DNA from: Hyaloraphidium curvatum SAG 235-1
Taxonomy: Eukaryota; Fungi; Monoblepharomycota
Assembly: GCA_025558095.1 (NCBI GenBank)
Contig: JAIVFI010000022.1
Coordinates: forward strand, 248,001-312,000
Direction of reading: 5' to 3'
DNA length: 64,000 nucleotides
The notes under the pieces are model-generated. The model did not search any database, was not told the DNA's origin, and worked only from the letters and a program-made list of their open reading frames with translations. Numbering within the stretch: the first letter of the stretch is position 1; each line of letters opens with the position of its first letter. Below are positions 1-64,000 of the stretch, piece after piece. The position numbers and the translations under genes are program-made.

Positions 1-2
1 GC

Positions 3-959
3 CACTACGAGATCATCGCGGCCGGGATGGGGACGACGGTTGACGAGCTCAAGGAACGAGTTACAGGCCGTTTCTTTGGCGCTTTCGGCCGCCGTCCCGC
101 TGCTCCGAAGGACGGGGCCGCAGGCGACTCGAAAACATCTGAGCTGCCTCCACTACAGGACATCAACTGGAACTCGGGTATATCTTCATACCTCTCCCTT
201 TTGCGCGCGGCTTTGACCATAGTCACGCCTTTTGAGCTTGTTTCTTTCGCGTGGTCGTACGTTCGCGTGATTTGGTACGAGTCTTTCGGATGGTGGCTCG
301 GGCCAACGATGTGGAACGGCTCCGTTGCTCTGTTCGGGCTCGCGGAGCGGAAGGAGCTGCCCCTGAGGCCGCTGCCCGTGAACCACGCCAGCATGTTCTC
401 GGATATTGCGGTCGTTCATGGCTTTGAGGTTCTTGAGCTGGGTCACTTCAATGGAGATCCGCACCCCGGCAATCTCTGGCTCACCACCGACGGGCGCATC
501 GGGTTGCTAGACTACGGGGCTACTGCGACGCTCCCGCGCAACCAGCGGCTGGCACTGGCGCGCCTGGTCCTGCTCCTAAACCGATCGGGCGAGCCGGACA
601 AACCTGGGATCGTTAGGGAGATGAAAGAGCTCGGCTTCTCGATGTCGTTCGCCGGGGACGAAGCCCCCGAGGAATCGGCGCAGAGGGAAGACGACTTCCT
701 CTACAGGATCGCGACGGGCTTGCTCACCGCCCGCGGTTTCGGCGGGCGGAGGCACGGCCAGCAGGGCGACAGGAAGAGCAGGCCCATGTTCGAGTCCGTG
801 CCGGACAGGTTCTTCCTGATCGCGCGGGTTGTCGGTCTGCTGCGAGGATTGGCGTTCCAGCTTGGACTAGGCAACGTTGATATGGCGAGAGAGTGGAACC
901 GGAGCGCGGAGCGGGCACTAGAGATGGCGGCGAGAGAGGAAGTTGGGGCGCAAGGTTGA
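3..959 (+). CDS. ABC1/UbiB (ADCK) atypical kinase family protein, 3' part (5' end outside window)
   Basis: GHFNGDPHPGNLWLTTDGRIGLLDYG is the UbiB/ABC1 catalytic loop; C-terminal FFLIARVVGLLRGLA helix; the frame is open from the window start. Confidence 0.8.
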   Translation, partial: HYEIIAAGMGTTVDELKERVTGRFFGAFGRRPAAPKDGAAGDSKTSELPPLQDINWNSGISSYLSLLRAALTIVTPFELVSFAWSYVRVIWYESFGWWLGPTMWNGSVALFGLAERKELPLRPLPVNHASMFSDIAVVHGFEVLELGHFNGDPHPGNLWLTTDGRIGLLDYGATATLPRNQRLALARLVLLLNRSGEPDKPGIVREMKELGFSMSFAGDEAPEESAQREDDFLYRIATGLLTARGFGGRRHGQQGDRKSRPMFESVPDRFFLIARVVGLLRGLAFQLGLGNVDMAREWNRSAERALEMAAREEVGAQG

Positions 960-1141
960 AAGCAGAACGATGTACGAGCAGGAGTGCGGAGCCGGCGTGG
1001 AGATGGCGGCAAAGGTGACACTGCAGATGCAACAAAGAGCTCTAGAGACGGTGGTTGCTTTACAGGTCGTGAGTTGTAGAGGGTATGAAGCCCAATGACG
1101 AGATGCCGTGCCAGGATATCGGAGGGTGCCCCTTCGAAGCA

Positions 1142-1632
1142 CTAGTACAACGCCTGAATGTCTTTCGACAGCTTCATCGCGTCCTTCAGAGGCAATGGCG
1201 CCGGAATTACGTCTGCAAACGCCATAATTAGACGCGCCACTGGGCGAACCGAAGGGAACCCACCTCTAAGGAACTCGAGCTGCTCGATGTCTCTCACGGC
1301 CGCAGCGATGTCCTTGTACATGACCGTTTTCCGCTTGTCCTTCTGCGCGTACTCGTAAGCCCGCTCCAGAAGGTAGCCGAGGAAGATCTCCTGCAGAAGC
1401 GGCCGCCTTAAGCCAACGTTCCCGCCCGGAAGGAAGGAGGGCCCACGGTCGAGAAGGCGACGGCCACCACGCCGTCCTGCGACAGCTTCTGCACGTCCTT
1501 GTCCTCCTTCATGATTTTGCGGACGCGGCTGAGCGGGAAGCTCGGAGCGGTGGCCTTGGCGGCCGACTCGTCGGCGGCCCCCTCTGCGGGCTCGCCGGGC
1601 GGGGACGCGAGGCCCGACGGCGTCGACGCCAT
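1142..1632 (-). CDS. H2A-like histone-fold protein (CHRAC1/POLE4/Dpb3-like, CBFD_NFYB_HMF), 3 exons
   Basis: Spliced: FPLSRVRKIMKEDKDV..., EIFLGYLLERAYEYAQKDKRKTVMYKDIAAAVRDIEQLEFL, DVIP; ATG at 1632, TAG at 1142. Confidence 0.85.
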
Positions 1633-1894
1633 GGCGCGGGTCGGGACGAGCGCGGCTGGATGCCCGGAGGCCGGTGGGCGAAACGCCGGCGGTCCGCGGC
1701 ACCGGCTGCAAAATGGAAAGGCCGAAGTGCGAGATGATGGCCGCGGGCAGAAGGACTCAGGGCCGACGACGCTTCGAATCAACCAGCGGCGAATCCCGGT
1801 ACAGAGCTACGGAGAACTCATTTTCCATTGAGGGCATTGCTCAAAGTCGGGCACGCAAGTTCCTGGCGGCCCCGGCTGCCCTTCTCCGCGGCCC

Positions 1895-3520
1895 ATGGCC
1901 TTCGTCGAGCGGCATGGCCACCGCCTAGTTCTGAACGGCCGGCCGTTCCGATTCGTCGGCGTCAACATTCCGAACCTGCACATAATCGAAGATGGACCTC
2001 CGGAATCGCCTTGGATCGTGCCGGACGCGTGGGAGGTGGAGGATGCTGTGCGGACCGCGAAGCACATTGGCGGCGACAAAGCGGTCCTGCGAATCTGTGG
2101 GGGTCGCCTTGCCGAAGCCGATCCGGCTGGACTGAGCTTTGCGATGCTTGCAGATACGCCGCGCTTCGGGCTGCCGTCTTCGCCGAATCCAGAGCTACTT
2201 CACGTCGTCCTGCCCCGGGAGTTCAACGAGTCGCTGTTCGTAGCGTACGACCGGATCCTCGAAACTGCAGGGAGGCACGGCGTCAAGGTGATCATTCCTT
2301 TCGTCAACCCTTGGCCGGGAGAGAAGTGGGGCGGGACCGAGACCTACGAGAAGTAGGTCGCTTTGGTTGCCTTCCGCGGTCTAGTCACAAAAGTTCGTGA
2401 ATAGGTTCTTCGGCGAGAACTTGGGATCCTTCTTCACGTCATCCCGAATACGGGACCTATTCTTTGAGTTCGTGAGGTAGGCATGCCATTCTCGCGTTTC
2501 CGAAACAGACTGCTCACACCCTCCAGCTACCTACTCAACCGAATCAACACCCTCACCAACGTGCGCTACGGCGACGATCCCACCATCCTGTGCTGGCAAT
2601 CCGGCAACGAGCTCCACCACATCCACGGCCGCCCCCCCGCGGCCTTCACCCGCGCCGTCGCCGCGCACGCGAAGCGGCTCGCCCCGCGGCACCTCTTCTG
2701 CGACGGTAGCACCAACGGCGAGGGCGGTTTCGGATGGCCGGACGAGGTGCTCGCGGATCCCAATGTGGACATGGTCACCACGCACACGTATTCCAACATG
2801 GAGGCGGGGTTTGTGCGGAAGCTGTGCGATTCGGTCAGGGGGCACGGCAAGGCGCTCTTCGTGGGCGAGTTCGGGTTCAACGACGTGCGCAAGGTCGGGA
2901 GCTTCGTTGGCGGGATCGCGGGACTGCAGGACTGCGCGGGAGCGCTTTTTTGGAGCCTCCGGTTCCGCGCACGCGGGGGAGGCTTCTACTCGCACCACGA
3001 GTTTGACAACTTCTTCGCCCTGCACCACCCGGGCTTCGCCGCCAGAGTTTCGGAAGGGTTTCCAGAAGACGAAGCAGAGCATTGGACCGCGCTGACGGCC
3101 GCTGCGGCCAAGATCGCCGGGGCAAAGGTGCCCAAGCTCCCCGTTCCGGATGCTCCCGTTCTCCTCGCCGTCAGGGTCGAGAAGCTGCCCTCGGGGGCCA
3201 AATGCTGGCTGCGTTGGCGATCGAGTACTTTTGCGGAGGGCTACGCCGTGGAACGCAAAGCCGATGACGGGGCCTGGGAGCCCCTCCGACCGGGCAAAAG
3301 TGTACGGCCATCTGGGCTGGCTGGGATCGGGGCTGCGCTCGGCCTTGGCAAAGGCGGCGACCGGGCGTCTTGGATCCAGGACAATGTCAATGCGGTGAAC
3401 GGCGGTGAGGCCTTCGCGGACGAGCTTCGGGCGGTGGTATCCAAGGTCGCCTACAGGATCGCCGCACGGAATGCTACGGGTGGATCGCCGTGGTCAAACG
3501 AGGTCGAAGTATCTCTCTAG
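1895..3520 (+). CDS. GH5 glycoside hydrolase (endo-beta-mannanase-like) with C-terminal FN3-like domain, multi-exon
   Basis: LNGRPFRFVGVNIPNL start; acid/base ILCWQSGNEL; nucleophile LFVGEFG; GALFWSL; C-terminal LRW...YAVER...YRIAARNATGGSPWS. Confidence 0.85.
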
Positions 3521-3589
3521 TACCTATCTACAATGCGAAACTCGCTTTTTGAGAGTGCTCTGCCGCCGTCCGCCGTGCCGCCCAAGAAT

Positions 3590-5077
3590 CTAGATGGGGT
3601 AGTGCCCCGGCAGCGTCTCCACGGTGATCCAGCGCAGCTCCGTGAAGGCGTCGATCCCAGCCTTGCCCCCAAACCTGCCGTACCCCGACGCTTTGGTGCC
3701 GCCGAACGGCATCTGCGCCTCGTCGTGCACCGTGGGCCCGTTGACGTGGCATATGCCCGACTTGATCATCTTGGCGACCCTCCACCCGCGCGCAATGTCC
3801 CGCGTGAAGACGCTGGCCGAGAGCCCGTACTCGCTGTCGTTGGCCAGCTCCACCGCGTGCGCTTCGTCGCGCGCCCGGGTGATAGCGACGAGGGGGGCGA
3901 AGCTCTCCTCCCGGAAGAGGCGCATGGCGGGCGTGACGTCCGCCACCACCGTGGCGGGCATGAGGACGCCCGAAGGGGGCCCGCCGGCCAGGAGGCGGGC
4001 ACCGTGCGAGACGGCTTCGTCGACAAGGGCGGCGGCACGGTCCGCGGCCTTGCGGTCGACGACGGCGCCGAGCGGCGTCTTGCCCTCGCGGGGGTCGCCG
4101 ACGGCCATGGACTTGGCCTTAGCGGCGAAGCGGCGGGCAAACTCGTCGGCCACCGAGTCGACGACGATGATGCGCTCAGTCGACATGCAGATTTGGCCCT
4201 GGTTCATGTAGGCGCCGAAGGATCCGGCCTTGACGGCCTCGTCCAGGTCCGCATCTTCGAGCACCACGAAGGGCGCCTTGCCGCCCAGCTCAAGCAGAAC
4301 AGGCTTCAGGTTCTGCGCAGCACGCACGGCCACGGTGCGGCCGACGCGCGTGGACCCCGTGAAGTTGATCCGGCGGACGTCCGGGTGGTCGATCAGGGAG
4401 CCGACGACCTCGCCGGCGTCTTCTGGGGCATTGGTGACGAGCGACACCACCCCCGTGGGGATGCCACCTTCCGTCAAAGCCTCGGCAATGAGGCCATGGG
4501 TCCGCGGGCACGTCTCCGAGGCCTTGAAGACCACGGTGTTTCCGCAGGCGATGGGCACGGCGATTGCACGCACACCGAGAATGACGGGGGCATTCCACGG
4601 CGCAATTCCGAGCAGGACGCCGACTGGTTCGCGCACGGCCATGGACAAGCAGCCAGGCTTGTCCGAAGGAATGACCTCGCCCCCGATCTGCGTGGTGAGC
4701 GCAGCCGCCTCTCGCAGCATCCCCGTGGCCAGCATAACGTTGAACCTGGCCCAGCCTTCCGTGGCGCCGATTTCCGATGCCATGGCGGCGACGAACGCGT
4801 CCGCCTTGGCGGCCAACGCGTCCGCGGCCTTGTTGATTGCGGCGCGGCGGGCATTGGGGCCAAGTGCGGACCAGGCGGGGAACGCGGCGGCGGCATTCTC
4901 CACCTGCTGCGCGGCGCGCGCGGGCGTCATCGCCTCGGCGGTGCTGGCGACCTCGCCCGTGAGAGGATTGACGCGCGAGAACTGGGAGACGTGGCGGCCG
5001 GCAGACGGCGCGAGAGTCGGCCGCAGCCCGGGCAGCCGGCACACGGGCGCGCGTCTGAGCGCCAAGAGCATGTTCAT
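3590..5077 (-). CDS. Aldehyde dehydrogenase, bacterial salicylaldehyde/vanillin dehydrogenase type, intronless, with N-terminal presequence
   Basis: APWNAP, FTGSTRVG, LELGGK (catalytic Glu), NQGQICMS (catalytic Cys), EESFAP, MPFGGTKASGYGRFGG. Confidence 0.95.
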   Translation of the reverse strand: MNMLLALRRAPVCRLPGLRPTLAPSAGRHVSQFSRVNPLTGEVASTAEAMTPARAAQQVENAAAAFPAWSALGPNARRAAINKAADALAAKADAFVAAMASEIGATEGWARFNVMLATGMLREAAALTTQIGGEVIPSDKPGCLSMAVREPVGVLLGIAPWNAPVILGVRAIAVPIACGNTVVFKASETCPRTHGLIAEALTEGGIPTGVVSLVTNAPEDAGEVVGSLIDHPDVRRINFTGSTRVGRTVAVRAAQNLKPVLLELGGKAPFVVLEDADLDEAVKAGSFGAYMNQGQICMSTERIIVVDSVADEFARRFAAKAKSMAVGDPREGKTPLGAVVDRKAADRAAALVDEAVSHGARLLAGGPPSGVLMPATVVADVTPAMRLFREESFAPLVAITRARDEAHAVELANDSEYGLSASVFTRDIARGWRVAKMIKSGICHVNGPTVHDEAQMPFGGTKASGYGRFGGKAGIDAFTELRWITVETLPGHYPI

Positions 5078-5202
5078 GATTCAAGCACGGCTCAGAAACG
5101 CTGCAGTCGAGAGCTTTCGAGGGCTCAAGCTCAAGCTGGTGGGTGACAACGGCGTGCCATGATCGACTCCAAGATCGACTCCCGTAAACACCGCGGTCCG
5201 AG

Positions 5203-6603
5203 ATGCCACTTGTTCTGCTGACGGGCTATCCGTGCTCCGGAAAGACGACCCGGGCAAAGCAGCTGAAGGAGCTCTTCGAGACCCGGGTCGAGCGGTTGCC
5301 CGCCGCGGTCGTGGTGCCGACAAAGACCATCGCGTCGCAGGGCGTCCTGGACGCTTCCTCTGGCGTGCCCGCACCGTCATCGACGGTCGCAAGGCAGCAA
5401 ACGCCGAGTGGGACCGAAGCTGCAAAGCCATCGTCGTTCGTCAAGTCGTCCTTTAGGAGGACGGCGCCCCAGGCGGAGACGGAACGTGTCGTGGGGACCG
5501 TGGACTCGGACACGCCCCCTTCAGCTGCGGACGATGGGCAACCGAACGGCGAATCGTCTGGCTCTTCTTCGGAGAAAGATCGGTGGACAGTCCATGTCAT
5601 TAACGACGAGATGTTTGGAAGCGTCCGGAGCGAGGCGTACAAGAGTTCGTGCCCTGTTTTTCCTATCCCTTGGACCTTCTGGAACCCTCTTCCCCCCCTC
5701 TACCAGATGCCAACGAGGAGAAAAAGTTCCGGGCCATGGTCATGTCATCGGTAGAACGGCTCGTCAGCAAGGACACCATCGTCATCGTCGACGCCATGAA
5801 TGCCATCAAAGGCTACCGGTACCAGCTCTACTGCGTCGCCAAGGCGCTCCCTACCCAGCATTGTGTTGTGGGATCATGTTTTCGTGGCTCGTGTCCGCCT
5901 TGATTTGACGGATTCCTTGTCCAGATCAAGTGCGATTGCCCGCGAGATACCGCGAAGCAATGGAACAAGGAGCGCGACTCTGATTCCTATACCACGGAGC
6001 AGTCGGTGCTTCCCACGGATTCCGTCTCTCCCTCCCTCACACCCAGGCAGGATGGACGACCTCATCACCCGCTACGAGGAGCCGATCGAGACCAACCGCT
6101 GGGACAGCCCGCTCTACACCCTGGCGCCCGACGACGACCTCCTGGACGCCGTCCCGTCGGCCGACTCGGACGTCGGCGACACGCGGTTCGACCAGATTGC
6201 CAGGCTGGTGCTGAGTAGGGCGCCGCCGAAGCAGAACATGAGCACGATGAGGGTGCGTTTCGCTCCACCCCGGTTTCCTCGCCTTTCTTACTCTTATCCC
6301 AACTTTCGTTTGCTCCAGAACCCGATAACTCAGACCAACTACGTGCAGAACGTGGACAAGCTGCTGAACGACGTCATCCAGGCCATCCAGTCGCACCAGG
6401 CCTCATACGGGGCCTACGCCTCGCCGCAGTGCCCGATACCCGACTGCCAGCTAAAGGTGGACCTTCCCCCGCGGATCGTCAGCGCCGCCGAGCTGCGGAG
6501 ATTGAAGAGGGGCTTCGAGAACCTGAACAAGCTGCGGCGGGTGGAGGACATGGGGAGGGCAGTCGAGACCTTTGTGGAGTACCTGAACGGGGTGCTGCGA
6601 TAG
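5203..6603 (+). CDS. KTI12: KTI12 (Elongator-associated, PSTK-like ATPase), multi-exon
   Basis: MPLVLLTGYPCSGKT P-loop; IVIVDAMNAIKGYRYQLYC; RYEEPIETNRWDSPL; AELRRLKRGF. Confidence 0.92.
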
Positions 6604-6663
6604 CAGACCACGACCAAAAGATCACATTTCACACTTCCAATGCCACATCCGGCACCCTGTTCT

Positions 6664-7959
6664 TCAAAGCTTGGCGCCACCGGCCAGCTCGATCACGTAG
6701 CCCGCCTTGGCGTCGATGTCCCCCCTGATCATCTTCCTCGCCAGCTGCTCCGCGTCCGGGACGCTGCGCACCTTGACGATGTCGATGAAGTCGCGGAGCC
6801 TCGGCACCGTCTGGTCCCAGACGGAGCCGCGCAGCTCGGCGTACTTGGCGGCGCCGAGCTCGGCCACCCTCTGCTGGGCCCACGCGGGTGCGAAGAAGAA
6901 GGACGAGTTCTTGGGGCGGTAGAAGTTCTTGTCGGGGCCGGGACCCTCGTAATGGGTCTGAGTGGGAGATTGAGTGATCGGCGATAGCCAGCAGCTGCAG
7001 ACACCTACCGCGCCGACCCGGACAGTGCCCTTCAGGTTCGCCTCCCCGCCGTAGCGCTCATATACCGCCCGCGTCACTTTCGAATCGCCTGCCATGTCCA
7101 CCATGACCGCGCCGCCGTCGTACACGGTCAGCTTCTCCTTGATGTCGTCGTACGTCACGATCTCGTCGTAGAGCCGCAGCCCCTCGACAAACGGCACATT
7201 TCGCTTGCTGGTGAGGCCGATCACCCGGGCGGACTTGTCGACGGTCCGCAGGCAGAAGGCAAGGGCGTAGGAAGTCTTGCTCGACGCGGAGGTAATGATC
7301 ACCGCCTTGGAAGTCGCCCCGAGGTAGGTCTTTTGCGACAAAAAGTCGGCAAGCATGAAGCCGGTCGACCAGAGCGGCGAGAAGACCATGGCGTGGTCCT
7401 CCAGCTCCGCAGGCACGCGCAGAGGGTCCTCTCCAGACAACCTCGTGTAGGTGAGGTAGGCTAGGCGGTCTTTCGGCAGGTCCGGCCTCGAGAGGACGAT
7501 GTGCGTGCTCGTGACGGTTCCCGGCGTGCAGACCAGGTGCGAGGCGAACGGGAAGTAGCCCCAGAGCCGCTCGCCCTCCTTCACGACGGCGTGCTTGCTC
7601 TTAACGACGATTCCGAAGCCCCAGACGTTCATCTTGCCGTACTTTTTGTCCTGCGCCGGGAAGAAATCGAAGTAGCGGAGGCTCTTCCCCGTAATGATAT
7701 AACTGGCGCGAATCGCTCATGTCCCGTTGGTCCGCGGGCTATAACGGAGAGGACTCACGAGACATTGTTCGCTGTGAGGCTTTGGGAGGGGTCAGAAGGC
7801 AGGCCGGCCGGGAGCCGTTCGAGGAAGAGCGCACCCGAACTTCTCAATCTTGATCAGCACCTCGTCGTTCGCGAGGTCGGCAACGGCCCGGCTCTCCAGG
7901 TGGACATTCCGCGGGTCGTCCTGCTCGACAAACAGCTCAGTGATGTTCGCAAGGGCCAT
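6664..7959 (-). CDS. DUF2855 family protein ending in PTS1 (-AKL), multi-exon
   Basis: LTANNVSY, VWGFG, WGYFPFASH, TGFMLADFL, SASSKTSY, IGLTSKRNVPFVEGL motifs; C-terminus GGAKL. Confidence 0.85.
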
Positions 7960-8263
7960 GATTTCGAAGTGCGGGACGGGGGAGACGGTGCGCTGGGATC
8001 GGCGGCCGCACGGCAGCGGCAAAACTGCGGGCTCGGCTTCCGGCCGTCCATCGGAATCCAGCTTTCACGCCAGCGGACCATCAAATGGATTAAAATCATA
8101 ACAAGTTGAATATCTTCAAGTCGGATTGCTGCTGCCGCCGACGAAAGTGGTCGCGGACGGACGATATCGGGCAACAGGCTCTCGGCCGCACGCCCTGGAA
8201 GCTGCGGATGCAATCCGCAAACCATCCCACAGGAGAGTCACATTGAGTTTCATCATCACGCCC

Positions 8264-8725
8264 TCATGATTTTGGAAAATCGATGCTACAGTTGACCCAC
8301 TCCTTGTCAAAGCTCGATCCATACTTGGCATAGAACTCCAAAGCCGGCGTGTTCCATTCCAGCGCCTGCCAAGCCATCCGCCGGTATCCTCGTCGCTTCG
8401 TTTCTGCGATGCACTCCTCAAACAGCAGTTTCCCGGCTCCTTGGCCTCGCAGGGCCTCGGTGACCACCAGGTCCTCGAGGTAGAGCACTTCCCCCTTCCA
8501 CGTCGAGTACCGAACGTAGCAGAGTGCCATCCCCTCCACCGCTCCAGTCTTCGATTCGGCCACAAAGGCGAACCAGGATGGGTTCGGGCCAAAGCCGGAG
8601 TCTCGGAACTCGTCGAGCGTGACCACGACCTGTTCCGGAGCCTTTTCGAACGTTGCAAGCTCTTTCACGAGCTCCAGCATTCGCTCGCAGTCCTCCACTT
8701 TCGCGTTTCGGACGATGAATGACAT
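8264..8725 (-). CDS. GNAT acetyltransferase, diamine/spermidine N-acetyltransferase-like, intronless
   Basis: ELATFEKAP, YSTWKGEVLYLEDLVVTEALRGQGAGKLL (acetyl-CoA motif A), LEWNTPALEFY; likely ATG at 8725. Confidence 0.9.
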   Translation of the reverse strand: MSFIVRNAKVEDCERMLELVKELATFEKAPEQVVVTLDEFRDSGFGPNPSWFAFVAESKTGAVEGMALCYVRYSTWKGEVLYLEDLVVTEALRGQGAGKLLFEECIAETKRRGYRRMAWQALEWNTPALEFYAKYGSSFDKEWVNCSIDFPKS

Positions 8726-8843
8726 CTTGTGCGCGTCGTTTGGCCCAAAGAGTAATACAGGCGTTGGCTCTACAGGTGCACTTCCTCCTGTGGGCGTCAC
8801 TTTGTTTACGTCGCTCGGACCCCTCCGAGTCATCAACGCGCCC

Positions 8844-9655
8844 CTAATAGTTCCGGCCCGCCTCGTAGTACCGTGAAACTGTCATGGCTTTGAGCCGCAT
8901 CAGCTCCTGGTGCTGCGCGTTCAGAGTCTCGACCTGCGGGGGGAACAACGTCGGCTTGTTGCTGCGTCTTCCCGACGGTGCCCTCACGTGAAGACGGTCC
9001 CGCTCCAACAGCCGATCGAAGTTCCTCTTGTACTTTTCCAAAGCAAGCCGAGTCTCGTCGATCTCGCGGAGGAGCTCGCGCTCGCGATAGTCGAGGCCGT
9101 CGACCCTGCAGATCACGGACGGTCAGCCGTTGCTGCTTCAATTTGTGCAGAGGCAGAAACCAACGTCTTGCGAAGATCCGAGTTGGCCTGCACGAGGCGG
9201 TCCATCTCTTGCTCCATTTGCGCCATGGCGTTCCTGATGTGCGCCACGGCAGCGTCCGGGTGCTGGCTTTCGCGGGTGTCGGCTTCGCGCCCGTCCTCGG
9301 TAAAGTACGCAGAGTCGCGAACCGACGCGGTCTCCGTGACTTGTTGCCGAATTTCGAAGGAGGCCTCCGCAGGTTGGGCTGGAGTCGTCCTCGGGAGATC
9401 TGCGTCTCCTTTCGGTTTCCAGGTCTTGTCCAGCGACAGCAGGCGAGAGACCGTAGCCGGAACCAGAAGCACAGCTCGCAGAGGCAGGATGAAGGGGTAC
9501 AGGATGAGGACGCGCAGGAGAATGTTCTTGGAGCTGCTCGCTTCGGCCGCGGCGTGGTCTACCTCGGCGGCGAGAAAAAGCGACAGGGAGAGCCACGGAA
9601 GAAAGAATCCGAAGGCCTCCGCGTAGAACGGAGGGCTAGGTTCGTCGCGGTCCAT
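8844..9655 (-). CDS. Hypothetical protein with N-terminal hydrophobic segment and C-terminal coiled coil
   Basis: ORFs 9113-9781 and 8844-9116 can be joined by short introns; heptad-rich MAQMEQEMDRLVQAN and ERELLREIDETRLALEKY; no family recognised. Confidence 0.5.
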
Positions 9656-9807
9656 GGTTTCGTGATGGCGAGTCGGTTGAAGATGGTGACGTGGAGTCGG
9701 CCTCGCGGTCGGGCCGCGGCTCGACAAACACCGCAATCCCGGTTGCCCCCCAACGCAGGAGAAACCAGGGCCTGGATTCATTCCATTTTCTTAGTGCTCT
9801 CTAGAAC

Positions 9808-10935
9808 ATGGCCGCCTCGTCTGCGGCGGCCGTAGCCTCGCCGGCCGCGATTCCGGCCCCCGTTCCGGCCGCGGCCCGCAAACCTCCTGCCCCCCTGCCC
9901 CTCCACTGGAATCTCCTCGCGGGCGGTCTCGCGGGCATGACCGAGATCTTGACGCTATATCCTTTGGACGTGGTCAAGACCCGTCTGCAGCTGCAGGTCG
10001 GGAAGGAAGCGGGACACTACACGTCGGTCATGGGCACGCTGCGGGCCATTGTTCGCGAGGAGGGCGTCCTGAAACTGTACCGCGGCATCCTGCCGCCGAT
10101 CATGATCGAGGCCCCGAAGCGTGCTGTCAAATTCAGCGCGAACGAGCAGTACACGGCGACGGTGCGGTCTTTTGGCATCCCGCCGTCGCAGCTGTCGGCA
10201 ATCATCGTGGGAGTTCTGGCGGGTTTGACGGAGGCGCTCGTGGTGTCTCCTCCGGATGTGCTGAAGAACAGGTCGGATTCTGTTGGGCAGTTTTTGAGTC
10301 GCGAGTCTGACGAATCTCGCTGGCAGGCTCCAGGACAAGAGGAACGCCGGCCGATATCGGAATACCTGGGACTGCTTCACGAAAACACTTGCTGAAGACG
10401 GCCCGCTGGCGTTCACAAACGGACTCGGCTCCGCGTTCTGGAAGCACGGCGTCTGGAACGCCGGTTTCTTCGGTTCCATCTAGTGCGTCACTTTCCGGCA
10501 ACGGTACGACGGAGAAGCTAAACCTGCGCTCTTCAGCTACGTCCGCCAGCTCCTTCCAGTTTCGAAAAAGGATTCCCAACAGACCGCGATGCTCAAGAGT
10601 TTCGCTTCCGGATCGTTGGGCGGGATCATTGGGACCTCCGTGAGTGCCCCGGCCCCCGTTCGGCCGATACCCCTGCTTACCGCCTGAATCAGATGAACAC
10701 GCCCTTCGACGTGATCAAGACCCGCGTGCAGATCCTCCCGCGCTCGGATCGGACTTACAAACCGACGATCCCAGCCCTGGTGCGGATCTACCGCAACGAG
10801 GGGGTCGCGGCGCTCTACAAGGGCTTCGCACCCAAGGTCATGCGGATGGCCCCCGGCGGCGGCATTGTCGTCGTCGTCTTTGACTACGTCTCGGCGTTCA
10901 TCCGGGAACACGTGCTCATGGAGACCGAAGACTGA
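9808..10935 (+). CDS. Mitochondrial 2-oxodicarboxylate carrier (ODC1/SLC25A21-like), multi-exon
   Basis: Three carrier repeats YPLDVVKTRLQ / SPPDVLKNRLQ / TPFDVIKTRVQ; EAPKRAVKF signature; LYKGFAPKVMRMAPGGG. Confidence 0.88.
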
Positions 10936-11349
10936 GCGATCGAAACCAGAGGGCTCAAACAAAGGACGCGGCCTGGAAACGCTCCAGAGTCACTTGTACC
11001 TTTGATCCCTTCCGGTCGAATACAGTCAGTGCAAAGGAAGAAGAACGACGGTCCAGTGGTGTGCACTTTCTTTCATCTTTCTCCGCATTTCCAGGTTCGA
11101 TTCTAATGCAGATAAAGGCAACTCCTTCCTCAGGATGCCTTTTGTAGTGTTGCTATATAATCGGGCTTGGTTTCTCGCTTTTTTGTGATGACGCGGATTG
11201 GTGCGAGGGCCGGTGGGACTTTCGTACCACCATCCCGCGACACGCCAGAGCCTTCCGCGCGCGGACGAAGCGAGACGGAGCCGTGTCGCCTCGAGAGTCC
11301 AATTTCGATATCCGACCCGGGCGACTTATCACTCCGCAACGCCGAGGAG

Positions 11350-12684
11350 ATGGAAACCGGCGCGCGCGTGGCGGTTGAAGCCGTCCGACCGGACGCGGTT
11401 CTTTGCATGCAGGAGCGTCTTCTGTGGATCAAGGCGGCATGTCTGGCCTGCGGGCGCGCCGACGCGGCTGTGAGGCGCTGCGCAGGGTGCCAGACGGCCC
11501 CGTACTGCTCCAAGGAGTGCCAGCGCGCGCACTGGCCCGCGCACCGCGAAGCGTGCCAAGTCCTCCTCTATCCTCTGGACTTTTCCTGGGCAGCGATCGT
11601 CGGAATGGGCGACGGCCTGCGCGCGGGGTTCACCCACGGACCGGAGATCTCGCGCTCCAAGACCACGACCGTCTGCCCCACGCTCAACATCACCTGCGAT
11701 GCGGCGGGCACTCCAGGCTCTCTGTTGGTTACCATCGCCAATGCTGAGGGGGAGCTCGCTCGGCGCGTGCTCGGAGGATGCGAGAGCACTGGGACTGCTT
11801 TCGCTCCCAACCTCTTCAACTTGAACGCGATCTGGAGCTCGCGTACCGGTCTCGAAATGCACCTGGCGATGCCTGATCTTCCGCTTGTCGGCACGAAGGA
11901 ACCGCACAGCGACCCGCGCGTGCTGACCCCTTTGCGGGCGCTGCTCAACGGGGGCGGGTTGCTCATGCTCGCGCTGATGAAGGACCTGGGGATCAGCGCC
12001 AAGATCTTCTACGACATCCACACCGCGAGCACTGCGATGCCGGCGCTTCCGATGCAGCTTGCCGAGTGCTTCACTTACCAGCCGACGACCAGCAAAGTCA
12101 AGCGCATTGCAGCCGATGGAGACGTCAGGCCGCCGTGGATTCCCGGATCGGAGAACTGGGAGTTCCTGCACCGCTTCGTGCCCGCCGCCCCTGTCGCAAC
12201 GCCCACCGCGCTCGATCCGAGCAACGGAGACTCCCCGCTCTTCTTCCGCAGCACGCCTCCGGCCGGGACCTACGCTCCGGATGCGATCGAAAGCCGCGTG
12301 CCGACAACCTCGCACCATCCGGGCCCCTTCTTCGCTCTCCCTGGGGACGCCGTCGCCGGCTTTGCGCTCTGCACCGCGCTCTCGGAATTTGCTCCCAACC
12401 CCCTGGGCCTTGCCGCGGGGATGCACGCGCCGTTCGTGCAGATCAATGCGCACACGGGCGGCTTCCGCATGCTCGCGGCCGACGGATGGAGCTTCGGCAC
12501 GGTACCTGCGTCAAGGATGGCCAACTTCGTGCGCGGGGCGGGGCAGCGGTGCACCGATTGCGAGGGCGCAGAGGGACCCGAGGGGTGGCGGTGGCCTCCG
12601 AGGAAGAACGCGATCAGCGAGGAGCGCGATCGCAGGTTCGGCGTCAAGGCATGCGGTACCCACAACGCGTCGTCTGCGAAATGA
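11350..12684 (+). CDS. MYND zinc-finger protein, intronless (start uncertain)
   Basis: CLACG...RCAGCQTAPYCSKECQRAHWPAHREAC; remainder unrecognised. Confidence 0.8.
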   Translation: METGARVAVEAVRPDAVLCMQERLLWIKAACLACGRADAAVRRCAGCQTAPYCSKECQRAHWPAHREACQVLLYPLDFSWAAIVGMGDGLRAGFTHGPEISRSKTTTVCPTLNITCDAAGTPGSLLVTIANAEGELARRVLGGCESTGTAFAPNLFNLNAIWSSRTGLEMHLAMPDLPLVGTKEPHSDPRVLTPLRALLNGGGLLMLALMKDLGISAKIFYDIHTASTAMPALPMQLAECFTYQPTTSKVKRIAADGDVRPPWIPGSENWEFLHRFVPAAPVATPTALDPSNGDSPLFFRSTPPAGTYAPDAIESRVPTTSHHPGPFFALPGDAVAGFALCTALSEFAPNPLGLAAGMHAPFVQINAHTGGFRMLAADGWSFGTVPASRMANFVRGAGQRCTDCEGAEGPEGWRWPPRKNAISEERDRRFGVKACGTHNASSAK

Positions 12685-12969
12685 GGTGGCGTGATTCACG
12701 TCAGCGATTCGTCGATCAGAACAGAATCAGAATCGGGAGCGGCAATCCGCAGCGAAGAGATGGCACCCGGCTAGCATCGATCCGCGTGCTGTGCTAGCTC
12801 CTTCCGTGCTTATTGTCCCACTTATGTACTCTCCAAAATTGGATTGTATTGTCTTCAATGAGTTTAGGATCGATGTCGGTTCGAAAGCCCAGTATGTCTC
12901 CCGGCACGCCGGCGACGACAGGGTCTCCCCCCGACTGCCTTTTCCATCACGCACACACCCACGCGGCCA

Positions 12970-14155
12970 ATGGCGGCCGCCGCCCCGCACTCCGCCCCCC
13001 CGGGGCCCTCGTCGACCGCCCCGGCGCTCCCCGTCGTCGACCTCTCCTCGCCCTCCCCCGCCGCCCTCCTCCACGCCACCCACGACGTCGGCTTCATGTA
13101 CCTCTCCCTGCCCTCTGCCTCCCCGTCCCCGCGGCCGCTGGGACCCTCCCACGCCCAGGTCGCGCGGATGTTCGCCCTGGCCAAGGAGTTCTTCTCCCTG
13201 CCGGCCGAGGAGAAGGAGCAGTACATGCTCGACGGGTCCTACTTCCTCTTCAAGCCCGACACCAAAAAAACCGGCTACGAGCCGTGGGACTCGATCGGCG
13301 TCAACAGGGCCGGCTCGTTCGACGTCAAGGCGACGCTCAACTTCCCCGTCTTCGGGATGGAGCAGCTGGACGGGTGGTACGCAAACAAGCAGCACCTGAT
13401 CCCGCCCGTGTTCCGGGAGCACTGGGGCGAGGTGGCGGCGTTCTGCGACGCGTGCCACGGGCTGGCGATGGAGACGCTGAGGGCGCTCGCGAGGGGCCTG
13501 CTTCTTGAGGACGAGGAGTACTTTGTGAAGCGGCACAGGATGGACAGGCCGAGCGGGACGTACCTGCGGTTGCTCTACTACGTGGGTGGTCCCCCTGGCA
13601 GGGGAGTGCGGAAAGCTGATGCCGCCCCGCCAGCCCGCCATGGACTCCTCCACCGAGGACATGGAGTCCTCGGGGCGGTACCGCACGCCCGGCCACACGG
13701 ACATCGGCTCCCTGACGTTCCTGTTCCAGGACCGAGTTGGCGGGCTGCAGGTCCGCAAAGGGTACGCGACCGGCCCCGAGGGCCGGTGGGTCGACGTGCC
13801 GCCGCGGGACGGCACGGCGGTGGTCAACATCGCGGACATGATGCAGTTCGTCACGGGAGGGTACCTCAAGTCGACGTTCCACCGGGTGGTCGCGCCGGCG
13901 CCGGACGCCTCGCGCAACCCGCCGCGGCAGTCGATCGCCTATTTCTTGCACCCCAACGACGACGAGCTGCTGGCTCCGGTGCCGTCGCCGGTGCTGCCCG
14001 CGGCGGGGTCCGGCGCGGGGGTGACTTACAAGGAGGGGGAGGCGGTGACGTTCGTGCCCACGAGCAAGGAGTGGAGGGCGCACCGGCACGCGCAGACGCA
14101 GTTTGTCGACGGGGCCAAGGATGGGATGGGGGGCGGAGGGAAGGAGAAGCTCTGA
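12970..14155 (+). CDS. 2OG-Fe(II) oxygenase (DIOX_N + IPNS-like), one intron near 13583-13633
   Basis: LPVVDLS...DVGFMYL; HTD (HxD), STFHRV, RQSIAYF (RxS). Confidence 0.9.
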
Positions 14156-14316
14156 TTGTTGCAGTCTTGGACCGTGAACTGTCTTCGGAACGTGATGTGT
14201 CGCAGAAGGGCGTCTGCACGGCGCGTCCTCGATCCCCCACTTCCCCGAACGCGCTCCCGCCTCTCCCTTCTTCCGTCCAGGCCTCGCGTGCCATCGCGCG
14301 CCTCCATGCGCGGCGC

Positions 14317-15363
14317 ATGGCACTCCTCCCTGCGCGCGTGCCGCTCCCGCGCCTCCTCGGCGCGCTTGCCTTCCTCGCGCTGCTGCCGCTCCTCCTCCCC
14401 GCGCTGCGCGCCTCGGGTCCCCGGCCCCTCCGCGTCGCGGTGTGCGTCGCGGGCCTCGCCGCCCGTCTGGAGCCCGACTTCCTGCTCCGCGCGCTCGTTC
14501 TGGCCAACCCGGCGGTGCGCTTCTCGCTCTTCTTCCGGTTGCAGTCGGACGTGACGGCGAGCGGGGACAAGCCGCTGGACCTCCACAGCACGGCCGGCAA
14601 CGCGAGCTTCCTCCCCGGCAGGTTCGCCGGGCTGCCCGAAGACGCGCTCGCGGCGGAGTTGAGGAAGACGTTCGCGCCCGCGGGCAACGTGGAGCTGCTG
14701 GACGCGCGGCTGGCGGACCCCTTGCCGCGGGCCGAGTGGACGGAGCGGATGGGCGGCTCGGACCTCAAGGTCATCGGCCTGTTCTCGCCGATCCAGCACA
14801 AGGTGCTCAACATGTTCCAGAACCAGCTCTCGTGCGCCGCGGCGGTCAGGGAGGCCGAGGAAACGCGCGGGGCGTACGACCACCTCGTCAGCACGCGCGA
14901 GGACGTGTGGTTCTTCCGCCCCGTGGACATGGCCCGCCTTTCGGAAGCCGGGCGGGGCTGCGAGCTCGCGGCGAAAAAGTGCCTGGCGTGGGGCGGCCTG
15001 AACTTGCGCTTCCAAATGTACACCGGCCCGCGCAAGCTCGACGCCCTGGCCAGCCGCCTGGCGTACTACCGCAACCTCTCTGACGCGCGGGACAGCGTGG
15101 TCAACACCGAGATGTTCGAAGGGAGGCAGGTGCACGAGATGGGCCTGCGGAGGTGCCTGCTCCCCGTGGGCATGATCCCCGCGGCCGTGGCGAGGCACGT
15201 GGCGGGGGGGAGGTTCTGCATCCTCCAGGTGGAGTACCGGACCGAAGAGGAGGAGTGCTATCCTCCGGGGGCGCTGGATTGGCTGCGGGCGAGGGACTGC
15301 CACGCCGGACGGCCCGCCGACTGGAGGCCAGTGGAGAACCCGGGCGACGCGATGCCGCCGTGA
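14317..15363 (+). CDS. Hypothetical membrane-anchored/secreted protein, possibly glycosyltransferase-like, intronless
   Basis: N-terminal hydrophobic LLGALAFLALLPLLLP; RVAVCVAG; YDHLVSTREDVWFF; GC3-biased coding pattern. Confidence 0.6.
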   Translation: MALLPARVPLPRLLGALAFLALLPLLLPALRASGPRPLRVAVCVAGLAARLEPDFLLRALVLANPAVRFSLFFRLQSDVTASGDKPLDLHSTAGNASFLPGRFAGLPEDALAAELRKTFAPAGNVELLDARLADPLPRAEWTERMGGSDLKVIGLFSPIQHKVLNMFQNQLSCAAAVREAEETRGAYDHLVSTREDVWFFRPVDMARLSEAGRGCELAAKKCLAWGGLNLRFQMYTGPRKLDALASRLAYYRNLSDARDSVVNTEMFEGRQVHEMGLRRCLLPVGMIPAAVARHVAGGRFCILQVEYRTEEEECYPPGALDWLRARDCHAGRPADWRPVENPGDAMPP

Positions 15364-15443
15364 GTCTGTAGCTGTGACAGGAACTGCAAAGCTTTAAGCC
15401 TATACACTGCTGCTACCCAAGTCTGCTACCCAAGTTACCGGGT

Positions 15444-17841
15444 TTACGTGTTGCCAAGGCTTTTGGCGCCCTCGATGGCAGCGACCACCTCCCCGATCTC
15501 GGGCCGCTCCGCCGGCTCCTGGCTCCAGCACCTGACGCACACGTCCCACAGCGCGGCCGGAGCCCCCTCCGGCATCTTGGGCACGAGCCCGTGCGCCACG
15601 CTGCCGTGCGCGCGCGCCCCCGCCGTGCCCTTGGACAGCGCACGGAAGATCATATGGGCAAACATGAACACGTCCGCCGACCGCCGTGCCGGTTCGCCGT
15701 CCAGCACTTCCGGGGCCGCGAAAGCGACCGTGGTCCCGTGCATGCCCCGGTACGTGTACTGCTTGGACCCCGTCGCGACGAGCTCCTTGGTCCGCGAGAA
15801 CCCAAAGTCGCACACCCTGCCGCGGCCGCCGTCCACGAGCACGTTGGGGAGCTTGAGGTCGCAGTGGATCACGCCCGAAGCGTGGAGGTGCTCGAGCCCG
15901 CGGGCGGCGTCGGCGAGGATGGCGAGCGAGGTGGCGAGGTCCCAGCCCGCGCGCGCGAGGTAGCTGTCGGCGTCGCCGTCCGTGCAGAGCTTGGTGACCA
16001 TGTAGGTGGGGTTCGTGCGGTACCCAAGCAGCGAGAGGACTATGCGCGGGCGAATGAGGGTCTGCGGATGGCTTCGGCATCAATCGCGACCTACCATTCT
16101 GATGATCCGGCACCCCGATCCACACCCTGATCTCGGCATCAAACAGCGCGGCCCGCTCTTCATCCTCGAACTTCTCGTGGATCACCTTGATCGCCACGTC
16201 CTGCCCGTCGAACCTGCCCGCAAACACGTCGCCGAACGCCCCCGTGCCCAGCTTCCTTTCCGAGAACATCTCGATGTCGGCCTTTTCGATCCAGAGGTTG
16301 CGCTCCTTGCTGTGCTTGGAGAGCTCCTTGCGGGCCAGATCGAGCTCCCTCTGGGCCGTTGCCAGGGCCTGCTTCGCGGCGGCGAGTTCCTTTTGAAGGC
16401 GCAGGATCTCGGCTTCCGCGTCCGAGGAAGGTCCGGCGGGAGCCCCGACGACAGCGGGGCTTCCACCACCCTCGATCACGGTGCGGCTCGACGTCGCATC
16501 TTTCCCGCCGGACCCGCGCTGCTGGTCCGCATTCTCCCCATCCCCTTCCTCCTTCTCGGAACCGTAGAGCCCGACCTCGACCAGCACCCTCACGACCTCG
16601 GCAATCTCCGCATCCTTCTTCCTCTTCTCCTCCGCCGCGATCCTTGCGGCCTCCGCATCCGCCTCCCGCACCTTCCTCGCGACCTCGGCGCCCGACTCCC
16701 CCGCCGCGTTGCGCAGCGTCACGTCCACGCGGTCCGTCCGCTTCAGCAGCGCCGCGATCACGGGCGCGTGCTTGTTCCGGCACGCGAGGATGAACCCCGT
16801 TTCGCCGGCGGCGTCGGCGGCGTCGGCGTCCACGCGGGGTTCGGCGAGGAGCAGCTCCACGGCACGGAGGTGCCCGGATCGGCAGGCGAGAGCGAAGCCG
16901 GTGAGCCCCGAGGCGTCGCGGGCGTTGGGCTCCAGGGCCTGGTCGGCGAGATGCTGGCGGATGGCATCGAGATCGTTGGTGCTGCAAGTGTTGAGGAAGC
17001 TCTTTGCGGCCGCCTGCCGCGCAGCTTCCTGTCGTGCTGCCTCCTGGCGTGCTGCTTCCTGACGCGCGGCCTCCTGTCGTGCGGCCTCCTTTCGTGCGGC
17101 CTCCTGACGTGCTGCTTCCTGACGCGCGGCCTCCTGTCGTGCGGCCTCCTGCCGTGCGGCCTCCTTCCGCGCGGCTTCCTCACGGGCGGCCAAAGCTCTC
17201 GCCTTCCGCCCGGAGTCTGACGCCAATTTCGCTATGTCCGCCTTCAGAGTGTCGGATACGGGGTTATTAGTAAGAACCACTTGCGTTATTGACGGGCTGA
17301 GCTCAAGTCCAGCAAGGAGAGCACGTGCACCATCATCGCCGATGGAGCTATTCTGCAAGTCCAGCGTTGTGAGCGTCGAATTGACCGCAAGCATTTCGGC
17401 AAAAGCACGTGCGCCATCGCATCGGACGCTTTGGGACCGCAAACCAAGCGCCGTCAGCTTCGTGTTGTTCTTCAAAGCATTTGCGAGAGCCCGAACGCTG
17501 TTGTCTGTAAAGGGACCCCAAAGAACGAGGACCTTGAGCCCGGTAGACTTTGCTTTCAGCAGTTCGGCGAAAGCGCCTGTGCCCGCATCCCCAACAGCGT
17601 TTCCGAGCCATAGATATTCCAACGTCGAGTTTGTTTTCAACGCGTCGGCGATTGCGATGGCGCCCTCGTCCCCGATAGAGTTGTTGTGCAGGTCAAGTTG
17701 CGTCAACGAACGTGCCGACGCATCCTTCAAGGCCACGGCAATGGCCCGGGCAGCGACATCGTCAAGTTTTTGATCGTAAGCATAGCCAGTTATTTGTCCC
17801 GCGAACTTCTGCCGCCAGTACGCCGCATCCCCCGTGGACAT
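15444..17841 (-). CDS. LRR (RNI-like) + helical repeat + ankyrin + coiled coil + TKL-type kinase; intron 16040-16094
   Basis: LTQLDLHNNSIGDEGA-type LRRs; GLTGFALACRSGH and GETGFILACRNKH ankyrin repeats; kinase GTGAFG, VAIK, HCDLKLPN, DFG, APE. Confidence 0.85.
17014..17178 (-). repeat. Coding 15-bp tandem repeat, 11 copies, encoding EAAR(Q/K)
   Basis: Eleven consecutive units such as ctgtcgtgcggcctc on the + strand; a ~43-nt block recurs at 60-nt spacing. Confidence 0.95.
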
Positions 17842-18010
17842 CCCTGTGGTGCCGCCCGCGGCCTCCCCGCCCGAATCGGCCTCCCGGCGGGGCGCACCCG
17901 AGGCGATTACAGCGGCGCGATGCTGCGCTCGCCGGAACCACCGAGTGCCGCCCTGGGAACGCCCGCGGCGGGCAGACGGTTGCGGGGGATTTCGGTCAGG
18001 CAGTGCTTGC

Positions 18011-18355
18011 TTAGACCTTTCTGCGCGCGCCAACTTCTACCCTCTGATCGTGATTGCTTTTGGTTCGTACAGCGCCGTCTCTGACACTTTCTCGCGCTTC
18101 TCCTCGGAGATAGGGCGCATCCAGTACCCCGGGATCGTCGGTCGCGATGGGCAGCCCGTGGACCTCGATGGCCTTTACTCTCGTTTTGTGCGGCGCTTCC
18201 GCGAACGGATCGCGGTGGCCTGGGCTCTTGGCGTCGCGGCCCAACTCCAACACTGGCTTCAGCTGTGCACCGAAGCCGCCGCTGTCAACGCTCCGGCCCC
18301 CGCGCCGGTCGCTTTTGGTTTGAATGTAGATGAGGAGCTGATTCTTGGGGCGTAG
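18011..18355 (+). mobile_element. Possible 5'-truncated remnant of an RLE-type (CRE-like) non-LTR retrotransposon
   Basis: FYPLIVIAFG...RFRERIAVAWALGVAAQL resembles the C-terminus after the restriction-like endonuclease; no ATG, TSD or poly(A) seen. Confidence 0.35.
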
Positions 18356-18969
18356 GGGGATTTCTAAGTGTACGGTTGGATTGCTAGCTCCTCATTACAA
18401 AAGATCGCGCGTTTCGTCTCGGCTTCCGACGTCTCTGCGTGTGGCAGGAACCTCAACTCCCACGCTGCGACCCCCGGCCCACCCTGCATTGCGACGGATG
18501 GGAATGCGGGCAGGGGGGTGCGCGATCGGGCCCTCCTATTCTCGGGGCCAGCGCCACCATCGCACTGTGGAGACGGCTGCCGGAGGCACTTATCGACCGC
18601 ACGCCGAGGGAGGTGGTCCGCACGGAGACGACCGCGGCGGGTGTTCCGTTCTCGGCCACGTTCGCGCGGGGCTGATCGTTGAACGCGCCGATCGGCGTGC
18701 TCATGCACTCGGACGCCGGCGACGGAACCACGGAACCTGCGGCGGCCAACGACCTCGGGCGGCGGAGCAAAGGCACGGACGGCGACCCTTGCGGTGCCCG
18801 CGATCGACGCGACGTCGCCTGCGGGAGAAGCCATGTGCTTGGCACAGCAAGGGGACCCTCTTGGCACCGACGCGGAGCCCATCCCGGACCCGCACCCGCA
18901 CCCGTAGCGACAGAGGGGTATCCTCGTTCCACCCATCCCCACTACACCGTCGATGGCAAAGCCAGCTAG

Positions 18970-19998
18970 CTACCCGATCCACCCCCTCCCCCTGCCCTTG
19001 CCCTCGGCACCCCGTGGGCGAAGCAAGCCCGCGTGGTCGGTGCCCTGCAGGAACCCATAGATCGGCGCGCGCGGGGGCTCGAAGAACGGCGGGGGGTCGG
19101 TGGGTGTTGTCGGGGGTGAGGGGAAGGGGGAGTGCCCCGGGGGAGGGGGGGAGAGGCGGTCCTCCGACGAGGAGACCGAGGCGGAATCGGAGGCGGGGTA
19201 GGCTGATGATGGGGCGGGGAGGCGGAAGGCGGGAGTGGGGGCGGTGGGCGCCGAGGAGGGCAGGTGCGGGGGGGATGCCGACGCGGGGCGGCGGGCAATG
19301 TCCGGGACGAGGGGGGCGGCGGCGGGCAGGTCGCACGCGCGGAGGTGCAGCGCGGCGGTGAGCCGGTCGAGGCCGAGCAGGGAGAGGATCTCGTCGTAGG
19401 GGATGGACCAGCTTGGCTGCTGGGGGGCGGGTGGAGGGGAAGGGGCGGTGGTGGCTTCCGGGACGGGGTCGTCGGGGCCGTCGACGGCGATGTCCAGCGC
19501 GTCCAGCGCATCCAGCGCCCCCGCCACGACGTCCGCGTCGTGCATGTCCGCGTCCGTCTCGCCGGAGTTGGCTGCCAGGGGGTTGAGCGACACGCGCACG
19601 GTCAGCGGGCACGGCGGCGGCTCCTCCTCGCACAGCACGACCGACGGCGTGTGCTCGTGCTCGAAGAGGTGGTCGTACGGGTCGTCCGGCACGTCTGGCG
19701 GCAGCGACGCCGAGTGCGCGGCGTCGAAGTGCGCGCACAGCTCGTGCAGCGAGGCGAGGGCCACGCCGCAGCACGCGTAGGCGGCGGGCAGCTCGGCGGC
19801 GTCGTCGTCCGCGCAGGAAATGTCGACGTCGGGCGCCGGCAGCAGCGGCGTGCCGGGCGGCGCGGGCAGCGGCGAGGAGGTGCCCCACCGCGCGCCCGCG
19901 GCCACGTCATCGCGCGGCGGGCCGCCGGGCGGGTCCGCCGCCGGCTGCGGGCCGCCGGTCCGCTCCAAGGCGATGCCGCGCTCGGCCGCGGCCGCCAT
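18970..19998 (-). CDS. Pro/acidic-rich hypothetical protein with one Sfp1-like CC...H...H zinc finger
   Basis: YACCGVALASLHELCAHFDAAH resembles the N-terminal split finger of fungal Sfp1; the rest is low complexity. Confidence 0.5.
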   Translation of the reverse strand: MAAAAERGIALERTGGPQPAADPPGGPPRDDVAAGARWGTSSPLPAPPGTPLLPAPDVDISCADDDAAELPAAYACCGVALASLHELCAHFDAAHSASLPPDVPDDPYDHLFEHEHTPSVVLCEEEPPPCPLTVRVSLNPLAANSGETDADMHDADVVAGALDALDALDIAVDGPDDPVPEATTAPSPPPAPQQPSWSIPYDEILSLLGLDRLTAALHLRACDLPAAAPLVPDIARRPASASPPHLPSSAPTAPTPAFRLPAPSSAYPASDSASVSSSEDRLSPPPPGHSPFPSPPTTPTDPPPFFEPPRAPIYGFLQGTDHAGLLRPRGAEGKGRGRGWIG

Positions 19999-20795
19999 CG
20001 TCCGTCCGGGAGGCGTCTCCGCGCGGGCACGCGGGCGGGCCCCGGCAGACCCCGGGTTCGCCCGACCGCCCGCCGCGGCCAAGCAACGGGGCGCGAAGGC
20101 CCCGCCGGTGCGCGGCGATAGGCCGCGCCGCGTGCGCGAACTCCCCCCCGCGCCGCGAGCGCCGCCGGCGCGCCGAGGCACGTCAGGCCGGTTTGTCAGG
20201 GATCCGGGACCTGACGACGAGCCGCCCGGCCGGTCGGGCGCATTCATCCCGATCGAGTCCCCAACGCTGGCTTGCCACCGCGGGGCGCCGGAGTTCGGGG
20301 CGATTTTATTCGAGCAGGCTGCAAACTTCCAACACCCGCTGCCCGCCGGCGCCGCCCCCCCTTCTTCCGTTTGTCCGCTGCGGCGCCACACTCCGCCCCG
20401 CGGGCCGGGCCCTCAACGGAAAAACCCGCACGCGGCCCGACGCCCCCGATACTGTCGGATCTGGGATCCTCCGGCAAGCCATCCGCCGCCGGTCGAGGGC
20501 CGGATGGGGTTCGCGGAGTCGGCCCGGGCGGGATCCCTCAGCCCAGATAAGGCGGCCGGTGCCAAGAAGCCGATCGGCTCGCTCCGGCGCGCGGGCTCGC
20601 TCCGAAAAGCGGACTTCGATCATCTTCGCCTGTCAGTTGAGACCGACTGCCTTTCCGGCGGGCCGTTCGCGCGCACCGGCGTTTTGTTGGCGCCTGCTTG
20701 GCCGCACCCGCCACTTCCGCACGGTCACGGCCCTGCGTAGACCGGGCCGACTAGCAAACGCGTTGGGAGACGCACCCCCCCTCCAACAGAACACG

Positions 20796-21945
20796 ATGTC
20801 GTCCCGCGTCGCGCAGCTCCTCTCGCACCTCGCCTCGCCCGCCTCCGATGCGGCCCCCACGGCCCCGGCCCCCGCGAGCGGCGAGGCGCCGCACCCGCAC
20901 GTCCTCTTCGACATGTCCGGCAAGGTCGCCGTGGTCACCGGCGGCTCCCGCGGGCTGGGTAATCCGCTCCCTCCCATCCGACGGATCCCCGCTGATGGAA
21001 CGTGTCGGGGCAGGCCGGCAGATGGTCCTCGCCTTTGCCCGCCTCGGCGCCGACGTCGTGATCGCCTCGCGCAAGCTGGACGAGTGCGAGAAGGTCGCCG
21101 CCGAGGTGCGCGCGCTGGGCAGGAAGGCGCTGCCCATCTCGTGCCACGTGGCCAAGTGGGACGAGTGCGACAAGCTGTTCAACGCGACGATGAAGGAGTT
21201 TGGAAAGTGCGACGTGCTGGTCAACAAGTGGGCTTTCCTGCCCTCGGGACGCCGCGTTTGCGATGCTGACGCGTTTCGCGTGCCGTGCAGCGCGGGCATG
21301 TCGCCCTTCTACAAGTCCCTGGCCGACATCACCGAGGACTACTGGGAAAAGGTCCCCTCCCCTTGCCACCGCCCCCACCCCCGCTCACCCCCCTTGCAGG
21401 TCGTCGGCGTCAACCTCCGCGGTCCCTTCCGCCTCTCGGCCCTCTTCGGCACCGAGATGGCCAAGGGCGCCGGCGGCTCCATCATCAACGTCTCGTCCAC
21501 GGCGAGCATCAAGCCGTCGGCGATCGAGGTGCCCTACGCCGCCGCCAAGGCCGGCCTGAACAACCTGACCATGAGCACGGCGGTGTCGTTCGGGCCAAAG
21601 GTGCGGTGCAACTGCATCGTCGCCGGGCCGTTCCTGACCGACATCTCGACGGTATGCCGCCGCCGCCGGACGCCGTTTCCGCCGAGCATCCGCTGACCCC
21701 GTCGGGACGGACGTCCAGGCCTGGGACATGGAGGCGTTCAACAAGCGCGCCGAGCGGTTCCCGCTCAAGCGCGGCGGGCAGCCCGGCGAAGTCGTGGGCC
21801 TGGCGGTGCGTCCGCGGTGCGGGACGCGGCTCCGCGGGGGGCTGACCGTCCGGATCCGCAGGTGTACCTGGCGTCGGGCGCAGGCAGCTTCCAGACGGGC
21901 GAGTGCATCGTGCTCGACGGGGGGGCGCACCTCTCGGGGCCTTGA
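20796..21945 (+). CDS. Classical short-chain dehydrogenase/reductase with PTS2, 6 exons
   Basis: VVTGGSRGLG, NNAG across an intron, INVSS, YAAAK; N-terminal RVAQLLSHL matches PTS2; five GT-AG introns. Confidence 0.92.
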
Positions 21946-22324
21946 GCGGGAGGGGTACGGGGAGCTGCGGGGGCGCAAAGTCGGTGGCCAGTCGTTGGCG
22001 GGTCTTTTGGACGACTGGGAGGAACGTGATGGAACAAGGTGGCTTCCGCTGCACGTCTCTTTTCCGCCCCTCCCCGGACACGTCTCTCTTCCGCACCTCC
22101 CTGGAGAGGCCCAGGTTCCCCGCGGGCCGGCACTCGGCCTACCGCCGCCGCCTCGCTTCCACGGCGGCCCGCGAATGCGCCAGCTTCACGATCCCGGGCG
22201 GAAACCGCTCGCCCGTGGCTACCCCCCGCTGATATGCGTGTCGGGGGTAGTGCCCCCCGACCAAAGCCGGCGGACTCCAGTCGTCGGCTGTCTTGAATAA
22301 GCCCCCGCTCGGATCGGTCTCCCC

Positions 22325-23077
22325 TCAGTCCAATCGGCAAGGAAGGTACCCCGCAGCGCCTGCGGCCGCCTCCGCATCCCGTGCCGCGACGGCCAGCGCC
22401 TCCAGCCCGTCAGGCAGGTGCCGTCCCTCCTCCTTGGCGATGTCGCGCGCCTTTTCGAAGAACGGCACCGCAGCGGCGGCGAGCACGGCCAGCTCGGGCG
22501 CCCCCGCGAGCGCCTCCGCCGCGGCGGCGAGGAAGCCCGGGAGCGCCCAGCCCTCGTAGGTCAGGCGGTAGGAGGAGTAGCAGCTGCTCGCGACGGAGAC
22601 GCGCGCCTCGAAGACGGCGAGGTCGTCCGCGGCCCGGAGGCCCGGCCGGGCGTCGAGGCCGTCCAGGAGCTCCATCAGGCGCCGGAACTCGGCCCGTGCG
22701 CGGAGCCCGAAGGCGGCGGTGACGGCGATGACGGCGCGGCCGGCCGGAGAGATGCGCGTCCGGACGGAGGAGCGCAGCGCGCGGGTGTTCTCGCCCCACG
22801 CGCACCGCGTGGTGCGCCTTACGGCCGACCACGCGCCGACCGACGGCACGCACGCCAGGAGCAGCTGGCGGCACAGCAGCGCATTGCCGAACACCGCCCG
22901 CGCGGGGTTGCGCAGGGCGACCGCGGGCTGCGGCGGGGGAACGGCGGTGAGACCGGCGGAGGAGTCGGAGCGGCGGAGGATCCTCACGGCGGCCTCCCCG
23001 ACATCCGCGGCCTCAGGCCCCGCGGCAGGGGCAGCGAGCGCTTCCGATGCGCCTGCGCCGTCGTCTAAGGAGGCCAT
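22325..23077 (-). CDS. F-box-like family paralogue 1 (in-frame 60-nt intron 22928-22987)
   Basis: NPARAVFGNALLCRQLLLACVPSVGAWSAVRRTTRCAWGENT motif shared with three other genes here. Confidence 0.75.
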   Translation of the reverse strand: MASLDDGAGASEALAAPAAGPEAADVGEAAVRILRRSDSSAGLTAVPPPQPAVALRNPARAVFGNALLCRQLLLACVPSVGAWSAVRRTTRCAWGENTRALRSSVRTRISPAGRAVIAVTAAFGLRARAEFRRLMELLDGLDARPGLRAADDLAVFEARVSVASSCYSSYRLTYEGWALPGFLAAAAEALAGAPELAVLAAAAVPFFEKARDIAKEEGRHLPDGLEALAVAARDAEAAAGAAGYLPCRLD

Positions 23078-23287
23078 TGCGGCTTGCAGCCCGCGCAATC
23101 GGCCCTGGATTCGGGGTAGTGTGAGAGGAGCTCTCAGACAGCGTCGACCTTGCGGACGTGTTATTCGCGGCGCGGTTAGACGTTGGCAGGGATCTTTTGG
23201 ACGCGATGGAGAGCGAGATTGCTGTTACATACAAGTTTCCTGCCCGCACCGCCGCGTAGAGGCCTCGGCTCCCCGTTCTGCCAGCGC

Positions 23288-24031
23288 TCAATTCCCTGCT
23301 GCCCTTCTCGCGCGCGCCGTCTCCCTCGCCTCCGCCATTCTGACGATGCCGGGCGGGAAAAGCTTCCATTCCTCGACTCCCCTCTTGTACATGTGGCGGA
23401 GGTAGTATCCCGCCAGATGCGCCAGTCCCTCCAGCTCCGCCGACCCAGGGGCCAGCTGCAGCGCGGCGGCGTCGAAGAAGCGCCCCAGGTCCGCCCTGGC
23501 AGGCACCGGATCTTGCTCCGGGGGATTTCCGGTGGTGGGGCGGGCGGTGCACATCTCGAACACGGCGGTGTAGGCCTCCATGAAGGTCTTGTGCGGGGCG
23601 CCCGAGGGCAGCTTCCGCAGCACCGCCATCGGGAGCGCGAGCTCCGGCCGCATCAGGGGCCCCAGGACCGCGGTGACGGCCATGACGGCCCGTCCTGCCG
23701 GGGTCGCCCGATCCCGGGCCGACCTGCGCAATGCGGGGGTGTTTTCGGCCCAGCAGGCCCTGCACGTCCGCGCGAGCGCGGACCACGCGGCCGCGTCGGG
23801 AACACAGGCGAGGAGCAGATGCCGGCACACCAGCGCGTTGCCGAACACTTCTTTCGCGGGGCTGCGGAGGGACACCTCGAGCTGGGGCCGCGGCGGGTCA
23901 GCGCGGGCGCGGCGTCTACGCTCCGGGGCGGACGCACGCACCGCGGCCTCCTCGGCGTTGCCCGCCTCCTGGCCCGCGGTGACCTCATGGCCCGCTTTCG
24001 ATGCGTCGTCGGCGTGCTCTCTGGTCGCCAT
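23288..24031 (-). CDS. F-box-like family paralogue 2 with cullin-1 N-terminal-like helices (in-frame 60-nt intron 23882-23941)
   Basis: SPAKEVFGNALVCRHLLLACVPDAAAWSALARTCRACWAENT; FMEAYTAVFEMCT; LAHLAGYYLRHMYKR. Confidence 0.78.
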   Translation of the reverse strand: MATREHADDASKAGHEVTAGQEAGNAEEAAVRASAPERRRRARADPPRPQLEVSLRSPAKEVFGNALVCRHLLLACVPDAAAWSALARTCRACWAENTPALRRSARDRATPAGRAVMAVTAVLGPLMRPELALPMAVLRKLPSGAPHKTFMEAYTAVFEMCTARPTTGNPPEQDPVPARADLGRFFDAAALQLAPGSAELEGLAHLAGYYLRHMYKRGVEEWKLFPPGIVRMAEARETARARRAAGN

Positions 24032-24150
24032 AGCGGCCCCGCAGCCCGTGCAATAGCCGTGGATTCGGGGTTTACAGGGCCTCTCAGACGACGGCGCGTG
24101 GTGGCTTCGAAGCGTTGCATTGCGAGCCGTGCTTGCACTCGCACGGCGGC

Positions 24151-24897
24151 ATGGCCCTTGAGATGGACGCAAGAAGCACGTTGGAACAGTCTCCAACGCC
24201 TGCCGCGGTTTCCGATGGCCCGCGAGACCCCCTGGACGTCCCGGTGCTCGGACCTCGAGGCCCGCGCCGAATCGCTGCGGAGGATCCCGAGCGCCCCCGA
24301 AGCCCCGCGACGGACGTGTTTTCCAACGAACTGCTGTGCCGCTTGCTGATCCTTGCCTGCCCACCGGATCTGGGCGCGTGGTCGGCGATGTCGCGCGTCT
24401 CGCCGTGCGCCTGGAAAGAGAACTCGCCGTCCCTGAGGAAGCGCGTCCTAAATGCGATGCCGGCGTTCCGCTCCAAGGTCGCGGTCTTCAGGATTCTCGG
24501 AAACCAAGCGGAGGCGGAGCAGGGTCCCCTGTTGCGCTACTTGGACTGCCTCGCAAGGCTGGGGCGACCCTCGCGTGACGCATTCAACGCGGCTTACAAC
24601 TTCATGTATGCCGTTTGCACAGGCCCGGAAAGTGTGCCGAGGAGCAGGGGAACGCTCGCTGAGCTAGCGCGAAGGCTCCCAGTGGACCCAAGTCTCGGGT
24701 TGCTGCGAAGGTCGCTCGACGCCGCGGCCCTCGCCCTGGAAGGCACTCCGGAGATCGCGATGCTGGCCCGCGTATCGAGGTACTTCCTGCGGGAAAGATC
24801 AAGGTGGGAAGTGGACCGTAATGCGCCGGTGCCGCGCGGCCTTGGGCTCCTCTACGAGCAGCTCCGGCTGATGGGGCCGGTGGGCGGTTCGGCGTGA
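24151..24897 (+). CDS. F-box-like family paralogue 3
   Basis: SPATDVFSNELLCRLLILACPPDLGAWSAMSRVSPCAWKENS; FNAAYNFMYAVCT; LARVSRYFLR. Confidence 0.78.
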   Translation: MALEMDARSTLEQSPTPAAVSDGPRDPLDVPVLGPRGPRRIAAEDPERPRSPATDVFSNELLCRLLILACPPDLGAWSAMSRVSPCAWKENSPSLRKRVLNAMPAFRSKVAVFRILGNQAEAEQGPLLRYLDCLARLGRPSRDAFNAAYNFMYAVCTGPESVPRSRGTLAELARRLPVDPSLGLLRRSLDAAALALEGTPEIAMLARVSRYFLRERSRWEVDRNAPVPRGLGLLYEQLRLMGPVGGSA

Positions 24898-25182
24898 AGA
24901 TAGCGTGTTGAACAGCACCGTGGCTGTGTCTTTTTGTTGCTCGTGCGTTTGTTGGTCGGTCCGTTCGTCCTCTATGACACCTGTCACACCGCAATCGCTG
25001 CATCCGCATCCCTTGCTGCAGTTTGTACCCGATCGGTGGGATTCTTGATGATTGAGAACAGCTCCATGTCTGATTTTCTCGTTTCGGCACGACATGGTGT
25101 GAAACGTCTCGTTTGTGGCGGCTGCGGAGTGACAGCTCGGGCCACGTCAACGGTCAACGCCCCTGTCCCCCACTCAACTGCA

Positions 25183-27013
25183 ATGCCTTTCGCCATTCCC
25201 GCGCCTTGCCGGCGCTGCACACCGAGCACCCTTTGCCGCCCATGCCTGCTCCGCGCACGCAAGGTCGCCCGGGGTGTCATCGCGGGGCAGGCGCCGTCGG
25301 ACATCGAAAGCCTCAAGGCGGAGCGCTTCGCTCGGGCCGTGCTCGAAGCCGGTGCCGCGGCCGGAAACCATGCCTGCCTCATCACACTAGGCAATTCGCT
25401 GGTGAACGAGGACCTGGAGCTCCCAAGAGGACTGTCTGGCGGCCCAGAAACTGGCCCTCGTGGATTTTGACCTCGTTCTGGCGCGGCTGGACCCGTCCGA
25501 TCGATTCGGGAGGTGCATGCTCCAGATGTCAGAAGCGTTCCGAGCTTTGGGTTTCGGCTCACACGATGGGAGGTGTCGGGGATCCTGCAGTGCTCGTCGA
25601 AGCGTTGCCAAGGTTCCAGGAGTGGCTCGCGCAGGAGCAAGTACGCCCGCCAGAACCAGATCGCCTTGATGACTTCCTGCAAGCCGTGTGCATTACCTCG
25701 TACTTTGTTGCGAGAATGTGGATGCAAATTGCGTCTTGCGACGGCAGCGACACCGAGGATTCGGAAGTTCGGGCTTTTGAGGCGTTCAACGGTTGTGTCG
25801 CCAGCCGCTCGAACAGCCGGAAGGACGACCAGACCTTCGTGGCCCCGGCACTGTATGAACTGGGAATGTTCACCTTGCGGTTCGTTTCGGCTCGCCTTGC
25901 TCTTGGCACGGGATTTCAGGCTCACAAACGTGATGCAGTGGCATTGGTCGCCAGCCTCCCAATTTAAAGAAGGCGAACGAGTTCTTTCTTCAAGCCTTCC
26001 GGGCTGGGCACACTGAGTCGGCCAACAAAATCGCAACAAGCTTCGCCTGCGGGGCCGGCCTTCCTCTCGACCGTGCAAAGGCCGAGGAGTGGAGGCGGAA
26101 GGGCAGCAGTGACAATGGACCAGATGCCGCGGAGGAGAATGTCGATCCCTCGGAGCATTCTGACGAAGAACCATCGACTCAGTGGTATTCGGACATTGAG
26201 GAAGATGGATGCCGTTTGCGAACCTTGGCGAGAGAGTGGGGCGTTTCCGAGACGGATGCTCGGTTTCTGCTCCTCGGCTTCGGTGGCGTCGAGTGCCGCG
26301 AGGGAACCTTCCGCGCTTTCGAATGGATGCTAGCCCTGGGAAGATCGGACGGCGCCCGGCATATGCGCTCCATGATCGAAGGGTTGCTGGAGATACATGC
26401 TGCTTCGACGCCTCCATCCGACAGCTTGCTCGCGGAGCGCAACGAGGTGAACCAGACCGACGTTGCGTCTCAAAAGGGTTGTAGCTACGTCTTTGGGGCA
26501 GGAGGAGCGCGCTCTGCAAGGTCCAATCCGCGCAACGCCGGAGCTCGAGATCCGGAGGCGCAACAAGATCCCGAGGCTCAATGACGACTCCCTAGGAGCC
26601 TGCGATAGATCCTTGGTTATGGAGACGACGTTCAGACGGCGACACAAGATCCTGTTGCCTTGGTGGCCCGTGGCAAGCTTGCGGCAGCGAGATACGGCTA
26701 CCTGGCCCAGAACCTCGAGGCCCTTGGCGGGCACGAAAGACCCCTCGTCGAAGCCGGTCCTCGAAACACGTTCCTTGGCAAGCTCCGTTGCCTTTCGTGC
26801 GGCAAGACCGCCCTGGAGGCTGGAAGGGAGCGACTAAAGATGTGCGGCGGCTGCAAGTCCGTCGCGATCGCATACTGCTCCACTGAGTGCCAAAAGGAGG
26901 ACTACAAGGGCGAGGCGGGGATCCATGGACTGGCCAGCGCCAGGAGGGAGAGTCGCAAGAGCGAATGCGAGATGATCGGGGAGGCGCTGAAGAAGAAGGA
27001 CACGGGCGTTTGA
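25183..27013 (+). CDS. SEL1-like repeat protein with C-terminal degenerate MYND finger; exon model uncertain
   Basis: Spliced ALYELGMFTLRGIGRQPPNLKKANEFFLQA...ACGAGLPLDRAKAEEW (SEL1); CLSCG...MCGGCKSVAIAYCSTECQ (MYND). Confidence 0.65.
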
Positions 27014-27089
27014 TCGGCGGAGCGAGGAAGTGGGAGGTCTTTTCGAGAAGATGTAGCAGTGTCGCGCAAAGAAGAAGAAGAAGGAGTCC

Positions 27090-29138
27090 CTAAGCTCTTT
27101 CCCGGTCCTTGATGCAGCCCGTGCAGTCGCACAGCCCCGTTGCGGGGTCGATTTTCCCCGCCGCGGGAACCTCCATGCGCTCCACCTGCCGCATCACCTT
27201 GAGCCTGTCTTCGTACGGATCCCGCCACCACTCCCGCGTCGTCCGCGACTTCCTCCCGCCCGTTCCATATCCCGTGCCCTCCGCAGCTTCGAGCGCCTTG
27301 GCCAGCGCCGCGGCGTAGCTGCGCGGAAAGTGGGGTTCGACGAGTGCTTTGGGTATCAGCTCGTGGAAGCACGAGGCCAGCGACTCCTCGGCGAGGTAGC
27401 TCCTATCCTCAAGGCGATTATGCAGCGGCTTCCCGGGGTCCTGGTAGAGGTAAACCACCCGTCCGGGCACCTCGAGCCGCGGATAGCGCCCAGTTTCCAG
27501 CAGCGAGCGGCGCAGGCGTTCCAGATCCCGGAGCGTTTCTTCCTTGGGCGTGCCACGAGCGAGATGCGAGTCCGCGAGCGCGACCAGGTCGCGCATATCG
27601 TACAGCGCCCCCATGGACAGGCTGCAAACATTGTCGTTCTCGTGCTGATAGGAATGGATCGCACCCACGAATTGCGCTGCAATCGCAGGCGAGACCGTCG
27701 GCGGACAGCCGTACGTGAAGGCCCGCACGTCAAAATCCACTCGGCCGGAGAGAGCCCGGAGTTCCTCGACGTGGTCCGTGAACAAGATGCAGAGCAGCGA
27801 AGCCACCGCGGCGCCGTACGAATGTCCGCACACAACCAGTCCGCGCGGGCGGTACGCCTCCACCCATCGGAGGACGCGTGCCAGCTCGCGGTTGTAAACA
27901 AGCATGGAGCTGCGGAGCCAGCCGAGATGCGCTGCGCCGTCGCGGAAGAGGCAGACATCCGAGGCGAGGTCCGTCAGGCCCGACATGACGTCAAGAGTTC
28001 CACGCGCCGAGAGGACGAGCATGCCAGTAATGCGGTCCAGCGCAATGAGGTATGTTGGATCGTAGAAGTTGTTGCTGTCCCGGTGGAAGAGCAGCATGTC
28101 ATTGTCGGCGAGACCCAGAAACTCAGCCGCCGCAAGCTCGTCCGAGCCGAACCGGTAGCAATCCTGCAGCCAGTTCCGGCCCGTCTGGTGGGCCAGCAGC
28201 AGCGATCCGTACGGCGCTGTGGACCAGCGGTGGTAGTGCATCGCCTCCCGCAGCATGTCTGGGGTCACAGCCGCTGTTTTGCGCGTGATTGGGCGATCCA
28301 CGCGGGCATAGAGCTGGCCGATGATGAGCGCGAGCGTCGAGAACAGGTTCCGAGGTTCGAAACCATCGCGAAAAACGCTGGCAAGGGTTCCATTCGCCTC
28401 GGCAAGGCCCAAGCGATTGCGCTCCGTCGTGAAAACTAGGCGAGCCGGAGCTTTGGTCCGCCTCTGCGTTGCCACGGTTTCCATGTCCCCCAGGTCACCC
28501 TTAGCAACGATGACCGTCTTCTTGGGCTCCCCAGTCAACTCGCCCAGGAGCTGCAATTCGGTGCTTCCCATATGAGCAAGTAGGTGGAACGGGTGCACCG
28601 GTGGTTTCGACTCGCCACAACGGCCAGTGAAGAGCAACGCAAGGTGCATTTCCATCGTCGCAACTGGTCTTCCGGGGGGAGCTGTGCCGTCCGCCGCGAC
28701 TTCCAGTCCAGGCGCAAGGAATTGTAACGTCCGCACACATGAAGAGCCCTCCAGGGCGAGGCTCCGCAGTTGGACTCGAGCACAGGCCAGAACCTCACTG
28801 GAAAACATACTGGAACGGAGCAGCTCCAGGCACACAGAATCGTACACGATTGCCGAGAAACCGACGTCCAAAGAAAAGGAAACCTGCCCCGTGAGCGGGA
28901 CGACAGCGGTGACAATAGATGTCCGGAAGCTGATTCGCAACGAGTTGACGTCCGACTCCGGCCCGCCGGCAAACTTCATGTCCCAGAAGCGGAGGGATAG
29001 CGTGTCCGAGGCAAATGTCGGATTTGCAGCGAGAGCATCGAGGGACAACGGGCCTTTGGCGGCAGGGAGCGCCGGCGTAGTCATCCCGTTGCCGGGCGCC
29101 CCTTCCGGCAGCGTGGCAGCTGAATCCCATTCCGCCAT
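27090..29138 (-). CDS. C2-like domain + class 3 lipase (DAG-lipase-like), intronless
   Basis: SARGT, AHLGW, VCGHSYG (GxSxG), TYGCPP, HENDNV. Confidence 0.88.
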   Translation of the reverse strand: MAEWDSAATLPEGAPGNGMTTPALPAAKGPLSLDALAANPTFASDTLSLRFWDMKFAGGPESDVNSLRISFRTSIVTAVVPLTGQVSFSLDVGFSAIVYDSVCLELLRSSMFSSEVLACARVQLRSLALEGSSCVRTLQFLAPGLEVAADGTAPPGRPVATMEMHLALLFTGRCGESKPPVHPFHLLAHMGSTELQLLGELTGEPKKTVIVAKGDLGDMETVATQRRTKAPARLVFTTERNRLGLAEANGTLASVFRDGFEPRNLFSTLALIIGQLYARVDRPITRKTAAVTPDMLREAMHYHRWSTAPYGSLLLAHQTGRNWLQDCYRFGSDELAAAEFLGLADNDMLLFHRDSNNFYDPTYLIALDRITGMLVLSARGTLDVMSGLTDLASDVCLFRDGAAHLGWLRSSMLVYNRELARVLRWVEAYRPRGLVVCGHSYGAAVASLLCILFTDHVEELRALSGRVDFDVRAFTYGCPPTVSPAIAAQFVGAIHSYQHENDNVCSLSMGALYDMRDLVALADSHLARGTPKEETLRDLERLRRSLLETGRYPRLEVPGRVVYLYQDPGKPLHNRLEDRSYLAEESLASCFHELIPKALVEPHFPRSYAAALAKALEAAEGTGYGTGGRKSRTTREWWRDPYEDRLKVMRQVERMEVPAAGKIDPATGLCDCTGCIKDRERA

Positions 29139-29405
29139 TGCTTCAAAGAAGATGCCCTGCTTCCCCCCGGCGGCCGGCTGCCGCCTGACCCGACAGACCG
29201 ACCGACCGCTGACTCCACTTCTGTTTGCCGACCGCGCGTGATGACGCGCGGGGGCTCCCACGAACACCACCCCGCTACCGCCGCGATGGGGGATGCCATA
29301 AATCGGTCCGGCGGCAATCCTGCCGGAATTGGCGTGCCCCGGCCCCGCGATGCGCAGCGTAACGTCCGCAGGCGGGCACTCCCCGAGGGTAGTCCCTCCA
29401 GCACG

Positions 29406-30035
29406 ATGGCCGCGCTCCGGAGCCCCGCGCTGGAGGTGTTTTCCAACGAACTGCTCTGCCGCGAGCTCCTATTTGCCTGCATTCCGGACGCGGAGTCGTG
29501 GAGGGCCATGGCGCGCGTCAGGAGGACGACGTGGCAGGAGAACACCCCCTCGCTGAGGAAACGTGCCTTTGAGTGCGTGCCGTCCTTCCGCGCCATGTTG
29601 GCGGTTCGCAGTCAGTTTGGACCCCGCGTGGATGCGGAGTACGGGCCTCTCATGTGCCTGCTCCACTCGCTCACCACGCGTAGGGGGCCTCGCACGGTGG
29701 AGTTCGTGGCCGCCTACGACTCGGTCTACAGGATCGCCGCCTTCACTTCCCACACGTCGCCCTTTCCCGGCGAAGAAGTGTGGCGCTCCATGTCGCAGTG
29801 GAAGACGGACTGCAGCGACCTGGCCCGTTTCCTCGACGTCGCCGGGAGCGCGCTGGAAAACACGCGGGAACTCGTGGTGTTGGCCAAGGCGTCGATGTTC
29901 TTTTTGCGCGTCGTCGAGCCTCGCGACTTCCGAGGCCGGGTGTTACCGCCGGGCTTGGCGCTCCTGGACCATCAGCGGCGGATCCTGAGGCCGGGTGAGA
30001 TCTTTCCCCGCGACCGGCCTGAACGCAACGTGTGA
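29406..30035 (+). CDS. F-box-like family paralogue 4 (alternative ATG at 29286)
   Basis: SPALEVFSNELLCRELLFACIPDAESWRAMARVRRTTWQENTPSLRKR; FVAAYDSVY; LAKASMFFLR. Confidence 0.78.
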   Translation: MAALRSPALEVFSNELLCRELLFACIPDAESWRAMARVRRTTWQENTPSLRKRAFECVPSFRAMLAVRSQFGPRVDAEYGPLMCLLHSLTTRRGPRTVEFVAAYDSVYRIAAFTSHTSPFPGEEVWRSMSQWKTDCSDLARFLDVAGSALENTRELVVLAKASMFFLRVVEPRDFRGRVLPPGLALLDHQRRILRPGEIFPRDRPERNV

Positions 30036-30344
30036 CGGAACTTCTGTCGCGGATGGGGCGTCGTGGTGTTCATGAGGTTGCGATATAACTTATCTTATTG
30101 CCCAACGAGAGCACGATTACTTTCGCTCGGCGCGACGGCTAAGGCGAGATTGACAGTAGGGAACTGACCGACCCCGATCCCGTGAAAAGGACGAGGACGG
30201 TCCGAGGACGACACGCTTCTCCTTTATCTGCTCTTCGAGCATCGCAATGATCGAGCGACGCCTCGCACTGGCGTTAGAAGCGAGGGGACGCCGGTCCCCT
30301 CAACAACATCGTGAGAGGCTCTCACCAACGTCCCCTCGCCAAAA

Positions 30345-31459
30345 ATGCTCTCCGCGGAGGACCCGCAGACGTCGGCGCCTGCGCCGCCGTCGGCCCCGCC
30401 GTCCGCGCCGCTCGGCGATGCGCCCAAGGCACGCCCCGCGCGCCGGCCCCCCGCGCCGCTCACCTCCCCCGCAGAAGTTCGGCGCGTTCGGCCCCCGCAA
30501 AACCGCCTCCGAGGCCGCCGTGCCCGCCATCGACCTCTTTGCATCCCGCAACGCCGCCCCCGCGCCGTCCCCCGCGGATCTCGAGCGCAAGGCCGATGTT
30601 GCATTGACACGCGCCGTTGAAATCGATGTGCCCAAGGGGGACCCGAACGATCCCGAGGCGGTCAGGCGGACGCTGGAGATGCAGGCGAGGGGCGTGAAGC
30701 CGGGATCCGAGTTCAAGCCGAACTGGACGGGGAAGTGGGGGCCGTACGAGGTGCGAAGGGCGGGGACCACCCCGAGCGGACCGCTCACGGGCGGGCAGGA
30801 CAACCGGCTGCTGCTCGCCGACGTGCTGAAGCAGGTAGCCAAGCGCGAGTTCGACGCCACCCAGTTCGATTCCAACGCCAAGTTCAAGGCCAATGCGATG
30901 AACAAGGCGTGGCGGAACATTCTGGCATGGCACGAGGAGATCAAGGACGGCAAGACGGCGCTGAAGGAGGTGCGCCGGCTGCCTCGCAGAGATTTCATGG
31001 ATTTGCGGTACTGAAATCGTGCGGCAGATAGACGGGTGCGGCAAGAGCATCGCGGAAAAGATCGACAAGATCTTGAAGGACGTGGGTGCCGGGTCTTTTG
31101 GCGAGACAACATGTAGGCCGACCCGTTCCCAACAGAAATGCCTCGAGAGCAGGGACATGGTCTTCGTGCGTGTTTTGTGGGCCCCGTTTGATCCAGTTCT
31201 GACCCTCTTCCTGCAGCATCCGGACGGGCAGATGAGCTTTGAGTAGGCCTCCCGCCTGCCGCTGCCCTGCTTTGGCCAACGCTCCTTCCCTCGCAGCCAA
31301 ATGACGAAGAAGGACAAGGAGAAGCGCGGGGCGACGGACGAGGAAGAGGGCGGGGAAAAGAAAAAGCCGCGCAAACGGGCCGCGGCGGACGACGGCGGGG
31401 AGAAGAAGAAGCCGGCGAAGTCCCGCAAGAAGAAGGCCGAGTTTGCCGACGACGCGTGA
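30345..31459 (+). CDS. Small protein with stand-alone DNA polymerase beta-type 8-kDa (HHH_8) domain and Lys-rich tail, 5 exons
   Basis: NRLLLADVLKQVAKRE...FKANAMNKA...IKDGKTALKE/IDGCGKSIAEKIDKIL; first intron is GC-AG (30429-30474); TGA at 31457-31459. Confidence 0.75.
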
Positions 31460-31501
31460 AAGCGCCAGGCGGAGGGGAGATACCGTTGATACCAATGCCG
31501 C

Positions 31502-31507
31502 TTTATT
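31502..31507 (-). promoter_or_regulatory. Polyadenylation signal AATAAA of the selenoprotein H transcript
   Basis: tttatt on the + strand, about 65 nt beyond the SECIS. Confidence 0.55.
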
Positions 31508-31572
31508 CCGGCCTCGTTCGATCCATTAGATGACTCTTTCGTTCGGCAGCCTCGCCGCTGCGCGCGGCGCTG

Positions 31573-31652
31573 CCGGTCCCCGCGAGACGGAGGTCAGGAA
31601 CCCGCCAAGAAAGCTTTGCGGCGGGCCCGTCATGTGCCTCTGCGGGGTCCGG
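31573..31652 (-). promoter_or_regulatory. Eukaryotic SECIS element (3' UTR)
   Basis: AUGAC (31633-31629), about 10-bp helix II, AAA 11 nt after the core (31617-31615), UGAC (31596-31593), GC-rich helix I. Confidence 0.9.
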
Positions 31653-31692
31653 GGCACCGCGGCGCGGCGGGCGCCCGTCCGCCCGGCGCCGA

Positions 31693-32290
31693 TCAGGCAG
31701 CCTTGCGGACCATGTCGACGAGGGCGTCGAGGTCCGGGAACTTGTCGGAGCGCGGGGGCCCTGTGCGGCACGTATGAGCTCCAGTCGGCCGGGACGTTCG
31801 TCGGACGCACCCTTGGTGAGACCGTCCCACACCTCGACCTCCTTGTCCCCGCTCCTGACGATGAAGTTGAACGCGCCCCTGCGGGGCTTGCCGTCCGCGA
31901 GCTGCGCCTTGAAGCCGGCGGCCTTGAGGGCCTCCAGAGCCTTGTTGGCGCGGCCCCGGTACGTGCCTCAGCTATTGCTGGATTCGAGGCGTGCGTGAGA
32001 GGGGGACGGCGTGCCTCGCCCAATCGAGCGACGCACCACCGCTCGAGGATCACCTCGACGCCGGCGGATTTCGCGGGCACGGGCTTCTCCTCCTTAACTT
32101 CGGGTTCGTCCTTGACGTCCTCTTCTTTCTTGGCCTTGCCCTTCTTGGCGGGCTCCTTCTTCTCGGCTTTGGGCGCGGCCTCGGTCTTGGGCGCGGCGGC
32201 CTTCCTGCCGCGTTTGGCGGGGGCCTCCTCGGCCGGCGGTGCATCGGCAGCCGCCTCGGCTTCCGCCGCGGCCTTGCGCTTGGGCGCCAT
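31693..32290 (-). CDS. SELENOH: Selenoprotein H (Rdx family), CxxU motif, Sec UGA at 31970-31968; exons 32290-32037, 31977-31811, 31760-31693; 162 aa
   Basis: Spliced VILERCNSUGTYRGRANKALEAL...KPRRGAFNF...VWDGLTKGPPRSDKFPD matches the SelH pattern; Lys/Ala-rich N-terminus with KRGRK; SECIS downstream. Confidence 0.93.
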
Positions 32291-32569
32291 CGCGAGTGCC
32301 CGACGCGAGCTGCGATTCCGGATCTCGGGACGGCGGGATCGATCGTGCGCTTCGATCACTCCAGTAACGGGCTCCCCTTCAACGTGCGGCAACTTGCCCC
32401 TTGGAGCTTCGAGGAGTTTCTGAGGACGGGCTCGGGCCGAGCTTTCGGGCATCGCATTGCTTCTGGGCCGTTTGCCGCGGAGACGTCGGTTCGCAGGACT
32501 CGTCGTGGGACTGCTCCGAGGGGCGGCCTTCCTCCATCGCAAGAGCCCGGAGAATCCAAAAGCAAGGAC

Positions 32570-33511
32570 ATGGAACCTCAATTCCCCTCGGGTGGCGGCG
32601 ACACCTCCACTCCGAAGGCGGCCGACGCCGTCGCCGCCTTCATGGAACCTCAATCGCCCTCGGACAACTTGGACCCTTCCTCCGCGAACGCCACCGATGC
32701 CGCTCCGACCTTCCCCGAGGAACTCGTCGAGCACATCCTCTCCATCCTTGTCGCCGACTCGCCCGCCTCGCTCCTCCGCGCCGAACGCGTCTGCCGCGCC
32801 TTCCGCCGCATCGGCCGCGCCGTCCTCCGCCGCGCCGTCGAATCCGGCGGCCTCATCGAGCCCTTGCTCCTGACCGGCGTCGTGTTCGACCAACAGCCGA
32901 ACCAGGTGGCCCAGCGCGTGGTGTGGAACCCCGTCGCGGGCGGGCAGGGCGACGCGGTGCTCTTCCGCCCCGCCTACACATGCTTCCTCCGCCTCTCCAA
33001 CGTGGCCGTCGTCTCGGCACTCCCGGACCCCTGCGTCAAGTCGACCGGCACCGATCTTAGCCACATCCCGACGGGCCTGGTGGTGCGCCTCGTCGATGAC
33101 GGCAAGCTGATGGTCTCCTTCCACGCCTCGTGGGTGGCCGCGTACGAGAGCGCGAGGCGGCGGCCGTGGGAGGGCGCCGAAATCCCGTTCGCGCTGAGGG
33201 TGCCGCTGGCCCACTGGGCACAGGACGAGCGGAGGCGGTTCGCGGGCCTGCCCGAAGGCACCGATGCCACTCTAACGGGCAACGTCAACATGGACCAGCG
33301 GTCGGGGGAGACGACGGTGCGAGTGAAGGAACTGGGGCTGCCGCTTGCGGCCGTGGCGAGGAAGCTGGCTATCGAGGAGGCGGAGCTGGAGAAGCAGGGG
33401 GGCCGGAAGACGGCGTCGCACTTTTCCGAGGCAGTGCGGATGTTCCACGTCGCCCAGGCCGGGAAGGTCGCACGCGATGCCCCGGGCCAGCCTGCAGAGG
33501 TTCAGCAGTAG
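32570..33511 (+). CDS. F-box domain protein, intronless
   Basis: FPEELVEHILSILVADSPASLLRAERVCRAFRRI is an F-box pattern. Confidence 0.8.
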   Translation: MEPQFPSGGGDTSTPKAADAVAAFMEPQSPSDNLDPSSANATDAAPTFPEELVEHILSILVADSPASLLRAERVCRAFRRIGRAVLRRAVESGGLIEPLLLTGVVFDQQPNQVAQRVVWNPVAGGQGDAVLFRPAYTCFLRLSNVAVVSALPDPCVKSTGTDLSHIPTGLVVRLVDDGKLMVSFHASWVAAYESARRRPWEGAEIPFALRVPLAHWAQDERRRFAGLPEGTDATLTGNVNMDQRSGETTVRVKELGLPLAAVARKLAIEEAELEKQGGRKTASHFSEAVRMFHVAQAGKVARDAPGQPAEVQQ

Positions 33512-33593
33512 GCGGATCCCTGGTTGCTCCGTGTTTGTCGTACGCCGTTTCTACATTACTGCACGGCACACCGGGTTGCCGCACCCGGGCAGA

Positions 33594-33960
33594 TCATCCC
33601 ACGGCGCCGCCGAAAGCCTCCCTTTCCATCCTCTGCCTTTGGGCTTCCATCTCCTGCATTTGTACTTTCAGCTCCCTCAGCTGCTGCACGAGCACCGCAG
33701 CCTCTCTCTCCAAGTGTGCCCGTCGCTCATTGCCCCGATCTACTTTGCCGGCCCTTATAGGACCGTCACGATCTCCCTGAAGAAGCGCGAGCATTGTGTT
33801 TTGCCGGGAAAGGCGTCTTCGGGATACACCCGGGCAATCTTGATCCGGCGCCCGGCCCCTGTCTCGGTCCCGCCGAAGAAGAGCAGCTCGTGCGCGATCT
33901 CGTGGTGCTCGTGCGGGCCGAGCTGGACATCGATCGATTCCCCGACTGCGTCGGGGCAGG
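33594..33960 (-). CDS. Possible small hypothetical gene with C-terminal coiled coil (5' end undefined)
   Basis: Last exon after ttcttcag reads LEREAAVLVQQLRELKVQMQEMEAQRQRMERE; upstream structure unclear. Confidence 0.3.
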
Positions 33961-34411
33961 GGAGCTAAGTGTCCCCGCTGCGTCATGGGCCCGACGACCA
34001 GGATCGTGCGCTCCGTGGTTGATTCGTGGGGTAGAGGGGCGGGGAACAGCCAACGGGGGGGTTGCAGATGGAAAGAGATTTCGAGCGCCGTCCCTGTGGG
34101 TATCGCCGACCGGGCTTCTCCCCATCTTCAGGGTGTGATGGATGAGTCGGGTCTTCGCGGAGCTGGGATGAAGCTGGATCGGTTCAATCGGTAGCTATTG
34201 TGTCTAGTCCCCGGTCCTCAGCGAAGACAAAGAGCGATCGGCGTTCACAGTTCTAGCTACGTACCAGTTCAATTCCATGAGACAAAGACACCGATTAACT
34301 TAAAGCTTCGTGCCCCCATCCGTCGCCGGGAAGATCCCGCTCCCCCGTCCTTCCCGCGCACCAGCACCGCATCCGCCCGCCCGCCGCATCCCGCCCGCCT
34401 GCCACGGCGTG

Positions 34412-36024
34412 CTACAGCTCCATCATCCCGTCGAACGACCCCATCGACGACGGCGACCCCATCTGCTGCGACAGCACCTGCAGCTGGTCCATCAGGTCCG
34501 CCAGGCTCACTTTCTCGGCGCCGGTGCCGGGCACCAGCGCGCTCAACATGTGGTCCTGCATCTCCAGCATGCGCTGCTGGTCCATGATCAGGCGCTGCGC
34601 CGAGGCGAAGTTCAGGAAGGGGTGCGCGAGGGCGCCGTCGGCCGTCATGCGGAGCGCGGGGGCGACGACGAGGAGGCGGCGGATAAAGTCCTTCGCTGTG
34701 GGGCCAGGACGTTTTGCACGTGAGACTTGAACCGGTCACACCAGCACGATGGCACCCACCGAGGTCGGAGACGTGGCCAAACAGTCCGTCCGGCAGGTCG
34801 TACCGCCCCAAGGCCACGTTCATGGTCTCCGTGAGGTGGTTGTCCGACTCGAACGGCATGTGCGCGCTCAGCAGAAAGTACGCCAGCACTCCGACCCCCC
34901 ACAAATCCACCTCCTTCCCGTACTCTCCCGACCCCGTGACGACCTCGGGCGCCATCCACCCCGGCGTCCCGCACATGGTCCGCATGCCCTCCCCCGTGCC
35001 GTCCGAAAACAGCCTCGAGAGGCCAAAGTCCGCGATGACCACGTTCCCGGGGTCCGTCGTGTCGGAGCCGCGGAAGAGGATATTCTCGGCCTTGATGTCG
35101 CGGTGCACGACGCCGGCCTCGTGGAGGTACTTGACCGCCTGCGCGACCACGCGCAGGATGTCGCGCGCCTGGTCCTCGGTGTAGGGGCCCATGCTCCGCA
35201 CGCGCTCCCACAGGTCGCCGCCGGTGCACAGGTCCGTGACAAGGAACACTGGTGTGGCGGGGTGGGGGAGAGTGAGGCGGGGGAGGGATTCCGGGTTGCG
35301 GTCGACGTGGCGGGAGACAGCCGGTCAGAAGGCGAACGACGGCCGGCCCGCCGGCTACCCACGGTTCTTGTGGTCCGTAAAGCAGTCGTAGAGCTGTATC
35401 ACGTTTGGGTGACCGAGGGATATCTTGCGCAGGACGTCTATCTCTGTCTTGACTCGGTGCTCCCGGCCCCGGATGTTGTCTATCGGCAGAATTTTCAGCG
35501 CAAACGGGAGGCCCGTCTCGATCTGCGCCCAAAATTGAGTCCCGAACGGAGCATCGTTTGCGGCGAAAGGCGTCAGCGGTCCGGCAGGGGAGGATGGGGG
35601 CCGGACCCACGTTGACGGCCTCGCGCACCACGGCCAGCTGGCCCTCCCCGAGCTTCCTCCCGACCTTGTACGCGCCGTGCGTGATTTTGGTGAAGCGGCG
35701 CGGCAGCGACGGCGTGTCGTAGTGCGGCGCGTCGTCGGCCAGGCCGGCGCCGGGGCGGGGGACCGACAGGAAGGCGGCGTCCTGCGCGTCCGCGCGCGGG
35801 TACGCGAAGTCGTCGTCGAACGGCGGCGGCTCGGTGGGCGACGGCGTGGCGATCAGCGGCATCGGCAGCGACGCCTGGCGCGGCAGCGTCGACGCGGCGT
35901 GCGGCGGCGGCTCCCCCGCGGAGGCGTGCGCCAGGCTGCGCGGCAGCGACCGGAACGCCACGGGCGACGCCGGCGGCGACAGCCCGCGCCGCCCCAGGCT
36001 GAGGTGCGCCGGCGGCGAGGCCAT
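34412..36024 (-). CDS. CAMK1-family protein kinase A, multi-exon
   Basis: GEGQLAVV, FALKI, DLCTGGDL, HRDIKAEN, DFG, CGTPGWMAPE, DLWGVG. Confidence 0.9.
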
Positions 36025-36237
36025 CCGGCGCTGGGTGGACCGCGGAAGCGTGGCTGTTCTGTGGAGGCTGACGGGAGCTATTGGCTTCTAGGGCTGAGGT
36101 CGGCCGCCCGCCGAGCATCCATCGCGATTGCTTGACTGGCACTGCAGGAAATTCCCTCGATGGAGGCGGCATAGCTGCGTTGGATTGTGGACCTTCGATA
36201 CAGCAGCCCGGCTACCGGCCCCGTCCCCCAACATCCC

Positions 36238-37675
36238 TCAGAGCTTGGCGGCGCCCTGCTTGCGCAGCACGACCACGCCGCCGCCGATCGCGACGATGTT
36301 GCGCTCCTTGATCTTGGTCTGCATCCCCCCGTCAGCCATCCGCGCATCCCGCCGGCCGCGCGGGGACCCACCTGGTAGGCAAAGATCTCCTTGTCGCCGT
36401 CCTCGCGCACCTTCCAGATCTCGGTGTCGAGGGTCTCGCCGGGCAGCACGGGGGCGGTGAAGCGCCCGCGGATGGACACGAAGCGCGAGGGGTCGTTGCC
36501 GCCGGCGCCCTTGAGCACAGAGTGGGCGGCGTGGCCGTACGAGCAGAGGCCGTGGAGGATGGGCACAGGGAAGCCGACCTTCTTGGAGAACCCGGGATCG
36601 ACGTGCTGTGAAGAATGGGGAGCGTCAGCGGTGTCGCGTGCTTTGCGCCCGGGGCCGTGCTCACGAGAGGGTTGTAGTCGCCCGAGAGGCGGTAGATCTG
36701 CGCCTGGGTGGGCGACGTCTTGGCGCTCACCACCATGTCGGGCGCGCGGTCGGGCTTGGTTGCGTCCAGCGACGGCTTGGGCGGCCTGGGCCCGCCGAAC
36801 CCGCCGGCGTCGCGGTAGAAGGCCTGCGAGACGATCTTGGCGTACTGCTTGCCCGCGGCGTCGGTCATGATGGCCTCGTTCTCGAGGATGGCGGCCTTGC
36901 CGACGTCGTAGACGCCCGTGACCTTGGAGGTGACGGTGAACTCGCCCTCAAGGGGGAGGGGGTTGATGATCTCGACGTAGCGGTCGCCGTCGAGGACCTT
37001 GGCGGGGTCGAGGTTGACGCCGGGGATGCGCGAGTTGCCCGAGCGCGACGAGCCAACTGGATGCGGCATGGAGGTCAGGAACGGCGTGTCAGGGCAGAGG
37101 GGAGGACCCACGGAAGTCGATCACGTCGAACGAAGTGCCGCGGAAGGGCAGGACCAGCTGGAACCCGGCAGACGTCAGCACCACGTCCGAAACGACCCCC
37201 GATGGCAACGATGCACCGCCCCGCATCGTACAACACTTACAGGGTAGGTAGGGAACGCGGCGAAGTTCTTGTCCAGCTCGTAGACGAACTGGAGCTCATC
37301 GCAGCCGATGCCGATGGCGTACTGTCGTTCCGCGCGGCAATCCATGCGGGTTCGACGCGGAAGTGGCATTCCATCCGGGACCGACGGCGCAACGGGACCG
37401 AAAGCGTGCCGGAAACGTGCGGGAACGCGATTCACGTGCCAAGGGGAGACAGGGTCCATGCGGTCAGCTCCGGCCCACCGGCACCGCGCAGCGCGTGCGA
37501 CGCACCAGGATGAGGTCGCGCCTGTTGTACTTGACGGCCTGCTGGCTGGCGGGGATCTTGGAGCTGTTTGCCGGACCCGGGAATCAGCGGTCGGCGGTCG
37601 CGGGCGTCCATCGCCGGCGCGGGGGCCGGGTAGGGCGGGCGGGGAGCGGGGGACGTACACGTCGACCGGCGGCAT
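36238..37675 (-). CDS. Peroxisomal enoyl-CoA hydratase 2 (MaoC/Fox2 hydratase type) ending in PTS1 (-AKL), multi-exon
   Basis: YAIGIG, FAAFPTY, YRLSGDYNPLH(V)DP, PILHGLCSYG; C-terminus QGAAKL. Confidence 0.9.
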
Positions 37676-37945
37676 GGCTGCGGGGGCGGGATGGGTAGCT
37701 AGGGCGACTTTCGATGGTGCAACCAAGGTTCTGCCGCGTTCCGGCGCTCGGCGTTTTTCTGGGCGCCGATCGTGGTTAACGGTTTTCCTTGGACGCCTCC
37801 AGGTTAGGCTTTGACGCTTTGGGCGAAGGGGACTACTTCCAGACTGCCCGTCATCGCAGCGCAGCTCCAGGGACCTGCGGGGCCGATCCTCCTCGGCGGC
37901 GCGCGGACTCACGAGCGTGCCGTGCCGCCCGCCGGGCCGCGGGCG

Positions 37946-39660
37946 ATGCACACGGAGATGGACGGCGGTGCGCCGGCCCCCGCTCCCGCACGGGCCGGCG
38001 CGCTGACCCCGCCGCCAGGGGGTGAATCGGAGGCCGCCGATTTCGACGGGGACGTCTTTATTCCGGACCCGGACCTGGGACTGAAGCGGACAAAGTCGCT
38101 GGTGGGAACGGCCGGCGGCCACGACCGAGGCGGGCGGCTGACGGTGCGGCAGGTGTTCCGGGAGTACGTGCCCATCAAGACCCTGGGCAATGGGCGGTTC
38201 GGGCTCGTCAAGGAGGCGATGCATGTCGGTGTCGGCGGCCCGTTGTTCTGCGGTCGGCCAGGGGTCTGACGGGCGGTCCGCTTGTTATCTCGGACAGGTC
38301 AAGACCGGCAAGCACGTCGCCATGAAGATCATAAACAAGGCGCAGCTGAAGAAGCATGAGCTGCTCATGATCGAGAACGAGATCGAGGTGCTGGAAAAGG
38401 TGTCGCGGGCGCACCCCAATGTGATCCACCTCTACGCCCATTTCACCATCGCCAACGAACGTGGGTCCCCGGCCGGCCCGCACCTCCTTCCCCTTCCTCA
38501 TTCGCGGTTTCAGTCTATCTCATCATGGACCTGTGCACGGGCGGCGAGCTCTTCGACCTCATCTGCGACCTCGGCTCCTTCTTCGAGGACGACGCGCAGC
38601 GCATCGTCCACACCCTCCTGGACGCTGTCCGCCACCTCCACGAAAACGGGGTGGTGCACCGCGACCTGAAGCCGGAGAACATCCTCATCCGGTCTCCGGT
38701 GGACGCGCTGGGCGAGGGGGAGGAGCCGCCGCCGCGGCCCGCGGGCACGGAGCCGCCGCCAAAATTCCTGCCGAGGCGGGACATCGTGCTGGCGGACTTT
38801 GGAATCTCGAAGATGCTGGACGAAGGCCATACCGACGTGCTGAAGACGCGGATAGGGAGCCCGGGGTATATGGCCCCCGAGGTGATAAAGGGGCACAAGT
38901 ACGGCAAGGCCGTGGACATGTGGGCCATTGGGATCATCACGTACCTGCTGCTGGCGGGCTCCATGCCCTTCCGGGATGACGCCATGTTCGACGAGATGCA
39001 GAACATCATGCTGGGCCGGTACGCGTTCGAGCCCAAGGAGCAGTGGGAGAACATCTCGGACGAAGGTGAATCGTTGCTCGTGTCTGGAACATCCCGGCAC
39101 GTTCTGACGCTCTTGCGCGACTTCCAGCCAAGGACTTCATTCGGAAGTGCCTCTCCTCGAACCCCGCGGACCGGCCTACGGCCCAGCAGGCCCTGGACCA
39201 TGCCTGGCTAAAGCGGACCCCCGAAACCCACCAGGACGCCCTGCTCCACGCGAGCGAGAACCTCCACAACCCCCACCCCGAAGCCGACCTCCTCCCCATC
39301 GTTATCCGCAACTTTGACGCCAAGCGTCGCTTCCGGCGCGCGGTCCACACCGTGCGCATGCTGAACCGGCTCAACGTCGGCATGTCGGAGTATGCGCGGC
39401 GGATGGACCGCCTGGGGAGGTACGGCGTGGACACGGCGAGCTCATTCTCGAGCACCGCGAGCGTCGAGAGCGACGGCGTGGTAATGCGGCACTCGGCCAC
39501 CTTCGACACGCTCTCGGTCGCGGCGACGCCGGCCGTGGAGCGGCGCATGTCGCCCGACGACCCGGCGATGCTGCTGCTGAATGGGGCCGCGGAGAGGCAC
39601 CACGTTCGAAAGAAGAGCTCGACAAAGTCGATCGAGCGGACGCTCACGCTGCCCCTCTGA
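37946..39660 (+). CDS. CAMK1-family protein kinase B, multi-exon
   Basis: GNGRFGLV, VAMKII, DLCTGGELF, HRDLKPEN, DFG, GSPGYMAPE; CaM-binding-like NFDAKRRFRRAVHTVRML. Confidence 0.92.
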
Positions 39661-39939
39661 CGGGCGGCGCTCTGGCTTTGGGCATGATTGGCACTGCTGC
39701 TGGCATGGTGACATCCTGCGAATCGAATCTACCGATAGACTGCCGGGCCCCCGGCGCGATGTAGCGATACCCCGGAACGGCTTCGGCAAATGAACGCTTG
39801 TATTTGCGAACACTGGGATCCCGGTATACGAGACAAGCTTTGCTCTTCGACGAAGCTGTAATTGTCAAGTCCGACTCTTCTACAGAAGAAGATGCTTGTG
39901 TCGGCCCGTTGTGGCCGCAAAATTCGTCCTGAGTGCCCC

Positions 39940-42078
39940 TCAGTCCGCCAGGTTCGACGGATACAGGAGACCGTCGATCCCCCGGAACGACTCCTTGACC
40001 GTCCGCGCCGACACCCAGCGGTACAGGTTCAGCGGCGCCCCGGCCTTGTCGTTGGTCCCCGACTGCCGTGCCCCGCCAAAGGGTTGCTGCCCGACGATCG
40101 CGCCCGTGCACTTGTCTGCCGGGCGAGGAGGCGTAAGCTCGCTCCCAGACGAAAGCCAAAAGGACCCACCGTTGATGTAGAAGTTGCCCGCGGCGTTCCG
40201 CAGCGCATCCGCGCCGATCATCAGCGCCCTCCTGTCCCTCGCAAACAGCGCCGCGGTAAGGCCGTAGTCCGTGGTCCGGTCCGCGATCTCGAGCTGCCCG
40301 ACGTGAGCCCGCCGCGCCCAACCGGCCGCGCGGAAGCACCCACCCATTTCTCGTACTCATCCTCGGGGTAGACGATCACCGTCAGGACGGGGCCAAAGAT
40401 CTCCTCGACCATGGTCTTGAACTGCGGGTTGGTGGTCTCGATGATGGTCGGGCGGATGAAGTAGCCCTTCGAGTCGTCGCCTGTGGGTCCACACACAAGA
40501 GGAAGGTCAGCCTTCTGAAGGGCGACGGCCAATCACAGAACCCACTCTGCCCGCCCGCGATGATCTTGGCGTCCGGTGCGTTTCGTGCGTGCTCGATGTA
40601 CCCCGTGATCTTCTTGAAAGCGTTCTCGTTAATGACCGGCGTCGTGAAGTTCGTAAAGTCCTCCGGGCTCCCCATCTTCAGCGCCTCCGTCTCCCTCACG
40701 AGCCCCTCCCGCACCTCGCCCCACAGGTTGTCGGGCACGTACAGCCTCGAGCACGCCGAGCACTTCTGCCCCTGGTACTCGAACGCCGCCCTGACCGTCT
40801 GCCTGACCACCTGCGCCGGGTCGGCGGAGCGGTGGACAAAATGCATGTTCTTTCCGCCCGTCTCGCCGACGATGCGGGGGAAGGAGCGGTACCGCTCCAG
40901 GTTCGCGGCGGCGCGGCGGTACAGGTCCCGGAAGACGGCGGAGGAGCCGGTGAAGTGCAGCCCGGCAAAGTCGGGGTGCTCGAGCATGCCGCCCACGATG
41001 GTGTCCGGGGGGCCGGGGACGAACTGGACCACGCCGGGGGGGAGGCCGGCCTCCTCGAGGAGCTGCATGACGATGTAGTTGGAGAGAATGGCCGAGTCGG
41101 AGGGTTTCCAGACGACGACGTTGCCTGGCGGGGTTGGAATGAGCTGACGCACCGGTGGCGAACGAAACAGGGACCGACCCATGAGTGCCGGCGCGCCGGG
41201 CAGGTTGCCCCCGATGGCGGTAAAATTAAACGGCGAGACGGCGGCGACGAAGCCCTCGAGCGGCCGCCACTCCATCCGGTTCCAGGTGCCGTCCGCATTC
41301 TTCGGCGGTTGTTGCGCGTACAGCTCCTCGGCGAACCGTACGTTAAAGCGGAAAAAGTCGGGGAGCTCCGACGCGGCGTCGATCTCGGCCTGCCAGACGT
41401 TCTTTCCCTGAGCGTGCGGAAAGGGACAGGAGTGGAGAGCGAAAGGAGGGGAGCATCAAGGGGAGGCGGGCAGCGTAAACGGGTTTAGGGTGTTCGGATG
41501 GGAGGCCAGGTGGGACCAACCTGCCCCAGCATGGTCGCCGCCATCAGCTTCCACCGATACTTTTCCCGGATCAGGTCCGCCGCCTTGAGGAATATCGCCG
41601 CCCTGTCCGCGAACGGCACAGACCCCCACCACTTGCGCGCATGCACCGCGCCCCTGATGGCGGCCTGCACCGTGCGCGCGTCGCCGGCGTGGTACTCCGC
41701 CAGCACGGTCCCGCGGTCGTGCGGCATGCGCTGGTGCTGCACGATGTTGGTGTGCAGCTTGAGGCCGTCGACGACGCAAGGGACCGTGACGGGGAGCTGT
41801 GACTTGAGCTCGGCGATGGCGGCGCGGAGGTTCGCGCGGTCCGACGACCCGGGCGGGAACGGGCGCTGTCCACACCAAAGACCAAAAGAAGGAACATGAG
41901 GAATAGGCAAAATAGGGAAGTTCAGGAGGTTGGAGGTCGACGAGTCAGAGGAGTCACCGTGCCCGGGCAGTCCCCCCACCATCGGCTCGTTCTCGATCTC
42001 CGGCACGCGGAACCGGCCGAGGTCCGCCGCACATCGCGCAGACGCGTGGAAGCGCCGCGCGAACCGGCCCGGCAGCAT
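39940..42078 (-). CDS. PUT2: Mitochondrial delta-1-pyrroline-5-carboxylate dehydrogenase, multi-exon
   Basis: SPFNFTAIGGNL, GETGGKN, AFEYQGQKCSACSR, NDKCTGAIVGQQPFGGARQSGTNDKAG; Arg-rich presequence. Confidence 0.95.
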
Positions 42079-42159
42079 CGTTGGGGCCCCGAAGTGGCGA
42101 CGGGCCCTCGCTTTTGAGACCGTCTCAAAAGGACTTGGAGCCTCTGGCACGCCAACAGA

Positions 42160-43750
42160 ATGAAGCTGAACGGCTGGCTGACGCAGCTGTCGAACGCGAT
42201 CCGCGGTGACGACGGCGAGAAGCTCGCGCGGCTGCTGCGGCTCGACGACCCACACGCGCACCAGCTGGCCGAGGACGTCTCCGGGGTGAGGCCGCCTTCC
42301 CGTCACACTCCGCCCCCCTGACGCCCCAAATAAGAACCGCCACTGGGAAGCCATCGTCCGTAACCGCCTGGAAAAGCCGTGGGATGACGTCGCCGCGGCC
42401 CACGTGCGCGCCGCGGCGGCGTGGAACGGGAAGGATCCCTCCGGGGCCGCGGAACAGCAGAACCTGCTCGTGCAGTGCGTGTCGCCCGGCTGCCCGCGTC
42501 GCCTGGTTGGGAGATGCTTATCATGTGGTATGATCGCACAGGACGTTCTCGACCAAGCTCCTGACGACGCTGGACCGCCGCGCGCTGCCCGCGGTCTACG
42601 CCGTGTGCCGCGACCTGGACCGGACATCGGACGCGGCCGACGCGGCTTTGAGGGCGAGGGGCGAGAAGGCGCGGTATTTGGAGGAGGCGGCGCGGACGAT
42701 CAACGGGGTTTTCGGGCGGTGTTTGAACGACCGGTGGGCACACCGTGACGCCATCGCGCTGCGGCCCGAACGTGACCACCTGCCCGTTCCCCCCCCCCCT
42801 TTCCGACAGCGCCGCGCAGGAAAAATCCCGGAGATGGGGCACCTACCGCATCATGACCACCCTCTTCGCCATCTACTTCCGCCTGGGCAACCAGCACCTC
42901 TGCGTCTCCCTCAGCAAGGCCCTGCGGCAGCAGGCCGACATGCCCGCGCTGGAGCGGTTCCCCATGGCGCACAGGGTCGCGTTCGCTTACTACCAGGGCG
43001 TGCTGGCGTTCTTCGACGAGCAGTACAGGGTCGCGGAGGAGCATCTGGCGTTTGCGTTTGCGCACTGCCCGAGGGGGGCGAGGAAGAACAAGTAGTGGGT
43101 TTCGGCACGGAGTGGCGCCGCGGGCACCGGCCATCTGACGCTCGTGATTTTCGGGACACCCACAGCCTGATCCTCCTCTACCTCGTCCCCGCGCGCCTCG
43201 TCCGCGGCTCCCTCCCCGAGCCGTGGCTCCTGGACCGGTACCCACCCCTCGCGGCGGTCTACTCCCGCCTCGTCTCCGCCCTGCGGACGGGCGACCTCCG
43301 CACCTTCGACGAGGAGCTGGCGCGCCACGAGATGGACCTGGTGGCGCGGGGCACCTACCTGACGGTGGAGCGGTCGCGTTTCGTGTGCCTGCGGAACCTC
43401 TTCCGGAAAGTGTGGGTGGCGCGGCGAGCGATCGGGGAGGCTGGCGTGCTGAGGCGGCCCCGTTTCCCCCGCGATCGCGGCCTGCGGCACGGCTTCCCCG
43501 TGGTTTACCCGACCGCCCCAACAGATACATCCTCCGCGACCGCAACGCGCGGCTACCGATCTCGGCGATCCAGGACGCGCTGCGGCTGTCCAACTACGAC
43601 AGCTGGGCGGACGCCAACGACGTCGAGTGCGTCCTGGCCAACATGATCGACAAGGGGTACATGAAAGGGTACCTGTCCCACGAGAAGCAGACGGCGGTAC
43701 TGGCGAAGCAGGAGCCGTTCCCGCCGCTTGACACGATCGAGGTCACTTAG
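42160..43750 (+). CDS. PCID2: PCI domain protein 2 (PCID2/CSN12/Thp1-like), multi-exon
   Basis: EEAARTINGVFGRCLND, YFRLG, VAFAYYQG, ECVLANMIDKGYMKGYLSHEKQTAVLAKQEPFP. Confidence 0.9.
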
Positions 43751-44289
43751 GGGGCTGGATGTCTTCGAATGGATCGATGATGCTGAGCGCGCGCGCGGTG
43801 GCGACGGACCCGTTCCCGCTGTCCGAGTCGATCTAGGCCCCGCAGGGGCACGGATGGATTTGGGTGGAAGTTGATGTCCTATGGAGTCGATGGAGGTCAC
43901 GCAGAGGCGCGGATGTGTGTGATGGGGAGCTAATGACCCGAGCGGCCGCGCGAGCGGTTTTGGCGAGGGACTGGCTTCCCTTCGACAGTCGATCGAGGTT
44001 CCGCTGTGCCCGGATGGGACGGAAACTCAAGCTGGCTTTGCACTCCGCATATGGGATTGCGGTGGCGGAGTGTTTGCGCCATGGCACCGGCTGGGTTTGG
44101 GACGGGGTTCTGGCGGCGCCGCATATGGCAAATGAACACGACCAGTCGGGAACGTCGGGTCCCCCGCACCAACGAACAGATCGCACCACCCCGCGGCCGT
44201 CGGACGCCGTAGCACGCCGAGTGCACCGCGGCGCGCATCGGATCCCGGCCGACCCGCACACGGCGGCCTGCCGCGTGCTGCGGGCAGCG

Positions 44290-46011
44290 ATGGCGTGCCC
44301 TGAGCGAGCGGACCCCGACGCCCGCGTCCAGAAGCGGCTGCGGCCTCGGGGCCCCGCGGGGCCGCGATGCGCCGGCGGGGCGATCCGCACGGCTCGCGAC
44401 CCGCGTGATTGCGCGCCGGACGTGCGCTGCCGGGCGGCGCGGGCGGCGCGGGCGGGGGAGCCACCCCGCGCCGCACCGCTTATCCCCGGCGGGCGCGCCC
44501 CGGCCGCACCCGCCGCCGCCCGCGCCGCACCGTCGGGCCCCCATTCCCCGCATCGCACAGCGCGGTCCCGCGCCGCGTGGCGCCTGCTGGCCGCCGCCGC
44601 CGCAGTGTGCGCGCTGGCCGCGCCCGCTGCTGCAGACCTGCCGCCGCCCGCCTTCGTCGACACGCGCACGGACTGGCCGCACTACGAGACAGACACGTTC
44701 ACGTACCGCAACATCTCGTGGAAGGTGCCGCGGCAGCAGACATCGTTCGCGTGGTTCGGTGGGCTCGCCCAGGTTGGCGCCGTCAACAATCCCTGACCCC
44801 CCACCCGCCAGACTGGACAAAGGTCGACGGCAACATGGACTCGAGCTACATATACACGTGCCCCGGCGAGCGCCAGCTGGCCCTGACGTTCGACGACGGC
44901 CCTGCGTGCGTGCATTCCCGCTCCGCCTTGTCGCGCACCCTCACATCGCCCCCCCAACGCAGCATCTATACCAACTGGCTCCTCGACGAGCTGCGCAACG
45001 CGAGCGCCAAGGGCACCTTCTGCCTCATCGGCCGCTCGTTCGCTGGCAACGAGGACATCGTGCGGCGCATCGCGTACGAGGGGCACGACCTGTGCGTGCA
45101 CACCTGGAACCACCCGCACCTCACCGAGATGAACAACACGGCGGTGGGTATTCGGGCTTGCATGCTCGTGCATGCTGTGCAAAGGGCCGACTTCTGACTT
45201 TCCCCGCTCCGCCGCCCCGCGCATGACGTGTCGCATCCAAATGTCTTCTCCAATCCCCATTTCGCAGATCATCGACGAGATCCTCGACACCATGCTCGCC
45301 TTCAACCGCACCATCGGCGTCGTCCCCCGCTTCTTCCGCCCCCCCTTTGGCGAGGCCGACCTCCGCATCAAGGCCATCATGGAGACCCTGGGCATGGTCA
45401 TGCTGCGCTGGAACTTTGACGCCTACGACTACCTCCGCGACCCGCAGGCCCTCCTGGGCCGGTACCGCGCCTACATCAAGCGCGATGGCCCCCGCACGCC
45501 GTGGCTGACGCTGCAGCACGACCTGCACAACACCACCGTGGCCACGCAGCGGGCCATCATCGACTACGCGCGGGGGGAGGGGTACAGGGTGACCACGCCC
45601 AGCGAGTGCCTCAACTCGACGCGGTGGATCTCGGGGGAGCTGCCGCCTCGCTCGGTGTGGAGCACCCGCACCGCATCGGGGACGGCGCTCGGCACGCGCA
45701 CGGGGTTCAACCAGGCCACCTTTGTCGCCGACGTCCCGCGCAGCACCCTCGTCGTCATCTCCACCGCCGCCCCCGCGGTGCCCGTGTCGGCCTCGAGGCC
45801 GGCGTCGGTGCTCGCCACCGCGCCGCCCAGGGCCACCGAGACGCCGCAGGCGACGGGGGGGCTGGTGATCGCGACGCCGGTGCCGCCCGAGGTGGTGGCG
45901 ACGCCGCTGGGGACCACCACGCGGGCGGCGTCGTCGGGAGCTGCGGTCGGGGTCGGGTTCGGGATGGGGATGGGGCTGCTGGCGTGGGCCGTGGCGCTGC
46001 TCGCGCAGTAG
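44290..46011 (+). CDS. Chitin deacetylase (CE4/NodB), secreted and probably GPI-anchored; start uncertain
   Basis: TFDDGP, HTWNHPHL, RPPFG, DAYDY, LQHD; Ser/Thr/Pro stalk and hydrophobic C-terminus; signal-like WRLLAAAAAVCALAAPAAA. Confidence 0.88.
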
Positions 46012-46374
46012 AGTCGGGGGTCGTCGGGTTGTGCGGATACCTCTGTCGGGACGAAGGGATATCTGGGTCTCTAGCTAGGGCTTCTATTGTAAACCACGCT
46101 TTTGCATTACTTATTGCTGGAGAGGGATACCTTGCGGTTCGTCCACGTACTGAGGAGCTGGTTACTCCTTAAATCCTCGTCCCCGGAATCCGGCCCCAAT
46201 TCCGGCGCCGGGAGCGAGCCTCCACGCGATCCACCACCGCGTCCACCTCTCGGCTCCTTGAGCGCCGCCTGCACCCGCCCTCCGGCCCGCGGGACCCCAT
46301 GCCCACCCGCGCCGGCCCGCTCCCCGCCCGCCAATGACCCCCCCACCCCCTCCCGCCCCGCGCACGCAGACTGC

Positions 46375-48367
46375 ATGTCGGACCCCGTCGCGCAATGGCC
46401 TGAGCACCCCGCGGAGCACCCGCGCCGCCCGGCTCCCCGCGCGGGGGCCGCGCAGAGGGGCGCGCAGCCCCGGCTGGACGACTTCCGCATCCTCGCCAAG
46501 CTCGGCGAGGGCACCTTCTCCGAGGTGCTGAGGGCGCGGCACAAGCATACCGGGCAGATGTTTGCCATGAAGGTTCGCGCGCTCTCTGCGGGCCGGGAAG
46601 GGGAGCGCGGGCTCACGGCCTGCCGGGGCGGCAGCGGTTCAGGAAGAGCTTCACCAACGCGCACGAGGTGGACGGGCTGCGGGAGATACAGGCGCTCAAG
46701 AGGCTCAACCCGCATCCGAACGTGATCCTCCTGCACCACGTCATCTAGTTCGTCCCCCTCGCGCCGCCGTCGCCGTTCCGTGCTGAACGCGACGCCCCGG
46801 GTGCAGCGACCAGCAGCACGGCACGCTGGCCCTCAACTTCGAGATGATGGACTGCAACCTGTACGAGATGATCTCCAAGCGGCAGACGGTGGTGACCGAG
46901 GACCTCGCGGGCACGTGGCTGGCGCAGGTGCTCTCGGCGCTCGACTACATGCACTCGAGGGGCATCTTCCACCGCGACATCAAGCCCGAGAACATCCTCG
47001 TGGGCTCCTACGCAGCGCATTTTGGCCCATCGCTTGCTCATCCGTTTTTGGGCGGCAGGTCCGCGACGGCGTGGTCGTCAAGCTCGCCGACTTCGGCTCC
47101 TGCCGGGGCATGCACTCCAAGCGCCCCTTCACAGAGTACATCGCCACGCGGTGGTACCGCTCCCCCGAGTGCCTCCTGACGGCGGGCGGGTACGGGTACA
47201 AGATGGACTGCTGGGGGGTCGGATGCGTGCTGTTCGAGGCGCTGCACAGGGTGCCGCTGTTCCCGGGGACCAACGAGCTGGACCAGCTGCACAGGATACA
47301 CAACGTGCTGGGGACACCGAATCCGAAGACGCTGCGGAAGATACTCGGGTGGGCGTGGTGGCCGTCCCGTGCCCCTCACCATCTGACGCGCGCATCTTTT
47401 CCAGCAAGGGCAACGCCCCGCGGTACCTCTTCCCCTACAAGCAGGGCCCAGGCGTGCAGTCGCTCATGCAGAAGAACTCGGAGGAATGCGTCGACCTCGT
47501 GAGCCGGCTGCTGGATTACGACCCGGACCTGCGGCTCTCGGCCAGGGAGGCGCTCGCGCACCCTTTCTTCGAGGGGGTCTACATCCCGCCGGCTTCGGAT
47601 TCCGAGGTGCCGGTTTCGACGCCGGGGGAGCCGGCGCATCATTCTCACGTGCCGCACGCGGGGCATGCGACGGAGGCGGCGCGGGTGGTGCAGCCCAAGC
47701 AGAGGCGACATCCGGTGGGAAGACCCATCGGACGGTGGAGGCGTCGCTGACCATCTTCTGCCCGCAGGAACACCTCGCGCACACCCGCAAATCCTCGGAG
47801 GACGACCAGACGGCGCGGATGCGCGAGCTGCTCGAGTCCATCCGCCAGATCTCGGGCCCGAACCCGCGGCCGGCCAAGCACCCGGCAGCCGCGCCCGCGG
47901 AGCCGGATCCCATGCTGCTCCTCACCCCCCGCAACACGCCCGCGCTGCAAAAGGCGCTGAGCGTGCTAAGCACCGGACGGAATGCCGCGCCGCCGGGTCC
48001 GATCGGCGAGGGCGGGGCGATCGGGCAGGAGCCTTCGCGGACCTCTTCGACGGTTCGGCTGCCCGGCATAACGGCCCTTCCGAAGCCGTCGGCGATACCG
48101 GTCCTTGTGCCGGGATACATGCACGTGCGGCGCAGCTCGGTGGCGCCGAGCGACTCGGTGGCCCCCGAGAGCGAGAGCGGCGCACCGCCGCGGAGGACAA
48201 AGGGCGTCGCCTTCGCGTCCCCGCACGTGGTCGGCTCGTTCCACCCCAAAGGGACCGTCAGGGCGGTCCCGGGGCCGGCCAAGCGGCGGCGCGTGCGCCT
48301 CCCGCCCGTCGCGCCGGCGGTGGCGGGCACGAAGCCCTGGCGGTCGGGGATGAAGACGAAATCGTGA
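46375..48367 (+). CDS. MOK: MOK (MAPK/MAK/MRK overlapping kinase; LF4-like), multi-exon
   Basis: GEGTFSEV, LREIQALKRLNPHPN, FHRDIKPEN, DFGSCRG...PFTEYIATRWYRSPECLLT, FPGTNELDQL. Confidence 0.88.
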
Positions 48368-48431
48368 ACGGATCGCACGGAGACGGTCATCTAGAAGACA
48401 AAGCTTGTACATGGCAGTTCGGCCACCAAGA

Positions 48432-50724
48432 TCAGTCGTACGAGATGTCCAGGTCGCCACCGCTGGCCCCGACGGCGTCGAGGTCGGTGTAGTCGCGGAG
48501 CTGCCGCCTGTCCATGCTGGAGAACAGAAGTGTCAGTCGGCCAACAGTTGAATCGACCTGCACGGAGGATCCTACCGTCCCATGGCAGCCGGCGGTGGCG
48601 GGTAGTCGTACCCCGAATCCTCCCTCGGCCCAAGCCGCGAGTTGATGCCGCCGCGTCCGCCGCGGAACCCGCCGTTGGCCGGCGAGTTGTAGTTCGAAGG
48701 CCCCCGCGAGCCCCCCGTGGGCCGCGGATTCTCGAGCGCCGGGTCCTTCATGAGCGTGATCTTGCAGGGATCCCGGACGTACGAGTTGATGTACACGGCC
48801 TCCGCCTTTGCCTTGTCCACGGCTTCCTGCACCTCAGGGTGCTTGAGCAGCAGGTGCTTCTCCACAAACTCGGGCGCCTTGAACAGCTTGCCGCAGTCCT
48901 TGCCCGCTGCGTCCTTCATCAGGCAGCGATACCGGAACTCGCCCTCCTCCTTCATCATGCTGCGCAGCTTCGAATGCACCTGCTCCTCCGGGTCCCGCCA
49001 GTTCAGCCGCGCGAGCTCCTCGGCAGTCAGGAGCTTGCCGAAGAAGCGCGCACGTGCGTCGACCCTGTCCGTGGCCTTCCTCGCCGCGAACTCGTCCCCG
49101 GGCCGGTCACCGTCCGCTGCCGGCGCGGCGGGGCGGAGGTTGGGCGGGAACTTGCGCGAAAAGTCCTCCACCGAGTCCGCGTACATCCCTGAGTAGTAGT
49201 CGAAGAGGTGAACGCGCCGCAGGTACGTCAGCACGAGGTCCAGCCGCTTCTTTGCCTGTGGATCCGACGCGCCGATCAGAATCGTTCCCCAGCAACCGCA
49301 GCGATGTCGTCGACCCACGTTCGGATCCGGCTCCTGCTCGTTCTCCACGTCCATGGCCTCCTCCTTCACCTCCTTTGCCAGGCCCAGCTTCGACATCCTC
49401 TCCTCGACCGCGGCAAAGCCCGAAACCCCGTAGTCCTCGTCCAGGGCCCGGGCCACGGCCGTGGCCTGCTCCAGGTCCCTCTTTATCCTGTCCTCCTTCG
49501 AGAACACGTCCACTAGCGGGCGCGAGCGGGGCGGGTGCACCTGGTGCGCGGCAAAGTGGAACTCCTGCTCGCCTATCCGGAACTTTTCGAGGGTCTTGAC
49601 GACCTGTTCCACGTCCGTGCCGTCCCGGAACACAACCCAGCCGAGTCGGATGAACTTCTTTGTCGGATTGGGATCGGAGAGTGCGATGCGAACGGGAGGG
49701 GTGTCCGGAAGAGCTTTGGCGAGTTCCTTTCGCCAAAATGTGAGCGACCGTCTGCGCTGCCAATCAGACCAAACTGACCTCTTCGAGCGTCTTTCGAGCA
49801 ACGGTGATGGGCACGCTCTTGATGAAGATCTTGTGCTTGACATCGTTCTCGTCCTCGGGGCTCGACCAGCACAGAGGCCGCTTCGTCCCCGCCGGAGCAG
49901 CGACCCCGGCAACCGGCGTCGTCGGAGAGGCCGGCTCCTTCTGGTCACCATCCGCCATTTCCTCGTCCTGTTTGCGTGGTTCAAATCGACATTTCTTTGC
50001 GGTCGCGGGGTTGCCCACCTTGACTGTCGCAGCGGTGTCTGCCGGCGGCGCGTCCGGCGCCGCTCCACCAGCCGAACCGGCCACCTCATCGAAAGTCGCG
50101 TCATCGAACAAGCCCTCCTCCAGCTCCCTCGCGAACCGCTCGGCGAGCTCCGCCTTGTGTGCTCCGACGCGGGCACGGTACTCCTCGGCCTCGGGCGACC
50201 GGTACTTTTCCACGAACCACTCCTCCTCCTTGTGCGCGTGGAAAAAGTCCAGCGACTCCTGCAGCTTGAAGTCCTCCTTGTACATGTCGTACCTGCGGTC
50301 CCAGTCCGGGTCGTCGCCCTGTCTTCGCGGTGAGCCCGGACCATCCGGCCCAAAACGCCCGAATCACCTTGGTACCGCTCTGCTGGCGCATCCAGTCCTT
50401 GAAATGCCGCTTCGACACCAGGTACTTCAGCTCCTTCGGATTGGGCACGCGCCCGCCGCGGCCGCGGAAGCCGTCGTCATAATCGCCGCCGCGGTAGTCG
50501 TAGTCGTCGTCCCGCCCACGGAAGCGCGGCGCCGGGCGGAAGCCGTCGCGATCGTAGTCCGGCTGGTAGAAGTCGCCGCGCGGCGGCGAGCGGCGGCGGC
50601 GGTCGGGCGAGAACGACCGGCGGCGGTCGCGCTCGAACCGCTCCTCGCGCGCCGGCGGCGGCGCGTCGTCGCGCTCGCGCCGGAACTTGTCGCGATGGCC
50701 GCCGTACTCCTCGTCGTCGTCCAT
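48432..50724 (-). CDS. SRRT: Serrate/ARS2 RNA effector, multi-exon
   Basis: FFHAHKEEEWFVEKY, LDLVLTYLRRVHLFDYY, CGKLFKAPEFVEKHLLLKH; terminal exon RDYTDLDA. Confidence 0.92.
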
Positions 50725-50888
50725 CGCGGGGAGCGGGGTGGGTATTCGACCTTTTTTCGACGACCTCCTCTTGCAGCGCCGCCGCGCGAACGATCGCCCT
50801 TCCCGGCTGCCCCCAAGCCTGGCTACACGCGGGCCTCTCGAACTTTTTCATTTGACTACAGTAGCGCACGTTCTTCTTGTCACTCGAG

Positions 50889-51005
50889 ATCGCGTTTCCA
50901 GCCGAGCGCTGGAGCTCTACGCCACTGGGCCAGGCGTCCTCGTTTCCACGGACATCGCGTTCGCGGCCGAGCGCTGGAACTCCACGCGACCGGGCCAGGC
51001 GCCCC
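50889..51005. repeat. Two imperfect direct copies of a ~50-nt unit, 65-nt period, in the ARS2/MFS divergent promoter
   Basis: atcgcgtt..gccgagcgctggagctctacgccactgggccaggcg (50889) versus atcgcgtt..gccgagcgctggaactccacgcgaccgggccaggcg (50954). Confidence 0.85.
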
Positions 51006-51018
51006 GCGCCGTGACGCG

Positions 51019-52657
51019 ATGTCGGGCAAAATGGACAGCGTGGCACTTGACGCGGCCGAGCAGCGCATGATCAACAACTACTGGAGGGCCCTGACTTTCC
51101 TCGGAGCGGTGGTTTCGCTGCTGGTCTCCGGAACTGGGTACCTGGCAGGCTTGTGGACTGTCCAATATGCCTCTAAGGTCGGATACAGTCAAACGGAAAT
51201 GGCCTCGGTGGGATCCGTGGGCTTTGTCGTGTCGGCGCTCCTCGCGGTGCCGCTCGGGATTCTCGGGGACCTGCTGCCGCGGCCGTTTCCCCTCCTTATA
51301 TTCGGGGGCACCGCCATGTTCCTCGGCTACTTCTGCCTCGGTGGGACCTACCTCGGCATCGTGCCGCACATTCATGTTGCTGTCTCGGCCTTTTACGTGT
51401 CACTGTCCGCGACCGGGAACGTGGCCACGCTGCAGGGTGCCCTGTTCACGAACGTACGCAACTTTTCCGAGAAACTCAGGGGCCTCGCGACGGGCGTGCC
51501 AGTCAGCGCGATCGGACTATCCGCATTCTTCTTCACTGGCGTCGCCCGGCTCTTCTTCATGGTGCCCGTCGAAGAGACCGGGCCTGGTACGGAAGGCGAG
51601 CGGAGGCTCGATGTCGGACACTTTCTCGTCGGGGTGGGCGTCATTGGCGGGCTCGCAAACGCATTCGGGGCGGCCACCGTGCATAAGGTTCCGCTGGACG
51701 TGAGCGAAACGGTCCCGGCGGACGGAGAACAGCAGCCGCTCGTTCTTCCCGATCCGCCGCCTCTGGAGGAGGAGATCGAAGAGTCCGACCTCGCGCCGAT
51801 CGAGGAGGACACCGGTGCCCAAGTGAGCGAGCGCCGCATCGTCACGTCCTTCGACAGGTTTGTTGCGTGGCGTGGCCCGACGTTCCTTTGGCTTGCCTTG
51901 CTCACCGTTCTTTCCAGCCTGGACACTTGGCTGTGGATATACGCCAAGCTCGCCCTAACCGGCGCGGGGACCATGTTCATCGGCAACGTCGGCTCCATCG
52001 TCCTCGCCCTCGCGCCCGAAGGCGTCATGCCTGAGGACCCGGCGCTGCAGCGCCTTCAGTCCGTCGCCGTGGCGACCATATCCGTCGGCAGCTGCACCGG
52101 ACGCATCCTGTTTGGGTTCCTCTACGACTGGCTGTTCCGGATCGCCCAGACAAAGCGGGTCACGCTCTTCCTCTTCATCTCGTGCGCCATGGCTACGCTG
52201 CAGTACTGGTTTGTCATCATCCTGCGGGCGGGGGGTGCCGAATCCCTGGTGGTCCTGACGGCGCTGATGGGGACGGTCTACGGAGGCGTCGCAAGTGAGT
52301 CGTGCTTCGTGCGGCGTAATCTGCCCACACCTGACCAATCGACTACCAGTGAGCGCCCCGGTAGTGAACTCGGAACTGTTCGGCACCAGATTCCTCGCCG
52401 AAAACTACGGCGCCGTCATGCTCTTTGACGCCTTCGCCAACTACTTCCTAAACCTGCTCTTCGGACGTGTTTGGGACGACAACCGGGCAAAGGACCCGTC
52501 CATCATGGCGGACACGCCCAAGATCGTCTGCCACGGCCCGCACTGCCTCCTGAACACCTTTGTCGTGACCAGCGCGGCCACGACGCTCGCCGCCGTATGT
52601 ATGGCGATCCTTCGATGGAGGGTTGTGAGGCGGGACGCGGAAGGTATCGCTCCGTGA
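51019..52657 (+). CDS. MFS transporter (MCH1/nodulin-like)
   Basis: About 12 hydrophobic segments; NVRNF...RGLATGVPVSAIGLSAFFF; GRILFGFLYD; ELFGTRFLAENYG; CHGPHC. Confidence 0.85.
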
Positions 52658-52736
52658 TGTAGCGCTCGTATTGTGGGAACCCGCCCAGCTGCAAACGGCC
52701 ATGTACATACTCGCACTTGATACCAAACGTAGGCAC

Positions 52737-53732
52737 CTAGAACTTTACGACCTTCTTCTTGCCCTTTGCGGATCCGTTTGCCGCTTTCGGCCCATCCTGC
52801 TTGGGCGCTTTCTTCGCGGCCTTTGGAACCTCCTCCACCTCGTCAGCGAGCTCCACGCGGTCGCCATCGTCCGCCTTCGGGAGCTTGCTCTTCGTCCGCT
52901 CGGGGCACTTGGTCGCGAAATGGCGGTTGGACCCGCAGAAGCGACACCCGCCGCCCTTCGGGAAGAAGCCGTGTTCGTTCTGGGGGCAAGCCCCCGCGAT
53001 GTGCCCCATCTCCGAGCACACGCCGCAGATGGCGTACGGGAAGGGCCGCTCCGGATCCGCGGGCTCCTTGCACGCCTTGACGGTGTGGTCGTCCGCTCCG
53101 CACCGCCAGCACCGTCCAGCAGCAGCCGTCGAGCCCTTGTCCAGCTTCGGGCATTCCTTGACTGAGTGTCCGTTGTCGCGGCAGTAGAAACAGACCAGCT
53201 TCAGCTTCTTGAGCTTCTCCCGACGCTTCTTCTTGGCCGCAGCGCTCCTCGGCGGCCGCTTGGCCTGGTCCTTTGATCCTCCGGAGCCCGCAGCGTCCCC
53301 GTCCTCCGCTCCTTCGGCACCTTTCCGGTGCCGAATGCGCTTCTTCTTCGGCCCCTTGTCCAAGTGCTTTGCATCCTCGGCTGGAACCACGTCATCCTCG
53401 CCGTGTTTCCGCTTCTTGGAGGCCTTCGCTTCGGCAGCGTTCGAAGCGGGATCCTCGGCGGGCGCCTTCTCCTTCCGCTTCTTGGAAGATTTCGGTTCCG
53501 CAACACTGGAAGCAGGACCAGCGGTCGACAAAGCTTCCGGCTCCTTGTCTTTGCGCTTCTTGGCGGGTTTCGGTTCCGCAGATGTGGGGACGGTCGATGC
53601 CGGGGAGCTTGCAGTGGGCTCCGTGGAGTGGCCCTCTGCGCCCTCGGACGGTTTGACCTTCTTCTTCTTTGGCTTCTGAACAGTTTCCATAGCCGGACCG
53701 CCTGGAGTGGCGGCCCCGGAGTGCTTGGCCAT
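52737..53732 (-). CDS. ZCCHC9: Four-CCHC zinc-knuckle protein (ZCCHC9-like), Lys-rich N-terminus
   Basis: CFYCRDNGHSVKEC, CWRCGADDHTVKAC, CGVCSEMGHIAGACPQNEHGFFPKGGGCRFCGSNRHFATKC. Confidence 0.85.
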   Translation of the reverse strand: MAKHSGAATPGGPAMETVQKPKKKKVKPSEGAEGHSTEPTASSPASTVPTSAEPKPAKKRKDKEPEALSTAGPASSVAEPKSSKKRKEKAPAEDPASNAAEAKASKKRKHGEDDVVPAEDAKHLDKGPKKKRIRHRKGAEGAEDGDAAGSGGSKDQAKRPPRSAAAKKKRREKLKKLKLVCFYCRDNGHSVKECPKLDKGSTAAAGRCWRCGADDHTVKACKEPADPERPFPYAICGVCSEMGHIAGACPQNEHGFFPKGGGCRFCGSNRHFATKCPERTKSKLPKADDGDRVELADEVEEVPKAAKKAPKQDGPKAANGSAKGKKKVVKF

Positions 53733-53900
53733 CGTTCTTGTGGGGTTGTTGATTTTCAAACCTTGGCGGCAGGGTGCGAAATTCCGATCAGATCCACAAC
53801 CACCACACTCGGAACCGGACTGTCTCGCTCCCTGTAACTCAGGGCTAAGGCGTACTACGCAGCTTGGCAGACGTTCCTCCCTTTCCTTCCCATCGCACAA

Positions 53901-54453
53901 ATGGCTGGCACTCTCGAGGTCTCTGAGGCGGCGACCGTGTACGCGGCGCTGATCCTCCACGACGCGGAGCTGGAGATCACGGTGAGGCCCTCGCGGCCGT
54001 GGGCCCTTGGCGGGCGTGGGGAGGACAGCGGGGCTGATTGCGGACCCGTGGCGGACGCGATGGAATAGGCGGACAAGATCCAGGCCCTCATCGACGCTGC
54101 CGGCGTCGAGGTCGACTCTGCCTACCCCAAGGTCTTCGCGAAGGCCCTGGCTGGCAAGGACCTGAGCCAGCTCCTTGGTGCCATCGCCGTCGGTGGGTTT
54201 TCTGCCGCGCGTGCCGGTCGTCGTATAGCTCATCCTCGAGCAGCCGCCCCCTCGGCTGGTGCCGCTCCCGCGGCCGCCGCCGCTCCTTCGGGAGGTGCTG
54301 CCGCTGCCGCGGAGGCACCCGCAGCCAAGAAGGAGGAGAAGAAGGAGGAGGAGGAGGAGGAGGGCGACGAGGGTGCGTTCCGTCGGCTGCGTTTCGTCGG
54401 GTTGGACCTCATCTCCCTTTCCTGCAGACATGGGCTTCGGTCTCTTCGACTAA
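53901..54453 (+). CDS. RPP1: 60S acidic ribosomal protein P1, 4 exons
   Basis: [29 protein letters not shown]...FAKAL; [12 protein letters not shown]; DMGFGLFD. Confidence 0.95.
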
Positions 54454-54736
54454 GCGCGTGGAGTATTGTACCCCCTTGTACAGAATCCAAGCCTCGGTCC
54501 TCGATTCTGATTTGCTGCCTTGGAGCTTTCCCGTCTCGCGCGGATGCGATGCTCATGAGTTGTCCACAACGGGCTCACTGTTTGCCATTCCTCAGAGCTG
54601 GAAAACTACGGGCTAAATCCAAGATTCATTCAAAGGAGCTTTACCTTAACACCAAGGATCAAGGCTAACATCGCAGCAGCTTCACGTCAAGACAGCTCCT
54701 CTGCGCACTCACGCGTCCGTTAGGTACTCGGGCCGT

Positions 54737-56754
54737 CTACTTTGAGTACGCCCACAACAGAACCTTCCGGTACCATTTGCCCAGCTCAGTCCTGTTGAAC
54801 CGGATCTCGCCGTCCAGGAAGGGAGGAAGCTCCACAGCCTCGCTCGCTGCCAGGCTGCTGTAGAACCGGGGCTGGTAGATGTACTCCTTGCCGGACGGCG
54901 TCAGTGCGAGCGTGAACTTGAGCTCTGCAAGTCGAAGGAGTTTGTCAGCGAAGTTTGCGCATCCGATCAACTGCTCAATCACCTCCGCCAGCAGTTCGAA
55001 GTGCGCAGTCCCAGGTCTCCTTCTCCTTCGAATCGACGATCACAAGTCCAGTGAGCTCCTGGTAGAGGCGGGTCTGGTGCGTTGCGGCACTCGGAGACCG
55101 TGCAACCGCCGGCGATCCCGCGGCAGCCGAAGCCGACGTCGCCGTTGCGAGGGCATTGACAACTGATCGAAGACCTCGGTGAGACGAGCATCACCCGCGA
55201 TGCAAACTACCCACGATCCTGGCGCGCCTGGTCCGCCTCTGCCTTGAGGGCCTTGTTCCCCTCCTCCAATGCCTTCACAGTCTTGGTCGTCGACGTCGAC
55301 AGCGAGCTGCACTCGGCAGTCTTCTTCTTCAGCTCACCCTCAAGGTCAGTCACTTCTTTGTTCAGTCGACGGATCCGTTCGTCCATTGCTGAAGGACGAA
55401 AGTCAGAATGGAGCACGATTGCAAATCGACAGTACTCACCGGCCTCCTTCTTCTTGGCTTCCTCCTTGAACTTGTCGAACGACTCTTTGGCCTGCACCAC
55501 CGCAACACGCTCGAGCTCGTCGTATTGCCGGCGCAACGTCTCGTACTGTATCCGGAGCATGTCGTGATCCTTGGAGGGCTGTAGTCGCAAGGCACGGTAA
55601 GACACACGCTCACGCTACCGGAAGCTGAACCCACCTCCAGCAAAGACAAAGCTCCAGCGGAAGCTGCAGCCTTCGCGGGCTTCAGCTGCTTCTGCTCCAC
55701 AGAAATGCGCACCTCCGTGGCGGGTGCGGTCGTCGACGGTTCCCTGCTCACCGCGCTGGGCTTCTCAGACGACTTTTTCGGCCGCGGGGGAGGGGAGGCG
55801 ACGATCGAATCGCGCTGGTCTGCTGCCCGTGTCGATTTTGGAGGCGAGTCGGCGGCCTTAGCGGCCTTCTCCGCCGCTTTGGCCTTGGTCTTCTTTGCTG
55901 GCGCCGGTGCGTTCTCCGCTTCCGCCTTCGGCAGCTGGACCTCAGGTTCCGCGGCTTTGGGAGCCTTGGTTGCTTTGCCCTTTGGAACGGCTGGCGGTGC
56001 AGCTTCCGCAGCGTTCTCCGCCGGGCCGGGCTCAGACCCCTTCTTGACCGGCTCGTCCGCTTCCGCCCGCAACTCGGTGTCTGAAAGCTTCGCGCGCTTG
56101 TTCCCCTTCTTGACCTTCTCCTGCACCGGTGCAGGAGCGTCCACAGGAGCCTTTGCCTGCTTCGGAACCGCCGGCTTCGGGGCCGACTTTCGCGGGGGCT
56201 CCTTCACTTTCGCCTCCTTGACCTTTTCCTGCTTCGGCGGTGCCTTTGCGGTCTCGTCCTCTCCATCGCTTTCGTTGTCCGGGCTCCGGGCGGCAGCCTT
56301 GGCCGGTTTCGCAGACACAGGCGCAGGCGTAGTAGGGCGCCCGCGCGTCCGGCTCGCGAGGACCTCGACCTTCCTCACGAGGGGGCCTTTCGACGGGGCA
56401 GACTTCGAGCTCGCCTTCCCCTTGGCTGAATTCGCCGAGAGCATTCCAGTCGAGGGTTCGGGGAGGATCCGCTCGTCAGTGCTCGCCTACGCTGTTGGCG
56501 CCGCGGCGCTCACCCGAGGTGCCCATGTTCCGCGCCACGTTCTCTCCGTCGTCCACCATTTCGTCGGCCGAGTCGTCTTCGGCCTTCCTCTTGTAAGAGC
56601 CGGGACGGGCACGCTGTGTGGGGCGAACAGCGCCGCCGCGGGCGTGTTGGGAGGGGCGGTCAACGCCGCGTCCGGTACGGGACGTCTCCGGAGCGCGACC
56701 GACCATGTCAGCGTCGACAGGGCTGCCAGCAGCGGACGTCTGGCCGCGCGGCAT
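54737..56754 (-). CDS. Monopolin Csm1/Pcs1-like protein with long Lys/Ala/Pro-rich N-terminus, multi-exon
   Basis: Coiled coil, then ELTGLVI and YIYQP...LPPFLDGEIRF...WYRKV, resembling the Csm1 RWD domain. Confidence 0.65.
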
Positions 56755-56930
56755 GGTGATCAGGTGGTCGTGGTCGCGTCAGAATTTGGAGACCGCAACT
56801 TGAGGACTGCTCACTCCCACGAGTCTTCCAAAATCACTACACGAAAACCTTGCTCGAGCAATGTCACAAACTGCCTACATCTGCATTCGGGGGTTCGCCT
56901 AGGGCTCGACACACGGCGCGGTCGGTTCGC

Positions 56931-58683
56931 CTAAGGCTTTCGACACAGTCCACCGTCAGGAAGGATTGGGAGGGGATGAGCCTCGGTGGTGAGGACGTAG
57001 CGATCGAATGGAAACAGCGTATCGTCGGCGAAGATGAGGTAAAGGTATTTGAGGGTCTCGGAGAGGAAGAAGGATTCCTGGAGGTTCGTATAGGCAAGGT
57101 GATCGCCGTCCGGGTGTACGTCGACAATCCCGGAGAACCCGTGCCCGGAGACGCGGGTGAACTGGTTCAAGGCCTGACATGAGCGTGGCGAATGAGTAAA
57201 AGCCAAAGGACGCGGGGATGCAAGGGTACCTGAATCGTCCGCCACGCCCAATCGCGATACTTCTTCTCGCGGGTATACCGATGAAGGTAGAACGCGCTTT
57301 CTGCGGTTTCCGGCCGCAGGATGTAGACGCGCTCGCTGCCTCCGCTGCTCTCCCGAGGGCGGATGGGCTGGACGGTCAGGTTGAAAATCTCGGCGCCGAG
57401 CCCGCAGCGCGAGTCGATGTAAGATTGCATGCACGTTTCGGTGATCCTTTGCGCCCACGTCCAGTATCTGTCGCGCTTCGCCTGGTCGGTGAAGGCGCCG
57501 AACTCGGAAGCGAGCGCCAAAGTCCCTCCAAACATGCAGGAGAGGTGCTCCATTGAACCGTCCAGGAGCACGCGACCGAGGGTGGCGTTGTAGTGCCCCT
57601 TGGAGAAGCCGTGGTGGAACCGATCGTTCTCGAATCGCACCGTCACGGCAAGGTGCGTGAGCATGGCATCTACCGAGTCCTGGAAGAAGCCCCAGAGCCG
57701 CGGGTCCTTCCGATCCAGCTGAATGTACATCTTCAGCAGGTACTCGTAGCTGGAATGGGGAGTCAGGTCATGCAGCTTGCACATGGAAGGGGCACTAACA
57801 AGGAATCCACGCCGCCTCCAACGGACAGGATGCCGGAGTTGCCGAGCTTAAGCGTGCTGGGGTTCAAATCGAACGGAAACAGGTCCGTGACGTGGTCCGG
57901 AGATTCGGAGATCTGATCCTTCAGAGTCCACAGCACGTCATTCACCCGGTACGCCTGCGGAACGCGATCGTCAGAATGGCGATGCAAACTTGCGAATGAG
58001 ATTCGCACATAGTCGGCATACGAGCAATTGCCGGTGACGTCCGCAAGGTAGAAGAACTCGAGCTGGAAGCTCGCCAGCTCCGCAATCGGCACGTTGTTGC
58101 TATCCTTCCGCTCTCCCGTTGAGAGGCTGACCAGGCGCCATGGTAGCCCGGTGTTTGGATCAAATGCGGGTATGAGCCGGTTCGCCAAATCGACGGCCTT
58201 CTCCAGGAAGACCTGGTCGCTTCGTCCCGTGCTCTCGTAGGCGGAGAGCAGGCCAGCCAGGCATCTGATTGTGATCTCGAAGAAGGAGACGTGCGAAGGA
58301 ATATCGAACGATGCCGATGCCACGAGCTCCCTGGCTTCGGCGAACTCGGTTGTCATTCCCATGAGGTGAAACGTCGACAACGCATCAATTGGAGTTATGA
58401 GTAACGATCCTCCCGGGTACCAATTCCTCCCCGAGCGGGAAGCAGGCTGCAGGTCGTCCATCCCTTTGGCGTAGGTCTTGTACGCCTTCCAGGATTCCTC
58501 CGCCATCCGCTTGACGATCCAGCGGGCTTTCTTCGCAATGAACTCCCCCTCGGGACCGCCCAGGTCGCCCGCCATGGGTGGTCTCCAGACGGATTCCACG
58601 CGTCGGACCAGTTGGGGCGGCCCTCGATGAAAGAAAGCTCCGAGCGTCTGGATCGTCATCGCCACCAGAATGGTCAGCAGCAT
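56931..58683 (-). CDS. GH47 alpha-1,2-mannosidase, multi-exon (start uncertain; frame open to about 58870)
   Basis: SWKAYKTYAKGMDDL, SFFEITIRCLAGLLSAY, DSSYEYLLK, ILRPETAES, QESFFLSETLKYLYLIF, TTEAHP. Confidence 0.92.
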
Positions 58684-58994
58684 GACCCTATTGCGCAGCA
58701 GGAAGCCGATGAACAGCGGCAGCTCGGGTTCCTGTCCAGGCCGCCGTGCAGAGTCCGATGCGGGCTTCGGCGGTTCCGCGGCACGCCGCCGTCCGGAGTC
58801 CGCAGCTGGCTCCGATCTGTCCACGGCAACCCCCTTGCCGCCATCGCCGGATCCATTGCCGGTAGCCAGCGTTCAGTCCCGGTCCTTTGGACCGTCCCTG
58901 CAGTAAGGGTGTTTATCGCGGTCACGGAGCGGCCCGATCATCGTCCCGTCCCCGACGGCCAGCCCACCTCCGTCCTCGCGCAGGCCGAGGGGAA

Positions 58995-60305
58995 ATGGGA
59001 CACGGAGCTCCGATTCGTCCCGTGGCAGATCCCTCTTCGTCTTATTGGCTCCACGAGCTGGACGCCGATCGCGTCCTCGGACCGGAATATGCGGCCACGG
59101 ATTCGGCCCCGCTCCCAGCCGAAGCAGACGTGGTCATCGTCGGGGCAGGGATCACAGGGATAAGCGTGGCATACCACCTCTCGCGGCTCACGGACCTGAG
59201 GATCGTGGTCCTTGACTCGCGTGGGGTCTCGGAAGGTGCAACCGGCCGGAACGGCGGGCTCCTATGGCCGTTCCTCGATCCGGAATGGAAGGCGTTCAAA
59301 GAAAAGTACGGTCTGGACGAGGCGAAGAGGGCAGTGGAGCTGGAGCACCGCAACATCGAGGCGATATTGACATTCGTTCGAGAGAATCCGGGCTCGAGGG
59401 CGACTGCGAGCAAGTACCCGGACGGGGGCATCGTTCCGTTCAACACGGAAGCCGAACTCGATCGAGCAGCTCGGGAGTTGAAGGACCGCTCGTCGGATGG
59501 CGTTGGAGGCGGCGTGGAGGTCTTGAACCGAGAAGCGCTGAAGGCGTACCTCGGCCCGAACCACAAGTACGCGGGCGCGTACCGGTGCCCGAACGTGTGG
59601 CGCTTCTCGCCCGCGGCGTTTGTCGTGGACGTTGCCAAGCAGTGCCTCGAACGGGGCGTACGGATTCTCAAGAGGGTCACTGTCGAAGGCGTGGAACAGG
59701 CTCCTTCGGGGAAGCTCGCCGTCAAGACTTCCAGGGGTTCGCTCCTCTCTTCCCACGTCGTCTACGCCACCAACGGATGGACCCGCGGGCTGGTCGACGT
59801 GCCGATCACCCCCGTCCGCAACCAGGTCCTCATGAGCACGCCGGACTGCGGCGGGCACAGGCTGGGCTTCGCGCTGAGCGCCGAGGAGGGCTACGTGTAC
59901 ATCACGCCGCGTGCCGACGGCCGGGTGCTCATCGGGGGCTGCAGGCACATCGTTCCTGGCATGGAGGCGGGCGTAACGTCGGACCGGGAGGCGGACCACG
60001 AGCCGGCCGTTGCGCCGGCGCTTTCGTCGTACCTGCGCACTCTGCCGGAAATGGAGGCGGCCGAATTCGACTTTTCGTGGTCGGGGATCCTCGGCTTCAC
60101 CCCGGATTATTTCCCTCTCGTCGGCGCCGTCCCTGGAAAGAAGAACCAGTGGATCGCGGCCGGATACTCGGGTCACGGCATGCCGAGGGCTTTCCTGGCC
60201 GGCCGCAGCATCGCCCACGCGATCGCCGGCAACTCCGCCGCCGCAAAGGAGGACACGTGCGCGGCGTTCGATCCGGCACGGTTCGCGAACCAGTTGAAGG
60301 ATTAA
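58995..60305 (+). CDS. FAD-dependent oxidoreductase (DAO family), intronless
   Basis: [43 protein letters not shown]. Confidence 0.92.
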
Positions 60306-60368
60306 ATGTATGGGAACAGTCTATAGCACACCTCCAATCCGAATCCGACCTTGCAATATCTGCGATGC

Positions 60369-62586
<2,218 letters not shown>

Positions 62587-62628
62587 GGCGGCGGTCGGAG
62601 GAGGAGGTGGTGGACGGAGGCGGCGCTA

Positions 62629-64000
62629 CAGTACTGAATTACAAAGATGAGCGGGAGCTTCAACTCGCCACCCCACACACAATTTTAATGCTATGGATTT
62701 GCCGTTTCGTGAGCTACAAGATGTAGGCAGCGCCCTGCTTTTCCGGGATTTTTGGCCCTTATCTGTGGTGGGAAGCGTTTCGGCGTGGGGCGCCAAGTTG
62801 AAGTTAGATTCGGGGTTAAAGAAATTTAACCACAGCTAAGGCCTGAAAATCGGCCAGGATCCAGTTCTCCTAACAAATAGTCTAACCCGTGGGGTCCCGG
62901 GCCTTCGCTCACGCGTGCCCGGCCCCAAATCGGCCGCAATTGGAGGCACTCCACCGCCGCGATGGCCGAAGGTCGCGGCTGGATAGCTGCCGCCGTGGCC
63001 GGCGGGATCGTTTTGGCCGTCTTCGTGGTGCTCTTTGGCATGGTCGCCGGTGTCGGCCGTGGTCGGGATGGCCGCGGAAGGTTCTCCCTGGGGGACACCT
63101 CGACGAGCACCACGACCGCCCTCCGCCAATCACCGGTCACGAAACGGCGCAAGACCGCTGATGGGCTTGCACTGGAAGATGGAGCAGCTTTTGTTGAGCA
63201 GCGGCGCGCTCGAGCCGCGGAGAACACCCCCGGCGGGGAGAACGAGGCCGAGGGCCGCGGGACGCGACGTGCGGCATCCCAGCTCAATGTGGACGGCTAC
63301 AAGGACGTTTCTGGCTCTGGAGAGCGTCTGTGCACCCACTGTAAGGAGAAAGGACATTACATCACGACGTGCCCAAAACGGCAGAGGTGCAGACAGTGCC
63401 AGGGCAAAGGCCACGCGAAGAACTACTGTCCCGAGCTGTACCCCGGTCTTCTCAGGTTCGGGAGGCTTCTGACCGTCGAGGAGAATATCAGAATGCTCGG
63501 CATCCCCGAAGTGCTAAACAGGAAGCCCGGAGAACCGCTGTCATACGACCTCCGGAAAGCATACCTCCGGATTCTATACCACCAGAAGGCCATGGGAGTC
63601 GGTGATCCAGTCAAAAAGGTTGCGCAGATGGTTGGGGCCTCGGAAGGGACCATCAGGCAGCTGTACAACGAGTTTGAAAGGAGCGGCAAGGTGGCCTTGT
63701 GGGCGGACCGCAGATCTGATCGAACCTTCAACACGACGACGGAATGGAACGCATTTGTCATCGACTACGTCAGCAAACAGCACAGGGCAATGTGCCGTGT
63801 CCGTACCAAGAAGCTACAGAAGGAAATGGTGCGGGAATTCAACCGATTCTTCAGTCTTCGATACGTGCGTGCCCTCTGCAAGCGCCTGGGCTTCGGATAC
63901 AAGGAGATTGGAGGCCACAAGATCGTTGTCATGACTCCAAACATCCATGTGCGGCGGTATGAGTACCTGCGAGAGCGGTACCGGATTCGCAAAGCGGAGA
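62629..64000 (+). mobile_element. Left part of a putative IS630/Tc1-mariner-like DNA transposon
   Basis: TA (62627-62628) followed by CAGT..., abrupt GC drop at this point, transposase-like ORF downstream; right end not in window. Confidence 0.6.
62962..64000 (+). CDS. Transposase-like ORF (2 CCHC knuckles + bipartite HTH), 3' end outside window; absent from the ORF track
   Basis: Open to the window end: CTHCKEKGHYITTC, CRQCQGKGHAKNYC, VKKVAQMVGASEGTIRQL, SLRYVRALCKRLGFGYK, RRYEYLRE; DDE catalytic region not reached. Confidence 0.7.
   Translation, partial: MAEGRGWIAAAVAGGIVLAVFVVLFGMVAGVGRGRDGRGRFSLGDTSTSTTTALRQSPVTKRRKTADGLALEDGAAFVEQRRARAAENTPGGENEAEGRGTRRAASQLNVDGYKDVSGSGERLCTHCKEKGHYITTCPKRQRCRQCQGKGHAKNYCPELYPGLLRFGRLLTVEENIRMLGIPEVLNRKPGEPLSYDLRKAYLRILYHQKAMGVGDPVKKVAQMVGASEGTIRQLYNEFERSGKVALWADRRSDRTFNTTTEWNAFVIDYVSKQHRAMCRVRTKKLQKEMVREFNRFFSLRYVRALCKRLGFGYKEIGGHKIVVMTPNIHVRRYEYLRERYRIRKAE

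What the first reader, a model, noticed from the sequence alone, without database searches (positions are those of the whole stretch)
31693..32290. Hidden UGA-recoded selenoprotein H in a fungal-type genome
Seen: exon 1 ends ...GAG CGG TG|gtgcgt and exon 2 begins cag|C AAT AGC TGA GGC, giving C85-N-S-U88. The frame then continues for 74 codons through a second intron with SelH hallmarks (KPRRGAF, W.G..KGPPR..KFP). Exon lengths 254+167+68 keep the frame. The ORF track misses the gene entirely. Known: CxxU is the Rdx-family redox motif; fungi were long thought to lack selenocysteine, and it has been reported only in a few early-diverging lineages (including the monoblepharid Gonapodya). Inference: this organism has a working Sec recoding system, probably mis-annotated by standard pipelines.
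Basis: partly seen in the sequence, partly recalled or inferred. Interest (0 to 1): 0.9.

Follow-up and report, generated by a model that had tools for sequence, protein, structure and literature searches.

The report
Mis-annotated selenoprotein H gene in a fungus
This is a real, transcribed three-exon gene of the early-branching fungus Hyaloraphidium curvatum for a small SelenoH-type redox protein whose active site holds selenocysteine encoded by an in-frame UGA; the public annotation splices that site out, but the kind of gene is already known from a few early fungal lineages.

Summary
The gene lies on the minus strand, with exons 32290-32037, 31977-31811 and 31760-31693, and reads C85-N-S-U88 with the TGA at 31970-31968.

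- **Transcript:** a contig from a public run removes exactly these two introns and keeps the TGA.
- **SECIS:** a SECIS hairpin lies 50 nt after the stop (31582-31642). It is below Rfam's cut-off, but it is one of only five hits in the 32-Mb genome. A model built from the other four finds it as the best hit in the window.
- **Machinery:** the genome has candidate loci for all six core Sec factors: tRNA-Sec, PSTK, SepSecS, Sec-containing SPS, eEFSec and SBP2.
- **Relatives:** genes from three other organisms keep a C-x-S-UGA motif at the same place. Sequence after the UGA is under purifying selection (pS 0.62, pN 0.21). Several relatives pass Pfam's Rdx cut-off.
- **Annotation:** the public protein KAI9016718.1 (Hyaloraphidium curvatum) skips 113 nt, which cuts out the whole redox motif.

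Sec use and SelenoH are already reported in early fungi (Mariotti et al.), so this is a new member of a known kind. The scan had already noted other selenoprotein genes, including a 'SelenoH-like' one, on other contigs of this genome.

The parts
32037..32290 (-). Exon 1: ATG at 32290, 84 codons of Lys/Ala/Glu/Pro-rich basic tail (PKRK, KRGRK) ending in the strand VEVILER, plus the first two bases (TG) of the Cys85 codon
   Evidence: The transcript contig covers 32257-32037. The same MAPKRKAA start and (V/I)EVILER end occur in relative L030.
31978..32036 (-). Intron 1, 59 nt, GTGCGT..CAG, phase 2, splitting the Cys codon
   Evidence: It is removed exactly in the transcript contig. L030 has an intron at the same position and phase.
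31811..31977 (-). Exon 2: last base of Cys85, then Asn-Ser-Sec(UGA)-Gly and 51 further codons (helix, KPRRGAF strand, VEVWDGLTK)
   Evidence: The transcript contig covers it with 0 base differences. Relatives hit it in tblastn.
31968..31970 (-). In-frame TGA = Sec88 of the C-N-S-U redox motif
   Evidence: TGA is kept at the homologous place in L030, L036 and L038.
31761..31810 (-). Intron 2, 50 nt, GTGCGT..CAG, phase 1, splitting a Gly codon
   Evidence: It is removed exactly in the transcript contig. Relatives P0004 and P0007 read straight across this point without an intron.
31693..31760 (-). Exon 3: (G)PPRSDKFPDLDALVDMVRKAA and the terminator TGA (31695-31693)
31582..31642 (-). SECIS element in the 3' UTR. 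The AUGA core is at 31633-31630, followed by a helix of about 10 bp, an apical loop starting AAA, and UGA on the 3' side. In the mRNA the core lies 284 nt after the Sec codon.
   Evidence: RF00031 full-length match at 21.6 bits. The leave-one-out model R1 gives 21.2 bits, E 0.036, the best hit in the window. Fold.

Best explanation
A functional nuclear gene of Hyaloraphidium curvatum encodes a 162-residue SelenoH-type (Rdx-family, thioredoxin-like) selenoprotein.

Shown: the gene is transcribed and spliced at two short GT-AG introns. The mature mRNA keeps an in-frame UGA inside a C-x-S-U motif and carries a SECIS hairpin in its 3' UTR.

Inferred mechanism: SBP2 binds the SECIS and recruits eEFSec carrying Sec-tRNA(Sec). 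That tRNA is made by SerRS, PSTK, SepSecS and SPS. UGA88 is therefore read as selenocysteine rather than stop.

Inferred function, from what the literature reports for human SELENOH: the protein has a long basic N-terminal tail, which is likely to target it to the nucleus or nucleolus and to bind nucleic acid. The tail is followed by strand, CxxU, helix and a small beta-sheet/helix domain that acts as a thiol/selenol oxidoreductase.
For: - Gene structure and frame.
- Transcript: one contig of run X1 lies on 32257-32037 | 31977-31810 | 31759-31297 with no base differences, so both introns are removed as predicted and the TGA is kept.
- SECIS: a full-length RF00031 match at 21.6 bits. Only 5 matches at E<=10 exist in 31.9 Mb, and this is one of them. 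A covariance model built from the other four, without this one, ranks it first in the 64-kb window at 21.2 bits, E 0.036.
- Machinery in the same assembly: tRNA-Sec at 78.2 bits with anticodon TCA. SepSecS at 198.9 bits. SPS at 169.8 bits with UGA in KG-U-GCK. eEFSec domains III and IV at 54.5 and 41.2 bits, with no hits in the controls. PSTK, whose best model is the eukaryotic PSTK equivalog on both exon pieces. SBP2, whose best solved-structure match is human SBP2 7zjw_B at E 2e-6, against 0.1 for eL30.
- Conservation: L030 has IEVILER-C-N-S-UGA-G with changed Asn and Ser codons but the same TGA. L036 has IEH-C-T-S-UGA and L038 has IEH-C-K-S-UGA. L038 has a SECIS at 31.9 bits.
- Selection after the UGA, window vs L030: pS 0.62 and pN 0.21, with third-position changes dominant.
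- Family: a profile of the post-Sec domain finds P0008 at 2e-12 and P0011 at 1e-8 in 5.8 billion proteins. P0008, P0009, P0011 and the full-length P0019 pass Pfam Rdx's cut-off.
- Fold: the ESM Atlas feature search and shape search both put Rdx clusters first.
- Literature: human SELENOH has Cys41-x-Ser43-Sec44, a thioredoxin-like fold and a basic N-terminal NLS/DNA-binding tail (PMC10646972). SelenoH is a selenoprotein of Sec-using fungi (10.1101/314781).
Against: - No protein-level evidence shows that Sec is inserted.
- The SECIS scores below Rfam's gathering score (21.6 vs 35), and its genome-wide E-value is 1.8.
- Pfam Rdx does not hit the window's own exon pieces or the public model directly. 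The link to Rdx runs through intermediate relatives.
- The partial fold has modest confidence (pLDDT 68), and Foldseek found nothing in the PDB.
- No sequence named SelenoH by a database could be fetched, so orthology to animal SELENOH was not tested by alignment here.
- The transcript contig stops at 32257, so the first 33 nt of the CDS have no RNA cover.
- Run X1 is only guessed to be RNA by its record, although its intron-less contigs show that it is. It may come from the same strain as the assembly.
Confidence: 0.92

Rival explanations
1. The public gene model is right. A 113-nt GT..AG intron (32053..31941) removes the UGA, and the product is a 144-residue protein without the redox motif (KAI9016718.1).
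For: The model exists in NCBI. Its intron has GT..AG ends and keeps the frame.
Against: The transcript contig runs without a break from 32257 to 32037 and from 31977 to 31810, so it contains the bases that this model removes. The removed 18 codons, VILER-C-NS-U-GTYRGRANK, are conserved in L030. The model would delete the first strand and the active site of an Rdx fold.
Confidence: 0.02
2. UGA88 is an ordinary stop. The gene makes only the 87-residue basic peptide, or it is a decaying pseudogene, and the downstream frame is a chance open frame in a GC-rich genome.
For: Long spurious ORFs on both strands are common in this 65% GC window. No protein data exist.
Against: The downstream frame is 70% identical to L030 at the protein level, with pS 0.62 against pN 0.21. 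It is also found in at least three other organisms, always behind a CxxU-UGA. A SECIS sits in the 3' UTR. The complete Sec machinery is present, including a Sec-containing SPS.
Confidence: 0.02
3. It is a genuine Sec-containing Rdx-family protein, but it is not an orthologue of animal SELENOH. It would be a separate Rdx subfamily that only shares the basic tail plus CxSU layout.
For: No named SelenoH sequence was aligned here. Pfam has only the general Rdx model, and that model does not hit this protein directly. The C-x-S-U spacing alone is not specific within Rdx.
Against: Mariotti et al. found SelenoH to be the Rdx-type selenoprotein conserved in Sec-using fungi, with a C-terminal fragment in the related Gonapodya. 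The layout matches what PMC10646972 describes for human SELENOH: a basic N-terminal tail, Cys-x-Ser-Sec, a small domain and a protein of about 120-160 aa. The genome's other Rdx genes, a CGAU type on C43 and a CPKC type on C20, are clearly different and are not hit by this gene's relatives.
Confidence: 0.08

Closest known systems
Human/vertebrate SELENOH (nucleolar thioredoxin-like selenoprotein, 122 aa, Cys41-x-Ser43-Sec44)
   Same: It is a small protein with a highly basic N-terminal tail, followed by a C-x-S-U motif between a strand and a helix. It has a UGA-encoded Sec and a SECIS in the 3' UTR (PMC10646972; window). From my memory of the human sequence only, the motifs KPRRGxF and KGPPRxxKFP are also shared.
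   Different: The N-terminal tail is about twice as long, so Sec is at residue 88 of 162, and it is rich in Ala, Glu and Pro as well as Lys. The middle residues are N-S rather than T-S. No experimental data exist for localisation or activity.
Fungal SelenoH genes reported by Mariotti et al. (Bifiguratus adelaidae and Kickxellomycotina; only a C-terminal fragment in Gonapodya prolifera)
   Same: It is the same kind of gene in the same setting: an early-branching fungus with eukaryotic Sec machinery and a Sec-containing SPS (10.1101/314781).
   Different: The organism is different (Hyaloraphidium curvatum, Monoblepharomycota), and no held paper names a selenoprotein for it. Here the gene is complete and has transcript support. 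It has a recognisable, canonical-looking SECIS, whereas that study reported that many fungal selenoprotein genes lacked one.
SelenoW-type and other Rdx-family proteins (Pfam PF10262)
   Same: The CxxU/CxxC motif sits at the start of a small thioredoxin-like domain. Relatives of this gene pass the Rdx model.
   Different: This genome has a separate CGAU-type gene on C43 and a CPKC-type gene on C20. Both hit PF10262 directly, and neither is hit by this gene's relatives. From my memory of SelenoW, it has no long basic tail.

Membership tests
Eukaryotic selenoprotein gene | In-frame UGA retained in the mature mRNA | tested here: met
   The transcript contig with both introns removed keeps TGA 31970-31968 with no base differences.
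Eukaryotic selenoprotein gene | SECIS element in the 3' UTR (AUGA / unpaired AA / GA core on a stem-loop) | tested here: met
   RF00031 gives a full-length match at 21.6 bits, below the gathering score of 35. It is one of 5 genome hits at E<=10. The leave-one-out genome-specific model ranks it first in the window, E 0.036. The core motifs are aligned.
Eukaryotic selenoprotein gene | Sec machinery in the same genome (tRNA-Sec, PSTK, SepSecS, SPS, eEFSec, SBP2) | tested here: met
   tRNA-Sec; PSTK, pieces only, below the full-length cut-off; SepSecS; SPS with U; eEFSec; SBP2, one exon piece.
Eukaryotic selenoprotein gene | Conservation of the coding frame on both sides of the UGA, with Sec or Cys at the aligned position in relatives | tested here: met
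   L030, L036 and L038 all have C-x-S-UGA at the same place. pS is 0.62 and pN 0.21 after the UGA. No Cys-form relative was seen.
Eukaryotic selenoprotein gene | Selenium actually present in the protein | not testable with these tools
   This needs 75Se labelling or mass spectrometry.
Rdx family (Pfam PF10262) | Significant match to the family profile | tested here: inconclusive
   There is no direct hit for the window's exon pieces, for P0001, or in the six-frame genome search. Relatives found with this gene's profile at 2e-12 to 1e-8 do pass the cut-off: 26.1, 22.7, 25.6 and 27.3 bits against 22.6.
Rdx family (Pfam PF10262) | Thioredoxin-like fold with CxxU/CxxC between strand 1 and helix 1 | tested here: inconclusive
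Only the part after Sec could be folded. It gave pLDDT 68 and the order helix-strand-strand-strand-helix. The first row of the Atlas shape search is an Rdx cluster, TM 0.62/0.64. Foldseek against the PDB found nothing.
SelenoH | C-x-S-U redox motif (human Cys41, Ser43, Sec44) | tested here: met
   The window has C85-N-S87-U88. Human positions are from PMC10646972.
SelenoH | Highly basic N-terminal tail (NLS / AT-hook-like, DNA binding, nucleolar localisation) | tested here: met
   The sequence feature is met: 21 K+R in 84 residues, with PKRK and KRGRK clusters, and similar tails in L030, L036 and L038. Localisation and DNA binding cannot be tested here.
SelenoH | Clusters with curated SelenoH sequences rather than SelenoW/T/V in an alignment or tree | not tested
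   No database-named SelenoH sequence could be obtained.

The most novel reading that the evidence does not exclude
Hyaloraphidium curvatum may keep an unusually rich, animal-like selenoproteome for a fungus, served by SECIS elements of canonical form. It would include this SelenoH, a Sec-containing SPS, a CGAU SelenoW-type gene on contig C43, and the SelenoK and DsbA-type genes that other notes of this scan flag. Some of these families are not named for fungi in the literature I could read. If so, it would be the best available fungal system for studying Sec recoding, and it would answer the open remark of Mariotti et al. that fungal SECIS elements were mostly unrecognisable.
Probability: 0.45. 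Interest if true: 0.5.

Novelty: new member of a known kind. Interest (0 to 1): 0.35.

Why it matters
- **Annotation:** it corrects a public record. KAI9016718.1 lacks its own active site, a typical failure of pipelines at Sec codons.
- **Range:** it adds a complete, transcript-supported SelenoH to Monoblepharomycota. The only member surveyed before, Gonapodya, showed just a C-terminal fragment.
- **SECIS:** it shows that at least some fungal selenoprotein mRNAs carry a canonical-looking SECIS, which an earlier survey could not establish for many genes.
- **Limit:** it does not change the picture that Sec use is ancestral in fungi and was lost many times. It is one more data point for it.

Tried and rejected
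- **Rfam at gathering threshold over the whole window:** nothing. The SECIS appears only with the E-value threshold.
- **Pfam on the exon pieces:** nothing.
- **Bacterial selB model:** its best locus, L010, is mitochondrial IF-2, not eEFSec.
- **KTI12/PSTK family (PF08433):** its only hit is in this window (5203-6588). It is Kti12 rather than PSTK.
- **L7Ae hit on C10:** this is ribosomal eL8, not SBP2.
- **Own-genome search with the exon 2 piece:** found only itself, so no paralogue. The four other SECIS loci hold no SelH-type sequence.
- **Exhaustive search with the 52-aa piece:** gave only the public model, one fragment and low-complexity matches.
- **Word-based search with P0001:** only itself. 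One call failed on a parameter limit.
- **Two metagenome contig scans:** blank.
- **SECIS in L030's 3' UTR:** not recognised by Rfam. The AUGA..AA..GA candidate at 3329-3371 folds no better than shuffles, so it is not used as evidence.
- **Solved structures:** the sequence search gave no relatives, and Foldseek against the PDB gave no meaningful match.
- **Papers:** the published Mariotti paper and the Amses supplements are not held, so I could not see whether Hyaloraphidium is among the 11 Sec-encoding genomes.
- All searches used single exon pieces by reference or unaltered database proteins.

Full report
**1. The observation**

- Exon 1 runs 32290..32037 (254 nt). It ends GAG CGG TG and is followed by GTGCGT.
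- Intron 1 is 32036..31978 (59 nt, ending CAG).
- Exon 2 is 31977..31811 (167 nt). It starts C AAT AGC TGA GGC, so a split TG|C Cys codon is followed by Asn, Ser, TGA (31970-31968) and Gly.
- Intron 2 is 31810..31761 (50 nt, again GTGCGT..CAG).
- Exon 3 is 31760..31693 (68 nt) and ends in TGA.

Translated piece by piece, the exons give:
- an 84-residue Lys/Ala/Glu/Pro-rich tail ending VEVILER;
- NS*GTYRGRANKALEALKAAGFKAQLADGKPRRGAFNFIVRSGDKEVEVWDGLTK;
- PPRSDKFPDLDALVDMVRKAA.

254+167+68 = 489 nt, which is 162 codons plus the stop. Sec is at position 88 and 74 codons follow it.

**2. Transcript evidence**

One public run holds 66% of the sampled words of the locus. Its record is only guessed to be RNA. 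Laid on 31201-32600, one 5614-nt contig covers 32257-32037, 31977-31810, 31759-31297 and 31242-31217 with no base differences.
- It skips exactly 31978-32036 and 31761-31810. Both read CT..AC on the plus strand, which is GT..AG on the gene's strand.
- It also skips a plus-strand GT..AG intron of the convergent neighbour gene.

Contigs without introns can only come from spliced RNA. The run is therefore cDNA, the two junctions are real, and the TGA is in the mature message. The contig merges two convergent transcripts, so it says nothing about transcript ends. It also stops 33 nt short of the ATG. The same MAPKRKAA start in a relative supports the ATG at 32290.

**3. Organism and public annotation**

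An exhaustive protein search with the 52 residues after Sec returned P0001. This is NCBI KAI9016718.1, 'hypothetical protein DFJ74DRAFT_708778 [Hyaloraphidium curvatum]', on a 706-kb contig. It matches the window's exons. H. curvatum is a fungus of Monoblepharomycota.

The public model jumps from ...KSAGVE to ALEALKAAGF.... It uses a 113-nt GT..AG 'intron' (32053..31941) that removes the real intron 1 together with 18 codons, VILER-C-NS-U-GTYRGRANK. The transcript contig contains those bases, so the public model is wrong at this point.

**4. SECIS**

At gathering thresholds Rfam finds nothing in the window. With the E-value threshold on the 3' flank, the best hit of all 4227 families is a full-length SECIS_1 match at 31582-31642 on the gene's strand, at 21.6 bits against a gathering score of 35.
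- AUGA, an apical-loop AAA and the 3' UGA are aligned to the model, around a helix of about 10 bp.
- The region folds at -37.3 kcal/mol, z = -2.4.
- Genome-wide there are only five SECIS_1 matches at E<=10: 36.2, 32.8, 28.7, 21.9 and this one at 21.6 bits.

As a test that does not use this element, I aligned the other four. They share a SECIS-like consensus, with compensatory changes in 9 of 15 pairs. I built a covariance model from them and searched the whole window on both strands. This hairpin is the top hit at 21.2 bits, E about 0.04. The next hit, at 14 bits, lacks the core.

In the mRNA the AUGA core lies 284 nt after the Sec codon and 59 nt after the terminator, which is also UGA.

**5. 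Sec machinery in the same 31.9-Mb assembly**

- **tRNA-Sec:** 78.2 bits against a cut-off of 47. ARAGORN calls it tRNA-SeC with anticodon TCA.
- **SepSecS:** 198.9 bits over three adjacent pieces.
- **SPS/SelD:** 169.8 bits, with one in-frame TGA that reads ELKG-U-GCK. From memory, this is the catalytic Sec/Cys position. Mariotti et al. found SPS as a selenoprotein in all Sec-using fungi.
- **eEFSec:** the eukaryote-specific domains III and IV hit adjacent stretches of C1 at 54.5 and 41.2 bits, with no hit in any control genome.
- **PSTK:** a two-exon P-loop gene on C2. For both pieces the best NCBIfam model is the eukaryotic PSTK equivalog, at piece-level scores.
- **SBP2:** an L7Ae-type exon on C31. 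Its best match among solved structures is human SBP2 (7zjw_B, E 2e-6), against 0.1 for eL30.

PSTK and SBP2 rest on single exon pieces and are the weakest of the six.

**6. Relatives**

A profile of the post-Sec domain (A3) found relatives in 5.8 billion proteins: P0007 (8e-37), P0004, P0008 (2e-12), P0009, P0010, P0011 (1e-8) and others. All are gene-caller fragments that start after the point where Sec would be. Reading their contigs gives the following.
- **L030 (an ENA metagenome):** same MAPKRKAA start...IEVILER, TG|intron|C AAC TCC TGA G|intron|GA ACG TAC.... This is C-N-S-U-G again, with different Asn and Ser codons but the same TGA. Here the motif lies on an 11-nt micro-exon. The first intron is at the same position and phase, and there is no intron at the window's second site.
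- **L036:** ...VKVTIEH-C-T-S-TGA-QKFKR....
- **L038:** ...VYIEH-C-K-S-TGA-QVFKR..., plus a SECIS_1 match at 31.9 bits about 70 nt after its stop.

Between the window and L030, the 72 whole codons after Sec show pS 0.62 against pN 0.21, and most changes are at third positions. The frame after the UGA is therefore translated.

**7. Family**

- P0008, P0009 and P0011 pass Pfam's Rdx cut-off.
- So does P0019, a full-length database protein of the P0009 cluster in which the caller wrote W for the TGA. Its match covers profile positions 1-73 and begins at KVSIEHCTSW.
- The window's own pieces do not hit Rdx directly.
- A fold of the post-Sec domain has modest confidence: pLDDT 68, order helix-strand-strand-strand-helix.
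- Foldseek finds nothing in the PDB.
- The first row of the Atlas shape search and the first two rows of the Atlas feature search are eukaryotic Rdx clusters. These are leads only.
- The literature describes human SELENOH as a 122-residue, thioredoxin-like, nucleolar protein with Cys41, Ser43 and Sec44 and a basic N-terminal NLS/AT-hook-like DNA-binding tail (PMC10646972). The window protein has the same layout.
- I could not fetch a database-named SelenoH sequence. The finer motif resemblance to human SELENOH (KPRRGxF, KGPPRxxKFP) is from memory and is not a test.
- The genome's two other Rdx genes are different and are not hit by this gene's relatives.

**8. What is known**

Mariotti et al. 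reported eukaryotic Sec machinery and seven selenoprotein families in five non-Dikarya fungi (bioRxiv 10.1101/314781; I recall it was published in Nat Microbiol 2019).
- SelenoH was present in all except Gonapodya prolifera, where only a C-terminal fragment was seen.
- Many genes lacked a recognisable SECIS.

Amses et al. 2022 mapped Sec use to 11 early-diverging fungal genomes, and Hyaloraphidium is in their taxon set (PMC9457484). I could not see which 11 they are. No held paper names a selenoprotein of Hyaloraphidium.

**9. Verdict**

This is a real Sec-encoding SelenoH-type gene that is mis-annotated in GenBank. It is a new member of a known kind and is not a surprise for a monoblepharid fungus. 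Its modest added value has three parts: the corrected model, a complete SelenoH in this phylum, and a canonical-looking SECIS in a fungal selenoprotein mRNA.

Earlier notes of this scan had already flagged other selenoprotein genes and a 'SelenoH-like' gene on other contigs of this genome. I used them only as leads, and I verified the organism, SPS and SepSecS myself.

The joined three-exon protein was never assembled, searched or folded.

Noticed in passing
G000 contig C43, about 206750-207175 (+), locus L028 about 1260-1689: A second Rdx-family gene reads MSSSSKVTVHTVY-C-G-A-TGA-G. After a probable intron it continues ...GYGRRYSAFERELKAEFG...KFEVTVGGVLVHSKIGGAGFVDNESKLQRIFAAIEAEL. The CGAU motif and this sequence look like a SelenoW-type selenoprotein. 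That family is not named in the text I read of the fungal survey. There is no RF00031 hit on C43 at E<=10.
   Followed up: partly
G000 contig C20, 442984-443287 (+), locus L027: A Cys-only Rdx-family gene, MNVRYPRLAVFY-C-P-K-C-KWGL..., with no UGA.
   Followed up: partly
L030:2968-2978 (+): In the metagenomic relative, the Sec codon sits on an inferred 11-nt micro-exon (C AAC TCC TGA G) between introns of 65 and 74 nt. This is inferred from homology only, with no RNA evidence.
   Followed up: partly
window 5203-6588 (+): A three-exon KTI12-family gene. It is the only PF08433 hit in the genome, and it weakly matches Chaetomium Kti12 (6qp0). It is the Elongator partner Kti12, not PSTK.
   Followed up: partly
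window 31693-31695 (-) and 31630-31633 (-): The gene's terminator is also UGA, only 59 nt upstream of the SECIS AUGA core. L030 and L038 also end in TGA. The ribosome must therefore treat two UGAs in one mRNA differently. If the terminator were read through, the next in-frame stop would be the UGA inside the SECIS core.
   Followed up: no
window 31217-31459 (+) and 32370-32600: A convergent neighbour gene with a Lys/Glu-rich C-terminus, a 54-nt intron at 31243-31296 and a stop at 31459 shares the 233-nt gap between stop codons with this gene's 3' UTR. One transcript contig runs across both. A second contig starts about 80 nt upstream of the ATG, over a gene whose predicted product (from about 32570, +) looks F-box-like to me (untested), which suggests a very short shared promoter region.
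   Followed up: no
G000: C30:527668-527729 (-), C3:1123310-1123373 (+), C3:598032-598093 (-), C41:19439-19496 (-): Four further SECIS_1 matches (36.2, 32.8, 28.7 and 21.9 bits) share a consensus with compensatory pairs. They probably mark other selenoprotein genes. The SPS gene on C2 has no RF00031 hit at E<=10.
   Followed up: partly
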